NCBI GenBank assembly: GCA_017502525.1
Contig: JAFVUV010000010.1
Location: 494-64,493, forward strand
Source: Clostridia bacterium
GTDB lineage: Bacteria > Bacillota > Clostridia > Christensenellales > Borkfalkiaceae
Reading direction: 5' to 3'
DNA length: 64,000 nucleotides
The position numbers were made by a program, and so were the translations under genes. Below are positions 1 to 64,000 of this stretch, piece after piece. A model generated the notes under the pieces. It was not told where the DNA came from, made no database searches, and saw only the letters and a program-made list of their open reading frames with translations. Positions within the stretch are counted from its first letter, which is position 1, and each line of letters begins with the position of its first letter.

Positions 1-499
1 AAGTATAGAGAAATCAAGGACTTTTGTGCTGTTTTTGCCTGTCTTGTGATATTAGATAAATGGTAGGAAGGTAAAAATGCGAATTTTCTGAAGGAAATAT
101 CGTATCCTCACATTCTCCGTCTTGAAAAAAGCCGTAAAATATGGTAAAACAGAACACCAAATAAAAAACACGAAAGGAGGGATACCTATGACGGCAGAAA
201 AAAAGTGTATGGCAATATGAGGATCATGGCGTTTTAAGGCAAAGACTATGCAAGGATAGAAATTTTCGTAGGAGATTTAGAAGTCGTAAGAAGTTCAGAT
301 ATAACGGATGAAGATATTTTAGAAGATTTACCAGGGCATAAAACTCAAAATTATGCCGATGGACCATTTGTAACTAAATAGTTCAATTAAATTAGCACAC
401 GTGCAACCAGTTGAATAGGAGTCAAGATTTTAGACAGTTTGATTAGACTGGGTTAAAATTGACTCCTATTTTTATTTGTATTTTGCTTGTAAATTTAAG

Positions 500-1830
500 G
501 GTGGGCATTATTAGACAAAAATTTTGCAAACGTATAAAAATTGGGAAACAAACGATAAAAAGGTAAAACAATATGAACCGTGCAGATTAGACTTCACGGT
601 TTATTTTATTATAGTATGCTTCTTCCTTTTGATTGGGAGTTTTGTAATTATTGCTTCTATGTGGGCGATTTTGATTATAAAAATCTATATATTCTGCAAT
701 TCTTTGTTTAAGTAGTTTTACTGAAGAATAAAAGCTTCTATATATTTCTTCTTGTTTAAAAGAAGAAAAGAAAGATTCAACAACGCCATTGTCATAAGGA
801 TTACCAGACTGAGAAAAAGATTGCAAAATGTTGTGTTTTAATAACAACTTTCTAAAAGCAAATGAAGTGTATTGACACCCCCTATCAGAGTGAAACATTT
901 TAGGAGTACAAAAGTTTCTTTTAATTAGAGCCTCGTTAAAGGTGGATGTTATTAATTGAGTGATTGCTCTTTGAGAAATTTTGTAAGATATAATTTTTCT
1001 AGAGTATAAATCCATAATTACACAGATATGATAACTTTGTTGCTTATATGAAATCCTCGTGCAATCACTTGCCCAAACTTGATTTGGCCCTTCAACATTA
1101 AAGTTTCGTTGCAAGTGGTTTTTGGGTGGGTGTAGCTTATTCCATAAAGAATGGTCTCTTTTCGCTGTTGAACGAAAACTTCTAATACCCAATTCTTTCA
1201 TCAGTTCTCGTACTAATGGTTTGCTCGTATGAAAACCTTTTGTTTTTAATACTGCAAGAATTTTATCTGAACCAAACAAACCTCTGCTATCTTCATAGAT
1301 TTTTAATATTTCACTGGATAGTACTTGTCGTCGTTTTACATAAGAAGTGTTTTCTTTTTTATTTCTTAATATATGGTTATAAAAAGTGCCTCTACTAACA
1401 TCTAATGCATCGCATAAAACTCTAACACTAAATTTACCATATAGTTTTTCCAGTTCTTTTAGTTTTATTTGTAGTGGAGAATGAATTGTACAATTTACTA
1501 ATTTTAACACCTGATTAATTTGTTGAAGTTTAAGGTTTTTCTTTTTTTCGTTTTCATAAGCAGATACGTATTTAATTTCGTCTAAATTTTTTATTTGTTT
1601 GTATTTCTTTATCCAGTAGTATATAGTGCTTCGTGGAATATTGTTTTTAATAACTATTTGCGAAACAGGTGTTTCTGCTTTATATTCTTTCAAGCATGTT
1701 TTGATTTTATTGATTTGATGTTGCATTATATTTTCTCCTTTTTAGCAATTATAACAAAAAATTAGACTCAAATAATTTTGCAACAAAAAATATTCATAAA
1801 AACTTGTTGTCATGTAAGCTTGATATTAAA
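500..1830 (-). mobile_element. IS3-family insertion sequence (boundaries approximate; terminal inverted repeats not resolved by eye)
   Basis: Contains a single transposase ORF. It is flanked upstream (1-500) by short stop-interrupted coding fragments and downstream by an AT-rich promoter region. No clean TG...CA inverted repeats could be identified. Confidence 0.45.
587..1726 (-). CDS. IS3-family transposase: N-terminal HTH plus DDE (rve) integrase core in one uninterrupted 379-aa ORF
   Basis: N-terminal HTH (IPRSTIYYWIKKYK). DDE core motifs: WASDCT, HSDRGCQYTS, NPYDNGVVESFFSSFKQE and YNQNRPHRSNNYKTP. Confidence 0.88.
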   Translation of the reverse strand: MQHQINKIKTCLKEYKAETPVSQIVIKNNIPRSTIYYWIKKYKQIKNLDEIKYVSAYENEKKKNLKLQQINQVLKLVNCTIHSPLQIKLKELEKLYGKFSVRVLCDALDVSRGTFYNHILRNKKENTSYVKRRQVLSSEILKIYEDSRGLFGSDKILAVLKTKGFHTSKPLVRELMKELGIRSFRSTAKRDHSLWNKLHPPKNHLQRNFNVEGPNQVWASDCTRISYKQQSYHICVIMDLYSRKIISYKISQRAITQLITSTFNEALIKRNFCTPKMFHSDRGCQYTSFAFRKLLLKHNILQSFSQSGNPYDNGVVESFFSSFKQEEIYRSFYSSVKLLKQRIAEYIDFYNQNRPHRSNNYKTPNQKEEAYYNKINREV

Positions 1831-1876
1831 ACAAGCGCGCGCTATAATAAAAAATATACAAATTGTATAATAATAG

Positions 1877-1904
1877 TTTACTTTTCTAAAAAATTGAGTA
1901 TAAT
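1877..1904 (+). promoter_or_regulatory. Candidate sigma-70 promoter for the ATPase/Toprim operon
   Basis: TTTACT, ~16 nt spacer, then TATAAT (1899-1904). GAGGTG RBS sits 5 nt before the ATG at 1925. Confidence 0.4.
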
Positions 1905-1924
1905 ATATTGCATGAGGTGATGGA

Positions 1925-3268
1925 ATGAAATTTTTTTTATTAAAAATGAAAGTTTATGGAATTAAATGCATAGATAAAGAAGTTGTTTTGAATTTTTATA
2001 ATAAAACGCTGCAAGAGAAATTGGAGATTTCTAAATCACATGTTAAGGCTATTTATGGTACAAATGGTGCAGGAAAAACGGGAATTATTTATGCTGTAGA
2101 TATTTATCGAAAATTAATGCTTCAACAAGATTATATTACATTAGGAAATTCGTTTTCTAATAATCTTTTTTTAAACTTGATCAACCAAAAGACTCATAAA
2201 TTTGAAATTGAAATGACATTTGCGTTGATAGATAAAAAAGATACGTTGAAGACTGTTTTTACACACAAGGTTGTTATCGAAGAAGATAATGGTAAATTTA
2301 GTCTATCAGAAGAAAAATTAATTGAAAATAGTATTAAAAATGTAGATTTAGAAAAAGAAATAATTTTTCATGTTAAAAAGGGCGAAATAGAATTGATTAC
2401 AAATGCTTGCCCAGACAAGGAGACAGTGAAAAATTTAACGATGAATTTATTACAAAAACAAAGTTTTGTAAATATATTATTTCATAATTTCTTTAAAAAC
2501 AAAAATTTTAAGATTGACGACAAATTTAATTTTGCAATTATTGCAACACAAGTATTTTCTGCAAATTTAACGGTGGTTCTACAAGACTCAGATACCAATT
2601 ATATTGATTTTGATGCGATAAGTAGTCAGTATGAATGGCTTGGGCAAATAAAAGATAATATAAAAGATGATGCAACATTTTATCAGCTTCTTACGCAAAA
2701 ACGAATTACAATGAACAATACGGAAAAAGTTTATAAAAATGAGTTTGAAGAGTATAAAAAAGATATAGAGGCTCTTTGTTCTTTTATAAAAGTTTTCAAA
2801 AATGATTTAGTAAATATAGAAATAAAAACAGAAGATAATGGAGATGTCTATGAATGTGATAATATAATGGTTTATGAGGATGGAAAAAGGATAAATAAGA
2901 AATATGAAAGTACAGGCATAAAAAAAATAATACAGCTTTATTCTGCTTTATGCGATATAGAACATGATAAAATTGTTTTTATAGATGAATTTGACGCTAA
3001 TATTCATGATGTACTTTTGGTTAAACTTATTCAATATATAGTTGAGTATGCTTCAGGGCAATTTGTTTTTACAACACATAATCTTGCTCCTATGGATGTT
3101 TTGCAAAAATACAAACATTCAATTGATTTTCTTTCAGTGGATTCTAAACTTGTTCCATGGGTCAAAAATGGTAATCGTAAGGCAGCATTTCAATATAGTA
3201 AAGGACTGATAGAATATTCTCCTTTTAACCTTGAACCATTTAATTTCCTTGGAGTTTTTGGAGAGTAA
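1925..3268 (+). CDS. ABC/AAA_21-like ATPase of the OLD/AbiL/PARIS class (ATPase component without nuclease domain)
   Basis: Walker A GTNGAGKTG. Signature-like STGIKK. Walker B IVFIDEFDANIHD. H-loop FTTHN. Long helical insertion between Walker A and B, typical of AAA_15/AAA_21 defence ATPases. Confidence 0.75.
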   Translation: MKFFLLKMKVYGIKCIDKEVVLNFYNKTLQEKLEISKSHVKAIYGTNGAGKTGIIYAVDIYRKLMLQQDYITLGNSFSNNLFLNLINQKTHKFEIEMTFALIDKKDTLKTVFTHKVVIEEDNGKFSLSEEKLIENSIKNVDLEKEIIFHVKKGEIELITNACPDKETVKNLTMNLLQKQSFVNILFHNFFKNKNFKIDDKFNFAIIATQVFSANLTVVLQDSDTNYIDFDAISSQYEWLGQIKDNIKDDATFYQLLTQKRITMNNTEKVYKNEFEEYKKDIEALCSFIKVFKNDLVNIEIKTEDNGDVYECDNIMVYEDGKRINKKYESTGIKKIIQLYSALCDIEHDKIVFIDEFDANIHDVLLVKLIQYIVEYASGQFVFTTHNLAPMDVLQKYKHSIDFLSVDSKLVPWVKNGNRKAAFQYSKGLIEYSPFNLEPFNFLGVFGE

Positions 3269-3269
3269 T

Positions 3270-3782
3270 ATGTTAGCTTTAATTTTTTGTGTTGAATGTA
3301 ATAAAAAATCAGAATCTGACAAAATGTATATATCAAATGTTATAAAAAATTTTTATAAACTAGATACATCAATCAAAACAAGATATTTGAATTTTGCTGG
3401 TAAAGGAAAATATAAGAGTGAAAAAATAAAGAAAGAAATTGAAAAAATTAAAGCAGAACCACATTACAAGCAAATTAAAGTTGTTTACTGCGTTGATGCT
3501 GACAAGATTCAAGCAGATCCAGATACAAATAAACTAAATGAAGAAATAAAAAAATATTGCAAAAAAAATAATTATGAATTTGTATGGTTTTGTAGAAACA
3601 TAGAAGATGTTTTTTTACATAAAACTATAAATAATTCTAAAGAAAAGATAAAAGCGGCAAAGAAAGTTGGTAGAGTTGGGGGGATAGGCCTTGCAACAGA
3701 AAAAACATTGACAGCCACTAAGCTTTCGGAGAACAAAAGCAATTTGATGTCTGTTGTAGATAAAGTTTTGCAAAGAAAATAA
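3270..3782 (+). CDS. RloB/DUF4276-like Toprim protein, partner of the upstream ATPase
   Basis: ATG lies 1 nt after the ATPase stop. N-terminal LIFCVECNKKSE (Toprim Glu), central VVYCVDADK (DxD) and C-terminal FCRNIEDVFLH resemble the RloB pattern. The ORF-track start at 3231 overlaps the upstream gene and is less likely. Confidence 0.6.
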   Translation: MLALIFCVECNKKSESDKMYISNVIKNFYKLDTSIKTRYLNFAGKGKYKSEKIKKEIEKIKAEPHYKQIKVVYCVDADKIQADPDTNKLNEEIKKYCKKNNYEFVWFCRNIEDVFLHKTINNSKEKIKAAKKVGRVGGIGLATEKTLTATKLSENKSNLMSVVDKVLQRK

Positions 3783-3804
3783 AAAATATTCTATGTAACT
3801 AGTC

Positions 3805-3850
3805 ATAACCTAATCCGAACCTCAAACTCGGGTTAGGTTATTTTCTTTTC
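3805..3850 (+). terminator. Intrinsic terminator of the ATPase/Toprim operon
   Basis: 14-bp stem ATAACCTAATCCGA / TCGGGTTAGGTTAT (one G-U) followed by a TTTCTTTTC tract. Confidence 0.7.
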
Positions 3851-3985
3851 AAAGTCCTTGTTTAAGTGCTTTTTTATTTTAAATTTTGATGTTTTGATAG
3901 TAATTTGTGTGTCATAAAACCTTGATTATGAGATTATTACGTGGTATAAGCAAAGTAAAAACATATTCAAGGAGAAAAAATTATT

Positions 3986-4588
3986 GTGAAAAAGTTTTAT
4001 ATTGGTGAAAACAAATATTTAGAGCAAAAAGTTTTGGCTTTTTATAACTGCGATTACGTAGGGTATCAAAAACAAGGTAATCCTGACTTTATCAACCACC
4101 TTAAAAACATGACTAATCAGTATAACGAGTTGGATTTAGTTGAAGATTTTGTTCAAGTTTCTGAAAGATTTGTTAAAGATATGGAAAGCCTTTTTGATAA
4201 AGGCGATTATAAAAATTTTACAGTTTGCGTTATGCCCCGTTCTAAAAGAGAAAATAAGTATAAACAAAGTCAATTAATGTTCAAAAAGGCAATTTCAAGT
4301 TGTGCTAATAAATTAGGTTTTATTAACGGCACGGATGCTATTACAAGAGTTAAAGACACTAAAACAACGCATAATTGGAGACTTGAAAACAATACGGGCG
4401 ACAATCCATATAAAGGCATAACGAAAGACACTTGCAGAGTTGATACAAACAAGATTATTGACAAAAATATTATTTTAGTTGATGATATTTATACAGAAGG
4501 GGTAAATGTTATTGAAGATTGTATAGGGTATTTATTTGATTTAGGCGCAAAAAGTGTTATACTATACGTAACGGCAAAAACAAGGTAA
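3986..4588 (+). CDS. Type I phosphoribosyltransferase (ComF-like PRTase without N-terminal Cys zinc finger)
   Basis: PRPP-binding loop NIILVDDIYTEGVNV near the C-terminus. GTG start with AAGGAG RBS. Confidence 0.75.
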   Translation: MKKFYIGENKYLEQKVLAFYNCDYVGYQKQGNPDFINHLKNMTNQYNELDLVEDFVQVSERFVKDMESLFDKGDYKNFTVCVMPRSKRENKYKQSQLMFKKAISSCANKLGFINGTDAITRVKDTKTTHNWRLENNTGDNPYKGITKDTCRVDTNKIIDKNIILVDDIYTEGVNVIEDCIGYLFDLGAKSVILYVTAKTR

Positions 4589-4593
4589 AAGTT

Positions 4594-5421
4594 ATGAATT
4601 CAAATATATCGTTAAAACTTTATAACTTAATAAAAACGGGCGTTATAAAATCTAACGCTCATTTTTGGAAGGCTTTTTATAACGAAGAAGTTATAAACAC
4701 TTTCTCTTGTGACATAGAAACCTTAAAACAAGAACTTGAAGAAAAAGGAATAAATATTATCAGCGTTTTTGATGATAATTTTCCTATCGCAGACGGTAAA
4801 GTAAAAAATAGTGAAAAGCCGTTTTTCTTTGCATATAAAGGCGATATAAGTTTACTTATAGATATTGATAAAAACATTGCAGTAATAGGTGTTTTAACGC
4901 CGACAAAAGAGATAACAGAAAGAGGACAAAAGGTTGTTAAAAGTCTGGTTGAAAAAGGTTTTAATATCGTAAGTGGGCTTGCAAATGGTTGCGACACGAT
5001 TGCCCATTTTGAAAGTATTAAAAATAATGCAAAAACAATAGCTTTTCTTCCGTCAACGATAGAATACATTTATCCAAAACAAAATATTGATTTAGCAAAC
5101 GAGATAGTTGAAAAAGAGGGACTCATAGTTAGCGAATATGTAAACGAGCCTAAAAATAAACATGAAAGAATTAAAAGATTTATAGAAAGGGATAGATTGC
5201 AAGCACTTTATTCAAAAGCAGTTATTTTGGTTGCTAGTTTTAGAAAAGGCGAAGGGGATAGTGGCTCGCGCCATGCTTTTGAAAAGGCAAAAGAATATAG
5301 CAAAAAACGACTCGTTATGTTTAGAGAAAGCGATTCTAGCGATTTAATTTTCGGGTTAAACAAAGATTACGTTATTCAGGGCGAAAAGGTTGTGTCGCAA
5401 AAAGAAATTGAGGAATTATAA
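4594..5421 (+). CDS. DprA/Smf-like Rossmann-fold protein (SLOG superfamily)
   Basis: IAVIGVLTPT...VSGLANGCDTIAH...IAFLPSTIEYIYPKQN...LIVSEY...FIERDRL...ILVAS follows the DprA core pattern (SGxAxGIDxxAH, YPxxN, FxxRNR). Starts 5 nt after the PRTase stop. Confidence 0.75.
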   Translation: MNSNISLKLYNLIKTGVIKSNAHFWKAFYNEEVINTFSCDIETLKQELEEKGINIISVFDDNFPIADGKVKNSEKPFFFAYKGDISLLIDIDKNIAVIGVLTPTKEITERGQKVVKSLVEKGFNIVSGLANGCDTIAHFESIKNNAKTIAFLPSTIEYIYPKQNIDLANEIVEKEGLIVSEYVNEPKNKHERIKRFIERDRLQALYSKAVILVASFRKGEGDSGSRHAFEKAKEYSKKRLVMFRESDSSDLIFGLNKDYVIQGEKVVSQKEIEEL

Positions 5422-5943
5422 TTGGTTTACGTTGTAGATTTAGATGATACTTTGGTTTCAACGAAAAACCTAAATAACGATGCTTATAATTTTGCTTTAG
5501 AGAATAACGGACATAAAAGACTTAAAACAAGCAAAAGGTTGACACGTGAGAACTTAGGCGAAACACTTAGCAAAAAATTGATAGCCGATAAGCAAAACTA
5601 TTTTACTCAAAAGTGGCTTAAATATAGAGTTGTGGTTAACGAATATTTATTAAATATTTTGCGAAAACAAGACGTTCAAAATTGTTATCTTTGGACAAGC
5701 GCAGATAAAAATCGAGCCAAGTATTTATTAAAAGAATTGGATTTAGCTAAATACTTTAACAAGATAATTTTTGACGACAAAAAAGACTTAAATAGTTCAT
5801 TAAAAAGATTAAAAGACATTACCAAAAGTAATGTCTTTATAATTTTTGAAGATAGTTATGCTTTGTATAAGAATAAAGGCGTAAGTTATATAGCGAAACA
5901 TAATAGTGAAATCTTCACAATAAATACATATTTTTATCAGTAA
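5422..5943 (+). CDS. HAD-superfamily hydrolase (phosphatase-like)
   Basis: Motif I VVDLDDTLV (DxDxT), motif II LWTSA, motif IV-like IIFDDKKD. TTG start directly abuts the DprA-like stop codon. Confidence 0.65.
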   Translation: MVYVVDLDDTLVSTKNLNNDAYNFALENNGHKRLKTSKRLTRENLGETLSKKLIADKQNYFTQKWLKYRVVVNEYLLNILRKQDVQNCYLWTSADKNRAKYLLKELDLAKYFNKIIFDDKKDLNSSLKRLKDITKSNVFIIFEDSYALYKNKGVSYIAKHNSEIFTINTYFYQ

Positions 5944-5995
5944 AAACCTAACGAAAAAGACAAAATGGTTCTTTTAGTTAGGCAAACTTGCAACC

Positions 5996-6034
5996 AAAAA
6001 GAAAAGGACACTAAAGGGTGTCCTTTTTCTTTTT
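5996..6034 (+). terminator. Intrinsic, bidirectional-looking terminator after the PRTase-DprA-HAD operon
   Basis: AAAAAGAAAAGGACAC - loop - GTGTCCTTTTTCTTTTT: a long A/T-flanked stem with one bulge. Confidence 0.7.
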
Positions 6035-6046
6035 GACGTGCTGAAA

Positions 6047-6209
6047 GGAGAGAGGGGATTTGAATTAGGAGAAAACTTGCTTGGCAAGTTTGCCCAAAGG
6101 GCTAAATGGTGGGCACCCACCATTTAGCGGGAGGCTCGAGAGAAGAAAATCCCCTCCCCGCAACCACTAGATACACTGTTGAACCACCTATGGTTCAACA
6201 GTGTTTTTT
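6047..6209 (+). ncRNA. Candidate structured small RNA (multi-hairpin element closed by a long-range stem, ending in a strong intrinsic terminator); class unknown
   Basis: - Long-range pairing: GAGGGGATTT (6052-6061) with AAATCCCCTC (6147-6156).
- Internal hairpins: AAACTTGC/GCAAGTTT, GCCC/GGGC and TAAATGGTGG-GCAC-CCACCATTTA.
- Competing helix: GCGGGAGG (6127-6134) with CCTCCCCGC (6152-6160).
- Terminator: ACACTGTTGAACCA-CCTA-TGGTTCAACAGTGT + T6 (6173-6209).
- No ORF in this stretch. Confidence 0.45.
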
Positions 6210-6274
6210 ATTAGCAAAAATCTAATCATTTTAAAAAGCGAAAACCTTGAAAGTTTTTGCTTTTTTTATTTTTG

Positions 6275-6303
6275 TTGAAAACTTATGAAAAAAGTGATAT
6301 AAT
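6275..6303 (+). promoter_or_regulatory. Near-consensus sigma-70 promoter with extended -10 for the 6364 gene
   Basis: TTGAAA (6275-6280), 17-nt spacer, then TGaTATAAT (6295-6303). Confidence 0.6.
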
Positions 6304-6363
6304 ATGACACACATATGGCATTTTTATGGGCTATAATAAAGAAAAAATATAAGGGATTACGTT

Positions 6364-7620
6364 ATGCAAAAGCCTCATATTCATTTAATTGATAGGCAAC
6401 AAGAAATAAAAATAACTATATTGGAAAGAAATGAAGGACAACCATATGGAACAGATGATAATGATTTTTTGCCTGTTAAAATTGAATATACAAGCAAAAA
6501 GGTAAGCTTTATAAAGGAGCTCATATATTTTGACACTTATGAAATGCTTTGCTTTTATTGTTCTTTAGATAACATTTCTATAGGTAATATTAAGAAACAA
6601 GGTTTTTCTTTTTTTGTAGAGCCCGATATAGATTTTTTGTTGGAGAATATAGATGGTAAAATATTATTTACTATATTTTACAAAGAAAACGAAGAAAATA
6701 AAGATAGAATTGAATTAAAACAGGTGTTTACCAAACAACAATTTAATGAATTGATTAAAAAAGTTCATCAAGGTTGTAGTTTGTGGTTTGATGATAGTGA
6801 CATTATTGAGTTTAGGGAATATTTAGATAGTATCGAAGATGGTTACTACGATGAAGTTTTGCCAAGGCATAGAGTAGCAGAAGTAGAGTTTAAAAATAGT
6901 GGTAAATTATATTGTTATTTATGTAAAGATGAAAGTATAAAAAAAGGTGATTTAGTTGTTGTTCCAACTTTTTTTGATAAAGAAACTATTGCTGAAATCA
7001 TAGGCATAGAGTATTTTGAGGAAGATGATTTGCCTTGTTCATTAGATAAAATGAAAAAGGTAATCAAAAAATATGTTAAGCCACTAAGCGACAAGATAGG
7101 TGTTCATAGTTATGATATAACCGAAGGTGGCTTTGGATTTGGATTATTGGTAAACTTTGTGTTTCAAAAAGATGGGAATTCAGAATTTTCAATCAAAGAT
7201 AAAAACGCTTACTATAATGTTTATTTGAAAGAATACAGAGACATATATTTAGATTCTTATAGAGAGATGCTTATGCTAAAACCCAACGAAATGAAAATCA
7301 CGAAAGGACTATGGTTAACGGCAGAAAAAGTTTTGCATATAGGTTTTGTTGATAAAAAGAAAAACTTTAGCATGTTTTTTAATAACATTTTAGATAAAGC
7401 AAAAAAACTAAATATACGTTGGGTGGGAATCCCTTGTATTTTAGAAAAATATAATGGAATTAGAGAAACGACATTTTTTAAAACTGCATTAAAAGCAACA
7501 AAAAAGTGGATTTTAGAAAATAATAAATATGAGATAGAAATTCTTTTTTGTTGCCCAAATAAAAGATTATATAAAAAATTTAAGAAAATTTACGATAAAA
7601 AAATAAAAGCGAATAACTAA
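6364..7620 (+). CDS. Hypothetical 418-aa cytoplasmic protein; C-terminal ~120 aa weakly macro-domain-like
   Basis: No signal peptide or TM helix. The C-terminal stretch GLWLTAEKVLHIGFV...NIRWVGIPCILEKYNGIRETTFFKTALKATKKWILEN...EIEILFCC resembles the macro-domain pattern by eye only. Confidence 0.3.
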   Translation: MQKPHIHLIDRQQEIKITILERNEGQPYGTDDNDFLPVKIEYTSKKVSFIKELIYFDTYEMLCFYCSLDNISIGNIKKQGFSFFVEPDIDFLLENIDGKILFTIFYKENEENKDRIELKQVFTKQQFNELIKKVHQGCSLWFDDSDIIEFREYLDSIEDGYYDEVLPRHRVAEVEFKNSGKLYCYLCKDESIKKGDLVVVPTFFDKETIAEIIGIEYFEEDDLPCSLDKMKKVIKKYVKPLSDKIGVHSYDITEGGFGFGLLVNFVFQKDGNSEFSIKDKNAYYNVYLKEYRDIYLDSYREMLMLKPNEMKITKGLWLTAEKVLHIGFVDKKKNFSMFFNNILDKAKKLNIRWVGIPCILEKYNGIRETTFFKTALKATKKWILENNKYEIEILFCCPNKRLYKKFKKIYDKKIKANN

Positions 7621-7648
7621 TTGGCTATTTAATTAGTAGAATAAAAAG

Positions 7649-7674
7649 AGCGTTAGAGAATTTCTAACGCTTTT
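7649..7674 (+). terminator. Intrinsic terminator after the 6364 gene
   Basis: AGCGTTAGA-GAATT-TCTAACGCT followed by TTT. Confidence 0.6.
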
Positions 7675-7825
7675 ACTATTACGGCTCTGCTGGTTTATGA
7701 GTCTGTCAATGAAAAAAATAAGCATTGATTGTGAGATAAATAAAAGTTTATTCAATAACAAACTGTTGTTAAATATAAAAGACTATCGATTTGTTTCGGT
7801 AGTCTTTTTAAGTTAATCGTAATTA

Positions 7826-8668
7826 TTATTGTTGTAAGTTTTTGCGATAATCGGACGGGGATGTATTATATTTTTTTTGGAATACTCTGTTAAAGTATGA
7901 AATGTTGTTAAAACCGCAGTCTAACGCGATAGTAATTATTTTTTGGTCGCTTTGTTTTAACAAGTTTTCGGCTTTTTCTAGTCTTAATTCCGTGTAGTAG
8001 TCGTTAAACGATATGCCCATTTGTTTTTTAAATAGTCTACCTAGGTACTGTTCGTTTTTTTGATAGGTTAGGGCAAGTTCTTTTAAGGAAATATTATAAC
8101 AAAAACGCTTATCGGCAAAACGCTTCATTGAAGAAACTAGCCAATGTAAATCGTTTTTAATTTTAGGAACTTCGTTATACAAAATTTTCAAATAATCTGC
8201 GACTAGGTGCGCTATTTGGAAAAGTTCGTTAGCGTCTTGGGTAAACTCGCAATTATTGAGTTGTTTTAAAAGCGCATCTTCGGGAACGCCGGTAGACGCA
8301 CAAGATTTTTTCAAGCGTTTCTTGGTTTTGTTTAAGTCTAATACTGCGTTGCCAACGTACACCGTTGCGACGATAGAATCGTCGATTACTACGGGAACAG
8401 TAGCTTCGTAAAGCCCAAAAAAGCATTGACCTAAAAAATTCGACTTTGTTGTTCTTGACCTTTTATTTGCAAAAGATTTGCACGTCAAACAAGCGTGATG
8501 CCCTTTTTTTGTCGATTTTGCAATATCGCAAAATTTTTTCGAGTGAATTATATTTTTAAAGCGTAATTCGGTGGCAGACATATTTAAAATACCGTTGAAA
8601 TCTTCAATGCAAATATGTACGTTTCTGCCCTTTTCTATTTGTTCGATTAAAACCTGTAATTTTTCCAT
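7826..8668 (-). CDS. AraC-family transcriptional regulator with N-terminal PocR-type sensor domain
   Basis: C-terminal double HTH (ISLKELALTYQ...YFNRVFQKKYNTSPSDYR). N-terminal Cys-containing PocR-like region (FCDIAKSTKKGHHACLTCKSF). Divergent from the glycan operon. Confidence 0.85.
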   Translation of the reverse strand: MEKLQVLIEQIEKGRNVHICIEDFNGILNMSATELRFKNIIHSKKFCDIAKSTKKGHHACLTCKSFANKRSRTTKSNFLGQCFFGLYEATVPVVIDDSIVATVYVGNAVLDLNKTKKRLKKSCASTGVPEDALLKQLNNCEFTQDANELFQIAHLVADYLKILYNEVPKIKNDLHWLVSSMKRFADKRFCYNISLKELALTYQKNEQYLGRLFKKQMGISFNDYYTELRLEKAENLLKQSDQKIITIALDCGFNNISYFNRVFQKKYNTSPSDYRKNLQQ

Positions 8669-8841
8669 ATTTTATATCTAAATTATATATTTTTATTGAT
8701 TATACCATAAAAAGTATAATTTGTGCAACTTTTTTGTATGATTTATACTAGAATAAGGGTGAAAAATTTTTTATACTTAATTTGGCAAAAAAATCTAAGG
8801 GTGTAGTATGCCTTTGTAGACTTTTATGATAGGAGAACAAA

Positions 8842-10860
8842 ATGGCTAAATCAAAGAAATATGATATTAACAAATTGACCCTTGAAGAAAAAATATTACT
8901 TTTGACTGGCGTTAACGAATGGAAGACTTATTCAGCAAATGGAAAAGTCCCTCAAATAGTAGTTTCTGACGGGCCTAACGGACTTCAAATGTTTGATGAT
9001 GACAACAATAGAAAATCCGCTACAGCTATGCCGGCTTTATCTTTGGTTGCGCAAACTTGGGATAAAGAACTTGCGTATCTTGATGGCGAAACTATCGCCA
9101 ACGACGCTATTGAAAACGGTGCGGATATTTTGCTTGCGCCAGGCGTAAACATTAAAAGAACACCGCTTAACGGCAGAAACTTTGAGTATTTTTCCGAAGA
9201 CCCTATGTTGTCGGGCGTTTTAGCAAGAGAGTTTATTAAAGGTGTTCAAGACAGGGGCGTTGGCACTAGCCTTAAACACTTCTGTGCAAACAATAGAGAA
9301 AAGGGCAGAAGAGTTCAAACTAGCGAAATTGACGAAAGAACTCTTAATGAAATTTATTACCGTCCTTTTGAAATTGCGCTTGAAGCAAAACCTTGGACTG
9401 TTATGTGTGCGTATAATCCCGTTAACGGCGTTTACGCTTCTGAAAACAAAAAATTATTAAAAGGCGTTTTGCGTGATAAATTAGGGTTTGACGGACTTAT
9501 CGTTTCAGATTGGGCTTCCGTGCAAAATCCTTATAAATCTATTAAGGCTACCATTGATTTAATAATGCCTTACAATGAATTAACTCTTGATAGCGTTAAA
9601 GAGGCCTTGGCAAAAGGCAATATCTCCATGGAAGAAATTGACTACTGTGTAGAAAACGTTCTAAATCTCGTGGAAAAAGTACAAAATTCTACGCCTAAGA
9701 TGAATTATAATAAAGAGCAACGCCACCAAAACGCTGTTAAGATTGCTAAAGCCGGTATTACTTTATTAAAGAACGAAGACAATATTCTTCCACTTAAAGA
9801 CGGTGGAAAATACTTGGTGGTTGGCGACCTTTCGGAAACACCGCTCGGTGGCTTGGGTTCTGCCTACGTTCAAACCGATTACGTTCAAGAACCGGTTGCA
9901 AAATTACTTGCGGAAAAATTACCCAAATCAGAAGTGGGTTACGATAGAGCCGCTTGCGCTTGTGCAAGTTGGGCGGGTAGCAACCGCATTAAGTTAGAGT
10001 ACGCAAAGAGAGTTTATACCGAAGCCTACGAAAAAGACGCTGTGATAGTATTCGTTAGCGGGGATACCGAAAGCGAATCGTTTGACCGCAGTCATATAAA
10101 ACTTAAAAAAGAATACGAAGAAGTCATACGCAATTTAGCAAGGTATAACGAAAATATTATCGTCGTAATCAACGCGACAAGCGCGATAGATATGCAAGAT
10201 TGGATAGACGACGTTAAAGCAGTTGTGATTGAAGGCTTTGCGGGCGAAGCGACCAACGAAGCGATAAGTTCCATACTTGCAGGCGAAACCAATCCTAGTG
10301 GTAAGCTTGCAGAAAGTTTCCCTTACGATTTAGAAGATACGTTCACGGGCGACGATACGGGTAATGGGTTAGTAGAGTGGTATAACGACGGAATATTCGT
10401 TGGTTACCGCTACTATGAAAAATACGGCATAGACGTGCTCTTCCCCTTCGGACACGGACTTTCTTATTCAGAATTCAAATACGATAATTTGAGCATTGAA
10501 CAAACGGGCGAGTGTGATTTCACCGTTTCGTACGACATAACGAACGTTTCTAACGTTGACGGTGCGGAAGTTTCTCAAGTTTACGTTAAAGACGTGTTCA
10601 GTATGGTTATCCGCCCTGAAAAAGAGCTGAAAGGCTTTGAAAAGACCTTTATAAAAGCGGGCGAAACAAAGAGAGTTTCGGTTAAGTTGGATTTCCGTTC
10701 GTTTGCTTATTACAACACGGCGCTCGATAAGTGGCACGTAGAAAATGGTGCGTTTACCGTGCTAGTTGGTGCTTCTTCAGCAGATATAAAATTAACGGGC
10801 AAAATTAATATTAATCTTGACGATTCAACTCAACAATCTCAGGCGTTGGTTGGTCGTTAA
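8842..10860 (+). CDS. Glycoside hydrolase family 3 (beta-glucosidase/BglX-like), cytoplasmic
   Basis: SDGPNGLQ, KHFCANNREKGR, nucleophile region GLIVSDWASV, and a C-terminal Fn3-like domain (VYVKDVFS...ELKGFEK). No signal peptide. Confidence 0.88.
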   Translation: MAKSKKYDINKLTLEEKILLLTGVNEWKTYSANGKVPQIVVSDGPNGLQMFDDDNNRKSATAMPALSLVAQTWDKELAYLDGETIANDAIENGADILLAPGVNIKRTPLNGRNFEYFSEDPMLSGVLAREFIKGVQDRGVGTSLKHFCANNREKGRRVQTSEIDERTLNEIYYRPFEIALEAKPWTVMCAYNPVNGVYASENKKLLKGVLRDKLGFDGLIVSDWASVQNPYKSIKATIDLIMPYNELTLDSVKEALAKGNISMEEIDYCVENVLNLVEKVQNSTPKMNYNKEQRHQNAVKIAKAGITLLKNEDNILPLKDGGKYLVVGDLSETPLGGLGSAYVQTDYVQEPVAKLLAEKLPKSEVGYDRAACACASWAGSNRIKLEYAKRVYTEAYEKDAVIVFVSGDTESESFDRSHIKLKKEYEEVIRNLARYNENIIVVINATSAIDMQDWIDDVKAVVIEGFAGEATNEAISSILAGETNPSGKLAESFPYDLEDTFTGDDTGNGLVEWYNDGIFVGYRYYEKYGIDVLFPFGHGLSYSEFKYDNLSIEQTGECDFTVSYDITNVSNVDGAEVSQVYVKDVFSMVIRPEKELKGFEKTFIKAGETKRVSVKLDFRSFAYYNTALDKWHVENGAFTVLVGASSADIKLTGKININLDDSTQQSQALVGR

Positions 10861-10976
10861 TATAAAAGCAGAGTTTATTAAGGGGGTCCCCTTAGTTGTT
10901 GCGTGCAACAACTACAATGCTTGTTAGCATATAAAATTATAAACGCGAAAGACATTTTGAAAATATAGAGGATTTT

Positions 10977-11870
10977 ATGTGGGATTTAAGTGTTTCTTTT
11001 ATTAATTCTTCTTTAAAATTCTTTTCGGGGCTAGACGAGGCTTTCAAAACTCTTAAAGAAATTGGGTTTGATGCTGTTTGTCCGTCCGAATCAATACCTA
11101 ACGGCAATAAAGAAGAATATATATCTAATCTTAATTCAGCTTCTAAAAAGCACGGATTAAAAATCAATATGTTGCATCTTCCTATGGTTTGTGAAGTTCC
11201 AACGGAAGTGTTTTTAAGCAAGGAATATTTTGACGACGTAATTTATCATATAAACCTTGCGGAAAAAATTGGATGCAAATATGCGGTAGCGCATCCGCAT
11301 ATGCCCTGGAAACGCGAGTTCTTTGCTCCAGAACAAAAATTCGATTATTCAGTTATTCAAAAAAGATGCGAAGAAATAAATTTTGAGTTTTTCTCTAAAC
11401 TTCAACCTTACGCTATCAACGCGGGGCTTGAAATTGCAATAGAAAATATATATACTACCGACTCAGAGTTCAAAGAGCAACTTACTTCGGGTTGTAGCAA
11501 CACGGATGAGTGGATAAAATATATCGACACGCTAGGTAAAGGCTTTTGCGCTTGTTTAGATACGGGGCACGCTAATTTGACCGATAGGGACGACGCTAAG
11601 TTAAACCAAAAGGTGGAAGATTTAGGCAGTAGGTTAAAAACTTTGCACGTAAATCAAAATCACGGAAAGTTTTCGCCTTACGGCGATTTTCATCAAGAAC
11701 CGTTTAGTGGGGATATCGACTTGATTTCTTTTGCTAAAACCTTAAAGAAAACGGGGTATAAAGGCGATTTTAATTACGAAGTAGAACTTTCGTGTGCAGG
11801 TAAAGAGGTGTTTATAGAACAATTAAAATATCTCAAGATTGCAACCGACGTTATTTACAAATCAATATAA
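10977..11870 (+). CDS. Xylose-isomerase-like TIM-barrel protein (sugar phosphate isomerase/epimerase family, AP_endonuc_2)
   Basis: AVAHPHMPW, IAIENIY, CLDTGHANL, LHVNQNHG...DFHQEPFSGDIDL. Confidence 0.75.
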   Translation: MWDLSVSFINSSLKFFSGLDEAFKTLKEIGFDAVCPSESIPNGNKEEYISNLNSASKKHGLKINMLHLPMVCEVPTEVFLSKEYFDDVIYHINLAEKIGCKYAVAHPHMPWKREFFAPEQKFDYSVIQKRCEEINFEFFSKLQPYAINAGLEIAIENIYTTDSEFKEQLTSGCSNTDEWIKYIDTLGKGFCACLDTGHANLTDRDDAKLNQKVEDLGSRLKTLHVNQNHGKFSPYGDFHQEPFSGDIDLISFAKTLKKTGYKGDFNYEVELSCAGKEVFIEQLKYLKIATDVIYKSI

Positions 11871-11909
11871 AAATTAAAAAATAAAACATTTGGATAAGGA
11901 GAAAAATTT

Positions 11910-13592
11910 ATGAAGAAAATTATTGCATTTTTATTAGCAATTATTTCGGTGTTCAGTCTAGTTGGCTGTGCAGACCCTGGTAACGGTAGCGGTGGTGGCA
12001 GACCTTCAGAAGAGTTCGACCCCAACAAAACGCAGTTATACGTTTTAAACTATGACGGTGGTTACGGCACAGATTGGCTTTACGCTGTAAAAGCAAGGTT
12101 TGAAGAAGATTATGCAACAGAGACTTTCCAACCTGGGAAACAAGGCGTTCAAATTATGATTGACGCTGATAAAGACGGTTATTACGGCACGGGACTTAGA
12201 GATAAAATGCCCGTAACGACTAACGAAGTGTTCTTTTCTGAATCTATAACCTTTAACGACTACGTTAGCTTAGGTTATATGATGAATATTGACGACGTTG
12301 TTACATCTACAAACTCTGACAACAAAACTATCGAAAGCAAGATGAGTGCTGAACAAAAAGCCTCACTTAAAATCGGTGGCAGTTATTATTGTATTCCTCA
12401 CTACGCGTCTTTTGCTGGAATAAACTACGATATTGATTTGTTCAATTCTAAAAAACTTTTCTATGCTAAAGACGGTGCGCCTAGTGAACCTAACTTTACG
12501 GGCACGGTTAGATATACCAACCTTAAAGGTCAAAAGTCTAAAGGTCCTGATGGCGAATACGGCACGTACGACGACGGACTTCCCGCAACTTACGACGAAT
12601 TCTTTGCACTTTGCGGTTATATGAAAAATGCAATGTCAATTACTCCGTTTATTTGGACGGGTCAATACCGTACTTCTTACGTTAGCTGGATTTTAGCGGC
12701 TCTTGCATCTGATTACGAAGGCAAAGAACAAATGATGCTCAACTTTAATTTTAACGGTACGGCTAAAAACCTTGCGACAGTAACTTCAACGGGTATTCAG
12801 CTTGACGCACAAGATAAGGTTATCAATAATTCAAACGGTTATGAGCTTTATAGGTCTGCAGGTAGATACTACGCGCTTGATTTCTTAGAAAAAATTCTTG
12901 ATAACAATTATTATCATTCAAGTGGCTTTACCGATTCTTCGGCTATAACGGCTCAAGACACTTTCTTAAGAAGCTCTTACAAAAACCAACCTATCGCAAT
13001 GATACTTGAAGGTATTTGGTGGGAAAACGAAGCTGAAGGCACTTTCGAAACTATGGCAAATAGATATGGTGAAAAGTGGGCGATGAAGAACAGAAACTTC
13101 GGCATTATGCCTTTCCCCAAAGCAACCGCTGATAAGATTGGCGAAAAACCCACGCTTATCGACAACAACTACTCATACGCTTTCATTAGAAATGATATTT
13201 CAACTGAAAAGGTTGACCTAGCAAAACTTTTCCTTAAGTATTGCTATACTGATGAATCGTTGGCAGAATTTACAACAATCGTAGGATTACCTAAAGCTCT
13301 TAACTACGAAATGGATGAGAATACACAATGGAAGAGCACCTATTCACAAAAAGTTTGGAATCTTTATGACAGTGCAGATAAGGTTTATCCTTTCTCACAA
13401 AACCCGCTTTATTTAGGTGCACAAAGTGCGTTCGTATATTATTCAACGTTCCGCACCAGCCTTGAAACTTCTGCAATAGATTATCTCTTGCGCGATAAGG
13501 ATTCTCATACCAACGCAAAAGATTTCTTTAAAGGAATTATTGATACTAACACTAAAGCAAAATGGGAACAAAGTTACGGAAGGTTTTTTTAA
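11910..13592 (+). CDS. ABC transporter extracellular solute-binding lipoprotein (large LplA-like type)
   Basis: Lipobox LVGCAD after the signal peptide. 560-aa size and position ahead of two sugar permeases. Confidence 0.85.
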   Translation: MKKIIAFLLAIISVFSLVGCADPGNGSGGGRPSEEFDPNKTQLYVLNYDGGYGTDWLYAVKARFEEDYATETFQPGKQGVQIMIDADKDGYYGTGLRDKMPVTTNEVFFSESITFNDYVSLGYMMNIDDVVTSTNSDNKTIESKMSAEQKASLKIGGSYYCIPHYASFAGINYDIDLFNSKKLFYAKDGAPSEPNFTGTVRYTNLKGQKSKGPDGEYGTYDDGLPATYDEFFALCGYMKNAMSITPFIWTGQYRTSYVSWILAALASDYEGKEQMMLNFNFNGTAKNLATVTSTGIQLDAQDKVINNSNGYELYRSAGRYYALDFLEKILDNNYYHSSGFTDSSAITAQDTFLRSSYKNQPIAMILEGIWWENEAEGTFETMANRYGEKWAMKNRNFGIMPFPKATADKIGEKPTLIDNNYSYAFIRNDISTEKVDLAKLFLKYCYTDESLAEFTTIVGLPKALNYEMDENTQWKSTYSQKVWNLYDSADKVYPFSQNPLYLGAQSAFVYYSTFRTSLETSAIDYLLRDKDSHTNAKDFFKGIIDTNTKAKWEQSYGRFF

Positions 13593-13624
13593 GATTAAAA
13601 CTTTTTGTCTAACGGAGGGGTTAA

Positions 13625-14560
13625 ATGACTAAATGTGAACAAAAAAAGAAGCTGACGTTGAAAGAGAATTTTAAGAAAAATTTCCAAGATATTTTATTTT
13701 GCGTGATTATCTTACTTTATCCAACAATTCAGTTTATAATCTTTTATCTCGGCGTAAATGTTAACACGATAGCGTTATCGTTCAAATTTTTCGATTACGA
13801 AGGCGGTTATTCGTTCGCAGGGTTAGAAAATTTTAAGTTGGCGTTTTACAACCTGTTTAATGATACGGGCTTAAAATTAGCCGTGGGCAATTCGGTAACC
13901 TACCGCATAATTGCAATCGCTGTTGGTATGACGCTATCTTTAATGTTTTCATACTATATTTACCTTAATAGAGCAATGGCAGGCTTTTTCAAAGCGATAC
14001 TGTTTATGCCGGCAGTAGTTTCCACGCTAGTTTTCACTATAATCTTTAGAAAATTCGTGGGCGACTTGTATTCGGAAATAGCATCTAAAATAACGGGTGA
14101 AATGGTTCCGGGGCTATTGGCAACTGAAAGCACGAAAAAGGCAACCGTGTTCTTCTATAACGTATTCTTTGGGTTCGGCACGGCAGTACTACTTTATTCG
14201 GGCGCTATGTCGGGAACGAACGAATCAGTTATGGAATACGCTGAAGTTGATGGCACTAATTATTGGCAAAAATTTATATACGTACTTTTCCCAATGATAT
14301 TCCCAACGTTTATAACCTTTATGGTTATGCACATTTCCGATACGTTTATGAATCAAATGAACTTACTCGGATTCTTTGCCGATTCAGCGTCGCCAAAGTT
14401 ACAGACTATCGGATATTTCTTATATACGAAAACCTTGAAAGCGTCGCTTTCTGAATATCCGCTATTAGCGACTTACGGATTGATTTTCACGTTGATTACG
14501 ATGCCCATAGTATTTTTAGTTAAGCATTTGCTTGAAAAGTTTGGGCCTAACGCTTATTAA
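13625..14560 (+). CDS. Sugar ABC transporter permease (LplB/MalF-like)
   Basis: Six predicted TM helices. EAA loop EYAEVDGTNYWQKFIYVLFPMI. Confidence 0.88.
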   Translation: MTKCEQKKKLTLKENFKKNFQDILFCVIILLYPTIQFIIFYLGVNVNTIALSFKFFDYEGGYSFAGLENFKLAFYNLFNDTGLKLAVGNSVTYRIIAIAVGMTLSLMFSYYIYLNRAMAGFFKAILFMPAVVSTLVFTIIFRKFVGDLYSEIASKITGEMVPGLLATESTKKATVFFYNVFFGFGTAVLLYSGAMSGTNESVMEYAEVDGTNYWQKFIYVLFPMIFPTFITFMVMHISDTFMNQMNLLGFFADSASPKLQTIGYFLYTKTLKASLSEYPLLATYGLIFTLITMPIVFLVKHLLEKFGPNAY

Positions 14561-14574
14561 AAGGAGAGAAGAAG

Positions 14575-15444
14575 ATGAGAAAAAAACCAAGTGCGTTGCT
14601 CATAGTTCTGTTTGTTTTAATGGCGTTTATAGCAACGATGTATATCTTGATGATAGTTTGGGCGGGTTTTGCATCGTTAAAAGACCCGTGGGAATTTGAC
14701 GATAGCGCGCTTGCTTTCCCAAAAATTTGGAGTTTTGTGAACTACGCGTCGGCATTTAAGTCTTACACGGTTAAAGTTCCTACGCCTACGGGAGACGTTT
14801 TCGTAGGACCTGTAAGAATTATAATAAATACCATATTCTATGCGGGTGGTTGTGCATTTTTGGGAACGCTAGTTCCTTGCATTACGTCTTACGTTGTTGC
14901 GAAATATAAATTCCGCGTTTTGAAAATTTATTACGTTATCGTTGTCGTTTGTCTTTCTATCCCGATTATCGGTGGAACGGCAAGTCAATTGCGTATAGCA
15001 AAGTCAATTGGTATTTACGATACGATTTGGGGTATATGGTTAATGCGTGGATATTTTATCGGTTCGTATTTTCTAATATTCTACAGCTCGTTTATGATGA
15101 TACCTAATAGTTTTTCAGAAGCGGCAAAAATCGACGGGGCAGGCAATTTTACAATCCTATTCAAACTCGTTCTACCCTTGATTTCTAAAACGTTTACGAC
15201 CATTTTATTGATACTTTTCGTAAACTATTGGAACGAATACGAAACGCCGTTGATGTTCACGCCATCAGTGCCTACACTTGCGGTTGGTTTGTATAAATTC
15301 GCTATTTCTGCAAGCGATGAATACGGCAAAACGCCTATCCAACTTGCAGGAAGTATGATTCTTTTTATACCTATTTTAATTATGTATATCTGCTTACAAG
15401 ATAAACTTATGGGTAATATCTCGATGGGTGGTATAAAGGAATAA
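14575..15444 (+). CDS. Carbohydrate ABC transporter permease (LplC/MalG-like)
   Basis: EAA loop EAAKIDGAGNFTILFKLVLPL. Multiple TM helices. Confidence 0.88.
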   Translation: MRKKPSALLIVLFVLMAFIATMYILMIVWAGFASLKDPWEFDDSALAFPKIWSFVNYASAFKSYTVKVPTPTGDVFVGPVRIIINTIFYAGGCAFLGTLVPCITSYVVAKYKFRVLKIYYVIVVVCLSIPIIGGTASQLRIAKSIGIYDTIWGIWLMRGYFIGSYFLIFYSSFMMIPNSFSEAAKIDGAGNFTILFKLVLPLISKTFTTILLILFVNYWNEYETPLMFTPSVPTLAVGLYKFAISASDEYGKTPIQLAGSMILFIPILIMYICLQDKLMGNISMGGIKE

Positions 15445-15506
15445 TTACAATTAATTGTGAAAATTTTTTGTCCTAGACAAAAACAAAAATAAATGGAGGA
15501 AATGAT

Positions 15507-18458
15507 ATGCAAGTAATAAGAAAAACAACTTTAAAAGTGTTGCTTTTCATTTTTACAGTCTCAATACTTGCTTTTGCTTTCGTAACGTTAAACCCGTTTA
15601 CAGCTAAAGCGCAAGTCGTGTTTGACGAAGCAAGTTTCGAAAGCGAATATTGTGTTGGCGATGAAGTAACCATTCCCAACGTAACGGCTGTAAAAGACGG
15701 AACCGAATACGCTATGGAAAAAGCGCTCGTTTTCCCTAACGGTGCTAAAAAACTTTGCGCTAAAGAAGTTTTGGCGCAAGCGGGTAAATATACCGTAGTG
15801 TATTCAACAGTAATTGATGGAATCAAATACGAAAAGAAGTATGATTTCAAGGTTAAAGAAAAACTTTTCGGATTACAAAGACAGTCCGGAACGGCAATTT
15901 ACGACACAAATAAAGACCTTGTTGAATTAAACGTTGGCGGAAACAATCCGTTTGAATTTAACTCGGTGGTTGACCTTTCTGACAACACTTTATCAAAACC
16001 TTTCCTTGAAATGTATACTGTTTCATCACAAACCGGTGAACGCGACTTTGAACAAATTATGGTAACGCTTACCGACGTTGATGATGAAAATAATTACATT
16101 AATATAAGAATTAACGCAGCCCCCGACTTTAAGACATATCCTTACACTTACTACACTTCATACGTTGCAGTTAGTGTAAACGGGCAAGAATACAAAGGGC
16201 AAGACGGAAGCAAAATACATACGGGTAACGCTTATGGCAGACCTACCGTATTTTCTTTCAGTAATAATGCTGATGGTGGTAAAACGCCTGAAAACGATAG
16301 AATTCAGTTGTATTATGTGGCAAGCGAAAAACAAATTTACGTTTACGGCACAGCGTTCAAAAATTACGGTGGCTTAGTTGTTGATTTTGATAGCGACGAT
16401 TTCTATAAAGAAAAGTGGGAAGGTTTTGCGGTTGATAAATGCAAACTTTCTGTGTACGCTGGAAATATGAAAACTGCTTCGGCAAATATTTTCGTTACTA
16501 GAGTGGACGGACAAGACCTTTCTGCAGGTTTCGTTCTTGATAACGTAGCCCCTGAATTGAAGGTAGAAGTTCCTGAAACAATACCTAGTGGTATCGTTGG
16601 TTACGATTATAACGTGTTTAATTACTCGGCAAGAGACGATTACGGCATCTCTTCGACCTCGGTAAACGCATACTATGATTACTATTCAAATTATCCCGTT
16701 GCTTTAACTATTAAAGACGGAAAAATTCAACCCAAATATCAAGGTTACTATACTTTAGTGTATAGAGCAGTAGACTCTTACGGCCACGTAACCGAGAAAT
16801 TGATTGATATTCAAGTTGACAACACAACTAGTGCATCTCCGCTCGTTATTAGCGTTTCAGAAGAATTTGATAACTGCCTCGCAGGTGCGCGCGTAGATTT
16901 AAAAGATTACGCGATTACGGCTAACCCAAAATACGGCGACTATACGGTTAAAGTTTCTGCTTCTTGCGGAAACTTAAGTGCTGAAATTATTGATGAACAA
17001 TATTTCTATGCTAACGCCGTTGGAACTTGGACTGTAAAATACGAAGTAATCGACAATCTCGGAAGAACTGAAATTGTAGAAAAAACCTTTACGGCTTCTG
17101 CAAATGCAACGCCGATATTCGATAGAGACGGCGATAAGTTGCCTAGATATATGTTGTCGGGCAAGACTTATGCCATTCCTGACGTGAAAGCTCGTAAATA
17201 TAATGAAAACGAAACTGAAATTATTACGCCACAAGTAAAATATCTTTTGAACGGCGTAACTAAGAACGTAACCGACGGAAAGATAACACCCGAATTTAGT
17301 GATAGCGGGGACAATCTTTTAACCTTAACTTATTTTGTAGGTTCGGTTGAATACACGCTTACTAGCAGAGTTGTTCAAATCTTAAAAGATTATGCGTTTA
17401 GCGCAGAAAAATTATTCTATATATCACAAGGAAGCGCAAATAAAGAACTTACTGAAACAGGTCTTATATTTACCGCTACTAGTGATGCTACGGTAGATTT
17501 CGTAACCCCGTTACTCTTAAATACGTTTGAAACTGAAGTAACGATGATTAACAACGGCACTCTAACAATCGTTGTTGCTGATGAGAAAAACGCTGAACAA
17601 AGCGTTGAACTTCAAATCAAACAAGAGCTAGGCGTACCTAGTTTATATATTAACGGCGTTAAGAATAAATCGTTCACAAGAAATATCTTAAATATTAGAA
17701 TTGATGGCGACGTATTACAAGTAGAATCAGAAAAATTCAGCATTAAAAAATACGCCAACGGCGAATGGTTTGAAGGCTTTGACACTCAAAGGATGACCGT
17801 TTCGTTCATTATTAAAAACGGTAGCCAAGTAAAGATTGGTAAGGTTTCAAATCAATCTATATCAATTTATACTGACGACCTTATTAACCCCGCGTACTTT
17901 ATGGACGGAAGTTTTGAAAGAACTTACCATAACGGTGCGGAAATAGTTATTCCTAGAACGTACGCTATCGACGCTGTCAGCGGAGACTGTGAAGTTTACG
18001 TAAGCGTTTGGGGTAACGAAGATTATTTAACTTCTACCGACGGTCAACTTCTTAACGGAGTAGTGCTTGATAGAGAAGCTAAATTCGTTGTTGATGGTTA
18101 CGGTTATTACGTTGTAACTTACTCAATGACGGACGATTGCGACAACTTATTTGAATTGACTTGCTCGATTTACGTTCCTGATTTAGTAAAACCGGAAATT
18201 AGCGTAAGCGGTAAAGTTCCTAGTGAAGTTAAAGTGGGTAGCAAGATTAACGTTCCCAAATCAAGCGCGCAAGATAATTTGAGCGAAGATATGGTTGTTA
18301 CCGTGTTTGCTATTGACCCGTCGCTTGCTTACAAGGTTGTAAAAGGCAACCAAATCGTATTTGATAAAGTAGGCGTATGGACGGTTAGATTCTTCACGAT
18401 GGACGGCGAAGGCAACATAACTTATAAAGATTATAAGGTTAACGTAAAAGAGGGTTAA
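15507..18458 (+). CDS. Secreted 983-aa multi-Ig-like-domain protein of unknown function
   Basis: N-terminal signal peptide (AFAFVTLNPFTAKA). Repeated Ig/DUF5011-like starts (DNVAPELKVEV..., DLVKPEISVSG...). No catalytic motif recognised. Confidence 0.55.
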   Translation: MQVIRKTTLKVLLFIFTVSILAFAFVTLNPFTAKAQVVFDEASFESEYCVGDEVTIPNVTAVKDGTEYAMEKALVFPNGAKKLCAKEVLAQAGKYTVVYSTVIDGIKYEKKYDFKVKEKLFGLQRQSGTAIYDTNKDLVELNVGGNNPFEFNSVVDLSDNTLSKPFLEMYTVSSQTGERDFEQIMVTLTDVDDENNYINIRINAAPDFKTYPYTYYTSYVAVSVNGQEYKGQDGSKIHTGNAYGRPTVFSFSNNADGGKTPENDRIQLYYVASEKQIYVYGTAFKNYGGLVVDFDSDDFYKEKWEGFAVDKCKLSVYAGNMKTASANIFVTRVDGQDLSAGFVLDNVAPELKVEVPETIPSGIVGYDYNVFNYSARDDYGISSTSVNAYYDYYSNYPVALTIKDGKIQPKYQGYYTLVYRAVDSYGHVTEKLIDIQVDNTTSASPLVISVSEEFDNCLAGARVDLKDYAITANPKYGDYTVKVSASCGNLSAEIIDEQYFYANAVGTWTVKYEVIDNLGRTEIVEKTFTASANATPIFDRDGDKLPRYMLSGKTYAIPDVKARKYNENETEIITPQVKYLLNGVTKNVTDGKITPEFSDSGDNLLTLTYFVGSVEYTLTSRVVQILKDYAFSAEKLFYISQGSANKELTETGLIFTATSDATVDFVTPLLLNTFETEVTMINNGTLTIVVADEKNAEQSVELQIKQELGVPSLYINGVKNKSFTRNILNIRIDGDVLQVESEKFSIKKYANGEWFEGFDTQRMTVSFIIKNGSQVKIGKVSNQSISIYTDDLINPAYFMDGSFERTYHNGAEIVIPRTYAIDAVSGDCEVYVSVWGNEDYLTSTDGQLLNGVVLDREAKFVVDGYGYYVVTYSMTDDCDNLFELTCSIYVPDLVKPEISVSGKVPSEVKVGSKINVPKSSAQDNLSEDMVVTVFAIDPSLAYKVVKGNQIVFDKVGVWTVRFFTMDGEGNITYKDYKVNVKEG

Positions 18459-18461
18459 GAT

Positions 18462-20330
18462 ATGAAAAAAATTCTATGTTTAATTTTTGCATTATTGATG
18501 ATGTTCTGTGCAGTATCGTGTAAACCCGAAGCGCCTGGTGGAGAAGGTGGAAACGAACCTGGCACAGGTTTAGAACAAGACAATACTCCCGTAGTTGATG
18601 GTAAGTGGATTGTTAAAGAAGGTGAAACGGAATATTATATTCTTATTCCTGATAACGCTTCTGCGACGATACAAAACGCCGCAACCGAACTTGCTTTTTT
18701 CTTTAACAAAGCAACCAATATCAACCTTAGTACAAAAACTAATTCAGAGTATTCTCAAAATGGTAAATACATTTCGTTTGGTAACACAACGCCTTCAAGT
18801 TCGGTAACTGTTACGAAAGAAGAACTCGGAACGCAAGGTTTTAAAATTGTTACCGTTGGCGATAATATTATCGTAAAAGCAGTGGGTGACCACGGACTTT
18901 TATGGGGTTCGTATGAACTTCTTACTAGAATGTTTAACTACGAATATTACGCAAAAGACGTGTATTATATCGATACTAAAGTAGCTGACTATCCGCTCAA
19001 GTCGTATAACGTTACTGATAGGCCTGATATTGAAGTGCGTGCAGTAGCCGATTCTCAAGGCTATTCGAACAGTGAAGTTGCACACAGATTGCGTCAATTC
19101 CAAGTGTATGACGAATTCTTAATTCCTTCACACGCAGCATATCACAACAGTTTCTACTACGTAATGGACGGGTTGGACGCTAACAACAAACCGATAGTTC
19201 CATCAAGATTTTTAGCAACTAACTTAAAGCAACTTTGTTTCACCGGCGGTGGTGACCCCGAAGTTGAAGAAGAAATGCTTAATAGGTCGCTAAATTATTT
19301 GATAGACGCAATTTCTAAATCGGATAAGAGCGATATAATTTTAGGCGTTATGGACGAAGACGGTTGGTGTCAGTGTTCTGCTTGCGACCATATTATTCAA
19401 GAATACGGCGCAAAATCAGCAACAATGATTTTGTTTATTAATAAGCTCCGCGACAAACTCGACGCTTACCTTGAACAAGCACAAATCGGCAGAGAAATTA
19501 ATATTTATTATACTGCTTACTTTGACATTGTACAACCGCCCGTTCACAAGGAAAACGGTGAATACGTTGCAAACGACGTAGCTGTTAAACTTAAAGACGG
19601 CGTAGGCGTATTGTTCGCGCCGATAAATAGTAACTTTACTCAATCTATTTACGACAAGGTGAACGAAGCCACCTACGAACAATTAAAGAGCTTAAAAGCA
19701 ATAACTAAAAAACTTCTCGTATGGACCTATGCTTGTAACTTTACAGACTTTTTTGCTCCTTACGATTCTATAACTTATATGACCGATTGGTTTGAAGCAA
19801 TAATTGATAACAACGGAACGTATTTGTTTAACCAAGGTAGACACAGTCAAGGCAACTCGTCTCAATTCGACGCGCTCCGTCAATACCTTGTAGCGAAACT
19901 CGGTTGGGACGTAAAAGCAGACGTAAACAAACTTACTAACAATTTCTTCGACGTGTACTTCGGAAAGGCAAAAGCACCGATGAGACAAATGTACGACGAA
20001 TTAAGAACGATTATGCGTTTCAACGTTGATGTTCTTGGTATGAGTAGCGGTGTTTTAGCAGAAGTTGCTAAAGAAGAATACTGGCCGGAAAACCTTTTGA
20101 ACAGTTGGATGGAATTAATTGATAAAGCTTACGAACTTGCAGGTGATGACGAAGTTCTTAAAGTAAGAATACTCCGTGAAAGTATTTTCGTTAGGTATTA
20201 TCAATTAAAGTTCTATATGAGTGATAGCGAGAACATTGAAGATTTAAGGCAACAATTTATTAAAGACGCAATGCTCGCAGGTATTGAAAAATCATCAGAA
20301 CATAAAGCGATAGTCAACGCTTTTAGTTAA
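18462..20330 (+). CDS. Lipoprotein, DUF4838-like putative glycoside hydrolase (family name recalled from memory)
   Basis: Lipobox AVSCK. N-terminal GH20b/GH67N-like segment (GFKIVTVGDNIIVKAVGDHGLLWGSYELL). Paralogous to the C-terminal half of the 22484 gene product. Confidence 0.5.
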   Translation: MKKILCLIFALLMMFCAVSCKPEAPGGEGGNEPGTGLEQDNTPVVDGKWIVKEGETEYYILIPDNASATIQNAATELAFFFNKATNINLSTKTNSEYSQNGKYISFGNTTPSSSVTVTKEELGTQGFKIVTVGDNIIVKAVGDHGLLWGSYELLTRMFNYEYYAKDVYYIDTKVADYPLKSYNVTDRPDIEVRAVADSQGYSNSEVAHRLRQFQVYDEFLIPSHAAYHNSFYYVMDGLDANNKPIVPSRFLATNLKQLCFTGGGDPEVEEEMLNRSLNYLIDAISKSDKSDIILGVMDEDGWCQCSACDHIIQEYGAKSATMILFINKLRDKLDAYLEQAQIGREINIYYTAYFDIVQPPVHKENGEYVANDVAVKLKDGVGVLFAPINSNFTQSIYDKVNEATYEQLKSLKAITKKLLVWTYACNFTDFFAPYDSITYMTDWFEAIIDNNGTYLFNQGRHSQGNSSQFDALRQYLVAKLGWDVKADVNKLTNNFFDVYFGKAKAPMRQMYDELRTIMRFNVDVLGMSSGVLAEVAKEEYWPENLLNSWMELIDKAYELAGDDEVLKVRILRESIFVRYYQLKFYMSDSENIEDLRQQFIKDAMLAGIEKSSEHKAIVNAFS

Positions 20331-20351
20331 TAAAAAAAAGGGGAAAAAACT

Positions 20352-22181
20352 ATGAAAAAAAGATTAACAAGCATCCTAGTAGCAATTTTAAGTTTGACGC
20401 TTATACTTGCTTGCGCAACTGGTTGTGGCGGTAAGAAAGGTAAGATTATTCTTTCCGAAACCACCGCATCTATGGTTGTTTACGACGACTTAACGTTGAC
20501 GTATGATTTGGAAAATATTGAAGGCGACGTTACGTGGTCTTCATCAGATTCAACCGTAGTAATCGTAAACGATGGCGTTCTTACAGCATTGAAAGCAGGT
20601 ACGGCAACCATTACCGCAGCTATCGAAGACGTTAGCGCAACTTGTGTTGTAACCGTAATCGCTAGCGATTACGTTCCCGCTCTTTCACTTGGCGGAATTT
20701 CTGAAGTGAACCTTATCCCTGGTGGAACTTACGCTATTGCGCCACAAGTAACTTATAAGGGAAGTCCCGTTCAAGCAACTTTCTCTTATGAAAGTGGTAC
20801 AGAAGCCGTTGCAACCGTATCTTCAACCGGTAATATTACCGCTGTAGCAGACGGTCAAGCAACCGTAACCGTAAAAGCAATCTTTAAGGGTACGGAAATC
20901 ATTGAAACTGTTACTGTAAACGTTCAATCAACCATAGCTGGTATCGTTACTATCGACGATGTAGCAGTTGGCGAGGACGTAATTTTAAGCATTGAAGATG
21001 AAGTTACTATCGACGTAAGTACCTTAGTTAATGGTGCTGAAGATAGTGCCGTTGAAGTTGTATGGTCAACTGAAGACGATAAAGTAACTATCGCTCAAAG
21101 CGGTAGTTCAGTTACCATTACCGGTGCAAAAGTTGGTGATGGAACTATTAAAGTAGTTTATTCAAAAGGTTCTATATCTGGCGAACGTGAAATCGCTATT
21201 TCAGTTCTTAAAAAGATTATCAATAAAGACACAGCGTTGTTTATCGACAAGAGCACGGTTGTTTCAAACGCTTGCACGTTAGCTCTTCCTGCTGACGTAA
21301 ACGTTGCAAATATCCAAGCAATTGTAGTTGGTGATGTATCTAAAGCGGCTACTTCAGTTAACCAAACTGAAAACACAATCACCTTTGACGTTTCAGAATT
21401 TGCAACGGGTGAAATCGCGCTCAAGTTTGAAACTGAAAATTATAGCTACACCTTTGCAAATACTACTATCGCAGATTTAGTTATTATGGACGTTGCAGGT
21501 CTTAACGCTTTACGTGATGAAATGCTTGCTCATACGACCGAAGGCAAATATTACGTTCTTGGTGCAGACGTTGATTACGGCGGAAACAGATGGGAAGCAG
21601 GTTGGCCTACCGGTGCAGGAAATAATGCACAATTCGCAGGTGTACTTGACGGACGTGGACACAAGATTAGCAACTTAAATACCCGTCGTGGTTTCGTTTC
21701 AACGACGGTTGGTGGAAGCGTAATTAAAAACGTTATATTCGATATAACCATCGTTGGTAGTGGTGCAGGCGGTGCGGTAACTTATAACAATAACGGTACA
21801 ATTAAAAATTGCGTAATTTTAACAAGAATTACCGCTGGTGAATTTGGTGTTACTTTTGCAGGTATTGCAGCTTCTAACCACCCCACGGGCGTTATTAAGA
21901 ACTGTTTCGTATCTATAGAATACTACAACAAGTACGACACTTATAAAGACATTAACGCTGTATCTGCAACGGGCGAAGGCGCAGTATCTAACTGCTATGC
22001 AATTTCACCGTCTGAATACGTTAAGTATATAAGTGCATCTACCAATAGCGACGGTTTGTACAAAACGTCAACAGAATTCTTCGCAGAAGTAACTTCACTT
22101 GCTGAAGAAGACGGTTGGGACCAAGCTTACTGGGCAATTAATAACGGCGAATTAACCTTTAACGGCGTTAAAATTGCTTAA
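20352..22181 (+). CDS. Lipoprotein with Big_2-type Ig domains and a C-terminal GLUG/beta-helix-like module
   Basis: Lipobox ATGCGG. Big_2-like repeats (VVIVNDGVLTALKAGTATITA; GNITAVADGQATVTVKA). C-terminal FAGVLDGRGHKISNL...IKNV...IKNC...NCYAI...DGWDQAYW module, shared with the two downstream paralogs. Confidence 0.65.
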   Translation: MKKRLTSILVAILSLTLILACATGCGGKKGKIILSETTASMVVYDDLTLTYDLENIEGDVTWSSSDSTVVIVNDGVLTALKAGTATITAAIEDVSATCVVTVIASDYVPALSLGGISEVNLIPGGTYAIAPQVTYKGSPVQATFSYESGTEAVATVSSTGNITAVADGQATVTVKAIFKGTEIIETVTVNVQSTIAGIVTIDDVAVGEDVILSIEDEVTIDVSTLVNGAEDSAVEVVWSTEDDKVTIAQSGSSVTITGAKVGDGTIKVVYSKGSISGEREIAISVLKKIINKDTALFIDKSTVVSNACTLALPADVNVANIQAIVVGDVSKAATSVNQTENTITFDVSEFATGEIALKFETENYSYTFANTTIADLVIMDVAGLNALRDEMLAHTTEGKYYVLGADVDYGGNRWEAGWPTGAGNNAQFAGVLDGRGHKISNLNTRRGFVSTTVGGSVIKNVIFDITIVGSGAGGAVTYNNNGTIKNCVILTRITAGEFGVTFAGIAASNHPTGVIKNCFVSIEYYNKYDTYKDINAVSATGEGAVSNCYAISPSEYVKYISASTNSDGLYKTSTEFFAEVTSLAEEDGWDQAYWAINNGELTFNGVKIA

Positions 22182-22347
22182 AATATAAAAACCTAAAAGG
22201 CTTTTGTTTTAACAAACGATTGACTAATTAGCCATAGCCCTTGACAAAAGGTGAATTTTGTCAAGGGCTAAGAAGGTTTTTAATACTAGAGTGAAAAAAT
22301 TAAAATTATAAACGAAAAATTATCTAAAAAATTAAGGAAAAATAGAG

Positions 22348-22491
22348 ATGAAAAAAAGACTTTATCAAAGTCCTGAATTAGAACTGAAAGAAATATTTAC
22401 TAACGGATACGACGCGATAATGTCGTCAGGTGGTAAAGTGGTTGACCCGATTGGTAACGGAGGTAGCTACGGTGGCGAAGATTATGCTTAA
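22348..22491 (+). CDS. Small unannotated peptide P1 (47 aa), translationally coupled to the downstream surface-protein gene
   Basis: Product: MKKRLYQSPELELKEIFTNGYDAIMSSGGKVVDPIGNGGSYGGEDYA. Below the ORF-track cutoff. Its stop overlaps the next start (ATGCTTAA). Position-for-position paralog of P2 at 26070. Confidence 0.6.
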   Translation: MKKRLYQSPELELKEIFTNGYDAIMSSGGKVVDPIGNGGSYGGEDYA

Positions 22492-25400
22492 TAACGGCAA
22501 AAAATTAAACGTTATTCTTTTGGCAATCTTGTTTGCGCTTTGTATGGCCTTTAGTGTAATGGCATTTACTAGTGCAAGCGTAGTTAATGCGCAAGCTGTA
22601 ACGGGTGTAACGCCCACGCTTTCAGCAACCAAAGTAATGGTGTCGAAAAATAACGACAAATTGCTTTTAGTAACTGCAATTAAAAATCAAGACGACGTTT
22701 ATGAAGTTGGTTATACTTTTTCTAACGGCGTTGAAACGACTTTTGCAGAAACAAAGAAATATTATACTTCTATAACGAGTGGCAACACCGTGTTAACCCC
22801 TTACGATATCTTCACTGAATCTTGGGTTGGCGACGACGGCGTTGGCATGATAATTTGGGAAATTAACTTTGCTTTAGCAACAAAGTATGAATATAAGGCG
22901 TACGCGCTAGTTGGTGAAAGAGAAAACGGAGAGATAGTTATCCCTGAACAAGAAGTAAGGGTAACGCCACAAACGGCAACTAGCAAAACATTTTATTCGG
23001 TGTCATACGATACTGACGGTGGCGACGCAATAGAAACTAAAGTTGTGCCCGCGGATACTTCATTAAATCAATTAACTAACGTAACGACAAAGAAACCCGG
23101 TTATAAATTTGATGGGTGGAAATTGAACGGCGAAGAAGTTGGAGATGGAAAAGTATCGGGCAACGTAACGTTAAAAGCAACGTATAAGGTTAAAGATTAT
23201 ACTGAATACGTATATCATCCGGTTGCAAACACAGACGTAGACTTAAGAACGGCAGGTGAAACTGTTAACGTTCAGCTTCCCGCAACGCTAAACGGCTATA
23301 CTAAAGTTTATTCAAAAATCGGTGATAAAGAAATAGCGACCGAAGTTAAAAATAACGGTGCAAGCGTAGATATTGCAGTAGCTGACCTTGAAAAGGGCGA
23401 AAGCGAACTACTTTTGTTTATGGCAAAAGGCGATGACTGTGCATCTGCAAAAATCAAATTGACCGTAGCGGATATAGTAGTTAAAAACAACGACGACCTT
23501 ACCGCGTTACATAAAGCGATATGGACGGCACCCGCAAAAGTTTACAATTATTACGTTCTTGATGCGGACGTTGATTGGGGTGGTGCGCAATGGTATCCTG
23601 GCTACAAAGGAAAACAGGTGGATTTTTATGGTGTTTTAGACGGTCGTGGGCACACGCTTGCTAATTACAACTCTCACTACGGGCTTTGTCAAATGTTAGC
23701 CATGGGGGCAGAAATAAAAAATATTCATCTTAAACCTATTATTAGGGGCATGGATCAAGGTGGTGGCGTTTGTCTATTAAATAATGGTAGTATCAAGAAC
23801 TGTTTGGTAGAGGCGTACGTATTCTCGGTTGAAAACTTTGATTATGCAGGTGTAGCAAAAAACAGTGAATTAGGCTCTATTGAAAACTGTATCGTAATGC
23901 TAACAGGACACGGGGATTATGCTAATTGCCAAAAAGCTATGAACGCTATCACAGTTGCTGACAGCGCAAATATTAAAAACTGTTATGCTATAAACAGCGT
24001 GGAAAGTAATTCTCGCGTTAAAATTGAATATTTGTATGGAAACTCCGTAACCGACGGATTGTTTAATACTAAAGCGAGTTTCTTTAGGAACGTTTCTACA
24101 CTTTCTAAAGCGGACGGCTGGAACGAATACTGGTCGTTATCGAATAGAGAATTGTGCTTTAATCAAAAATCAATCATAACAGTCACCGCTATCGACGTAG
24201 AAGATGGTTGGGTTGTAAAAGGTGGAGAGAGCGAATACGCAATACTCGTTCCCGACACGCTATCATACGAACTTAATATAGCAACTGAAGAACTTATCCA
24301 CTTCTTCAAAGAAGCAACGGGAGTTGAGTTGCCGATAGTGAAAAATTCAAACTACAATGCGTATGACAAGTATATTTCGCTTGGTGGAACGAGATTGGCT
24401 AGTAGCGTACCTGTTTCAGAGGCTGAATTAGGTGCACAAGGCTTTAAAGTGGTTACGGTAGGTAACAACGTAGTCATCAACGCCGTGGGTGATTTTGGCG
24501 TGTTGTGGGGCGTTTACGGGCTTCTAAATGAAATGTTTGAATATAAGTACTACGCAAAAGACGTGTACGTTATAGATACGAACGTAGAAAACTTATTGCT
24601 GGTTAATTATAATTTCCAAGATAAACCTGATATTGAAACGCGTATTGTGGCAGATTCACAAGCCTATGAAGATAGACAAGTGGCGCATAGAATGTATCAA
24701 ACCGAAGGTTACGGCGAATTTTGGCTTCCTTTCCACAACCCCTATCATAACAGTTTCTATTACGTTATGGACGGGTTAGATGCAAATAATAAACCTATAG
24801 TTCCCGATAGATTCCTTTCTACGTCAAGTGAATACAATAAGACGCAACTTTGTTACACGGGGCACGGTGAAGAATCAATACTTAACGAAATGCTTGAAAG
24901 GTCGGTTGATTATATAATAGCCGCAGTTAAAACTCAATGGAAATATAGAACTAACTGTGATGCGTTGTTCGGTATACAAGACGAAAACGGCTGGTGTGAA
25001 TGCACGTTCTGTCGAAACGTTATCAATCAATACGGAACTCAATCTTCAACGATGATATTATTTATGAATAAACTTCGTGAAAGGTTGGACGAACGCCTTG
25101 AGGCGGAAAATATTGATAGACAAATAAACTTGTATTACTTCGCATATTTTGCAACAGAAGAACCGCCTGTTCATAAAGAAAACGGCGAATACGTTGCGAA
25201 CGACCCTGCGCTTGTATGTAAAGAAGGATTAGGCATATTCTACGCGCCGATTTCAGCAAACTTTACGCAGTCGATATACTCTAACGAAAATATCGTAACG
25301 TACGAAAGGTTGAAATCGTTTGAAGCGTTAACGGATAAACTTTTAGTTTGGACTTACGCTTGCAACTATTACGATTATTTTACACCGTTTGATTCGTTTA

Positions 25401-25969
25401 CTTATATGCCCGATTTATTCCAAGCGGTTGTTAATAATAACGGAACGTATTTGTTTAACCAAGGCAGACAAGACCAAGGTAACTCTTCTAACTTTGACAC
25501 GCTCCGTCATTATCTTGTTTCAAGACTTGGTTGGGACGTTGATGCAGACGTAGAGGCACTTACCGATGAATTCTTTGACGTATACTTCGGCAAAGCAAAA
25601 GAGCCGATGAGAGACCTTTATAATAGATATAGAGAAAGAATGCGTACAAACTACGATAACCTTGGTTTAAGTAGCCACGTTTTCGCTAACGGCGTGATTA
25701 ACAGTTCGCACTTGCCTAAAGCTGCGCTAGATAATTGGATGGTTTTAATTAATCAAGCGTATGAACTTGCTGGTAATGACGAGGCGTTAAGACAAAGAAT
25801 ACTTCGTGAAAGCATTTTCATAAGATATTATCAAATTAAGTTCTATACTACCGGCGACACGTCGGCGTTAAAAGCGCAACTTATCCAAGATGCTAAATCA
25901 GTTGGTATACTTAAAGCGTCTGCGCATAGAAGCATAGACCAATTGTTTGAAGCAGAACCAAACGTATAA
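22484..25969 (+). CDS. Secreted ~1161-aa mosaic protein: shared N-terminal domain + Listeria-Bacteroides repeat + GLUG-like module + DUF4838-like module
   Basis: Signal peptide after the internal Met (MLNNGKKLNVILLAILFALCMAF...NAQA). Flg_new-like repeat YSVSYDTDGGDAIETKVV...GYKFDGWKLNGEEV...LKATY. FYGVLDGRGHTLANY. The C-terminal half aligns with the 18462 product (GFKVVTVGNNVVINAVGDFGVLWGVYGLL). The ORF-track start at 22430 is unlikely. Confidence 0.7.
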   Translation: MLNNGKKLNVILLAILFALCMAFSVMAFTSASVVNAQAVTGVTPTLSATKVMVSKNNDKLLLVTAIKNQDDVYEVGYTFSNGVETTFAETKKYYTSITSGNTVLTPYDIFTESWVGDDGVGMIIWEINFALATKYEYKAYALVGERENGEIVIPEQEVRVTPQTATSKTFYSVSYDTDGGDAIETKVVPADTSLNQLTNVTTKKPGYKFDGWKLNGEEVGDGKVSGNVTLKATYKVKDYTEYVYHPVANTDVDLRTAGETVNVQLPATLNGYTKVYSKIGDKEIATEVKNNGASVDIAVADLEKGESELLLFMAKGDDCASAKIKLTVADIVVKNNDDLTALHKAIWTAPAKVYNYYVLDADVDWGGAQWYPGYKGKQVDFYGVLDGRGHTLANYNSHYGLCQMLAMGAEIKNIHLKPIIRGMDQGGGVCLLNNGSIKNCLVEAYVFSVENFDYAGVAKNSELGSIENCIVMLTGHGDYANCQKAMNAITVADSANIKNCYAINSVESNSRVKIEYLYGNSVTDGLFNTKASFFRNVSTLSKADGWNEYWSLSNRELCFNQKSIITVTAIDVEDGWVVKGGESEYAILVPDTLSYELNIATEELIHFFKEATGVELPIVKNSNYNAYDKYISLGGTRLASSVPVSEAELGAQGFKVVTVGNNVVINAVGDFGVLWGVYGLLNEMFEYKYYAKDVYVIDTNVENLLLVNYNFQDKPDIETRIVADSQAYEDRQVAHRMYQTEGYGEFWLPFHNPYHNSFYYVMDGLDANNKPIVPDRFLSTSSEYNKTQLCYTGHGEESILNEMLERSVDYIIAAVKTQWKYRTNCDALFGIQDENGWCECTFCRNVINQYGTQSSTMILFMNKLRERLDERLEAENIDRQINLYYFAYFATEEPPVHKENGEYVANDPALVCKEGLGIFYAPISANFTQSIYSNENIVTYERLKSFEALTDKLLVWTYACNYYDYFTPFDSFTYMPDLFQAVVNNNGTYLFNQGRQDQGNSSNFDTLRHYLVSRLGWDVDADVEALTDEFFDVYFGKAKEPMRDLYNRYRERMRTNYDNLGLSSHVFANGVINSSHLPKAALDNWMVLINQAYELAGNDEALRQRILRESIFIRYYQIKFYTTGDTSALKAQLIQDAKSVGILKASAHRSIDQLFEAEPNV

Positions 25970-26069
25970 AACGCGCGTTAAAGCGTTTTAAATAAAATCT
26001 TTATCGCAACGAAAGTTGGGAATAAAAACCGACTGTCCGTTGCAACAAACTAAAAAGGAGGAAGGAAAA

Positions 26070-26213
26070 ATGTCCAAGAAACTTTACGAGAGGCCCATTT
26101 TGAATTGTCATGAATTGTTGTTGAACGGGGTAGACGTGCTAACTACGTCAACGCAAAACGGCGAAAGTTATAGTGGCGAAGGATACGACCTAGAAAACGG
26201 AAGATGGTGGTAA
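26070..26213 (+). CDS. Small peptide P2 (47 aa), paralog of P1
   Basis: Product: MSKKLYERPILNCHELLLNGVDVLTTSTQNGESYSGEGYDLENGRWW. GGAGGAAGG RBS a few nt upstream of the ATG. Same length and same motif positions as P1 (L5 Y6 P9 L11 N19 G20 D22 S27). Confidence 0.6.
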   Translation: MSKKLYERPILNCHELLLNGVDVLTTSTQNGESYSGEGYDLENGRWW

Positions 26214-26306
26214 TAGTCGCTATAACGACACTGAGGTGCAAGTGATTGCACACAAATTGACGGGGAAACCGTAAAAAACAATTTATGATAAAAGGAGAAA
26301 AAGATT

Positions 26307-28025
26307 ATGAAAAAATTAAACGTTTCCATATTAGCGTTTATTTGCGCCGTTTGTATGGCGTTTAGCGTAATTACGTTTATGAACGCAAATGTGGTTAAAG
26401 CTGATGCAGGCGTTACGCCCACACTTTCAGCAACAAAAGTAATGGTATCTAAAAATGCCGACAAAATGCTTTTAGCAACTGCTATTAAAGACAAAGAGGA
26501 CGTGTATAAAGTAGGTTATACTTATAGCGTTGATGGCGAAGCTAAAGAAGTGCAAGAAGTTTTTTATTACACTTCTATCTCAAGTGGCACTGCCACTTTA
26601 ACCCCTGCTGATATTTTTGAAGAAGCTTGGGTAAGTGAAGAAGGCGTTGGTATGATTATTAGCGAAATTGATTTCGCTACCGCAACTGCTTACGAATATA
26701 AAGCTTTCGCTTTGGTTGGCGATAGAAACGACCAAGGTCAACTCGTTGAACCCGCTGAAGAAGTAAGGGTTACCCCCGAAACTTCAACCAGCAAAACTTT
26801 CTATAGTGTGGAATTTGATACCGACGGTGGCGACGCAATCGCAACTCAAATCGTTCCTGCAGGTACTTCTGCAAGCGCACTTGCTGGTTTTGTACCCGTA
26901 AAATTAGGTTACAATTTCACGAAATGGCAATTAGGTGGTAACGATATTCCCTCTGGTGCAACCGTTACTGAAAACGCAACCCTAAAAGCAGTTTACACCG
27001 AAGTAGATTATTCAGCTTATTCAACTTATGAAGTTTCAGTTGACTTTGATATGAGAGATACTACTCCATTTGACGTGAAACTTCCTGCAAAATTAAGCGG
27101 TTATCAAGTTGTTTCATCTAAACTTGCTAGTTACGGAGACGGTAGCTTAAATGGAGCGGTAACGAACGTGGACGATGAAACAGTTAACGTTCCAAAGAGC
27201 GTTCCTAATAGAGGCGAAAACTTAATTCGCGTACGTATGTACAAAGACGGAACTTATGCAACTTTAGAAATCAACTTGGTTAAAGCAAGTGTAATTATAA
27301 AAACAAGAGACGACCTTAAACAACTCTATTTAGACTTGTATAATAGCACAGATGACGCTAACGCAACAAATGGCTCTTGGTACGTGCTTGCTGCTGACGT
27401 AAGTTGGGCAGACCCAGACACAGGTAACGCTTCATATTGGCAACCGGGACAAGCGAGTGGGACAGGCTCCGCTAAAATATTCCAAGGCACTTTAGATGGA
27501 CGTGGATATACGATTTCTGATTATCACTCTGCTTTTGGACTTTGTCGAGTTAACGGAGGAACTATAAAGAACGTTAATTTCGAACCCATCATTAGAGGTA
27601 TGAGCGTGGGCGGTGGCGTTTGCGCACAAAACAAAGGAACGATAGAAAACTGCTTGATTGAAGCAACTATATATTCAGTTGAAAATCAAGCGTATGCAGG
27701 TATCGCAAAGAATAATGAAGAGGGCGTAATCAATAACTGTATGGTTATTTTGGTTGGCTACGTTTCTAAATACGAAACAAAAGATATGAACGCAATTGCT
27801 ATTGATAAAGGTGTTATTAACAACTGTTATGCAATCAACAACGTAGATAGCTCTTGTCCTGTTCAACTAAAATATATGCACTCTAGTTCAAATACCGACG
27901 GATTGTTTGCTTCTGCAGAACTTTTCTTCCAAAACGTAACTTCATTTAATAGTGCAGACGGTTGGAATTCTTACTGGAAGATTGAAAACGGTCAATTATT
28001 CTTCAACAACGTTAAAGTAATCTAA
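26307..28025 (+). CDS. Secreted 572-aa protein: shared N-terminal domain + Listeria-Bacteroides repeat + GLUG-like module
   Basis: Signal peptide MKKLNVSILAFICAVCMAF...KADA. The N-terminal ~150 aa closely parallels the 22484 product (GVTPTLSATKVMVSKN.DK.LL.TAIK). YSVEFDTDGGDAI...GYNFTKWQLGGNDI...LKAVY. FQGTLDGRGYTISDY. Confidence 0.7.
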   Translation: MKKLNVSILAFICAVCMAFSVITFMNANVVKADAGVTPTLSATKVMVSKNADKMLLATAIKDKEDVYKVGYTYSVDGEAKEVQEVFYYTSISSGTATLTPADIFEEAWVSEEGVGMIISEIDFATATAYEYKAFALVGDRNDQGQLVEPAEEVRVTPETSTSKTFYSVEFDTDGGDAIATQIVPAGTSASALAGFVPVKLGYNFTKWQLGGNDIPSGATVTENATLKAVYTEVDYSAYSTYEVSVDFDMRDTTPFDVKLPAKLSGYQVVSSKLASYGDGSLNGAVTNVDDETVNVPKSVPNRGENLIRVRMYKDGTYATLEINLVKASVIIKTRDDLKQLYLDLYNSTDDANATNGSWYVLAADVSWADPDTGNASYWQPGQASGTGSAKIFQGTLDGRGYTISDYHSAFGLCRVNGGTIKNVNFEPIIRGMSVGGGVCAQNKGTIENCLIEATIYSVENQAYAGIAKNNEEGVINNCMVILVGYVSKYETKDMNAIAIDKGVINNCYAINNVDSSCPVQLKYMHSSSNTDGLFASAELFFQNVTSFNSADGWNSYWKIENGQLFFNNVKVI

Positions 28026-28069
28026 TTTACTTGCATTAACTTTTAACTCGAAGTTAAAACATAAATTTC

Positions 28070-28099
28070 ATCCTACGGGGCTACATCGCCCCGTAGGAT
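28070..28099 (+). terminator. Stem-loop terminator after the 26307 gene
   Basis: Perfect 12-bp stem ATCCTACGGGGC / GCCCCGTAGGAT. A T-rich run follows a few nt later. Confidence 0.55.
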
Positions 28100-28130
28100 A
28101 GAAATAATTTTTTTATTAAAGGCTTAGGAT

Positions 28131-29516
28131 ATGAACGATTTTTATTACGTAAAAGACAGTTTGACTATTGAAATTAACGAAAATTTATTAAGCGAAACGA
28201 TTAAGGACGTTATTAATGGCTTGTTGTTTAGGGCAATAAAAGTTAATTACGTTAAGGTTAAAGAACTCGTTATTAAAACGCCTAACTCACAAGTTAGTGC
28301 TACGCCAATCGTCAACGAAAATGGTATTTATATCGGCGGGCAAACCGAAAAAGACGTGATTGACGCGTTTTTTAGAATGCTTGTTAAAGCAGAGCCGATT
28401 GAATTTAATGAAAACGAAAAAATTGTCGGGATTCCGACGGGGGAATATACTGTAAACGTCGTTGCTAAAATGAGAATTTTGCACCTTTGCATTTTCCCAG
28501 AAACAGAATATATAAATATGAAAAGAACCGTTCGATTTGCGGGCATTTTGGGGTACACTCACGTTATCATTGAATCGTGGGGCGGTATAGAATTTAAATG
28601 TCTTAAAGAACTTGGTTGGAAAGGTTTTACTTTCACCAAGGCGCAACTCGAGGATATTATAAATGAAATTCGCGCATTCAAAATGGAACCTATTCCGTGC
28701 GTAAATTGTTTAGGACACGCATCGTTAAGTAGGGTAGATATTGGTAAACACGTCGTGCTTGACCAAAATATTTTGCTTTCAGACTACTTCTTAAAATACG
28801 GTTGGGTTTGGAACTTTAAAAAGCAAAAGGTTAAAGATTTGCTTAAAGAAATGCGCCGTGAAATGTGTGAAATTTGTGGCGATGGCGAGTATTTCCATAT
28901 CGGTATGGACGAAACTTATTATAATCCCGGTAGTGAAGAAGAAAAAGACAAGATTTATTCTTATATTACCGAAACGTGCGAAACGGTTAAAAAAGAAGGT
29001 CGCACGCCTATCATTTGGGGTGATATGTTCTTAAATTCTCAAGAACTTGATGCGCCTAGAGTTTATTATTCTTGTCACGCATACACTTCGGTTACCGCTA
29101 AAAAGATGCTTAACGCTGTTCCTAAGGACGTGCTTATTGCAGATTGGCATTATAGAGTTGGTGAATATCCTTGGAAAACTTCAGTTTACCTTAACAAAAT
29201 GGGATACAAAACTGTTCAATGTGCGTGGTACGACGTTAAAAATAACGAATCGGCAGTAGAAACTTGCAAGCAAGTAGGCACGCTTGGCGTAATGGTTACC
29301 ACTTGGCACGGACTAGTATTACAGGCAAAGAATTTAGAAGCCATACTTCGTACGGCACGTGGGGCGTTGGGAGTTGGCGCGCCCGAATGGACGGACGGAA
29401 CTTTGCAAACGGCGGATTTGTGGAGAAAGGTTTTAGACGTTGGCGACGACTATTCGCTCTACGGCTTTACTAAGTCGCAAATTACAGAATATACAGATAA
29501 CTTTATTATAGACTAA
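28131..29516 (+). CDS. Cytoplasmic GH20-like glycoside hydrolase (hexosaminidase-type TIM barrel), tentative
   Basis: YFHIGMDETYY resembles the GH20 HxGGDE acid/base region. RILHLCIFPE and IIWGDMF fit barrel strands. No signal peptide. Confidence 0.45.
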   Translation: MNDFYYVKDSLTIEINENLLSETIKDVINGLLFRAIKVNYVKVKELVIKTPNSQVSATPIVNENGIYIGGQTEKDVIDAFFRMLVKAEPIEFNENEKIVGIPTGEYTVNVVAKMRILHLCIFPETEYINMKRTVRFAGILGYTHVIIESWGGIEFKCLKELGWKGFTFTKAQLEDIINEIRAFKMEPIPCVNCLGHASLSRVDIGKHVVLDQNILLSDYFLKYGWVWNFKKQKVKDLLKEMRREMCEICGDGEYFHIGMDETYYNPGSEEEKDKIYSYITETCETVKKEGRTPIIWGDMFLNSQELDAPRVYYSCHAYTSVTAKKMLNAVPKDVLIADWHYRVGEYPWKTSVYLNKMGYKTVQCAWYDVKNNESAVETCKQVGTLGVMVTTWHGLVLQAKNLEAILRTARGALGVGAPEWTDGTLQTADLWRKVLDVGDDYSLYGFTKSQITEYTDNFIID

Positions 29517-29528
29517 ATCACGATAATT

Positions 29529-29560
29529 AAAAGCGCCACCGCTTTCGCGGTGGCGCTTTT
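29529..29560. terminator. Bidirectional intrinsic terminator between convergent genes
   Basis: AAAAGCGCCACCGC-TTTC-GCGGTGGCGCTTTT: a perfect stem with A/T flanks on both sides. Confidence 0.85.
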
Positions 29561-29586
29561 AGTTTATTTTAAATACTTTTATTTTG

Positions 29587-30867
29587 TTAAATGCCTAAAA
29601 ACGCGCCGTTGTCTTTTAACGTTTTTTGAAGTGCTTTTACGTCTACTTTTCTAACTTCAACGTTATTTTTAACTGCTAATCCGATAGCCGTGCCAGCAGC
29701 TTCGCCTATGCAACAAACGGTGGGCATTATTCTATAAGATGCTTGTGCGCCGTGGTCTGATGAAATACATCTGCCTGCAACTAGCATGTTTTTTACCGTT
29801 TTGGGTATCAAGCAGCGATAGGGAATTGTATAATATTTTCCGACAGGGAAGAAGTAATGGCTTGTTCCCGTGCCTTCGGGGTTGTGTATATCTATTTCAT
29901 AATTGCAAGCGGCAATAGCATCGTCAAACTTTGTGAACGCGCGTGCGTCCTGTTCGGTCAAAACGTATTCACCCACAATTTTTCTGCTCTCGCGCACACC
30001 GATTTCGGGGGCGGTCATCATAAGATAACTGTTTTCTAACCCCTCTGCGTGTTCTTTCATAAATTCGTAAACTTCTTTAACTTGTTTGCGCGCAATTATT
30101 TCAGCCTTGCTAACGTCTAATGCGTTAGTGGGGTCCATCTTTACTACTCTAGTCGTATTAAAATGCAATATGCTGGGGATAGGCATTTTAACTGCTAAAA
30201 TATTTTCTCTTGGATTAATAAACTTGCCTTCGTCTAGCAATGCTTTATATTTTTCATTAAGTTTTTTGCGCCCTGCCCAAAAACGTTCACTATCAACGTT
30301 GCCTAAACGGAAGCATAAAGTCATGGGTTGACATAAGTGGTCTGTTTCTCTGCCTAAAACGGTGGGAACGTCCGAAAGGTAGCAAACTTGCGCGTCGCCC
30401 GTTGCATCAATAAAATAATCAGCTTCTATTTCCATCAAGCCACCCTTCGTTGCAACAGTAACCGACTTGATTTGTTCACCGTCCTTTTTAACGGCGCAAA
30501 GGTATGCGTGGAATAGCACGTCTACACCTGCATCACAAATCATGTCGTTGAGTATGAATTTAAGTTCTTCTTCCATAAAAGAATACTCTATAAGTTTACG
30601 ACTAGTAACGTAAGTTAAAGTAGAGTTTCTTTCGTTAAGCTTATTTGCGATGTTTCTAAAAATTCCACCAGAAAGTTCGGTGCTTTCACCGTTAATTTTA
30701 GCGCAGTTGGGCATAAACGGGTTAACTAAACTATTAACGGCGGCACCGCCAAAAGCGTTACCTTTTTCTATGATAATAACTTGACAGCCTTCTCTTGCAG
30801 CGGCAATGGCTGCGGCTACACCCGAAAATCCACCACCTATAACGGCAAGATTATATTTTTTCATCAT
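29587..30867 (-). CDS. FAD-dependent oxidoreductase (FAD_oxidored/PF12831-like)
   Basis: N-terminal dinucleotide-binding motif LAVIGGGFSGVAAAIAAAREG, then IIIEKGNAFGG. C-terminal MLVAGRCISSDHGAQASYR. Confidence 0.75.
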   Translation of the reverse strand: MMKKYNLAVIGGGFSGVAAAIAAAREGCQVIIIEKGNAFGGAAVNSLVNPFMPNCAKINGESTELSGGIFRNIANKLNERNSTLTYVTSRKLIEYSFMEEELKFILNDMICDAGVDVLFHAYLCAVKKDGEQIKSVTVATKGGLMEIEADYFIDATGDAQVCYLSDVPTVLGRETDHLCQPMTLCFRLGNVDSERFWAGRKKLNEKYKALLDEGKFINPRENILAVKMPIPSILHFNTTRVVKMDPTNALDVSKAEIIARKQVKEVYEFMKEHAEGLENSYLMMTAPEIGVRESRKIVGEYVLTEQDARAFTKFDDAIAACNYEIDIHNPEGTGTSHYFFPVGKYYTIPYRCLIPKTVKNMLVAGRCISSDHGAQASYRIMPTVCCIGEAAGTAIGLAVKNNVEVRKVDVKALQKTLKDNGAFLGI

Positions 30868-31106
30868 TTATTAACTCCTTGTATAACAGTTTGTATCTAA
30901 AGATACAAAAAGGTTCTTTATAAGGATACAATATAAACAAACAAAAGTCAATAGAAAAACAAAAAAACAACGAATATAAAAAAAATTTATTATAAATTTT
31001 AGATAAAATTGCTATAAAATATAGCCGTTAATAACAAACAAGAATAAAGCAAAAAAATAAATTTTAAATAATTACAAAAAAATTTTAAAAAACCGCTTAA
31101 AAGTAA

Positions 31107-31135
31107 TTGACATTATTTGCGTTTTTGTTTATAAT
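31107..31135 (+). promoter_or_regulatory. Consensus sigma-70 promoter driving the tRNA pair
   Basis: TTGACA (31107-31112), 17-nt spacer, TATAAT (31130-31135). About 38 nt upstream of the first tRNA. Confidence 0.75.
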
Positions 31136-31173
31136 ACATAAGCATTTTACGAAAAATCGTAAGTGTCAGACAT

Positions 31174-31250
31174 GGCGGCGTAGCTTAGCTGGTTAGAGCG
31201 GCCGGTTCATACCCGGCAGGTCGTTGGTTCGAATCTGACCGCCGCTACCA
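31174..31250 (+). tRNA. tRNA with CAU anticodon (elongator Met or lysidine-modified Ile2; not distinguishable by eye)
   Basis: Cloverleaf folds by hand:
- Acceptor: GGCGGCG/CGCCGCT.
- Anticodon stem: GCCGG/CCGGC with loop TTCATAC.
- T-loop: TTCGAAT.
- Encoded CCA end. Confidence 0.85.
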
Positions 31251-31309
31251 AAAAACAAGCGGCGTGAGCGTCGAGAATATATAAAGGCGGAAATCCGCCA
31301 GGTGATTTT

Positions 31310-31384
31310 GGCCCCTTGGTCAAGCGGTTAAGACACCACCCTTTCACGGTGGTAACATGGGTTCGATTCCCGTAGGGGTCACCA
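31310..31384 (+). tRNA. tRNA-Glu (UUC)
   Basis: Acceptor GGCCCCT/AGGGGTC. Anticodon stem CCACC/GGTGG with loop CTTTCAC. T-loop TTCGATT. Encoded CCA. Typical Firmicutes tRNA-Glu sequence. Confidence 0.9.
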
Positions 31385-31446
31385 ATCAAAACCTAAAACG
31401 AACACAACGTTTTAGGTTTTTTGTTAATTTTGACAAGGAGCTGTTT

Positions 31447-32085
31447 ATGGATAATATATTTAAAAAAATAGGTTGTGTTTTACTTTGTACTATGTTCCTT
31501 ATGCTATCAGCGTGCAACAAAACGCCTGACTTATATGAAAAAGGAATAGAAATAACAACTATTATAGGTGAGATGGTTAACTCAGAAGATTATGCGCAAG
31601 TGATGGGACTGGATGCAAATGATAATATAGAGTTGGTTAAAGCAAAAGATTACGATACTCCCACTAGAGTATATAAAATAAGCGTCCCCGTTGTTGATGC
31701 CTATTTTGAGCATTTGAGAACACATGCGAAAAATTGGGATAAATCACCATATGATAAATTGTCAGATAATTTAAAAGAACAAATAAAAAACAGATATTCA
31801 TTTTTAACAATTGTAGACCACTTAAATAGCATTTATAATTGGGATGGTCTTGTACTTTCATCAGCTTTTATGGCGTATAAAAAATTTGACGGAAATATTT
31901 CTTCATCTACAGTATATTTGTACACATTTGAAACTGGCACGCCCATAATTGTTCTTTTTGAGCCGTTTGGGGATAAACAATTTACAGCAAAAGGACATTT
32001 CGTTTTTGCAGAAGACTTATCTTCTTTATCTAAAGTAAGAGATGTTTTTGAGCAATTTGAATGTTCTGTTGAAAATATTAAATAA
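31447..32085 (+). CDS. Hypothetical lipoprotein
   Basis: Internal Met start gives signal peptide + lipobox (LMLSACNK). The upstream part of the ORF-track frame overlaps tRNA-Glu and is spurious. Confidence 0.65.
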   Translation: MDNIFKKIGCVLLCTMFLMLSACNKTPDLYEKGIEITTIIGEMVNSEDYAQVMGLDANDNIELVKAKDYDTPTRVYKISVPVVDAYFEHLRTHAKNWDKSPYDKLSDNLKEQIKNRYSFLTIVDHLNSIYNWDGLVLSSAFMAYKKFDGNISSSTVYLYTFETGTPIIVLFEPFGDKQFTAKGHFVFAEDLSSLSKVRDVFEQFECSVENIK

Positions 32086-32093
32086 AATTTTAT

Positions 32094-32296
32094 AGGGCGG
32101 GGCTAAATGTCCTGCCCTTTATTTTATAATAAAAAAGAGCGTAAAAATTGTTCGTTTTACGCTCAAATTGGCTCACCAAACAAAGTAAAGACGAACCCGT
32201 TTCCTTTAGGAGACGGGTTCGCCTTTGTTTTTAGATTAAAAAAGTAGGCGAAATCAATCAAAATAGGCACTTTCTTCGTTTGAGAGTGTCTATTTT
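32094..32296 (+). terminator. Cluster of four consecutive terminator-like hairpins
   Basis: - H1: GGGCGGG.../CCTGCCC (32094-32118).
- H2: GAGCGTAAAA/TTTTACGCTC (32137-32164).
- H3: GACGAACCCGT/ACGGGTTCGCC + T-run (32187-32232).
- H4: AAAATAGGCAC/GTGTCTATTTT (32260-32296). Confidence 0.55.
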
Positions 32297-32420
32297 TCGT
32301 TTATATATAGATGAAATTGATTTTATTAGAAAAATATGGTAAAATGTAATAGTTTTTGTGCGCCTATTGGCTTGAAAACATTTAATTACTATTAAAAATA
32401 TTTCAAAAGGAGCTATCTTT

Positions 32421-33164
32421 GTGGATATTAAAGGTATTGAATCTGCGGTTCATCTTTTGATTAAATTTGGAAGCAAACAAAATATACAAAAACTTCAGTC
32501 GGGACAGTTCTATATGAAACGATTGAAGTATTATGTCGATTTAGAAAAAAACACCTCTGACGAAATGGTTGGCGACCAATATGATGGTCAAATGATGTTA
32601 AAAGATGTAAAATTTACTTTATATACTTGTGACACCAACGAATATGTTGGGCAGTTACACGCTCCAATTTCTTCTTTTAACTTGGGTTATTTAAATAATC
32701 CCGTATTTTGTATGTATATGTTGGATTATCGAAATTATTTATCTAAAGAAATACATGATGGATTATTACATATAAAATATGGATTTTCAAAAGAACAATC
32801 TACTAAAATTAAAGATTTTGGGGAAAGCGCATTGGTTGTGACTAACACAAATGAGTTTTTTAAGCGTATAGAGAATACCTTTAAGAAGCGCGGAATAGAT
32901 TATTTTAGAGATTTAGTATCCTATTATGATTACAACAATATTCAGCAATTGAAAGAAATACAAGCTAACAATCCTCGAATAGCTTTTTGGAAACGTCAAA
33001 AATATGCTTTTCAACAAGAATATAGATTTTTTGCTCATACTGAGGTCGAAGATAATTTAACATTAGATATTGGAGACGTTAGCGACATATCACAAGTATT
33101 ACCTACAGAACAGTTGCTCAATACATACTTGGAAGCTAAATGTACACTTAAGGAAGTTGAATAA
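32421..33164 (+). CDS. Hypothetical 247-aa protein (possible orphan immunity or abortive-infection-type protein; no motif recognised)
   Basis: GTG start with GGAG RBS. No signal peptide or TM helix. Sits immediately upstream of an Rhs core fragment. Confidence 0.4.
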   Translation: MDIKGIESAVHLLIKFGSKQNIQKLQSGQFYMKRLKYYVDLEKNTSDEMVGDQYDGQMMLKDVKFTLYTCDTNEYVGQLHAPISSFNLGYLNNPVFCMYMLDYRNYLSKEIHDGLLHIKYGFSKEQSTKIKDFGESALVVTNTNEFFKRIENTFKKRGIDYFRDLVSYYDYNNIQQLKEIQANNPRIAFWKRQKYAFQQEYRFFAHTEVEDNLTLDIGDVSDISQVLPTEQLLNTYLEAKCTLKEVE

Positions 33165-33202
33165 ATTTTAAAGTTAATTTAATAGTTTGATGAGGTGAAT
33201 TA

Positions 33203-33745
33203 ATGGATAAAATATGGGATTATAAAAATTTCAACATGGTAAACGAATTAGATATTGCAGGAGAATTTATTTATGATTCGGCAGGCAGATTAACAGGTTA
33301 TATAGATAGCAACGGTGCTAATTATTTTAGATATGACGCAATGGGTAACCCCACAATGTATAAAGGCGCATCAAACAACGCAAGTGATAATATGGTGTGG
33401 ACTCAAGGCAGAAAACTAGAGAGTGGAACTCTTAACGGCAACGCGTTCTTTTATGCGTATGATATGAACGGCTTGCGATACAAAAAGGTTGTAAACGGCA
33501 ATGAAACTGAATATTATTTAGATGGGTCAACTATAATAGCAGAAAATCGTAAAGTAGGTGCAACTGATAATTTAATCTATTATATTTACGATACAATGGG
33601 CTTGTCAGGTATGGTCTATAATGGGGAAAATTATTATTATATAAAGAACACACTAGGCGATATAATCGGCATAAGAAATAGTTCAGGCACGCAAGTTGCA
33701 ACTTATAGTTATGACGCGTGGGGTAATATTTTAAATAGTAATTGA
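33203..33745 (+). pseudogene. Orphan RHS/YD-repeat core fragment lacking both the N-terminal shell and a C-terminal toxin
   Basis: YD repeats YDSAGRLTGY, YDAMGNPT, YAYDMNGLRYKK and YSYDAWGNIL. The frame stops 4 codons after the last YD repeat, where a DPxGL/toxin junction is expected. Confidence 0.7.
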
Positions 33746-34066
33746 CAAGTTACGTTGTTTGTTGCAAAGCTTATAAAAATAAAAAAATCTTTACAATTTT
33801 GTCATGTTTATATTGACATTGAAAAAAATTATGATAAAATACGTTTCAATTTGTGAAAATCTAAAGCAATTATTGATTTTTTTGTTCATTTATTGTATAA
33901 TATAAAAAAGCTTTAATCATGTGGCGTGTAAATAAAAACCATTATTTTATATTGTGTTTTTAGCAAGCCATAGTTAAAATTATGTAATACATAAGCAAAG
34001 CCCCTTATAAAAGTTGTTAAAAACTCCTATAATATAATTAAGATTGTGTACAAGGGAGTTAAAACT

Positions 34067-34396
34067 ATGGATGGTGTAGCTAAGGTTAAATGGAGAATAA
34101 AAGATTATATGTCTCAAAAAGAGATGTCCATTTACGAATTGGCGAAAAGGGCAGATCTAACGGAAGCCTGCATAAGAAACTGGTACACAAAAAGAAGCTA
34201 TACGCCTAGTCTTGAGGCTATTATAAAAATAAGTAATGCGTTGGAAGTGTCAGTTGCAGACTTGTTTAGAGAAGATGCAAATGAACAATTTTACGTTACT
34301 AAAGAGGAAAAAGAGTTGCTCATGGATTGGTCAATGCTAAGCGATAAGCAAAAGAATGCAGTAAGGTCGGTTATAGAAACATATATAGATAAATAG
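34067..34396 (+). CDS. XRE-family helix-turn-helix transcriptional regulator
   Basis: MSIYELAKRADLTEACIRNWYTKRSYTPSLEAIIKISNALEVSVADLF. AAGGGAG RBS precedes the ATG at 34067 (the ORF-track GTG at 34046 is less likely). Confidence 0.8.
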   Translation: MDGVAKVKWRIKDYMSQKEMSIYELAKRADLTEACIRNWYTKRSYTPSLEAIIKISNALEVSVADLFREDANEQFYVTKEEKELLMDWSMLSDKQKNAVRSVIETYIDK

Positions 34397-34411
34397 TTCG
34401 TTGTTAACATA

Positions 34412-34942
34412 ATGCTAAAGAAAAATTTAGAGAAGCAAAAATTTAATAAGATACTTCGTCTAATAAGAAAAGATGCACAGAAAGGGCTAGAATGCTTTTA
34501 TGAAGAGTATGGCAGAATGATTTACTTGACTGCGAAAAATACAGGATGTTCTGATGAAAAGGCAAACGTTGTAGTTAATACGGTTTTGATTAAGATATGG
34601 CGAAAGGCGAAGGAGCTTTCTGAAATCTCAAATCCAAAAGCTTGGATTTGTACGGTTACTAAAAATTGTGCAAGAGATGAGTTGAGCGAAGTTTGGCAGT
34701 TAGAGTTAAAAGAAGAAATATGTGCAACGGACGATGACTTTCATAAAGTCATCGACAAGAACGGCTTTGAATACTTGATAAGCCCCTTGAAAGAAATCGA
34801 AAGGGAGCTTTTTATTTTAAAGTTTATGGGTGGATACACCTTTCAAGATATTGCCAATTCTTTCGGCAAACCTTTGCCGACAATTACAACAATTTATTAT
34901 AGAGCATTAGAAAAGATTAAAAATTTTTTACAAAATGAATAA
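34412..34942 (+). CDS. ECF-type sigma-70 family RNA polymerase sigma factor
   Basis: Region 2-like NVVVNTVLIKIWRKA...WICTVTKNCARD. Region 4 HTH YTFQDIANSFGKPLPTITTIYYRALEKIK. Confidence 0.8.
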   Translation: MLKKNLEKQKFNKILRLIRKDAQKGLECFYEEYGRMIYLTAKNTGCSDEKANVVVNTVLIKIWRKAKELSEISNPKAWICTVTKNCARDELSEVWQLELKEEICATDDDFHKVIDKNGFEYLISPLKEIERELFILKFMGGYTFQDIANSFGKPLPTITTIYYRALEKIKNFLQNE

Positions 34943-34994
34943 ATAACCCTTTTGATTGGGGTCTAATAGAAAACCAATTAAAAGGAGAATTTTT

Positions 34995-36176
34995 ATGAAA
35001 AAATTATTGATGGTACTTTTGGCTGTCGTGCTTAGTTTTTCTTCTATTGCCATATATTCGGGTGTGGAAGTTAAAGCCGACTATTACGATGCTGGCGATG
35101 AATTCTTTTTAGAATTTATATTGTCAGATATTGGGGAAGAAGATATTGATTTTTCACACACGCCCCTTTATAACGCAGATTTGCAAGTGAATGGTAGAGA
35201 ATATACCTTCACGGCGAATGGACAAAGTGGTTATGCGTTGATGGTGGAATATCGTGGCGAAAACCAGACTTTTTATGAAATTGAAGAATTGTTTTTTAAC
35301 GGCGTTTCGCCTTTTGCTTCTTGCGAAGGTTTGCCAATCTACATAACACACAACACCTACTTAGAATATAAAAACCAAGCCTTTTATAATTTGGTTAACG
35401 GATTAGAAGTCAGTGAAGAATTAATCGCTGATTATATCTATAACGGATTTAATTATTTTGGTGGTACTACTGCAACTTTTACCAACACCACCATTAATAT
35501 TGAATACGCCACCAAAAGTACCGAACAATATAGCATTCAATACGATTTACCCAACTTAGATGGCTCAGTTGAGGGTGGATGTTGTGCACATACTGCAGGT
35601 GCAATCATTTTAACCTATTACGATAGATTTTGTGAAAACATAATACCCGACTATGACCCGTTTTTTAGAATGGGACCGATTGTAATGTATGATACCGCAA
35701 GTCCTGAAACTATATACTTAACTCAAGATTTGGTGGATTTAATGGTTATTGGCGAGCCACACGAAGGGGTGACTTTTAACGAGTTTCAACTTGGTATGGA
35801 AACTTACGTTGAGCAACAAGGATACACTTATACTACCACCAATCTTTTCTCTGGTGGAAGTTTCAATTTGAATAATTATAAAAACGCAGTGCAAAGTGGC
35901 AAGCCCGTAGGGTTATTTTTAACAAACTACACAATGTCTAACGGCATAAGAGAAGAAGATGGATATGACGTTGTTGGCAGTGGCTTTTGTCCCATTTCGC
36001 ACGTTGCGGCAGGTTGTGGATATAAAATAGATACTTATTACGATGCTAACGGCAACGTTATAACAACACGCACTTATCTAAAAGTTGCAAGTGGTTTAAT
36101 TAGTTACGGAATAGGATATTTAAGCTTGAACGACACGACCACTATTAGCAAAGCGATATCAATTTTAGTAAGTTAG
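34995..36176 (+). CDS. Secreted protein, possible papain-fold/C39-like cysteine peptidase (tentative)
   Basis: Signal peptide MKKLLMVLLAVVLSFSSIAIYSG. Candidate catalytic Cys in GGCCAHTAGAIILTYYD and His in PISHVAAGCGYK. AAAGGAG RBS. Confidence 0.35.
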   Translation: MKKLLMVLLAVVLSFSSIAIYSGVEVKADYYDAGDEFFLEFILSDIGEEDIDFSHTPLYNADLQVNGREYTFTANGQSGYALMVEYRGENQTFYEIEELFFNGVSPFASCEGLPIYITHNTYLEYKNQAFYNLVNGLEVSEELIADYIYNGFNYFGGTTATFTNTTINIEYATKSTEQYSIQYDLPNLDGSVEGGCCAHTAGAIILTYYDRFCENIIPDYDPFFRMGPIVMYDTASPETIYLTQDLVDLMVIGEPHEGVTFNEFQLGMETYVEQQGYTYTTTNLFSGGSFNLNNYKNAVQSGKPVGLFLTNYTMSNGIREEDGYDVVGSGFCPISHVAAGCGYKIDTYYDANGNVITTRTYLKVASGLISYGIGYLSLNDTTTISKAISILVS

Positions 36177-36184
36177 AGGAAAAA

Positions 36185-36826
36185 ATGCAAGAAAAAGAGT
36201 TAGAGAATTTATTGCAAGAAAAAGCAGATAAAGTGGAAATGAGAGAGTTTTCTCAAGTTTGGAACGAGATTAAAGGGCAAATTGAAGAGCCTAAACCACA
36301 AAGAAAATTTGTGTGGAAAAGGTGGGCTCCTGCTTTTGCGTCTGCCTTTTTAGTTTTGTGCATAGCTTTATCGCCAATAATTATCAACTCTTTAAAACCT
36401 GCACCAGAAGTGTTTTATTCTGATGATTTAAGTAAGCAGATTGTGAGCGAATCTGAGATGTTTGACGGCTTAGCACAAGCCAATATTTCGCACGTTGATT
36501 TAAGTGAATATTCGTGTATCAACACCTTCTTATATTATACTGAAGACATGAGTGTAAAAGGCGCGAGTGTAAGTTTTTATAATAATATTTGTGCTGGGAT
36601 AATAAAGTTATACGATGTAAGCGTAGATTTGAGTTTAAACTTAGAAAGTTTATACGATAGTAGTTATAAAGTAAGCTCAACCAACGTGCTTTACAAATTC
36701 AAGCAAGAAAGTGGTGGGCTGTATGAGTACAGCGTTTACGCTTTGCATAACAAAGTGCAATACGTAATCGAATACACGGGTCTCTCTGACAATTTAGTAG
36801 ATTTCCTAAACGAATTTTTTGGATAA
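36185..36826 (+). CDS. Single-pass membrane protein with anti-sigma-factor-like topology
   Basis: ~45-aa charged cytoplasmic N-terminus, one TM helix (WAPAFASAFLVLCIALSPIIINSL) and a ~140-aa extracytoplasmic domain. Same operon as the ECF sigma. Confidence 0.45.
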   Translation: MQEKELENLLQEKADKVEMREFSQVWNEIKGQIEEPKPQRKFVWKRWAPAFASAFLVLCIALSPIIINSLKPAPEVFYSDDLSKQIVSESEMFDGLAQANISHVDLSEYSCINTFLYYTEDMSVKGASVSFYNNICAGIIKLYDVSVDLSLNLESLYDSSYKVSSTNVLYKFKQESGGLYEYSVYALHNKVQYVIEYTGLSDNLVDFLNEFFG

Positions 36827-36856
36827 TTAACCTAAAAAACAAAATTAATATAACAC

Positions 36857-36890
36857 AAAAAATCAGATTCCACACGGACTCTGATTTTTT
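36857..36890 (+). terminator. Intrinsic terminator of the ECF-sigma operon
   Basis: AAAAAATCAG ... CTGATTTTTT stem flanked by A and T runs. Confidence 0.6.
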
Positions 36891-36892
36891 TA

Positions 36893-36955
36893 TATTATTC
36901 CGCAAAGCGTCGGTATTGTTCCGCAAAACCTATTAATTATTCCGCAAAGTGTGTT
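36893..36955. repeat. Three direct repeats ATT(A/G)TTCCGCAAA spaced exactly 21 bp apart (iteron or arm-site-like protein-binding array)
   Basis: The TTCCGCAAA cores start at 36898, 36919 and 36940. The 13-mers are identical in copies 1 and 3, with one mismatch in copy 2. Confidence 0.8.
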
Positions 36956-36976
36956 CCACATTATAAAGTTGCACTT

Positions 36977-37174
36977 TTAAATTTTGTATTTTTCTTCTAT
37001 AACGTAGTTAAGTTCTTTTGCCAAGTCTTTATTGCACGCTTGTATAATTTCTAACGTTTCTACATACGCCGTCATCTCGCCGTGTATAAAATCATTTTTC
37101 GGTTGGCTGTTAAGTTCTTCTAAGTAATAAGTGTAAAGTTTAATAATAAATGTTATAAGTTGTTCTGCTGTCAT
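36977..37174 (-). CDS. Hypothetical 65-aa protein
   Basis: ORF follows the 37180 gene on the minus strand with a 5-nt gap. No motif recognised. Confidence 0.4.
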   Translation of the reverse strand: MTAEQLITFIIKLYTYYLEELNSQPKNDFIHGEMTAYVETLEIIQACNKDLAKELNYVIEEKYKI

Positions 37175-37179
37175 ATTGA

Positions 37180-37527
37180 TTATCCTTCTTTTGTTGTTGC
37201 TATTTGGCTATTTATTAGGTTTTCTTCTAAACAAGTGTCAAAATTCTCTATAATTTCATTTCGATAGTTGAAAAGCGTCGTTCTAGATAAGTTGCAGTAA
37301 TTTGCTAGTTTCCACGCAGGCATAACTAGTTTTTTTACATATATTGCGTCAAAAACTAATATAATCGGCGCTTTGCCGGTTAAATGTTTTAGCGTGTAGT
37401 ATTTATATAAAAATTCAAAAGTTTCAATAAATTGCTTATCCCCGTGAGAAATGAATGCTTTTATTTTGTTTTCTTTTATTCTCAAAAATTTCTCACTAGT
37501 GATTTTCATATATACAATTTTAATCAA
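37180..37527 (-). CDS. Small HTH-containing protein (phage/plasmid-type transcription regulator-like)
   Basis: C-terminal HTH-like WKLANYCNLSRTTLFNYRNEIIENF. 115 aa. Confidence 0.45.
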   Translation of the reverse strand: MIKIVYMKITSEKFLRIKENKIKAFISHGDKQFIETFEFLYKYYTLKHLTGKAPIILVFDAIYVKKLVMPAWKLANYCNLSRTTLFNYRNEIIENFDTCLEENLINSQIATTKEG

Positions 37528-37762
37528 TATAGATTGTAAAAGGGTACGCGCTTTTTGGACTGTTAAATGCGTTTTTAAATATATTTTCTCTAAATTAGGA
37601 CTAAAATTATAAGCATTTTTTATTCATAAGTTAAAATTACTAACGTGTTTTTCTCGCTGAGTTAGATAACTCGACATAAATTTTATAGTAATTTTATTAC
37701 TTTTTTACTTCAAAACAAATAGACAACAACCTAAAAACAAAGGTGAAAATTTTTTTCAGAAA

Positions 37763-37782
37763 TTTTGGAAACGATTCCAAAA
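37763..37782. promoter_or_regulatory. LacI-family/cre-like palindromic operator
   Basis: TTTTGGAAACGATTCCAAAA is 18/20 palindromic. Its core TGGAAACGATTCCA resembles the TGnAAnCGnTTnCA operator class. It ends 4 nt before the -35 box. Confidence 0.6.
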
Positions 37783-37786
37783 ATGC

Positions 37787-37815
37787 TTGCAATGTTAATT
37801 TTTATGTAGTATAAT
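37787..37815 (+). promoter_or_regulatory. Near-consensus sigma-70 promoter of the fructan locus
   Basis: TTGCAA (37787-37792), 17-nt spacer, TATAAT (37810-37815). Confidence 0.7.
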
Positions 37816-37858
37816 AGCGATGAGATAATCCCAAAATGGTGGTAAAGAGGGTAAAATT

Positions 37859-39439
37859 ATGGCAAATTTATCATTAAGGCACGTTTACAAAATATACCTA
37901 GGCACAGGCAAGGCAAAGAAAAAGGCTAAAGGTGAAGTTAAAAAAAGAAGTGGTGATTTTGTAGCAGTTAAAGATTTCAGTATGGAAATTAGCGACGGTG
38001 AATTTATCGTCTTTGTTGGTCCGTCTGGCTGTGGCAAGTCTACAACGCTTCGTATGATTGCAGGGCTTGAAGAAATAACTAGTGGTGAACTTTATATTGA
38101 TGACCGTTTAGTTAACGACGTGGATGCTAAAGATAGAGATATTGCAATGGTGTTCCAAAGTTATGCGTTATATCCGCACTTAACCGCGTATGACAATATT
38201 GCTTTTGGGCTTAAAATTCGTAAAATTCCCACACCAATTTTAGACGAACAAGGCAATCAAGTAATTGGTATTGACAATAAGAAAATTGAGCAAATAAGTA
38301 AAAATATTAAAAATCTTAATAAAAAAGCAAGTTCTCTTGTAAAAACAATAAATCTTTACACGTCTAAGATTGAAAAGCTTGACCTTTTAATTAATCAAAT
38401 TGAACAAAACATTGATGATATAAATAACACAGAAAATATTTCAAACAGTGAAAAAGTTTTGGAAAAACTTAATTTTAAAAGAGAAGATGCTATTTCTCAA
38501 AAGGAATATTTTGAAAAGGAAATAAACTTTTGCACAGAACAAAAAGAACTTAATCAAAAGCGTTTGGATAAGTCCCAAGAAGAATTAGATTATTATAAAA
38601 ATAATTCCGTTCCATTATTTAAAATGGTTCATATGAAGAAAGAAGATATTGATAAAAAGGTTAAGTGGGCAGCGGAAATTCTTGGCATTGAAGAACTTCT
38701 TGATTCTAAACCGAGCGAAATGTCCGGTGGACAAAGACAGCGTATTGCTCTTGGAAGAGCAATGGTAAGAGGACCAAAGGTGTTCTTGTTGGATGAACCT
38801 TTATCAAATCTTGATGCTAAGCTTCGCACGGCAATGCGCTCAGAGATTGTTAAGTTGCATAATGAATTAAAAACAACCTTTATTTATGTAACTCACGACC
38901 AAATTGAAGCAATGACAATGGGCACGAGAATCGTTGTTATGAAACTTGGTGTTATTCAACAAATAGATACGCCTACAAATCTTTTTGATTATCCAGATAA
39001 TAAGTTTGTCGCAGGATTTATAGGCACACCGCAAATGAACTTTTTCGACGCATTTATCAAAAAAGTTGGCGATAAACTCAACGTTAAACTTAAAGACGGG
39101 CAAGTTATTGACCTTAAACTTAATGACCTTCGTTCAATAAACAAAGAATATCTTGATGGGGAAGAGCACGAAGTTATTCTTGGTATAAGAGGCGAAAATA
39201 TTAGCGTTGCTAAAAACGGTATTAAAACCAAACTCGTTATCAAGGAAATTTTAGGCAACACCACACAACTATTCGTTCGCTTGGAAGAAAAAGGGCAAGA
39301 TTATATCGTTACAATTCCTGAAAGAAACGATTTAGTTAAAGATGACACGGTATGTTTAAAATTTAACGAAAAATTCGTTCACTTGTTTGATAAAAAAACC
39401 GAACTTTCTATTATGTCAAGAGAGTATGGTAACAATTAA
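37859..39439 (+). CDS. MsmK/MalK/UgpC-type sugar ABC transporter ATPase with a ~135-aa coiled-coil insertion
   Basis: Walker A GPSGCGKST, Q-loop MVFQSYALYPH, signature MSGGQRQR, Walker B VFLLDEPLSNLDA, H-loop VTHDQ and a C-terminal TOBE-like domain. An extra K/N/E/I-rich segment at aa ~124-258 sits between LKIRKIP and KKEDIDKKVKWAAEILGI. Confidence 0.88.
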   Translation: MANLSLRHVYKIYLGTGKAKKKAKGEVKKRSGDFVAVKDFSMEISDGEFIVFVGPSGCGKSTTLRMIAGLEEITSGELYIDDRLVNDVDAKDRDIAMVFQSYALYPHLTAYDNIAFGLKIRKIPTPILDEQGNQVIGIDNKKIEQISKNIKNLNKKASSLVKTINLYTSKIEKLDLLINQIEQNIDDINNTENISNSEKVLEKLNFKREDAISQKEYFEKEINFCTEQKELNQKRLDKSQEELDYYKNNSVPLFKMVHMKKEDIDKKVKWAAEILGIEELLDSKPSEMSGGQRQRIALGRAMVRGPKVFLLDEPLSNLDAKLRTAMRSEIVKLHNELKTTFIYVTHDQIEAMTMGTRIVVMKLGVIQQIDTPTNLFDYPDNKFVAGFIGTPQMNFFDAFIKKVGDKLNVKLKDGQVIDLKLNDLRSINKEYLDGEEHEVILGIRGENISVAKNGIKTKLVIKEILGNTTQLFVRLEEKGQDYIVTIPERNDLVKDDTVCLKFNEKFVHLFDKKTELSIMSREYGNN

Positions 39440-39463
39440 TTAAATTAACGGCAAGAAATAAAT

Positions 39464-40807
39464 ATGAAAAAATGGATTGAAATTTTTGCTCTTTCGTTCT
39501 TTTCTAACAAATTATCGAAAGACAGCATAAAAAAGGGTTTTACTAGTGTATTTTTATCGTTAATTTTGGCGTTAGTGCTTTTGTGCACGGGCGTAATTGT
39601 GTCAGACGTTTTGCCTTTTAGTGCACATTATAAAGATGCTACGGGTTTTAACGCGACGGTGAGAAATGCTTTTGCTGGCTCTAACCTGCAAGAAAGAGTT
39701 TGTATACTCGTGGAAAACGGAAAAATTAAGGCGAAAACTGACGGCGATTATGCTAATGCGCTTATAATTAATACCTTTGACGTTCAGCAAGATAAAGATA
39801 AATATGCTATAAACGATTACCATTTAGTTGTAGATACTCGTTTAGCAGATACGCTTGCAGAAGTTGAAGCTTATTGCGTTTCAACCGACGGGCAAGGTCA
39901 AACTATTACTTATGAAGAGTATTTGACACTCAACGAGGTTGCAAGGTTAAATTTTGAGTTTAAGTTGAAGTATACGGGAAATCAATTACATTTAGATGAC
40001 GTAAAAGTTAGCGAATATAAGTCGTTTATAAACGGAACAACCCAACAAAATAGGCAACTTGTAAGTGAACTTACTGATAAATTGTCTAACGCTGAGATAA
40101 CTAAAGATTCTTTTAATAGGCAAATATACGAATTATATTTTACCAACTATTATCCCGCGATAACAAATTACGAAAGTACTTCTAAAGTGCCACTGCTTAG
40201 AAATTATTATTTTCATCAAATAATAGACAAAGGCGAAGAAAAGTTTTTAATGATTTTTGATGATTGTTTGGTGGGCTCGTTTAAGACGGATAAGGGCATA
40301 GACGTTTTCTTTTACGGCTTTTATAACTCTTTAGCGGATGGTGAATTGATAAAAACAAGTGATGATTTAGCAAGACGGCAGACACTAATTGACAGTTTTA
40401 TTATTAACTCGTTTAAAGAAACCTTAGAACTAAATGCTTACGTTCATATTATGAACACCATTAGGTTAGTGCCAATTATCGTGCTAATGGAAGTAGTTAT
40501 AGCTATGCTTGTATCTTCTATTTTATCACTAAAAGACGTAGAGACTTGCAGAACGTTTGGCTCGGCTATAAAGGTGGTGGGCTCGTATGCTTGGTTCTCG
40601 GCATTGATAACGGCAATGGTTACTGGAGTTGTTTCATTTTTCGTGCAGAGAAATTCAATAACTATAGTGTCGTTAGTAGTGTTCTTCATAACAATACTTA
40701 TAAGAAGTGCTATATTTGGCGTTGACCAAATAAAACAAAGAAAAATCCAATTAGATGAGCTGTCAAAAGAAGACGGCGAACAAGACATATTAGAGACGGA
40801 GGCTTAA
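39464..40807 (+). CDS. Polytopic membrane protein, possibly an enlarged DUF1189/YvdJ-like accessory protein of sugar ABC systems (tentative)
   Basis: N-terminal pattern MKKWIEIFALSFFSNKLSKDSIKKGFTSVFLSLILALVLL, then a ~290-aa extracytoplasmic region and 3-4 C-terminal TM helices. Confidence 0.35.
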   Translation: MKKWIEIFALSFFSNKLSKDSIKKGFTSVFLSLILALVLLCTGVIVSDVLPFSAHYKDATGFNATVRNAFAGSNLQERVCILVENGKIKAKTDGDYANALIINTFDVQQDKDKYAINDYHLVVDTRLADTLAEVEAYCVSTDGQGQTITYEEYLTLNEVARLNFEFKLKYTGNQLHLDDVKVSEYKSFINGTTQQNRQLVSELTDKLSNAEITKDSFNRQIYELYFTNYYPAITNYESTSKVPLLRNYYFHQIIDKGEEKFLMIFDDCLVGSFKTDKGIDVFFYGFYNSLADGELIKTSDDLARRQTLIDSFIINSFKETLELNAYVHIMNTIRLVPIIVLMEVVIAMLVSSILSLKDVETCRTFGSAIKVVGSYAWFSALITAMVTGVVSFFVQRNSITIVSLVVFFITILIRSAIFGVDQIKQRKIQLDELSKEDGEQDILETEA

Positions 40808-40808
40808 A

Positions 40809-41714
40809 ATGGTTGTTTGTATAGGCGAAATTCTTGCAGATATGATAGGCGAAGAAAAAAATGGAATAATTACCTATGAAAGAAAGGCTGGGGGAGCACC
40901 ATTTAACGTTGCTTGTGCACTAAAAAAATTTGGCTCAGAAGTAAAATTTGTCGGAAACGTTGGAGATGATTTAATCGGTGAGTTTTTGATTAAATTCGCA
41001 TCTGATTTCGGTATGGATACCTCCTATATCAATAAAGACAAAGACAAAAATACAACGCTTGCTTTTGTAGAATTAAATCAAGAAGGTGAAAGGTCGTTTT
41101 GCTTTTATCGTAAAAATACAGCCGATTATTTTCTTCCTAAGGTTAGCGACCAACTACTTGAAAAAGCTGATATAGTTTGCATAGGCTCGCTTATGATGTC
41201 TAGCGAAAGTTGTGTGAATTACGCATTAGATATTATAGAACGTGCGCACGAACTAAATAAATTGGTAGCTTTCGACGTAAATTATCGCACTGATATTTTT
41301 AGAGATACTGGAAGTGCGGTTAAAACTTACAAAAAGATTTTAGAAAAGGCAGATATCGTTAAGTTTTCTGAAGATGAAGTGCAAATTTTTACCGAAAAGT
41401 ATATAGAGAGAGAGCTTAATGGCAAACTTGTTTTAATCACACTTGGTAAAAATGGAAGCGAATGGAGATATAAAGGCAATAAAAATTCTCAAAGTTCAAT
41501 CACGGTTAAGGTTGTTGATACAACGGGTGCAGGCGATGCTTTTTTTGCAGGGGCGTTGTCTGTATTGGATAAAGTAAAGGATAAAAACTTTACTTTTGAG
41601 CAATTAGATAGTGCGCTTAAGTTTGGCAACGTTGCAGGAGCTTTAAATACAACGGGGCGCGGGGCAATAGATAATTTACCAAGTTTAGAAACAATAAATC
41701 AATATATTAAATAA
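40809..41714 (+). CDS. PfkB-family carbohydrate kinase, fructokinase-like
   Basis: N-terminal VVCIGEILADMIG. Anion hole/ATP motif VVDTTGAGDAFFAGAL. Context of GH32 genes. Confidence 0.85.
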   Translation: MVVCIGEILADMIGEEKNGIITYERKAGGAPFNVACALKKFGSEVKFVGNVGDDLIGEFLIKFASDFGMDTSYINKDKDKNTTLAFVELNQEGERSFCFYRKNTADYFLPKVSDQLLEKADIVCIGSLMMSSESCVNYALDIIERAHELNKLVAFDVNYRTDIFRDTGSAVKTYKKILEKADIVKFSEDEVQIFTEKYIERELNGKLVLITLGKNGSEWRYKGNKNSQSSITVKVVDTTGAGDAFFAGALSVLDKVKDKNFTFEQLDSALKFGNVAGALNTTGRGAIDNLPSLETINQYIK

Positions 41715-41738
41715 TATTAAGTAAGAAGAGAAAGGAAA

Positions 41739-44700
41739 ATGAGTAAATCTATAAAAATAACGTTTTTAACAATATTGGCAATGCTTTGTTTTTTTGTTGG
41801 AGTTTTAACAATTTCTACAAACGTGCAAGCAAATGGAAAGGCTTTAGAAAGTCAAACTGACACTTTCACTTTAGAAAATGAAAGTTTAGAAAAAACCGAA
41901 AAGTTTGTTTATACGGCAACAGTTTCTTTTGAAAGAGGCGTTGCTGCTGGCTTGGTATTTGGGGCGGAAGAACAATCTCGTTATTGGGTATTCAACGTAG
42001 ATAGACAAGCAAATCTTGTAAAATTAATATACTTTGCGTATGATGAAAATGACAATTTAGTTCCTACTGAACTTATAACAGATTATTTTATCGGCAACGA
42101 TAAGATGACCGATAGCGAAAGAAGATTGGTTGGCGGTAAAGTTGCAACCCTTGATAAAGTGCAGTTAAAAGTAGTTATCACGCCAGAAGAAGATGGTGTG
42201 TATGCAGAATTTTACGCAGATAATATCCGCAGATTCGGTGTTGATAAAATTATCAAGTTAGACGAACTTGAAAATCTACCGCAAGACGTGAATTACGAAG
42301 GTGGTAGAATAGGTTTTAACTGTTTTAATTCTAAAGTAGTGTTTAGCGACGTATACTTTGGCCAAAGCGATTATTCATATTATACCGAACTATATCGTAA
42401 CCAATATCATTTTTCACAATACGCACATTGGAATAATGACCCTAATGGTCTAGTTTATTATGATGGATATTATCATTTGTTTTATCAACATCATCCCTAT
42501 AGTAACTATTGGAGCGATATGTATTGGGGACACGCAAGAAGTACCGATTTAGCTCATTGGGAATTGTTACCAATATGTTTATTCCCAGATGAAGATTGGG
42601 GGCAAGGTGCTGGATATATGTGGTCTGGTACGGCGTATGAATACAAAAAAGGAACTAGCACGGCAATAGATAATCTTAATTGGTATCCTGAAGGGAACGG
42701 AAACGGACTTATTGCTTATTATACTAGAGACGGCGGTATGCAAGACCAAATGATTATGTCTAGTGATGACGGCGGTATTACTTGGACAAAACGCAAGTTC
42801 ATTCCACAAGAAGTTGCAACGGGTGCTGTTGGCAAAATTGCGTGTCGTGACCCTAAGATTTTTTCAGTAGTAGAAGAAGGTGGAAAAACAACTCTTTGGG
42901 GTATGGCTTTAACGGGACAACAAGCTGATAAAGTGTGGTTCTTAAAATCTAATAACCTTTTAGATTGGTCATACGCGGGTGAATTTAATGCTAGAGAGCC
43001 AGAGTGTCCAGACGTGGTTAACTTAACGGCTAACGATGGAGAAACATACACAGTGTTTACTTTTTCAGGTAGAGAATATGTGGTTGGCAAATTATCATAT
43101 GATGGCAACTTAATTCACTTTAAGGACGCAAAGGGTGGGGAAATTGATTCAAGTGATTTTCAAGTTATGGATTTTGGTCCAGACTCTTATGCTACCCAAA
43201 CGTTTAACATTAGTGATAGCCTAAGCGAGTATTATGGTAAAGTCGTATCGTTAAGTTGGTATGCAGGCGTTCCTGCTGACACTGATAGCGGTATTTACGC
43301 TAACGCAAGAAAGGTTTGGAACGGAAGCGGTATGACTATTCCTGTTGTTTGGAATTTAGTTACCGAAGGAAACGGTTATATTTTAACTCAAACGCCTATC
43401 GTTAAAGAAAGCACGGCGTTTACAAAAACACAAATTTTAAGTTTATCTGACCAAGTTGTAGATTCTAACACACAAAACATCTTATCTAGCATAAATACAC
43501 ATGTATTTGAAATGAGTGTAACCATTGATAATCCTGATGATGCAGATATTTCTATAAAAATAAATCTTAGTGATGATGAGTATACGGAAATAGGTTGGAC
43601 GAAAGAAGAAGGTTATTTTGTAGACCGTACACATACCTCTTCGGCTGGGTTAAACATTAAAGATTATAAATTTAGATATACTTCTGAAGCTAGAAGTTCT
43701 GGTAGACAAACTTTCTATATCTTATCTGATAACGGTGGCGTAGAAGTTTTCTGTGATGATTTTAGAATTCCTTTTTATGTTTTGACGCTAGCGTCGCCTT
43801 ATTCGGTAAAGGCAGATTTTTCAGTTAGCGATACGGTTACGGTTGAAAACCTTACAGTTAAAGAAATTGCATCAGTTTGGAGAACTTTTGAACCGGTAGA
43901 GGGTGAAACAGTTTTATACGTTAGCGAAGAGGAAGTTAAAATGGATACCGTTATAACTAACGAAAAACTTTTAACTGCTTACTCTACTTCTGGACAAGAC
44001 ATTACTTGGGAAATTTTAGAAGGAAGTAACGTTGTTTCTTTTGAAAACGTTACGGGCGGAATAAAATTAACAGCACTTTCATCAGGAACGGCAACAATCA
44101 AAGTTACATCTGGTCAGCAAGAAAAAATTATACAAGTAACTGTGATTGCGGGTGCACCTAACTCAGACGTGGAATTTAAAGCGCAAGGAATTGTATCTGG
44201 TTCTTGGTATGCAGACGGCACGAATATCGTAGGTAGCACGCCTGCTGGGGACGGATATATCTTATCTACTCAAAGTGCAAGTGATTTTAAGTGCTCAGTA
44301 AACTTCAGTTTAAATGCAATAGCTGCAGCCTTTATCTTTAGGGCTAGCGAAGATATGAGTGAATACATTATCTTTAACTATGATAACAATGAAAAAATAG
44401 TTAAAATGTGGTCACAAAACGGTGAAATTGGCAGAGCCTATTTAGGCGATATTGATACAAACAGCATCACCTTAAGAGTAGAAGCTCAAGAGGATAAGGT
44501 GAAGGCGTTTATAAATGGTCAACTAGTTATTGACGCAACCTTAAACGCAGATGAACCAACTGAAGGTTATTTTGGACTTAACGTTTATTCGGGAACGGCT
44601 ACCTTCAAGTCTTTCGTTCAAATTGTTGATAAATTCACATATTCAAGCGGTGATTTAGTTGTTTCAGGGGATTCAGAACAACCAGTTATCAAAATTATTA

Positions 44701-45227
44701 ACAAAACAAAGAATAACGAAAAAGTGGAAAAATCCTTCTTTACGGCATCAGGTAGGCACGTAACGATTAAGTCTAATTACTTTGAATTGTTAAGTGTTGG
44801 AACTTATGTATTTAAAGCGTACACACACGCTGGTTCTTATGAGTTTACCGTAAACGTAAGTGAGATACCGCAAACAGTTTTGCAAGACACAAGCGTTCCA
44901 AAAGGAACGGATGCGATAATTTATTTAGGCAACGTTAAATTGGAGAGCATTTTTGTTAATGGCGAACAATTAAATCAAGGCGATTATGAAGTTAAAAACA
45001 ATATTTTAACTATTTTTGCAAAATCGCTTGTCGAAGAATTTAACCAAGTTCAAATTAACGACACAACTCTAACTATTTCAATAACAACAATTGAAGGCAC
45101 CATTCCAACGGGCTCGAATCTTGGTTTGATTTTAGGATTAAGCGCTGGTGGGGTAGTTTTGGCTGGAGCTGGTGTAACTGCAATTTTATTTATTAGGAGA
45201 AAGAAAAAAATTGGTACCAACGATTAA
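41739..45227 (+). CDS. Cell-surface GH32 fructan hydrolase (levanase/inulinase type), multidomain, C-terminally membrane anchored
   Basis: WNNDPNGLVYYDGYYHLFYQHHP, ACRDPKIF and EPECPDV (GH32 D / RDP / EC triad). N- and C-terminal LamG/DUF1080 (CBM66-like) modules (AAGLVFGAEEQSRYWVF; GYFGLNVYSGTATFKSF). Big_2-like segment. Terminal TM helix + RRKKK. Confidence 0.88.
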   Translation: MSKSIKITFLTILAMLCFFVGVLTISTNVQANGKALESQTDTFTLENESLEKTEKFVYTATVSFERGVAAGLVFGAEEQSRYWVFNVDRQANLVKLIYFAYDENDNLVPTELITDYFIGNDKMTDSERRLVGGKVATLDKVQLKVVITPEEDGVYAEFYADNIRRFGVDKIIKLDELENLPQDVNYEGGRIGFNCFNSKVVFSDVYFGQSDYSYYTELYRNQYHFSQYAHWNNDPNGLVYYDGYYHLFYQHHPYSNYWSDMYWGHARSTDLAHWELLPICLFPDEDWGQGAGYMWSGTAYEYKKGTSTAIDNLNWYPEGNGNGLIAYYTRDGGMQDQMIMSSDDGGITWTKRKFIPQEVATGAVGKIACRDPKIFSVVEEGGKTTLWGMALTGQQADKVWFLKSNNLLDWSYAGEFNAREPECPDVVNLTANDGETYTVFTFSGREYVVGKLSYDGNLIHFKDAKGGEIDSSDFQVMDFGPDSYATQTFNISDSLSEYYGKVVSLSWYAGVPADTDSGIYANARKVWNGSGMTIPVVWNLVTEGNGYILTQTPIVKESTAFTKTQILSLSDQVVDSNTQNILSSINTHVFEMSVTIDNPDDADISIKINLSDDEYTEIGWTKEEGYFVDRTHTSSAGLNIKDYKFRYTSEARSSGRQTFYILSDNGGVEVFCDDFRIPFYVLTLASPYSVKADFSVSDTVTVENLTVKEIASVWRTFEPVEGETVLYVSEEEVKMDTVITNEKLLTAYSTSGQDITWEILEGSNVVSFENVTGGIKLTALSSGTATIKVTSGQQEKIIQVTVIAGAPNSDVEFKAQGIVSGSWYADGTNIVGSTPAGDGYILSTQSASDFKCSVNFSLNAIAAAFIFRASEDMSEYIIFNYDNNEKIVKMWSQNGEIGRAYLGDIDTNSITLRVEAQEDKVKAFINGQLVIDATLNADEPTEGYFGLNVYSGTATFKSFVQIVDKFTYSSGDLVVSGDSEQPVIKIINKTKNNEKVEKSFFTASGRHVTIKSNYFELLSVGTYVFKAYTHAGSYEFTVNVSEIPQTVLQDTSVPKGTDAIIYLGNVKLESIFVNGEQLNQGDYEVKNNILTIFAKSLVEEFNQVQINDTTLTISITTIEGTIPTGSNLGLILGLSAGGVVLAGAGVTAILFIRRKKKIGTND

Positions 45228-46179
45228 AGATGTAGCAAAGCACGCAGGAGTAGGAATAGGTACTGTTTCTAGAGTTATTAATAACCAAAAGGCTGTCGGG
45301 GAAAAGACCAGGGCAAAGGTCTTAGGCGCGATGAAAGAACTTAATTATTCGCCCAACAATATGGCTTCACAGTTAAGGAAAAACGAAACTAAGATTTTAG
45401 CATTGCTTGTTCCAATAATAAACCACCCGTTTTTTGCAAGGTTAGCATATTTTGTTGAAGATGAAGCAGATAAATTCGGTTATACGATGCTTTTAGTTTC
45501 TTCTCAACAAAGGGTGGAAAAGGAAGAAGAAATAATTAGCCGTATTAAACGCAGAGAAGTAGATGGAGCAGTCTTCGTAACCCACTTTATGCACGAAGAA
45601 GAAGAACTTAAAAACTGTCCTATCGTTTCCATAGACCGTGATTTTGGTGGAAAAACTCCATATGTAACGAGCGACAATTATGAAGCGACTAAAAAAGCCT
45701 TAAAATACATGATAGAGCGTGGGGCTAAAAAAGTTGGATTTTTAGGTTCTAAGCCAATAGTAGAGTCAGAAGTTATGCTTAGAGAAAAAGCGTACCTTGA
45801 AGTGATGGAAGAATATCATATGCCAGTTCGTATGGTCAACCAAGTTATGCAACACGGCGAAGAAATGGCAATAGTTGCTGACTTTATTGAAAAATATCCA
45901 GACGTTGATGGTGTTTTCGTTTCAGGATATACGTTGTCACAAGTTTTTCACGATAATATGATTGAACTTGAAAAAAATATTCCTGAAGATTTACAAATCA
46001 TTTCGTACGATGGTATGTTTAAGCAGTGGAGCACTAATAATATGACTTGTGTGGAGCAACCCATTGAAGAAATGGCAAGACAAGCAGTAAGATTACTTGT
46101 TAAAAAAATACATAATGAAGAAACAGGTGTTAGAACTGTTCTTAAAACAAAACTCGTGCTAGGCTCAACTACACGGTAA
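45211..46179 (+). CDS. LacI-family transcriptional regulator
   Basis: HTH TIKDVAKHAGVGIGTVSRVINN plus a periplasmic-binding-protein-like core. TTG start overlaps the last 17 nt of the GH32 gene. Confidence 0.88.
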   Translation: MVPTIKDVAKHAGVGIGTVSRVINNQKAVGEKTRAKVLGAMKELNYSPNNMASQLRKNETKILALLVPIINHPFFARLAYFVEDEADKFGYTMLLVSSQQRVEKEEEIISRIKRREVDGAVFVTHFMHEEEELKNCPIVSIDRDFGGKTPYVTSDNYEATKKALKYMIERGAKKVGFLGSKPIVESEVMLREKAYLEVMEEYHMPVRMVNQVMQHGEEMAIVADFIEKYPDVDGVFVSGYTLSQVFHDNMIELEKNIPEDLQIISYDGMFKQWSTNNMTCVEQPIEEMARQAVRLLVKKIHNEETGVRTVLKTKLVLGSTTR

Positions 46180-46231
46180 AAAAGAAATCTTATAATAAAA
46201 ATATATAGAAATGAAAAGAAGGAGAAAAAAG

Positions 46232-47536
46232 ATGAAAAAATTATTAACGTCAATTCTTTCGATTATGTTAGCAGTTCTTGTGGCTTTTGGAATGACGGCG
46301 TGTGGTGGTGGAGATGACTCTACTGACGCAGATGGCAACACTATTGTAAAAATAATGTTCCATGTAAACAAGACTTCAACTGAAGGACAAGCATACTTAA
46401 AGCGCATAAATGCGTTTAACGCGGCATACAAAGATGAAAAGATTAAAGCGCAAGGTATTTTCAAGGCTCGTACGGCAGGGGCTTCCGGTTATGAAACTGA
46501 ACTTTTAAACAACCAAATAGAAGGCACTCTTGCAGACATTATTACTTTTGACGCACCAAACACGGCAGCTTACGCTAAATCTGGTTTGCTTTACGAAATT
46601 TCTAGTTTGATTCCAACAAGCGAACAGGAAAAGTTCTTTTCACTTAACAAATATGACGGTAAATTGTTTGGTTTGCCTATTCAAGAATCAAGTGCAGGTT
46701 TTTTCTACAACAAAAAGATGTTTGCTCAAGTAGGGATTAACGTAAGTGGTTACACAGCTGAAAATCCTTGGACTTTTGAACAATTCAAAAATGTTTGTGC
46801 TCAATTAAAAAATGCTGGAAAAACTGCAGTAGATATGCGCATTGACGCAACTAAAGATGAAACTGCACCCTACTTATTATATCCATTTATTTATGCGGCT
46901 GGTGGTAGCTTTACCGATAGCACGGGTTATACTGCGACCGGATATTACAATTCTGCGTCAACAGAAAGAGGCTTCCAATTTATTAAGGACTTAATCACTG
47001 AAGGGTATACTTCTTACGAAATCGGCGCAACCGACTTCTTTACGGGGAAGGTAGGTATGTATTTGTCTTCTGGTTGGACTATTCCAGACTTGGATAATAA
47101 ATATAAAGATTTTTTTGCAAACAGAGATGATTGGGGTTTATTACCCTATCCAAAAGATGTTGCAGCTGCAAGTGCAACAGGTAGCTGGTCTTATGCAATT
47201 ACTAACAATCACCATTCTAATAAAGAGCCTATCGTTAAACTCTTAAATTGGATGACTTCTGCTGAAAGTTCAAAGGCTATAACTGATGCAACTGGTATGA
47301 TTCCTGCTCGTAGAGACGTGCAGAATGATTATGCTCCTGGTTCACCAGAATACACTTTATTAAAACAATTAGAACTTTCTGGTAGAGAACGTCCCGTAAC
47401 TGTAGCTTATCCAACTTTCTCAACCACTTTCAATCAAGTAATTACAGGTTTACATTCATATTCTGTTGCAACCCTACTAAGTACAGCAACAAACACATTG
47501 CAATTAGAAATGAACAGATTGCAAAATCTTGCTTAA
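46232..47536 (+). CDS. Sugar ABC transporter substrate-binding lipoprotein
   Basis: AAGGAG RBS before the ATG at 46232. Signal peptide + lipobox GMTACGG. Family-1 SBP size. Confidence 0.85.
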   Translation: MKKLLTSILSIMLAVLVAFGMTACGGGDDSTDADGNTIVKIMFHVNKTSTEGQAYLKRINAFNAAYKDEKIKAQGIFKARTAGASGYETELLNNQIEGTLADIITFDAPNTAAYAKSGLLYEISSLIPTSEQEKFFSLNKYDGKLFGLPIQESSAGFFYNKKMFAQVGINVSGYTAENPWTFEQFKNVCAQLKNAGKTAVDMRIDATKDETAPYLLYPFIYAAGGSFTDSTGYTATGYYNSASTERGFQFIKDLITEGYTSYEIGATDFFTGKVGMYLSSGWTIPDLDNKYKDFFANRDDWGLLPYPKDVAAASATGSWSYAITNNHHSNKEPIVKLLNWMTSAESSKAITDATGMIPARRDVQNDYAPGSPEYTLLKQLELSGRERPVTVAYPTFSTTFNQVITGLHSYSVATLLSTATNTLQLEMNRLQNLA

Positions 47537-47595
47537 AAATAAAATTATTTTTCCCTTAAGAGATACGAGGGAAAAACAAAATCATAGGTAAAAAA

Positions 47596-48570
47596 ATGTT
47601 ACGTACAACACTTATCATTTTGGCAATTTTTGTCGCGCTGTTCGTAGGATTTGTGATTTACGACCTAAAAACAGCGAAAAGGCGTAGAGAGACATATCGT
47701 ACAAAATCTAGCATAACGGCATACTTAATGTTGTTACCTGCAGTAATTTTGGCTTTTTTGTTTATATTGTTACCGATACTTTATTCTCTAGGATACGCAT
47801 TTACAGACTATTATTTGTTAAAACCAAACGATATAAATTTTATATGGTTTGATAACTTTAAAAATTTTTTTGAAGAACTTAAAACAAAAGGAACACTTTA
47901 CAATGCTATAAAGAACACACTTACTTTCGTAGTCGGTGTTGTGCCATTGCAGATTGGGTTAGGACTTTTGCTTTCATTATTTGTAAATCGTCCTGGTATA
48001 GGAAGCAAAATATTTAAGGTTTGTTTCTTTGCTCCCGTTGTAATTTCTTTAAGCGTTACTTCATTTTTGTGGCTACAAATTTTAGCAGCCGGTGAAAACG
48101 GCTTGTTAAACTCTTTGTTGGGAGTTTTTGGCTTTCCTCCACATGATTGGCTTCGTGACCCGAAAACTGCAATGCCGTGTATTATCGTGCTTAGCGCTTG
48201 GCAAGGCTGTGGTTATCAAATGCTTATATTCTTATCGGGGCTATCTAATATTCGTAAGGAATTATATGAAGCGGCTTCGCTTGATGGTGCAAACATATGG
48301 CGCAAGTTTTGGCTTGTTACTTGGCCGGGTCTTCGTTCAACTTTTGTTTATATAATCATCACTGTTTTTATTGGGGCGTGCAGGATACTAACTCAACCAA
48401 TGCTAATGACAGGTTATCAAGACCATACTGTTACGCTGTCCTACTATATGTACCAACAAGGTTATACTTTCCGTTGGGTAGGTCAATCTTCAGCAGTTGC
48501 CTTGATTATGACCATATTTATTGGTGGAATAACCTTAATTCAACGTAGAATTTTTAGGGAGAAAAAGTAA
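47596..48570 (+). CDS. Sugar ABC transporter permease (MalF-like)
   Basis: Multiple TM helices. EAA loop EAASLDGANIWRKFWLVTWPGL. Confidence 0.88.
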   Translation: MLRTTLIILAIFVALFVGFVIYDLKTAKRRRETYRTKSSITAYLMLLPAVILAFLFILLPILYSLGYAFTDYYLLKPNDINFIWFDNFKNFFEELKTKGTLYNAIKNTLTFVVGVVPLQIGLGLLLSLFVNRPGIGSKIFKVCFFAPVVISLSVTSFLWLQILAAGENGLLNSLLGVFGFPPHDWLRDPKTAMPCIIVLSAWQGCGYQMLIFLSGLSNIRKELYEAASLDGANIWRKFWLVTWPGLRSTFVYIIITVFIGACRILTQPMLMTGYQDHTVTLSYYMYQQGYTFRWVGQSSAVALIMTIFIGGITLIQRRIFREKK

Positions 48571-48571
48571 T

Positions 48572-49492
48572 ATGGATAAAAAAGCAATTCAACAGTTACC
48601 TAATTTTAGACCTAATAAAACTCCTGTAAAGAAAACGGTTAAAGAAGTTGTTTATCACGTTGTTGGCATTGTGTTGTCATTGATATTTTTGTTTCCAATA
48701 ATATATATGCTTGCTACTTCTACAAAAAGCGAATCTTCTTATGCTGCAGGACTAGGAAGTTTATCAATGTTCCTTCCAGATTTTGCAAACGTAGGAACAA
48801 TGTTTGAAAATTACAAAAGCGTTTTAGTAAATTATGATATTTGGAAATATGCGCTTAACAGTTTCTTATATGCAGCAATAGTAATCGTGTTGAACGTAAT
48901 AGTGAATGGTCTTGCAGGTTATGTAATGGCAAAACTTCGTTTTCCAGGCAAAAGGTTGTTATCGTTTATGATAATATTCCTTATAGTCGTTCCAGTTGAA
49001 ACGTCAATTATTCCGTTATATTCGATAGTAAAGATTATGCTTGGGTTAAAGCAACAGATGACGGTTATAGGTGTGATTTTGCCTGCAACCATAAGCATAT
49101 TTAACATATTCTTGTTTACGCAATTTTTTGAAGGTATTCCAAAAGAATACGAAGAAGCGGCTAGAATAGACGGTTCAAATACGCTTGGAGTATTTGCGAA
49201 GGTAATAATGCCTTTATCAAAACCAATTATCGCTACGGTGGCTGTTTTCTGTTTTATCGGCGTGTGGAACGATTATTTATGGCCATCAATGATACTACCT
49301 TCTGCTGATGATGGTTCGTGGCCGTTATTGCCAATACAAACGGCACTTATGGATATTCAAAAACAGGAGGGCATTACAACGGGGGAAATTATGTCGTCGC
49401 TAATTATAACTAGTATTCCAATTTTTGTTATTTACGTTGCGGCACAAAAGTATATCGTTCAGGGGTTCGGAACTGCTGGACTTAAAATGTAA
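48572..49492 (+). CDS. Sugar ABC transporter permease (MalG-like)
   Basis: EAA loop EAARIDGSNTLGVFAKVIMPL. Starts 1 nt after the upstream stop. Confidence 0.88.
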   Translation: MDKKAIQQLPNFRPNKTPVKKTVKEVVYHVVGIVLSLIFLFPIIYMLATSTKSESSYAAGLGSLSMFLPDFANVGTMFENYKSVLVNYDIWKYALNSFLYAAIVIVLNVIVNGLAGYVMAKLRFPGKRLLSFMIIFLIVVPVETSIIPLYSIVKIMLGLKQQMTVIGVILPATISIFNIFLFTQFFEGIPKEYEEAARIDGSNTLGVFAKVIMPLSKPIIATVAVFCFIGVWNDYLWPSMILPSADDGSWPLLPIQTALMDIQKQEGITTGEIMSSLIITSIPIFVIYVAAQKYIVQGFGTAGLKM

Positions 49493-49503
49493 GAGAGGAT
49501 TTT

Positions 49504-52005
49504 ATGAGATTTAACAAAATTATAGCATTAATACTCGGTTGTGTTATGTGCTCCGGGATATTTGTTTCTGGCTGCGGTCAGGCAAATAAAGATGAACTTT
49601 CAAAATCACTTGCCCTACACTATTCGTTAGACGAAGTGGACGGAAGTGTGGCAAAAGAAGCTGTTACTAATAAAGACTACACGATAAATTATGTGTTTAA
49701 CCAATCTAATGCAGATACGCTTTTTAAACAACCAAACGACCCACTTAGAAGAAAGGGCGTAAAAGGAAACGCTCTCTACATGGATGGCTTTTCAAACAAT
49801 ATTGTAAACAAAGACTTCAAAGCGCCAACTTCGGCAATTACTATGTCGGCTTGGGTTGCACCGAGAGTTTTTGAAAATATAGTTAATTATGATGATGCTT
49901 CAGATGCAGCTGGGCACACTCGTTTAACGTCTATTATCAATAAAGGCGATATCGAAATGGGTGAAGGATTTTTACTCGGTTATGGTAGGCTTGGTCTTTG
50001 GGGCGTTCAATTAGCACTTAGCAACCAAGAAACAGGCGAGGACGTTGTTGTAGGTTTTTACGACCCTATCAACACTTTGCCTTTATATGAATGGTCGCAC
50101 GTAGCAATTACTTTTGACGGTAATATCGGTTATATCGCATTGTTTTTTAATGGTCAAAAATCTTACGAAGCGTTAATTCCTGAACTTCAAGCAACTAAAA
50201 TTATTTCTACAGAAGAACCTTTGCGTATTGGTTGCTATGTATCTCCACAAATTGAGTTTGGTATTAAAAGACAAATGATTTCAGGACTTTTAGATGAAGT
50301 TAAAATTTATTCTTCATCTTTAACGCCAAAACAAGTATTAGATATTTACAATGACACCGATTATGATGGAACTCATCCAGAACTTGCTTGGGAAGACGTT
50401 GCGTTAGATTCATCAGTTTACGAAGGGGATAGATATCGCCCACAATATCACGCATTACCGCCAGCAGTTTGGATGAATGAACCACACTCGCCCTTCTATT
50501 ACAAAGGTATGTATCATGTGTTCTACCAACATAATCCAGCGGGACCATACTGGTCGCAGATACGCTGGGGACACTTGGTAAGTAACGATATGGTTCATTG
50601 GAAATACGTTAAAGATGCTGTTGTTCCAACCGCAGGCGTTTGTCCGGAAGGTATCTGGACGGGTGGCGCTTGTATAGGTCCAGACGGAACTCCATGGCTT
50701 GCTATAACGGCAGGTACGAATACTTCTACTTGGACGGGGCAAAACGTTGCTTTTGCGCATGCAAAAGACCCTAATGACCCATACTTAGTTGATTGGGTTA
50801 TAGAAGATAAGTTGGTTATCACTCAGCCTAGTGATGGCTCTGCGGGTAGAAGAGAGCAATTCCGCGACCCATTTGTTTGGTACGATGACGGAACGTATTA
50901 TATGATGGTTTCTTCTTCAACACCAAACGGAGGTGGCACTGCTGTAATATATACTTCAGAAAATATGAGAGAGTGGAATCATCGTGGTTTTGTATATGAA
51001 TGCGACATTAACTTGTATCCTGAACAAGGAAGAAACTGGGAATGTGTAGTATTATTACCGATAACCACAAAAGACGGCTCTCAAACTAAATATATCTTAT
51101 TTGACTGCCCACAATATGAACCAAGTGAAGGATGGACGGTTGAATGTTATTATTGGATTGGAAGATTTGATAAAAACACTTGTAGATTTATTCCAGATGA
51201 CCATAAACCAAAGTTGTTTGATTTAGGCAGAGGTGTTTATACAGGTCAAAATGGATACTGTTTCTTGACCGAAGAAGATATCGCAAGTGGCAAGACAAAT
51301 TATGAACAAGGTAGAACGGTTATTTATTCGATTGCACAGGGTAAAGATGCGGGTACGGCTCAAAACTACACGGCTGGTTGGGCGCATAACTTTGCAATCC
51401 CACTAGAATTATGGCTTTCAGATGATGGTAATGAAGTAATTCGTGAACCTATTAAAGAGATATCTTCGCTTAGAACGGAAACTTTATATGATTATAAGGG
51501 CGAAGGAAAGACGGCTAGCGAAATCAACTCAAATATTTCTTCTATTCGTGGAGACACCTTAGAAATAAGGGCAAAAATAGAATTATCTCCATCAAGCAAT
51601 GATTATTCTGGTGGCATCTATGTTAGATACAATCCTAACGAGGTAAACAACTTAACCGAAAGAACGGAAATAGTTTTCTCTAATGGTGGTGTTTTCGTTG
51701 ATAGAAATAAATCTTCTCTATTAGATTACGTAACCAAACAACCAAGCCATACTTGGAATAGAGTAAAAAATGAGTATGAAGTAATCATATTGTTAGATCG
51801 CTCTATGTTAGAAGTTTACGTTGATGGAGTTATGAGTTTTACGACTAGAATTTATCCTAAATATGGCGACTCAGATTATCTAAGAGTATTTGACAACAAT
51901 TCAAACATTAAATTTACCGAATTTACCGTTTATCGTATGGGAAGTGCGTATAGCGACACGTTAACACCAGCCTATTACGGCAACGTTGGTAACCTTGGGG
52001 ACTAG
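49504..52005 (+). CDS. GH32-family lipoprotein with N-terminal LamG/ConA-like domain; nucleophile motif variant (Glu instead of Asp)
   Basis: Lipobox VSGCGQ. LamG-like N-terminal domain (GNALYMDGFSN...LDEVKIYSSSL). WMNEPHSPFYYKGMYHVFYQHNP replaces the canonical WMNDPNG. FRDPFVW and NWECVVL are retained. Confidence 0.8.
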   Translation: MRFNKIIALILGCVMCSGIFVSGCGQANKDELSKSLALHYSLDEVDGSVAKEAVTNKDYTINYVFNQSNADTLFKQPNDPLRRKGVKGNALYMDGFSNNIVNKDFKAPTSAITMSAWVAPRVFENIVNYDDASDAAGHTRLTSIINKGDIEMGEGFLLGYGRLGLWGVQLALSNQETGEDVVVGFYDPINTLPLYEWSHVAITFDGNIGYIALFFNGQKSYEALIPELQATKIISTEEPLRIGCYVSPQIEFGIKRQMISGLLDEVKIYSSSLTPKQVLDIYNDTDYDGTHPELAWEDVALDSSVYEGDRYRPQYHALPPAVWMNEPHSPFYYKGMYHVFYQHNPAGPYWSQIRWGHLVSNDMVHWKYVKDAVVPTAGVCPEGIWTGGACIGPDGTPWLAITAGTNTSTWTGQNVAFAHAKDPNDPYLVDWVIEDKLVITQPSDGSAGRREQFRDPFVWYDDGTYYMMVSSSTPNGGGTAVIYTSENMREWNHRGFVYECDINLYPEQGRNWECVVLLPITTKDGSQTKYILFDCPQYEPSEGWTVECYYWIGRFDKNTCRFIPDDHKPKLFDLGRGVYTGQNGYCFLTEEDIASGKTNYEQGRTVIYSIAQGKDAGTAQNYTAGWAHNFAIPLELWLSDDGNEVIREPIKEISSLRTETLYDYKGEGKTASEINSNISSIRGDTLEIRAKIELSPSSNDYSGGIYVRYNPNEVNNLTERTEIVFSNGGVFVDRNKSSLLDYVTKQPSHTWNRVKNEYEVIILLDRSMLEVYVDGVMSFTTRIYPKYGDSDYLRVFDNNSNIKFTEFTVYRMGSAYSDTLTPAYYGNVGNLGD

Positions 52006-52014
52006 GAGGGGAAT

Positions 52015-54492
52015 ATGCGTAAAAAACTATTTATTATTTTGAGTGTTTTAAGCACTATATTCTTTTGCTTAGGAATAGTGGGTTGCAAACAAGAGCAAAT
52101 TATTTCAAAAACCATCTTAAACGGCGGTTTTGAAACGGCTAATCTTTCAGGTTGGACGGTTGAATACGGCAATGCTTTTAACGATGATTGTGTTTCATCT
52201 AACAAAACGTTCACCTTTGCAGATGATATAAACAACAATCAACTTCAAATTAACCAAACGGGAAATTGGTATTTGACAGGTAAGGGCTATCACGGCAAAT
52301 TTTCTGGCGCAAGAACGGGCGCTATTCGTTCAACAAACTTTGTTATTCCACAAGACGGCGTGATTAGTGTAAAACTTGCAGGCGGAGCACTGACTATTGG
52401 GAAAGGAGATAACGCACCTAAAAAATCAAAGGAAAAGCTTTGTTACGTTGGTATATATACGGCAGATGATAACCAGTTGATTGCGATGCAAACTAACGAG
52501 TATTTTCACGAACATACTGAAGATTATGTAATGCCAAATAGATACGCAGCAGGCGTTTACAATACCGATAATTTCTATGAATACTTTATTGATTTGTCAG
52601 AATATAAAAATCAGGAAGCGTATATTAGAATCGTTGATAACGATGATAGTTGGTATTATGGATACTTTGCTGTAGATGACATTAAGATTGGTGAGTATAC
52701 AGATTCACAAGAAGAAGGCGCATTTTTCACCAAAACTTTAATTTATGAAACGGAAGCGCAAGCACCGTCAATTTACGAAATTAAAAATGGTGGTTTTGAA
52801 ACGGGTTCGCTTGCAGGCTGGACCATTGTTGAAGGCGAAGCTTTTTCTAACGATGGCGTTAATACTGAAGACGTTTGGTGGAACGAAAATATAACTTATT
52901 CTCGTGATGGAAATTACCATTACGGACATTATATGCCATCGGCAACAGGCGTTTTACGCTCTTCAGAATTTGTTTTAGGTGGCTCTGGATACGTTAGTTA
53001 CAAACTAGGTGGTTGTGCAGATAACTCTAAAACGTATATAAGATTTATGCTTAAGACGGAAGGCGAGCCTGTTGAAGTTGCAAAATACTCTAACTTCAAA
53101 TATTGGAATTTCCAATTCCCATACGTTCAAAACGGTATGAGACTTTTAAATTTAATTCAATATTATGCAGACCTTTCAGCATACATTGGCGAAACGTTAT
53201 ATATCGAAGTTGTTGACAACAACACTTCAAGCGATGAATTAGGTTGTATCACTTTGGACAGCGTTCAAACGTATTGGGAAGAAAAGCCTATTTGGTACGA
53301 TACAGAATCTTTCTTTGCTGTTTATGATGGTGATGAAATGCCAGAGAGCGAATATCAAGTTGTAAACGGTGGTTTTGAATCTGGCGACCTTACGGGGTGG
53401 ACGTTAGCAGGCGATAAAATTGGTCAAGTAACCAACGCTTACGGTTGGTGGGCTGAAAATCTGCCATATAATAAGAAAGGCACATACTTATTCTCAGGTA
53501 TAGTTGACGAAGGTGCTGGCGTGTTAGAATCAAATAAAGGAACGTTAACAAGTTCTGCGTTTACCGTGGGTGGCAGTGGATACATTACCTATTTGTTAGG
53601 TGGTGGTGGAAATCCGGTAGAATGTTATATCTCTATTATTGATGCTACTACTGAAGAAGAAGTTGCTCGTTTTGCAAACAGATTGTTTAGCGACCAAGGT
53701 ATTGGAATTATAAATAACGGCAGTAACCTTGCAAATATGGTTTGGTATAAAGCTGACTTAACCGAGTTTATGGGAAGAAGCTTAAAGATTCGAGTAGTTG
53801 ACAATGGGGCAACTAATTGGGGACTTATCACGGTAGATAGTTTTGTAACTTACTACAAAGAACTAGCAGGTGTGCCTGCAAAAGCAAATCTTGCTGTAAA
53901 TATTAAACCTGAACCGTTACCAGATGAAATTCTTGGTGAAAACAATCCTTATCAGGTTCTTAACGGCGACTTTGAGTCAGGGGATTTAACTGGTTGGACA
54001 CTCGTTAAAGATAGCGGAGTAACCGAAATTGGTTACGTAAGTGAACAAGAAGTGTTCTGGAAAAACGCAAATAAACCTTACAATAAAGACGGTAGATTTT
54101 TATTTACAGGTATAGAAGACGTTATGGGCTCTATGGAAGCGGCAAAGGGTACTTTAACTAGTTCAAACTTTACCGTTGGCGGATGTGGTTTTATAACGTT
54201 CAAACTCGGTGGTGGATATAACGAAAATTGCTATATTGAAATTGTTAACGCTACTAATGGTCAAGCAATAGCAAAATACCATAACGATAATGCAGATAGT
54301 AACGAAGGTTATATGTTCCAATATAAAGCAGACCTTACGCAATTTATCGGACAAGAAGTTTACATTAGAATTGTGGACCAAGCGGAAAATGCTTGGGGTT
54401 GTTTAGCAGTAGACAGTTTCATAACTTATTATGGACAAAGCACAGAGTTGCCAACAGCAACTCTTGCTGAAAATAAATTATCTAATAATTAA
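52015..54492 (+). CDS. Lipoprotein made of four tandem ~190-aa beta-sandwich-like modules; putative surface fructan-binding protein
   Basis: Lipobox IVGCKQ. Modules start at ~52119, 52785, 53365 and 53962 with NG(G/D)FE(T/S)G.L.GWT. Each contains GTLTSS.FTVGG.G(Y/F)IT..LGGG and ends ...VD.F.TYY. Confidence 0.6.
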   Translation: MRKKLFIILSVLSTIFFCLGIVGCKQEQIISKTILNGGFETANLSGWTVEYGNAFNDDCVSSNKTFTFADDINNNQLQINQTGNWYLTGKGYHGKFSGARTGAIRSTNFVIPQDGVISVKLAGGALTIGKGDNAPKKSKEKLCYVGIYTADDNQLIAMQTNEYFHEHTEDYVMPNRYAAGVYNTDNFYEYFIDLSEYKNQEAYIRIVDNDDSWYYGYFAVDDIKIGEYTDSQEEGAFFTKTLIYETEAQAPSIYEIKNGGFETGSLAGWTIVEGEAFSNDGVNTEDVWWNENITYSRDGNYHYGHYMPSATGVLRSSEFVLGGSGYVSYKLGGCADNSKTYIRFMLKTEGEPVEVAKYSNFKYWNFQFPYVQNGMRLLNLIQYYADLSAYIGETLYIEVVDNNTSSDELGCITLDSVQTYWEEKPIWYDTESFFAVYDGDEMPESEYQVVNGGFESGDLTGWTLAGDKIGQVTNAYGWWAENLPYNKKGTYLFSGIVDEGAGVLESNKGTLTSSAFTVGGSGYITYLLGGGGNPVECYISIIDATTEEEVARFANRLFSDQGIGIINNGSNLANMVWYKADLTEFMGRSLKIRVVDNGATNWGLITVDSFVTYYKELAGVPAKANLAVNIKPEPLPDEILGENNPYQVLNGDFESGDLTGWTLVKDSGVTEIGYVSEQEVFWKNANKPYNKDGRFLFTGIEDVMGSMEAAKGTLTSSNFTVGGCGFITFKLGGGYNENCYIEIVNATNGQAIAKYHNDNADSNEGYMFQYKADLTQFIGQEVYIRIVDQAENAWGCLAVDSFITYYGQSTELPTATLAENKLSNN

Positions 54493-54505
54493 AGGAGGAA
54501 AGCAA

Positions 54506-54688
54506 ATGGAAAAACTTACAAAGCATGCACAAAAAGACTCGCTTAATATTGCTAAAAAATCATATGAGCCAAGCAAGTTAGAAATTGTTACGTTTACTCA
54601 AGACGTGATGGTTTCATCATCATTTGAGACTAAAGGTTTATATGACAAAACAGATGGCGTTTGGGATTGGAATTTGTTTGGAGATTAA
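54506..54688 (+). CDS. Small peptide P3 (60 aa), divergent paralog of P1/P2
   Basis: AGGAGGAAAG RBS. Product: MEKLTKHAQKDSLNIAKKSYEPSKLEIVTFTQDVMVSSSFETKGLYDKTDGVWDWNLFGD. Shares KK.Y....L........DV..SS and a Gly/Tyr/Asp/Trp-rich tail with P1/P2. Confidence 0.55.
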   Translation: MEKLTKHAQKDSLNIAKKSYEPSKLEIVTFTQDVMVSSSFETKGLYDKTDGVWDWNLFGD

Positions 54689-54693
54689 AACAA

Positions 54694-54930
54694 ATGAGAA
54701 AAGGTTTATTAATGCTGTTAGCTTTAATATTGATGTTTGTAATCCCTCTAGGGCTACTTTCTGCTTGCGGGGACGTACCACCGGATAGTGGTGGAATCGA
54801 AACACCCGGTGAAATACCCGATGAAGATGGTGGAGAAACTCCTAGCGAAACACCTGAAGAGGAAGGTGGCGGTTTTACAGGAAATTTACCTGGAAATCCA
54901 AACAAAGAAAACATTTATATAGCTAACTAA
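54694..54930 (+). CDS. Small acidic Pro/Gly/Glu-rich lipoprotein (78 aa)
   Basis: Signal peptide + lipobox LLSACGD, followed by the low-complexity stretch GGIETPGEIPDEDGGETPSETPEEEGGG. Confidence 0.55.
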   Translation: MRKGLLMLLALILMFVIPLGLLSACGDVPPDSGGIETPGEIPDEDGGETPSETPEEEGGGFTGNLPGNPNKENIYIAN

Positions 54931-54969
54931 AAACAAAATTAAAAAATAAAATTTAGAGAGAAAAGAAAT

Positions 54970-57183
54970 ATGAAAAATTTATTTGTAAAAAACAAATTTG
55001 TTGTAGTATTAATCGCCTTAGCTTTGATGTTTACTACTATAGGGGTAACAATGCTTGGCAATAAAGGCGATAACAGTAGTAAGTTTGTTACTAAGGGTGT
55101 TTATACCGTCTTAGCTGATGAACTACCTGAATTAACTAGTGACAAGTCACTTAAAGACGTAAAAGCAAAAGTTTCCGAAGACGGAAAATATCTTTTATTA
55201 GTATCAGCGTTTGATGATTCTTTCTTAAAGAGCGAAGGCCTTTACTACATAGGCTTTAAATACACATTAAACGAGCAAGATATCGACACGACGCAATTAG
55301 ATGGCGCAAAAACATCAACTTATTATGGCGAAGTGGCGTTAAACACTTCAGAAGGCGTGGTTAATCTAGGTGCAAGCGACATCTATAATAATCAAGATTT
55401 TGTAGACTATAGTTTAATCGTGTATGAAATTGAATTTGAGAATTCTTACGAAGAAGATTATGAGAATTTAGTAAATATACGTTCTTTTATAACTGAAGTT
55501 GAAGCAAACAATAACGGTGGATTTGACGTTGTGGAAGAATTAGTAAGTGCAACCCAAAAAGATACTTCAGCGGAAGATATCTCTATTTATCAATTATATA
55601 ACGGTGATTTTGAACAAGGTTTAGAAGGATGGACCAAAGTTGGTAATATTGGGGATGTAAGTTCTGACAGTACCTATTGGAACGAAGGCATTGAATTCGG
55701 TATGGATGGAGAAAAAATGTTCTCTGCTTATACTTCTGGCGCAGAAGAAAAAGCCGTTGGTACGCTTACTTCATCAAGTTTCAAGGTTGGCGGTTCTGGC
55801 TTTGTTACCTTTAAGATTGGTGCAATGAGAGACGGTAACTACGTTTACGTTGACGTTGTTGACGCAGAAACTAAGCAAATTCTTGCTCGTTATTACAATG
55901 GCTTGTGGTCGGAAGCAGACCTAAGTGGCTGTAAGCTTATCGCATACAAGGCAGACTTATCAGCGTTTAACGGTAAGGAAGTTTTCTTCAGAATTAGCGA
56001 TAACGCAGATAGCGGATATGGTTTGTTCTTTGCGGATAGTTTTATTACTTATTACGAAAACGAACCTGATGGCTTTAATGTGGCAACTCCTGTAGATTAT
56101 GCTGTATCTGGCACTATTTACGACGTGTTTAATGGTGGTTTTGAATTGGGTAACGTTCAAGGTTGGTGGAATCAAGGCGAAATTGGCGTTGTTACCAACG
56201 CAAACGGATACTGGGGCGATAATATTCCTTATGGTAAGGATGGAGATTATCTCTTTACGGGTGTAGAGAGCTTTGGTGCTGATACAAAGAGAGAAGGTAA
56301 CCGCGGTGCTCTAACAAGTTCAATCTTTGAAATTGGTGGAACGGGTTATATTTCATTTATGCTCGGTGGCGGCGGAAGTCAATTGTGTTACGTTCAAGTA
56401 ATTGACGCTGTTACTAACGAAGTATTAGCAAGATATCATCAACAAGCACAAGAAGATGCTAAACTTATCCAATATATTGCAAATCTTTCTGCATATATCG
56501 GAAGAACTGCTAGAGTACAAGTTGTTGACCAAGCTGAGAGTGGATGGGGTTGTGTATCGTTTGATAACGTTGTAACCTATTATCCCGAAGGAGCAATCTT
56601 GCCAGAAGGTATTACGGCAATCGATATTAAGGAAAATATAAAATACACCATTGATAATGGTAGTTTTGAAACGGGTAATATTGATGGTTGGACAATGAAT
56701 ATTACCGAAGCAGGTGCGCACAACACGTTAGGATGGGTATTGGAAACCGAAATTGACGCTGGTTGGTATACTAAAAACAATGATACCAAAGATGGTAGAT
56801 ATTTATTTACCTTTGCCCAACCAGGCGACATTAACTGTGAAAATAGTAAAGGCACGTTGCAAAGCTCTACTTTTAGCTTAAAACAAGGCTCTTTCGTATC
56901 CTTTAAGTTTGGTGCAGCAGGTGGTGGTCAAAACCATAACGTTTATATTGAATTATGTAGAGCAGACGGCAGTGTAATTGCTAGATTCTTTAACGATGCG
57001 CCAGGCAAAGAAAATACCAAAATGAATTCTTATTATTATCAATATGACGGTATAGAAGTGGATTGCTTCTTTAGAGTTGTGGATAATTCAACTGGCGACG
57101 GCAACTATGGTTGTCTAGTTATAGATGATTTTAGAGTTAACCTTGAAAGCGCACCAGAAGGTTATATTGCCGCTATTCAATAA
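54970..57183 (+). CDS. Membrane-anchored or secreted 737-aa protein: shared N-terminal domain + three copies of the NGxFExG module
   Basis: N-terminal TM/signal (FVVVLIALALMFTTIGVTML). aa ~60-180 align with the N-terminal domain of the 22484/26307 products (VSEDGKYLLLVSAF, LYYIGFKYT, LIVYEIEF). Modules start at ~55600, 56131 and 56656. Confidence 0.6.
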   Translation: MKNLFVKNKFVVVLIALALMFTTIGVTMLGNKGDNSSKFVTKGVYTVLADELPELTSDKSLKDVKAKVSEDGKYLLLVSAFDDSFLKSEGLYYIGFKYTLNEQDIDTTQLDGAKTSTYYGEVALNTSEGVVNLGASDIYNNQDFVDYSLIVYEIEFENSYEEDYENLVNIRSFITEVEANNNGGFDVVEELVSATQKDTSAEDISIYQLYNGDFEQGLEGWTKVGNIGDVSSDSTYWNEGIEFGMDGEKMFSAYTSGAEEKAVGTLTSSSFKVGGSGFVTFKIGAMRDGNYVYVDVVDAETKQILARYYNGLWSEADLSGCKLIAYKADLSAFNGKEVFFRISDNADSGYGLFFADSFITYYENEPDGFNVATPVDYAVSGTIYDVFNGGFELGNVQGWWNQGEIGVVTNANGYWGDNIPYGKDGDYLFTGVESFGADTKREGNRGALTSSIFEIGGTGYISFMLGGGGSQLCYVQVIDAVTNEVLARYHQQAQEDAKLIQYIANLSAYIGRTARVQVVDQAESGWGCVSFDNVVTYYPEGAILPEGITAIDIKENIKYTIDNGSFETGNIDGWTMNITEAGAHNTLGWVLETEIDAGWYTKNNDTKDGRYLFTFAQPGDINCENSKGTLQSSTFSLKQGSFVSFKFGAAGGGQNHNVYIELCRADGSVIARFFNDAPGKENTKMNSYYYQYDGIEVDCFFRVVDNSTGDGNYGCLVIDDFRVNLESAPEGYIAAIQ

Positions 57184-57264
57184 TATAATAAACATTAATT
57201 AATAAAGTTTTCGCCCCTTGTCCGAGTGATAAGGGGTGGGAAAATTAAAAAGCGAGACTAATTT

Positions 57265-58617
57265 ATGACTATTACTAAAACAAAACAACCCGCTTTTCAT
57301 ATTACAGGAGAAACAGGCTGGATAAATGACCCTAACGGTCTTATTTATTACAAAGGGAAATATCACGTTTTTTTTCAATATCATCCGTACGATACTGTTT
57401 GGGGACCAATGCACTGGGGGCACGTTGTTAGTGAAGATTTAACTAACTGGCAATATCTTCCTATTGCATTAAAACCAGGGGATATAGGTGATGAAGACGG
57501 CTGTTTTTCTGGTAGTGCAATAGAGTTTAATGGTAAACTATACCTTATGTACACGGGCTTTGCTGAAAATCAAGGTGGCGATAGCATCAGACAGCTTCAA
57601 TGCCTTGCAGAAAGTGAAGATGGTATTAATTTTAAAAAGCACGGTGTGGTTATTGGCGAAGATAAACTTCCCGCTGGTTATGCTCCTTGTGATTTTCGTG
57701 ACCCTAAGGTTTGGCGACATGATGACCAATTTTGGTGTGTTGTCGCTGCCCGTAAATATGATGGCAAAGGTAGGGTATTATTGTATAAATCTTTAGACCT
57801 TTTTGATTGGACGTTTGTCAATGACGTGTTTCAAAAAGATAGTCTAGGGGTTATGATTGAATGCCCTGATTATAATCAAGAACTTAGTTATATGTTTACT
57901 TGTGAACAGTTCCAACCAAGTGAAAACGACGTTCACTTAAACGTACATACCTGTCGTTATCATATTGGGAAACTTGATTATTCTACGGGGGTATTTAACG
58001 AACAAACTCGTGGTATAGTGGATTACGGATTCGATATATATGCTCCACAAACTTTTAGTGGCACTAACGTTGTTATTGGCTGGCTGAATATGTGGGACAG
58101 AAACGTTCCTTCTGCAAAGTATGGTTTTGCAGGTATGTTAACCGTGCCTAGAAAAGTGAGCGTTAAAGACGGAAAATTGTTCCAAGAACCGATTGTAAAC
58201 GTTAAAGAAGGTTTGATTCAAAACGTGGAAGACCGACTTAATGATAACGTTACCAAAGGGGTTATAACTATTAAAGCACGAGGCTTGCACGACTTGTCGT
58301 TGAAAATGCGTTCTAACGGCGAGAATTATACCGAATTGACCTTAAAGGATGGGCAATGGGTATTTAATCGCGCTAAGTCTGGGGAAGAAATTAAGGGTGT
58401 TGAAAAAGACGTGGATTCTCTTGCTGGTATACGTCGTATGCCTTGTTCTATGAACGAAGAAATCATTTTGACAATCGTTTTAGATGAGTTTTCTGTGGAG
58501 GTTTTTGAAGATGGTAATGCATTATCCTCTACCATATACCCACCTGTAGACGCAAATGAATTGATTTTAAGTGTTAAGGCAGATAATTGCACCTATCAAA
58601 AATCAAAAATAGTATAA
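57265..58617 (+). CDS. Cytoplasmic GH32 beta-fructofuranosidase (sucrose-6-phosphate hydrolase/invertase type)
   Basis: WINDPNGLIYYKGKYHVFFQYHP, FRDPKVW and MIECPDY. No signal peptide. ~450 aa, two-domain size. Confidence 0.88.
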   Translation: MTITKTKQPAFHITGETGWINDPNGLIYYKGKYHVFFQYHPYDTVWGPMHWGHVVSEDLTNWQYLPIALKPGDIGDEDGCFSGSAIEFNGKLYLMYTGFAENQGGDSIRQLQCLAESEDGINFKKHGVVIGEDKLPAGYAPCDFRDPKVWRHDDQFWCVVAARKYDGKGRVLLYKSLDLFDWTFVNDVFQKDSLGVMIECPDYNQELSYMFTCEQFQPSENDVHLNVHTCRYHIGKLDYSTGVFNEQTRGIVDYGFDIYAPQTFSGTNVVIGWLNMWDRNVPSAKYGFAGMLTVPRKVSVKDGKLFQEPIVNVKEGLIQNVEDRLNDNVTKGVITIKARGLHDLSLKMRSNGENYTELTLKDGQWVFNRAKSGEEIKGVEKDVDSLAGIRRMPCSMNEEIILTIVLDEFSVEVFEDGNALSSTIYPPVDANELILSVKADNCTYQKSKIV

Positions 58618-58623
58618 ATTAAA

Positions 58624-58654
58624 AAAAGCATTGGTAGCGCACCAATGCTTTTTA
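58624..58654 (+). terminator. Intrinsic terminator ending the fructan locus
   Basis: AAAGCATTGGT-AGCGC-ACCAATGCTTT + TTT. A second nested hairpin with a T-run follows at ~58668-58718. Confidence 0.8.
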
Positions 58655-58821
58655 TTGTTGACACAACTAGACACACTTCCAAATCCTAGATTACTAGGTC
58701 AAACGGAAGTGTGTTTTTCATATATATACGAAATATTCTGTAAAACCGATGGATTTCTATTGTTTTTTTGTTTTATCGTGATATAATTATTACGTTAAAA
58801 CTTTTTGCAAGAATTAAAAAA

Positions 58822-59757
58822 ATGAAAGATTACGTTTTGAATTATTACCCTAAGTTTAAGTGTCTGGCTGAAAAATGCAAGCATACCTGTTGCGCGGGGT
58901 GGGAAATGAATATTGACAAAAGGACTTTAGACGCGTACAAAAGCGACACGTCTAAATTTTCCGCATCATTAAAAAAAGGCGTGAACTTTAAAAAGTCTTG
59001 CTTTAAGTCGAATAAAGTAGGGCGGTGCGCCTTTCTTAATAGCGACGGATTGTGTGAAATTATAATTAATTTAGGCGAAAACAGTTTGTGCCAAGTTTGT
59101 CGCGACCATCCTAGGTTTAGAAGTTTTTTTCTAGATAGAGTTGAAATGGGGTTAGGATTTTGTTGCGAACAAGCAACCAAAATCATTTTATCTTTTGATG
59201 ATAAAATAGAACCCATGCTTATGGGCGACAATGGGGAGCATATAGAACTTGATTTTAATCAAAAAAACGTTATTGAGTTTAGACAAAAAGCATTAGAGAT
59301 ATTGCAAGACAGAAAAATATCTATTAATAATAGGATAGAAAGCCTTTTAAAACTTAGTAATGCTAACGTGTTAGAAAAAGATTATAATAAAATTCTAAAA
59401 AAATTTTTAACTTTTGAAAGGTTGGATAAAAATTGGACGAAAAGATTAAAAGGCATTAGGAAAAAACCTTTCAATATTAGTATTGATGAGAGTTTATCAC
59501 TTTATTGTGAGCAGTTTTTAGTTAACGAGTTATACAGGCATTTATCGGATGCGGAAGACACGTTGTGGGTGCGCGCAAGGGCGATAGCGTCGGTGTTTTC
59601 GTGGTGGATAATTAAAACCATTATTGAGAATGAGAAAGAAAGCGATTGTTTTAGCACGATTGTAGACGTCGTTCGTGCTTATTCTGCTGAAGTTGAGTAT
59701 TCACAAAAAAATTTGGATAAATTATTCTTTTTTGCGTATAAGTTTATTAAAATATAG
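58822..59757 (+). CDS. FliB/YkgJ-type cysteine-cluster protein (flagellin lysine-N-methylase family)
   Basis: YPKFKCLAEKCKHTCCAGWEMNIDKRTLDAY, CAFLNSDGLCEI and LCQVCRDHPR match the CxxCxxCC family pattern. The internal Met at 58822 is the probable start. Confidence 0.65.
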   Translation: MKDYVLNYYPKFKCLAEKCKHTCCAGWEMNIDKRTLDAYKSDTSKFSASLKKGVNFKKSCFKSNKVGRCAFLNSDGLCEIIINLGENSLCQVCRDHPRFRSFFLDRVEMGLGFCCEQATKIILSFDDKIEPMLMGDNGEHIELDFNQKNVIEFRQKALEILQDRKISINNRIESLLKLSNANVLEKDYNKILKKFLTFERLDKNWTKRLKGIRKKPFNISIDESLSLYCEQFLVNELYRHLSDAEDTLWVRARAIASVFSWWIIKTIIENEKESDCFSTIVDVVRAYSAEVEYSQKNLDKLFFFAYKFIKI

Positions 59758-59774
59758 TCTTTAAAATTAAAAAG

Positions 59775-59814
59775 AAACCGCCGTCAAATCGTTAAATCGA
59801 TTTGACGGCGGTTT
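59775..59814. terminator. Bidirectional terminator between convergent genes
   Basis: Perfect 17-bp stem AAACCGCCGTCAAATCG / CGATTTGACGGCGGTTT. Confidence 0.85.
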
Positions 59815-59831
59815 AATATTTTATGTTTTAA

Positions 59832-60755
59832 CTATTTTATTTCAGCACTTTCAGCGCTTTCAATTTGTAGATTTTGTTCTTTAGTTTCTTCGGGCTTAAC
59901 CCAGTCGAAGTAACCTTTAACGCCCATAACGTCAACGTAATATGCAAACGTATTGGGTTGTTTAGAAATGATGCTTAAAAATTCTGCTAATTGATAATAG
60001 TTGATAACTACAACGATAACGGTTTTTTCTTGTTTAGAATACACGCCTTTACCTTGCATAATTGTTGCACCGTGTTTTAAGTTGTTAATAATCTCGTTGC
60101 AAATATATTCGGGGTCGTCGGTAACAACTTCAAATTTAATCGCGCTACGCGTACTCTTAAGTACAGATGAAGATACTTGTTCGCACACGAAAACTTCTAT
60201 TGCAGAGAGCAATACGCTTTCTAAAGAGCCGAATACAAAGAAAGTTAAGGCAATCGTTATGTAACTTAAAATAGCGATTATGCGTTCAACTTTAACGTGG
60301 CGCATCTTTGTTTGGAACATACAGCCGATTATATCAACGCCACCTGCAGATGCACCTATTTTTAACATAAGTGCCGTTCCGCCTTGAGCAATGCCTGCGA
60401 ATATAGCGGGGATTAAAACGTTTTCAATGGGGAATACGGGAACTTGTAAAATGTGTAGTAAATTTACTATGCCCGTGCTTACTATCATATATACGCCCGT
60501 ATATATAACGTATCTTTTCTTAAGAATAAACCACGCTGCAATAAGTAGAGGTGTATTGAGCGCAAAGTTAAAAATACCAACGTTGATTACGTCACCGGTT
60601 AAATGACGAAGCATTGCGGATACACCGTCTATTCCGCTTGGTGCAAATTCAAACGGTTCAACGAAAAAGTATAAGCCCACACCTGAAATTACGCTGGCTA
60701 GAAGGGCTAAAAATAAAGTTGTTAGTTCCTTTTTAAAAGAAATTGTTTTCTTCAT
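59832..60755 (-). CDS. YitT-family membrane protein (DUF161 repeats + C-terminal DUF2179)
   Basis: Five or six TM helices. GASAGGVDIIGCMF motif. Soluble C-terminal domain KFEVVTDDPEYICNEIINNLKHGATIMQGKGVYS. Confidence 0.75.
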   Translation of the reverse strand: MKKTISFKKELTTLFLALLASVISGVGLYFFVEPFEFAPSGIDGVSAMLRHLTGDVINVGIFNFALNTPLLIAAWFILKKRYVIYTGVYMIVSTGIVNLLHILQVPVFPIENVLIPAIFAGIAQGGTALMLKIGASAGGVDIIGCMFQTKMRHVKVERIIAILSYITIALTFFVFGSLESVLLSAIEVFVCEQVSSSVLKSTRSAIKFEVVTDDPEYICNEIINNLKHGATIMQGKGVYSKQEKTVIVVVINYYQLAEFLSIISKQPNTFAYYVDVMGVKGYFDWVKPEETKEQNLQIESAESAEIK

Positions 60756-61044
60756 TGAGTTGCTCCTAAAATAATGTGTTAGTTGATTTTTTATTATAAA
60801 TTAAGTTATATTATACATTATTTTAAACTAAAATCAAGATTTTTTATTGAAGTTTTGCTATTCTATGCCTAAAAACTTGAAAAAAGCTTCAAAAATTTAA
60901 TTTTGTATATGTATAATTTAATTTAATAGTGGGTATAATTTATAATTTTATTATTGACTTAAAAAGTTTTTAGTGCTATAATGTTTCTTGATGGTTAAAA
61001 AATTTTTTAATTCTTAAAAATTTATTATATTTAGGAGATTTATT

Positions 61045-62121
61045 ATGAAGGTAGCAGTTTTAGGTTCTGGTAACGGCGCTTTGGCAACCGCTTTTGAATG
61101 GGCTAGAGCAGGACACGACATTTATATGTTTGATTTTCCGCAATTTGACAAACAAATTAAGGCAATCAATCAAGCAGGTGGTATTTATAGCGAAGGACAA
61201 ATGGAAGGTTTCCAACCCATTAAATACGCTGGCCACGATATCGAACTTTGTTTAAAAGATGCTGAATTGATATTTGCAGTTGGTCCCGCATACGCAACCG
61301 AACCATTTGGTAAAGCTTGCGCACCCTACGCAAAAGCAGGTCAAATCTTCGTTGTTTGCCCAAGTTCTTGCATGGGCGCAATTTTATTTAAAAACGCTCT
61401 TGGCTTAAATATTGAAGATAATTCTATTATCGTTTCTGATACTTCAACGCTTCCTTACGCAGTTCGTATCGTTGGCGATGGTAAAATCGCTGTTTACAAC
61501 AGATTAGGTGGCGGCGTATTATTGGCAACCTTACCTAGCACTAAAAACGATATGGTTTACGATTTACTTAAACCCGTTTACGAATGCGTTGAAAAAGCAA
61601 AAAACATTTTCCAAACTTGCTTACAAAACGCAAACCCCATGTTGCACCCCTGTATTACTACGCTTAATGCAGCACGCATTGAAGGTCCTAACGATTTCTT
61701 CTTCTATGAAGAAGGTGTTACACCTGGTGTTGGTAGATTACTTAAAGCGATTGACGACGAACGTATAGCTCTCGGCGCGGCGCTCGGCTTAAAGATTGAA
61801 GACGACCCCCATATCAGTATTCGTCAAGGTTATATGACCGAAGAAACTTACGATACGGGCTACTCAACGGCTCCTGGTTTTACTGGCATTAAAGCACAAA
61901 CTCAACTCGACTATCGTTATTATAACGAAGACGCTGGTTTCGGCTTAGTTTTGTGGGTTGACCTTGCTGATAGATTAGGCTTAGAACTTCCCAACGTTCG
62001 TGCAATGTTGCAAATCGTTTCTTCTATTATGGGTAGAGATTATAAGGCTGAAAAAGCACGTACCTTAGATACTTTAGGTCTTGCTGACTACAGCATTGAA
62101 AAATTATTAGAAATTCTCTAA
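61045..62121 (+). CDS. NAD/NADP octopine/nopaline (opine) dehydrogenase family protein
   Basis: N-terminal Rossmann MKVAVLGSGNGALATAFEWARAGHDIYMFD. Central NANPMLHP and C-terminal helical domain typical of the family. Confidence 0.7.
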   Translation: MKVAVLGSGNGALATAFEWARAGHDIYMFDFPQFDKQIKAINQAGGIYSEGQMEGFQPIKYAGHDIELCLKDAELIFAVGPAYATEPFGKACAPYAKAGQIFVVCPSSCMGAILFKNALGLNIEDNSIIVSDTSTLPYAVRIVGDGKIAVYNRLGGGVLLATLPSTKNDMVYDLLKPVYECVEKAKNIFQTCLQNANPMLHPCITTLNAARIEGPNDFFFYEEGVTPGVGRLLKAIDDERIALGAALGLKIEDDPHISIRQGYMTEETYDTGYSTAPGFTGIKAQTQLDYRYYNEDAGFGLVLWVDLADRLGLELPNVRAMLQIVSSIMGRDYKAEKARTLDTLGLADYSIEKLLEIL

Positions 62122-62140
62122 TTAGATTAATTGAAAAACT

Positions 62141-62175
62141 AAACGCCCGCCTGAAAAGGCGGGCGTTAAATTTTA
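62141..62175. terminator. Bidirectional terminator between convergent genes
   Basis: AACGCCCGCC-TGAAAA-GGCGGGCGTT followed by AAATTTT. Confidence 0.85.
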
Positions 62176-62198
62176 AACCAAACAAATATTTAAACGAA

Positions 62199-63077
62199 TT
62201 ATCTATACATTTTAAGTTTATCCGAGACTATTTCTACGGCAAAGGGGATGTCGGGATATAGCTCGCCGTCGACATTGACCGTGTAAGGATGTTCGGTGGT
62301 AATTTCAACCTTTTTGCAAGGCGAATATACGGTTTGTTTAAACTTCATAATTTTTCCCATTAAAAGTTTTATAAATGCAAGGGGGATAGCGATTTTTTTA
62401 ATTTCGGTTACCGCTATGAAGTCTAACTTTTTATCGGTTGGATTTGCGATTGGGCAAATAGGAATTCCACCACCGTAAACGTGTCCGTTAGCAATGCACG
62501 CGATAAACGATTTAAGCGATTTTTCTTCACCGTCGATTTGGGCGGTAAAATCTGTGTAATGGAAATTCATTAGTGTTTTTAACAAACACTTAGTATATCC
62601 GAACTTATTTTTACGTTTTAAGTTATTGTATCTAATCAAGACGTCGACGTCAATACCCATACAAACGATATTTATTCCACGGACGGTAGGCAATTGAAAA
62701 TAATCGGTATATTTAGGTGTACCGTCGAGAATTAAGTCGAGCGCTTTTACGGGGTCTTTAGGAAGTTTAAGTGCTGAAGCAAAGTCATTGCCCGTTCCGC
62801 AAGGAATAAGCCCTAAATTCACTCTGTCAAAATCGGCAAAGCCGTTAATAACTTCGTGCAAGGTGCCGTCTCCACCCATAACGATAATGTCAGTTGCACC
62901 ATTTTGTATAATCTCTTTAGTTAGAGCTGTTCCGTGTCCTTTATATTCGGTAAAATGCAACCTGTATTCGACCTTGCGTTCAGCAAGGCGTTGTTCAATT
63001 TTAGCGAGTGCTTTTTTAATCTTTTTCCCTTTTTTTCCGCCCGCAATCGGATTTAATATAATATCCAAATTCATCAC
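62199..63077 (-). CDS. Diacylglycerol/lipid kinase family protein (YegS/DagK-like)
   Basis: IILNPIAGGKKGKK, IIVMGGDGTLHEVINGF and PCGTGNDFA. Confidence 0.85.
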   Translation of the reverse strand: MMNLDIILNPIAGGKKGKKIKKALAKIEQRLAERKVEYRLHFTEYKGHGTALTKEIIQNGATDIIVMGGDGTLHEVINGFADFDRVNLGLIPCGTGNDFASALKLPKDPVKALDLILDGTPKYTDYFQLPTVRGINIVCMGIDVDVLIRYNNLKRKNKFGYTKCLLKTLMNFHYTDFTAQIDGEEKSLKSFIACIANGHVYGGGIPICPIANPTDKKLDFIAVTEIKKIAIPLAFIKLLMGKIMKFKQTVYSPCKKVEITTEHPYTVNVDGELYPDIPFAVEIVSDKLKMYR

Positions 63078-63148
63078 CTGTAAAAAATATATTTAAAGTT
63101 TACTACAAAATTAACAAAAATTCAAGTTTTTATGTTATAATTATAGGC

Positions 63149-64000
63149 ATGAAAAGAATTTTTGCAAAAAATTTAATTGAATTAGCGCAAAAATTACCTT
63201 CGCCGTTATACGCCGTGGGTGGCGTTGTGCGCGATTTTTTAATTGACGGAACGGCTGGCGTGGATATTGACCTTGCCGCGGCAATCCCTTCTGAACTGTT
63301 AATTAAAGCTTTTGAAGGCACTGATTTTAGAGCTGTTGCCGAATATAAACGCACGGGGACGGTTATGTTTACCGACGGCAAAATTCATTATGAATATACT
63401 GCTTTTCGTCGTGAAAAATATATAGGCGGGATACACACGCCTATTGAAACTGAATTTACTTTAGATATAAAAGAAGACGCACTTCGCCGTGATTTTAAGT
63501 GTAACGCTGTCTACTACGATTTGAAAAACGATACGATAGTAGACCCCTTAGGCGGTGTTAACGATATAAAAACGCATACGCTTGATACGGTAACGATAGC
63601 TGACAAAGTTTTTTCGTGTGACGGACTTAGACTTATGCGTCTTGCTCGGTTTGCGGGCGAGTTAAATTTTAGGCCGACGCCAACCGTTTTAAATGCCGCG
63701 AGAAAGTATGCTGATAACATAAGGGATATTTCGCCCGAGCGTATTTACGCTGAACTTGTTAGAACGTTACAAGCTGATACGGCGCACTCGTTTTCAGATA
63801 AACAAGGGCATTATACCGCTCTTAAAATACTTGACGAAACGCGTGTTTTGGATAGAATTTTTCCCGAACTTGCTGAAGGACGCGGTATGGCGCAACGCGC
63901 GGATTTTCACCGTTACGACGTGCTGGAACACGGATTAAGGTGTGTTCTTTATGCGGATAAAAGCATTAGGCTTGGCGCACTTTTGCACGATATAGCAAAA
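63149..64000 (+). CDS. cca: CCA-adding tRNA nucleotidyltransferase / poly(A) polymerase family, 3' end beyond the window
   Basis: Not in the ORF track because it is open-ended. Hand translation gives MKRIFAKNLIELAQKLPSPLYAVGGVVRDFLIDGTAGVDIDLAAA..., RRDFKCNAVYYD, LRLMRLARFA, and the HD region FHRYDVLEH. Confidence 0.8.
   Translation, partial: MKRIFAKNLIELAQKLPSPLYAVGGVVRDFLIDGTAGVDIDLAAAIPSELLIKAFEGTDFRAVAEYKRTGTVMFTDGKIHYEYTAFRREKYIGGIHTPIETEFTLDIKEDALRRDFKCNAVYYDLKNDTIVDPLGGVNDIKTHTLDTVTIADKVFSCDGLRLMRLARFAGELNFRPTPTVLNAARKYADNIRDISPERIYAELVRTLQADTAHSFSDKQGHYTALKILDETRVLDRIFPELAEGRGMAQRADFHRYDVLEHGLRCVLYADKSIRLGALLHDIAK

Follow-up and report, generated by a model that had tools for sequence, protein, structure and literature searches.

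A probable split, three-gene form of the ShosTA toxin-antitoxin cassette in a Clostridia bacterium

Three consecutive genes of the window (the whole 64,000-nt stretch of Clostridia DNA that was analysed), encoding a phosphoribosyltransferase (PRTase), a DprA-like protein and a HAD-superfamily hydrolase, probably constitute a self-contained, horizontally mobile toxin-antitoxin/abortive-infection cassette of the ShosTA type, present here in a split three-gene form. Genes 1 and 2 are homologous to ShosT and ShosA, respectively; that the first product is toxic, that the second counteracts it, that the cassette defends against phages and what the HAD enzyme acts on we infer by homology to ShosTA of E. 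coli. The latter system was reportedly described by Kimelman (2012) and Millman (2022). Its mechanism has been addressed by Pu et al. 2025 (PMC11961720) and Yang et al. 2026 (PMC12961424).

Gene layout and cassette borders

The three genes are intact, lie on the forward strand and are tightly spaced between two terminator hairpins. The putative toxin gene, encoding a stand-alone type I PRTase (3986..4588, GTG start, 200 aa, carrying IILVDDIYTEGVN), is followed after 5 nt (4589-4593) by the putative shosA-like antitoxin gene (4594..5421, ATG start, 275 aa), whose product carries SGLANGCDTIAH, YPKQN and FIERDRL. The TAA stop codon of the latter (5419-5421) abuts the TTG start of the predicted phosphohydrolase gene (5422..5943, 173 aa, carrying DLDDT), which has a GAGGA Shine-Dalgarno sequence at 5410-5414. 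The packed arrangement described in an earlier note on this DNA holds. Since the start codon of the HAD gene abuts the shosA-like stop, the sequence suggests that the HAD gene is translationally coupled to its neighbor.

The same note described the genes as bracketed by their own terminators, which was confirmed on both sides. Downstream, the terminator scan reported an intrinsic terminator (stem-loop 6001-6028 followed by a T-run) within the right cassette edge (6001..6035), and the DNA similarity to the related locus L001 stops at position 6035. At the left edge (3794..3850), where the similarity to L001 starts at 3794, RNA folding identified a hairpin at 3805-3841 (-18.3 kcal/mol, z = -4.1, none of 200 shuffled sequences equally good) followed by a U-rich tail; the scanner missed it because its loop exceeds the permitted 3-8 nt. 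This upstream hairpin is predicted to insulate the cassette from the AbiL-like pair that precedes it. A candidate promoter (TTGATT-17 nt-TATAAG, 3922..3950, forward strand) was read by eye within the stretch conserved with L001 and a second related locus, L050; it is absent from the output of the scanner, which demands a -10 hexamer with T as its sixth base, where TATAAG has G. The Rfam search over 3000-8000 returned only a sub-threshold match resembling the ylbH leader, overlapping the terminator, which we treated as due to chance.

Upstream of the cassette, the gene at 1925-3268 encodes an ATPase that matches AbiLi (2e-27) and AAA_21, and an IS3-like transposase ORF occupies 587-1726 on the reverse strand. 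The former had been regarded as half of an OLD-type ATPase/Toprim pair; the ATPase part of this assignment stands, while "Toprim" is a tentative label, as the 183-aa partner of the ATPase matched no profile in PADLOC, Pfam or PHROGs. The same three databases provided nothing informative for the 418-aa orphan protein encoded downstream or for the neighbors of the cassette in other loci.

Relationship to ShosT and ShosA, mobility, and the competence genes

The PRTase matches the ShosT profile of PADLOC (8.4e-10) and possesses a PRPP loop VDDIYTEG, in which D166 and D167 are invariant across the family, as well as a long flexible loop. Its AlphaFold2 (AF2) model is of high confidence (pLDDT 92), and the top Foldseek matches in the PDB are structures of ShosT (8zvc, 8zvb, 8zvd), ahead of ComF. 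The hhalign comparison of the PRTase family with the ShosT family (87.6% probability) aligned DDIYTEG with the DDFCTEG segment of ShosT that contains D331/D332, the residues whose mutation abolishes toxicity (PMC11961720). The similarity is nonetheless remote (16-18% identity, TM about 0.47), which we counted against identity with ShosTA, and sequence searches of the PDB reported no ShosT match, either with the PRTase (single sequence and family profile) or with intermediate sequences from Moraxella. E. coli ShosT comprises a HAD-like pyrophosphatase (PPase) domain (residues 1-164) and a PRTase domain (165-424) (Pu et al. 2025, PMC11961720); the sequence, Pfam and the AF2 model agree that a fused HAD domain is absent from the 200-aa PRTase. 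In one relative that lost ShosA, the PRTase has a broken DD motif (VSDFY), an observation indirectly in line with a toxic PRTase that ShosA neutralizes.

For the DprA-like protein the relationship is evident already at the sequence level: it matches the ShosA profile of PADLOC with 2.3e-52, its best PDB sequence match is E. coli ShosA (8zva/9vzo, 2.4e-16), and it consists of a DprA Rossmann domain only, with a match to Pfam DNA_processg_A (7e-37). A ShosA-like gene was found directly downstream of the PRTase gene in all 15 full-length relatives from species-representative genomes. [quoted passage not shown] 2022, PMC9122126), and PADLOC files pairs of this type as ShosTA. The proposal of an anti-phage module centered on a PRPP-using enzyme is supported, and defence by the cassette itself would follow by homology.

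The same note had proposed that the DprA-like protein acts by chemistry of the SLOG type, on N-glycosidic bonds or nucleotide signals. In its full form, such an explanation posits a new three-enzyme signalling or depletion system, in which the PRTase builds an N-glycosidic molecule, the SLOG/DprA-like protein binds or cleaves it, and the HAD enzyme trims phosphates. DprA does belong to the SLOG superfamily, other clades of which pair with PRTases in predicted nucleotide-centered conflict systems (PMC6459960), and the literature assigns no acceptor substrate to ShosT. However, the DprA-like protein fits the ShosA-specific models far better than any other, and its 275 residues lack the LOG-type catalytic motif PGGxGTxxE and carry the DprA-type GLAxGxD instead. 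Moreover, characterized E. coli ShosA binds ssDNA and RecA, both interactions being needed for its antitoxin activity, and counteracts ShosT without binding it (a type IV toxin-antitoxin system). We regard the SLOG-type chemistry as unsupported for this protein and consider the three-enzyme signalling system highly improbable.

Ordinary competence or housekeeping genes (comFC and dprA), with an unrelated HAD gene placed beside them by chance, have also been considered. H. pylori ComF ranks third among the structural matches of the PRTase, and the NCBIfam models for comF and dprA do match the two proteins (9.7e-5, a weak match, and 1.7e-34, respectively); both scores nevertheless fall well below the cutoffs (TIGR00201 comF: 22.4 vs 233.6 bits; TIGR00732 dprA: 119 vs 191 bits). 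The PRTase has no CxxC pairs and hence no ComFC zinc finger, as the earlier note had correctly pointed out, the accessory domains of DprA are missing, and next to the ComF-like paralogues that the same scan returned (L016-L048) there is neither DprA nor HAD.

The genomic distribution argues in the same direction. The 2.2-kb cassette (3794-6035) shares ~91% DNA identity with L001 and L050, and its copies have no flanking proteins in common, even where the copies are 98% identical; it is present across several phyla, and one copy lies beside phage head genes on a phage contig. This degree of identity in unrelated contexts indicates that the cassette is mobile and is not the competence dprA/comFC pair, and the recurrence of the same trio in dozens of independent contigs places the arrangement far beyond chance. 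Together with the linkage, fusions and co-evolution of the HAD gene (see below), which contradict a chance adjacency, these observations effectively refute the competence/housekeeping explanation.

The HAD hydrolase and its linkage to both partners

The third product was predicted from its DLDDT segment to be a HAD hydrolase of the DxDxT type, and motifs I-IV bear this out: all catalytic residues are intact (D6, D8, T10; T92; K120; E143-D144) and are conserved in 56-64 of 64 diverse family members. Pfam returned NIF, which clears its cutoff (6e-5), as well as HAD_2 (1e-4). Foldseek places the model, which is of moderate confidence (pLDDT 69), in the HAD-IA fold with generic HAD-IA matches; the top 50 matches of this model do not include ShosT.

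The N-terminal domain of ShosT is likewise assigned to the HAD superfamily by Pfam, and the HAD protein of the window appears to correspond, as a product of its own gene, to the HAD domain that related proteins carry in fusion with their PRTase. PDB sequence searches with the HAD protein (single sequence and family profile) reported no ShosT match; the nearest matches, all weak, include XMP phosphatase. The hhalign comparison of the diverse HAD family with a family of 76 ShosT sequences aligned motif I alone (probability 3%, E = 0.014), and a shallow HAD profile compared with a single ShosT sequence likewise gave motif I only, without significance; for this reason we stop short of calling the two HAD modules orthologous. 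The nucleophilic Asp is missing from the E. coli-type domain (G/S in 75 of 76 sequences), whereas the HAD protein of the window retains it, so the two may represent independent acquisitions or carry out different chemistry.

The association of the HAD gene with the other two was assessed in both directions. In a forward census of species-representative genomes, seeded on the PRTase and counting only loci not cut by contig ends, a HAD gene of this family was found in 12/12 loci, in 9 of them downstream of the ShosA-like gene (A) and in 3 upstream of the PRTase gene (T). In the reverse census, seeded on the HAD protein with a closer HAD alignment, ShosA adjoins HAD in 13/13 informative loci. The HAD family itself is small (only 187 representatives among 1.84 billion proteins). 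The gene orders observed in relatives are T-A-H, H-T-A, [H::T]-A, T-[A::H] and T-A-[H::X], where H is the HAD gene: HAD::PRTase fusions occur in P0383 and P0380, where the DprA-like gene starts 3 nt later, in-frame ShosA::HAD fusions in P0249 and P0275, and the T-A-[HAD::X] form in P0348. Members at the edge of the family retain the association (P0390, H-T-A; P0365, T-A-H); one locus (L071) encodes a family member with no recognizable T or A alongside. The mirror-tree correlations across 19 loci are 0.89 for PRTase-HAD, 0.91 for ShosA-HAD and 0.86 for PRTase-ShosA (Mantel p = 2e-4).

Gene-calling artefacts were considered as the origin of the fusions and rejected, because P0383 was seen in five contigs, each from another sample, and the linkers of P0249 and P0275 differ. 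P0249 is known from a single contig, in which a sequencing error is possible.

The HAD gene is obligately linked to T and A and co-evolves with both. The fixed third component proposed in the earlier note is supported by the two censuses, the fusions and correlations of about 0.9; that such a partner would be of an undescribed kind is not, since a HAD-fold PPase domain already forms the N-terminus of characterized ShosT (PMC11961720), from which the present case differs in being a separate gene.

These data also bear on the side of the system on which the HAD enzyme would act. Instead of helping the toxin, it could act beside ShosA, and be translated together with it, as an additional antitoxin of enzymatic nature that dephosphorylates, and thereby inactivates, the toxic phosphoribosylated product of the PRTase or hydrolyzes PRPP-derived intermediates. 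The apparent coupling of its start codon to the shosA stop, the in-frame fusions in P0249 and P0275, the intact motifs expected of a true phosphomonoesterase, the XMP phosphatase among its weak nearest PDB matches and a correlation with ShosA slightly above that with the PRTase are all consistent with such a role. On the other hand, the HAD module is fused to the PRTase or encoded directly upstream of it in other members and in canonical ShosT, the E. coli PPase-domain mutant R56A exhibited slightly reduced, not raised, toxicity (PMC11961720), and the substrate is not readable from the sequence. We regard an antitoxin-side enzyme as unlikely; at the same time, the HAD::antitoxin fusions of some relatives fit poorly with a purely toxin-side role.

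Proposed mechanism and comparison with known systems

If the cassette operates as a ShosTA-type system, the PRTase would bind PRPP via its DD loop and transfer or consume phosphoribosyl groups, thereby perturbing purine-nucleotide metabolism and DNA replication, to the detriment of the cell. The ShosA-like protein would leave the toxin unbound, and would bind ssDNA and RecA and repair or offset the damage; once an infecting phage stops the expression of host genes or fills the cell with ssDNA, the antitoxin would fail and the toxin would kill or arrest the cell. The HAD module, which in E. coli ShosT is the N-terminal pyrophosphatase domain, would be supplied here as a separate polypeptide coupled to shosA. 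Most likely it would remove a phosphorylated product of the PRTase reaction, either PPi, in line with the proposal made for ShosT, or the phosphate at the 5' position of the PRTase product; in both cases the removal would pull the toxin reaction forward.

The HAD domain of the E. coli type is devoid of the nucleophile, so the published picture, in which the PPase pulls the PRTase reaction, may miss the real chemistry. The latter could be the dephosphorylation of a phosphoribosylated base or nucleotide, which would make or destroy a toxic molecule, and as the lineages differ in whether T or A carries the fused HAD module, the latter may switch between toxic and safe states. We speculate, with considerable reservation, that ShosTA-type systems truly have the HAD enzyme as their third catalytic component, and not as an appendage they could do without; those split and permuted forms in which DxDxT is intact could then be the catalytically competent state.

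What is new here is that the HAD domain of the E. coli-type fused ShosT has a separate and, judging by its motifs, catalytically intact counterpart gene (with no claim of orthology), and that the HAD is retained throughout a clade as an obligate component of ShosTA, be it encoded on its own or in fusion with T or A. ShosTA has been characterized only recently; published work on it assigns no acceptor substrate to the toxin, and a PPase-domain mutation changed little. Where nature has separated the three activities, as here, each can be expressed, mutated and assayed by itself. An annotation tool built on a two-gene definition of ShosTA would presumably leave one of the three genes unreported.

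The competence pair ComFC/DprA, in which the DprA-type protein loads RecA onto ssDNA, shares its folds with the first two products (a ComF-related type I PRTase and the DprA Rossmann domain). The cassette differs from it in the lack of the Cys4 finger and of the SAM or winged-helix accessory domains of DprA, in the presence of a HAD partner, and in being a mobile cassette outside any com locus. PsyrTA/RqlHI similarly combines a DprA-like antitoxin with a PRTase-containing toxin, and PADLOC gave weak matches to PsyrA (3e-14) and, for the PRTase, to the C-terminal part of PsyrT alone (7e-4; profile positions 598-684); however, the RecQ-like helicase domain is absent from the cassette and the fit to the ShosA and ShosT profiles is much better. 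The HAD pyrophosphatase BT2127 (Huang et al. 2011) served Pu et al. (PMC11961720) as the structural model for the PPase activity of the ShosT N-domain; the HAD protein of the window has no significant sequence match to it, but shares the HAD fold, keeps the DxDxT core and resembles capped HAD-IA enzymes according to Foldseek.

The closest counterpart is ShosTA itself, and one of the related loci (L049) encodes exactly the E. coli ShosT protein, in the order A-[H::T]. Compared with this two-gene arrangement, the window has three genes in the order T-A-H, a PRTase of 200 aa instead of the 424-aa ShosT, a ShosA-like protein of 275 aa instead of about 330-350 aa, and a HAD protein that is a separate polypeptide with a DxDxT nucleophile where the E. 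coli type has G/S; the PRTases are related at the profile and fold level only, and for the HAD modules a sequence relationship is not detectable. Common to both are the PRPP-binding PRTase with its DD loop and long flexible loop, the DprA-like partner encoded on the same strand, an associated HAD-fold module, and the residence on mobile DNA and phages.

Identity of the PRTase and DprA-like genes

The cassette comprises three genes on the + strand, and their description in the earlier note proved exact when coordinates, motifs, gap and stop/start abutment were re-read in the sequence. The PRTase gene (3986-4588, GTG start, 200 aa, containing IILVDDIYTEGVN) is followed after a 5-nt gap by the DprA-like gene (4594-5421, 275 aa, containing SGLANGCDTIAH, YPKQN and FIERDRL), whose TAA stop codon directly abuts the TTG start of the HAD gene (5422-5943, 173 aa, containing DLDDT); a ribosome-binding site GAGGA lies 7 nt 5' of this TTG. 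A hairpin with a U-rich tail is present upstream (3805-3841, -18.3 kcal/mol, z = -4.1), and a terminator scan detected a terminator downstream (6001-6028).

The DprA-like protein was identified as ShosA by the PADLOC profile (2.3e-52); it also matches Pfam DNA_processg_A (7e-37), and its closest solved sequence relative is E. coli ShosA (8zva/9vzo, 2.4e-16). The suggestion that this DprA/SLOG protein cleaves N-glycosidic bonds is not supported: ShosA-specific profiles fit best, and a search of the protein for the LOG motif found none. The PRTase matches the PADLOC ShosT profile (8.4e-10) and has no sequence-level match among PDB sequences, while the top structural matches of its AF2 model (pLDDT 92) across the whole PDB are the three ShosT entries, with H. 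pylori ComF ranking behind. The profile-profile comparison with the 76-member ShosT family (87.6% probability) aligned the PRPP loop DDIYTEG to DDFCTEG of ShosT, the stretch that holds D331/D332. Competence dprA and comF were considered and rejected, as the corresponding NCBIfam models matched far under their cutoffs and the cassette sits instead in a small defence islet. The DprA and PRTase defence pair named in the earlier note is real and protects against T7 and lambda (Rousset et al. 2022, PMC9122126); PADLOC would probably recognise the present system as ShosTA, a type already known.

Linkage of the HAD gene to ShosTA

A forward census seeded with the PRTase family (one genome per species) yielded 15 full-length relatives with 33-98% identity, from Christensenellaceae, Lachnospiraceae, Veillonella, Moraxella, Anaerolineae, Armatimonadetes, Verrucomicrobia and Kiritimatiellia. 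A ShosA-like gene lies directly 3' of the PRTase in all 15, and a HAD of the same family occurs in 12/12 loci once those truncated by contig ends are excluded, downstream of ShosA in nine and immediately upstream of the PRTase in three (L008, L010 and L015; E = 1e-29 to 1e-35 with the diverse family profile). The ComF-like paralogues from the same scan (L016-L048) have neither a ShosA nor a HAD partner. In the reverse census, seeded with the HAD in metagenomes, ShosA adjoins the HAD in 13/13 informative loci. The odd locus, L063 (3303-4508), is a decayed copy with ShosA absent and only a HAD remnant; in its PRTase VSDFY replaces VDDIY, which breaks the DD motif, and PYLKSE replaces PRSK. Such changes are expected in a toxin that no longer has its antitoxin, and the decay is consistent with inactivation of the toxin after antitoxin loss.

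The HAD family is small, with only 187 members found by profile search among 1.84 billion representative proteins, and includes several fusions: HAD::PRTase with all motifs of the window's PRTase family (P0383, P0380), ShosA::HAD (P0249, P0275), and HAD joined to a PD-Lambda-3_A-like region (P0348). A DprA-like gene follows P0383 after 3 nt in several independent samples, and PRTase C-termini or ShosA are encoded upstream of P0249 and P0348. With T, A and H for the ShosT-like PRTase, the ShosA-like protein and the HAD, the context persists in divergent members at the edge of the family (P0390, H-T-A; P0365, T-A-H); one family member (L071) is found without it. In 19 loci having all three proteins, pairwise distances correlate at 0.89 (PRTase-HAD), 0.91 (ShosA-HAD) and 0.86 (PRTase-ShosA; Mantel p = 2e-4), i.e. 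the HAD distances correlate as strongly as those of the PRTase-ShosA pair itself. The fused form clusters with H-T-A loci by PRTase similarity, and we infer that T-A-H, H-T-A and the E. coli order A-[H::T] (brackets denoting fusion) are three rotations of one cyclic order.

Two loci show further arrangements. In Veillonella (L009, 8245-9204) the order is T-A-H-A, with an additional ShosA-like gene (E = 2e-61) right behind the HAD. In the locus of P0348 (L077, 1154-2296) the C-terminal region matches PADLOC PD-Lambda-3_A (1.8e-19) and a ShosA-like gene lies directly upstream; this fusion suggests that ShosTA-type cassettes are connected to a further defence-system component.

Mobility and genomic neighborhood

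The segment from hairpin to terminator (3794-6035) shows ~91% DNA identity to L001, and the match to another relative, L050, covers 3890-5980. Comparison of flanking proteins with 15 other loci revealed none in common, with the sole exception of a 418-aa orphan (6364-7620, + strand) downstream of the cassette, whose homologue in L050 (818-2080, 67% identical) is located upstream of the trio; the DNA of this region (6300-7592) is 78% identical. Since the orphan lies near the cassette yet in a different position, it may be a defence or accessory gene in its own right. It has a marginal Pfam Macro match (E = 0.0096) and no PADLOC or PHROG match. At the end of a viral contig (L078, IMG/VR UViG_3300024493_000321), genes for major head and virion structural proteins (PHROG 1e-38) are closely followed by a short ShosT and ShosA; the contig stops before the site where the HAD would be.

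In the window the cassette follows an IS3-type transposase and an AbiL-like ATPase pair, a setting that amounts to a small defence islet rather than a competence locus. The transposase ORF (587-1726, - strand, 379 aa, IS3-family-like) borders the islet, and positions 1-89 of the window are 97% identical to L002. The AbiLi-like AAA_21 ATPase (1925-3268, + strand; PADLOC 2.2e-27, also AriA- and PtuA-like) overlaps the gene of a 183-aa partner (3231-3782, + strand) with no profile match in Pfam, PADLOC, NCBIfam or PHROGs; together they probably form an AbiL-type two-gene defence system.

A conserved element of ~140 nt (5936-6068) begins at the HAD stop codon and contains, in order, a CCTAAC...GTTAGG hairpin, the CTTGCAACC motif and the terminator. 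L001 has two copies (4641-4777 and 7945-8052), one of them upstream of a different, 193-aa gene; the element could be the 3' remnant of a cassette or could act in recombination or as a boundary. A sub-threshold match to the Rfam ylbH leader (E = 0.011) was found at 5994-6100. The intergenic region 6021-6303 contains three further terminator-like hairpins (6021-6056, 6173-6204, 6233-6265) and, before the orphan, a near-consensus promoter-like site (6275-6303, 11/12 matches, extended TG).

Relationship to characterised ShosTA

E. coli ShosT (424 aa) has two domains, an N-terminal HAD-like hydrolase (residues 1-164, BT2127-like) with pyrophosphatase activity and a C-terminal PRTase (residues 165-424); its toxicity is abolished in the D331A/D332A mutant and only marginally lower in the pyrophosphatase mutant R56A, and ShosA, which binds DNA and promotes recombination, does not bind it (Pu et al. 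2025, PMC11961720). ShosA also forms dimers and has both ssDNA and RecA as binding partners (Yang et al. 2026, PMC12961424). A P2-like phage locus (L049) carries exactly this E. coli-type system, in which ShosA (349 aa) precedes a 424-aa gene whose whole length matches PDB ShosT.

By homology, the window's PRTase would use or transfer from PRPP via D166/D167 and would be toxic by disturbing purine metabolism and replication; the ShosA-like protein would offset the damage via ssDNA and RecA, and not by binding the toxin, until infection (host shutoff or phage ssDNA) strips this protection and the cell aborts. The HAD would most likely hydrolyse PPi or another phosphorylated product and so drive the PRTase reaction. 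A serious rival places the HAD on the antitoxin side, detoxifying the PRTase product, and is supported by the apparent translational coupling of its gene to shosA and by the ShosA fusions in some relatives. With the four HAD motifs essentially invariant among 64 diverse family members (D6, D8, T10, T/S92, K120, E/D143), the window's HAD is predicted to act as a competent aspartyl-phosphate hydrolase.

The window's family thus keeps the nucleophile Asp, in contrast to the canonical fused ShosT family (76 members), in which this position is G/S in 75 and Asp in none, with N53, K92 and D121 conserved. Both are HAD-superfamily by Pfam; their profile-profile comparison aligned only motif I (probability 3%), PDB sequence searches with the HAD were empty, and its moderately confident model (pLDDT 69) matches generic HAD-IA enzymes. 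We did not find the split three-gene form with its permutations and fusions, an obligate co-evolving HAD, or the contrast between intact and nucleophile-less HADs in PMC11961720, PMC12961424 or the literature searched. Because E. coli ShosT has a fused HAD-like domain, the window's HAD is probably not a foreign addition and would be the counterpart of the HAD module that characterised ShosT carries joined to its PRTase. Without extending to an origin of the window's HAD gene by fission of E. coli-type ShosT in particular, the conclusion that holds is a persistent coupling, in cis or in trans, of ShosT-type PRTases to a HAD-fold module.

Follow-up and report, generated by a model that had tools for sequence, protein, structure and literature searches.

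The window, as the whole 64,000-nucleotide stretch of DNA analysed here will be called, comes from an uncultured gut Clostridia genus and opens with a composite defence island that occupies its first 6 kb. The left end of this island is lost at the contig start, which lies 493 bp ahead of the window near an IS3-family transposase gene (587-1726, minus strand). On the plus strand there follow an AbiL-like AAA ATPase gene (1925-3268) and its small partner gene (3231-3782), and then a ShosTA cassette (PRTase-DprA-HAD) that ends at 5943. Next comes a pseudo tRNA 3' end (5967-5996, plus strand) composed of a T-loop-like GGTTC, approximately 18 unrelated bases and GCAACCA, the last 7 nt of initiator-type tRNA-Met. 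Immediately behind it stands the element under study, a unit of approximately 165 bp consisting of a first terminator (T1), a left arm, a four-helix module and a copy of a tRNA 3' end; in the window the unit spans 5997-6166, and all of its parts lie on the plus strand.

T1 (5997-6034) is a hairpin at 6001-6028 with a run of T residues. An earlier note on this DNA had placed an operon terminator at 5996-6034, but it is the unit's own T1 and recurs ahead of every copy described below. Beyond T1 lies a spacer with a degenerate outer left arm (6035-6051), and no promoter-like site was found there between T1 and the left arm. The left arm proper (6052-6061) is the 5' strand of the closing helix P1 and is antisense to the 3' part of the T-loop and the 3' strand of the T-stem in the tail. 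As first noted, GAGGGGATTT at 6052-6061 pairs over 10 bp with AAATCCCCTC at 6147-6156, the P1 3' strand, which is embedded in the tail. Within this closing stem, an unpaired purine-rich motif (J1/2, 6062-6072; family consensus GAAUUAnGGAGnAA) leads to three local hairpins, all of which had been recognised correctly: P2 (6073-6091) by folding, the mini-hairpin P3 (6092-6102, GCCC AAA GGGC) by eye in the alignment, and P4 (6103-6126) with its perfect 10-bp stem (6103-6112 with 6117-6126) and GCAC loop by sequence, folding and covariation. The junction after P4 (6127-6146) contains a conserved CGGgnAGG motif, which in subtype A reads CGGGAGGCUCGAGAGAAG, and is followed by the tail (6147-6166), the last 20 nt of initiator-type tRNA-Met from T-loop to CCA. 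The strong terminator reported after the element is present as T2 (6173-6209; hairpin 6173-6204).

T2 is homologous to the terminator that follows an unoccupied initiator-type tRNA-Met on contig C10 of the same genome, and the tail region is 92% identical over 38 nt to C10:9063-9100, which covers the end of that tRNA and 8 nt past its CCA. T2 of the window copy is the native tRNA-side flank. Further downstream, a third terminator-like hairpin (6233-6265) precedes the promoter-like site at 6275-6303 (score 11/12), which has the consensus form and serves a 418-aa gene (6364-7620). This gene has no Pfam or PADLOC family, just a sub-threshold Macro match, and may belong to a further island. The view that the element is not a 5' leader of that gene holds up, and the element has no tie to the gene of the kind that had been raised.

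Over 176 nt, the window element has a minimum free energy of -74.4 kcal/mol compared with -45.8 +/- 4.1 for shuffled sequences (z = -7.0), with none of 200 shuffles folding as well. The opposite strand folds equally well (z = -7.9), so folding by itself gives no strand assignment. A scan of the whole window at Rfam gathering scores returned nothing for the element, in agreement with the earlier note's failure to place it in a family, and at E <= 10 over 5700-6500 there were sub-threshold matches on the terminators only, with no family among them. The alternative helix proposed to exclude the closing stem does exist in the window copy, with its 3' strand at 6153-6161, one base off the 6152-6160 that had been given. 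Its status as a switch common to the family is another matter: a form of at least 7 bp occurs in only 12 of 101 copies, mostly of the fMet type. It comes from a fortuitous match of the conserved G-rich motif to the C-rich acceptor strand of tRNA-Met, and the window copy has it because that strand of the initiator-type tRNA is carried there. A small ORF or type I toxin was also considered and rejected, as the frame formed by AAGGAG and TTG is broken by loop-length differences among copies.

The repeat family and its tRNA genes

Searches with BLAST and nhmmer identified approximately 13 copies of the unit, at 72-86% identity, in the window's own genome (G000 among the G-labelled genomes of the genus; 1.46 Mb, 96% complete). 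Eight of them lie 38-58 nt downstream of a same-strand tRNA gene predicted by ARAGORN (Leu-GAG, Pro-CGG, Ser-UGA, Ser-GCU, Lys-UUU, Glu-CUC, Leu-CAA and Ser-GGA), and six of the eight carry an exact 20-21-nt copy of the 3' end of their own tRNA, from T-loop to CCA. One further copy stands behind the tmRNA gene, and another two occur as tandem units where contigs end. The tmRNA (contig C7:16913-17200; L017:514-801, minus strand) is recognised by Rfam at 88 bits and missed by ARAGORN, and the tail of the unit behind it copies the tmRNA 3' end.

The order of parts is constant, running from tRNA through T1, left arm and conserved core to the tail copy, behind which a second terminator lies. The left arm is the reverse complement of the 3' part of the tRNA's T-loop and the 3' strand of its T-stem; being antisense to its own tRNA in this way, it causes the closing stem to vary from copy to copy and to track the tRNA. 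A derivation of the left arm from a partial tRNA duplication was rejected since, judged by eye, the arm complements the tail perfectly and is not a copy of the 5' strand of the T-stem.

A covariance model built on 12 copies from G000 was then searched in genomes of the genus and the order. It detected 1-15 copies per species in 31 of 36 species of the genus and zero copies elsewhere in the order, where 150 more genomes were searched, five of them belonging to two sister genera. With 80 further loci retrieved, 100 full-length copies were examined. A same-strand tRNA lies 38-101 nt upstream in 66 of these (at 38-62 nt in 63 of the 66), covering 21 anticodon types, and in 50 of the 66 the tail agrees with the upstream tRNA at 19 or more of 21 positions. 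Arrays of two to three units occur in G000 (C32/C22), G003 (C17), G030 (C30), G011 (C19) and G008 (C27), and a contig from another metagenome joins position 6159 to 5990, which amounts to a tandem array of the window unit. Units of the fMet type stand directly behind an intact tRNA-Met in other species (L088, L089 and L126). The window segment 5997-6166 is thus, from its sequence, one copy of a genus-wide tRNA-linked repeat family, namely that of initiator-type tRNA-Met. What had been described as a free-standing, locus-specific element is instead a member of a dispersed family normally found behind tRNA genes, while its description as a conserved, structured, non-coding element outside Rfam is upheld.

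Some tRNA loci carry more complex arrangements. In G000, a solo tRNA-Lys-UUU (C13:32100-32330) is preceded by a 3'-end fragment of tRNA-Lys-CUU, as in the cluster at C13:47252-47409, and is followed (C13:31600-32100) by a mixed array that begins with a family unit and another module, continues through a degenerate tail and a further T1, and closes with a truncated unit. Elsewhere in the same genome, a tRNA-Asn (C4:30-3330; L188) is associated with an unrelated, GC-richer module of approximately 125 nt whose tail copy is 21 nt long. Another, near-identical copy of this module lies 3 kb downstream, and a DUF4379 zinc-finger/REase-like gene and a 227-aa gene are located between the two.

The covariation check that had been suggested for the helices was run across 101 copies, and compensatory change supports P1, P2 and P4. 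In this alignment, which was fitted to the model and so favours structure, though the margins are large, paired cells make up 90.4% compared with 72.9% when shuffled, changes on both sides occur in 23 of 28 pairs, and the covariation score is 0.436 against 0.137 for shuffled alignments and at most 0.081 for slid partners. Both sides of the pair change in nine of the ten pairs of P1, and all six pairs of P2 show compensatory change, with 30 G-U pairs to 4 A-C combinations. P3 was left out of the model (R1), and its variants CCC/GGG, UCC/GGA and GCC/GGC were seen by eye. Across the helices, G-U/U-G combinations number 127 and A-C/C-A combinations 61. This excess of G-U points to the tRNA strand as the strand that would fold, as does, in its orientation, the same-strand terminator found after every unit. 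The unpaired J1/2 and post-P4 motifs are likewise conserved in the family. Module identity is approximately 0.71-0.75 whether or not a pair of copies has a tRNA or a genome in common, and the downstream flanks are at 0.53, the level between unrelated loci. The cores are too short for a tree to tell orthology from hopping; resolution is poor, and labels cluster only weakly by tRNA or genome (47 changes versus 58.7 shuffled, and 67 versus 78).

Insertion point, islands and the defence cassette

The point at which units enter a tRNA locus can be read from two genomes, G008 and G003, that have a tRNA-Leu-CAA locus in common with flanks 93-98% identical. In G008, the CCA of the tRNA is followed by two units and a partial tail, and then by the native terminator. 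In G003, the CCA is followed by an island with a 512-aa large serine recombinase and a pseudo-end, and then by the same terminator as in G008; the recombinase ORF runs through the pseudo tRNA end. It follows from this comparison that the units lie exactly between CCA and the native terminator, that T1 comes with the unit, and that the terminator behind the last tail is the native one. Islands carrying large serine recombinases and the units evidently use one insertion point. Three such recombinases of 503-514 aa are located at island ends, in G000 (C10:7558-9102), G003 (C14; L201:44-1582) and G031 (C8; L145:6623-8134), and the two that were compared are 41% identical. The G000 frame crosses the 3' end of a tRNA-Met at 9081-9158, and the G003 frame, having crossed its pseudo-end, continues into the terminator.

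Occupancy and content of these sites differ among relatives. Three species have nothing inserted at the orthologous tRNA-Ser-UGA site, and two have unrelated modules of like build there. These two modules (L132, G006 C5; L133, G001 C6) differ from one another and both go undetected by the covariance model; the first retains a P4-like hairpin, and in the second the spacer is 65 nt long, with 7 nt antisense to the acceptor strand. Among loci otherwise 96-98% identical, the T1 hairpin differs. At the tRNA-Arg-ACG loci of G003 (L058) and G008 (L060), for example, the tRNA and tail are near-identical, the module is 96% and the downstream flank 98% identical, and a wholly different T1 hairpin stands between CCA and left arm, as if it were a swappable cassette.

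Approximately 15 of the 100 copies are orphans in which a pseudo tRNA end precedes T1 and accessory genes lie upstream. The pseudo-end has a T-loop-like start, 12-20 unrelated bases and the last 6-8 nt of a tRNA, and homologous pseudo-ends precede orphan copies in G028, G008, G009, G030, G018, G031 and on contig C33 of G000. In G030, a tRNA-Ser remains 1.9 kb upstream of the pseudo-end, T1 and unit; in G008, two units behind a tRNA-Ser stand apart with a 2.7-kb block of genes between them; and in G031, a serine recombinase gene adjoins the pseudo-end and ends approximately 140 nt ahead of the unit. The fullest case is G000 C33:120327-127760 (L187), where tRNA-Ser-GCU is followed by a unit and two mini-islands. 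The first island encodes an HNH endonuclease, a methyltransferase and a 399-aa protein, and the second encodes a type II R-M system (D12 methyltransferase and PD-(D/E)XK nuclease) and a TIR protein (PDC-S35). Both have a common left end and right pseudo-end (...ATCACCACTTGCCCGCCA), and each finishes with pseudo-end, T1, unit and tail, with T1 identical and the unit module types different.

Returning to the window, no intact tRNA lies directly upstream of its copy and the defence island takes that place. The pseudo-end at 5967-5996 can be read as the right edge of the AbiL/ShosTA island and as a hybrid attachment-site remnant. From this layout, we infer that the island integrated at the junction between the tRNA end and T1 and thereby parted the unit from its tRNA. 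An island end like that of the window, also with ShosTA, is fused to an fMet-type unit in G013. The duplicated tRNA ends in the DNA also serve as extra landing sites for recombinase-borne islands.

Such a history bears directly on the idea that the element is the functional RNA of the adjacent defence system, acting as an antitoxin, guide or scaffold RNA. In its favour, a unit comes directly after the ShosTA cassette in the window and in G013 and stands beside the cassette in G201 and G030. When the proposed co-occurrence with PRTase-DprA-HAD was followed up, cassette orthologues were located in approximately 13 species of the genus, but a unit was present at only two of nine retrieved cassette loci, plus one in the list of matches, leaving seven of the nine without. 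Conversely, of the approximately 150 matches in the genus, most lie behind tRNAs with no ShosTA cassette nearby. The geometry is not constant either, as in G201 and G030 the cassette follows tRNA-Glu and its unit, so that the unit of G201 is upstream of the cassette instead of downstream, and G011, where no unit is present, has a different cassette immediately after tRNA-Glu, its island having a homologous left end. The obligate linkage to a system's protein genes that is expected of a defence ncRNA is thus not seen. The unit adjoins a defence operon because islands land at tRNA-end copies, which accounts for the adjacency with no functional pairing. The unit does not form part of the defence system, and the defence-RNA reading that the earlier note had raised is largely refuted and hardly credible.

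Readings of the conserved fold

The best overall explanation, and one that is on balance probable, is that the window carries a tRNA-linked unit separated from its tRNA by an island, with a fold that would act as RNA on the tRNA strand. Such action of the conserved fold is suggested by the covariation and strand bias described above. The unit RNA would be made by read-through of T1 or, for a subset of copies, may be initiated at a -10-like box in the spacer from T1 to the left arm; it would be closed by the helix of left arm and tail and would end at or near the tRNA-like tail and T2. This route is drawn by analogy from rrA/B/F of E. coli, which are released from tRNA/rRNA transcripts. Several observations temper it. 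The T1 hairpins look like strong terminators, which counts against read-through, and the -10-like boxes, approximately 2.5-fold enriched in the AT-rich spacer, are non-universal and missing from the window copy. In many copies the closing helix stops 8-11 nt before CCA, and the tail is therefore no clean mimic of an acceptor minihelix. The G-U bias would also fit a folded single strand of DNA. Finally, with a copy number of 0-15 per species, tandem arrays, and gain and loss between close relatives, the turnover of the units looks more selfish or recombinational than that of a housekeeping RNA.

These last features are the natural ground for a different and rather unlikely reading, in which the units are non-autonomous mobile or recombinational DNA placed at the junction of CCA and terminator by a recombinase encoded elsewhere. 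T1, left arm, module and tail would then travel as small circles or cassettes, any RNA would be a by-product, and the fold would matter as single-stranded or cruciform DNA or not at all. The units do occupy the exact point used by large-serine-recombinase islands, their presence differs between close relatives, a single genus ranges from 0 to 15 copies, and they form tandem arrays, including the joint of 6159 to 5990 in another metagenome. The weak clustering of modules by tRNA or genome, the unrelated module families with one common build, and the six tyrosine and four serine recombinases encoded in G000 add to this case. Yet no recombinase could be linked to the mini units, and searches of the 96%-complete G000 turned up no TnpB, IS110 or reverse transcriptase. 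A crossover within the last 6-8 nt, as in the pseudo-ends of islands, leaves unexplained the perfect 20-21-nt tail and the antisense arm across 21 tRNAs, and the compensatory change in P2-P4 together with the 2:1 G-U bias requires a single-strand reading. It is very improbable that the units are inert scars, that is, att duplications left by repeated integration and excision of islands at tRNA ends. Integrative elements classically leave duplicated tRNA ends, islands with pseudo-ends are plentiful at the loci concerned, and T1 hairpins are swapped between otherwise near-identical loci. A scar, however, would not be expected to hold a core of approximately 95 nt at 70-75% identity next to intergenic DNA that has reached saturation (53%), to keep an antisense arm matched to each tRNA, or to show covariation in 23 of 28 pairs.

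Particular classes of mobile DNA were also considered. The units are not MITEs, which are marked by terminal inverted repeats specific to the element, by a target-site duplication that is short and of fixed length, and by kinship to an autonomous transposon. In the units, the apparent inverted repeats differ per copy and come from the local tRNA, what is duplicated is the tRNA end over 20-21 bp, and the search brought up no related coding element. An ordinary att duplication was rejected because the DNA between the tRNA-end copies is approximately 145 bp of non-coding sequence with no recombinase gene or cargo, unlike the genuine islands that occupy such sites. A TnpB/IscB-type guide RNA, an IS110 bridge RNA and a retroelement were set aside because a TnpB, IS110 or RT gene was not found in the 96%-complete G000.

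Comparison with known systems

The closest counterparts of the units are the TLRs of E. coli, which comprise the rtT repeats of the tyrT operon and rrA/rrB/rrF behind 5S rRNA (PMC8144298; Egan & Landy 1978 and Rudd 1999, as cited in Stenum et al. 2021). At its 3' end each E. coli unit repeats the final 18-19 bp of the gene ahead of it, and a locus holds one to five units; rrA/B/F are situated between T1 and T2 and are produced when transcription reads through T1 (PMC8144298). The Clostridia units resemble them in being protein-less and directly downstream of a tRNA on the same strand (66 of 100 copies, plus one tmRNA), in carrying at their 3' end a copy of the end of the upstream gene (20-21 nt here), in occurring in tandem (1-3 units per locus here) and, like rrA/B/F, in standing between two terminators. 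No homology in sequence or structure was detected. Rfam includes an RtT model, and no RtT-type match was obtained at E <= 10. The covarying four-helix core and the tail-pairing antisense left arm are absent from the description of TLRs in PMC8144298, and the host is an uncultured gut Clostridia genus. The build of the units, as judged from sequence, is that of the E. coli TLRs, whereas the sequence family, covarying core, antisense arm and host differ. One role put forward for RrA/B/F is titration of CsrA (PMC8144298). A CsrA sponge of the kind proposed for E. coli RrB was rejected here because a CsrA gene was not found in G000, and the titration role therefore does not transfer. A search of the literature for tRNA-linked elements of such build outside E. 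coli returned nothing relevant.

Two further comparisons are instructive. At the tRNA att sites of islands and prophages mobilised by tyrosine or large serine recombinases, the tRNA 3' end is likewise duplicated around the insert, and insertion occurs at the very end of the tRNA gene, a junction that serine-recombinase islands use in this genus. Unlike integrative islands and their integrase-less derivatives, the unit is approximately 165 bp and cargo-free, its core is structured and covaries, and its antisense arm is matched to the target. Its tail is a perfect 20-21 nt across 21 tRNAs, unlike the island ends here, which are degenerate and limited to the last 6-8 nt. The other comparison is with 3'ETS-leuZ of E. 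coli, a functional sRNA cut from the trailer of a tRNA transcript (PMC8144298). It offers a precedent for the proposed synthesis of a unit RNA; it differs in having no tRNA-end copy, a single locus and known targets.

A more speculative and improbable proposal is that the units are a general and previously undescribed class of tRNA-matched structured modules, acting as RNA or folded DNA, that make and manage extra tRNA-end attachment sites. If this were true, they would be programmable landing pads that steer defence islands to tRNA loci while the tRNA gene is not endangered, base-pairing to each tRNA would determine both the antisense arm and the sense tail, and E. coli TLRs and the Clostridia units would be parts of one widespread phenomenon.

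Although E. coli TLRs have been known since 1978, their function is still mostly lacking. For the annotation of genomes, hairpin clusters of such build beside defence islands should not be taken as defence RNAs. The insertion point resolved here to the base, between CCA and the native terminator, coincides with the landing site of serine-recombinase defence islands, and this common point leads to testable ideas on how tRNA loci turn into island hot spots. A covarying, tRNA-matched family in gut Clostridia suggests that this build is a general feature of bacterial tRNA loci and not an enterobacterial oddity.
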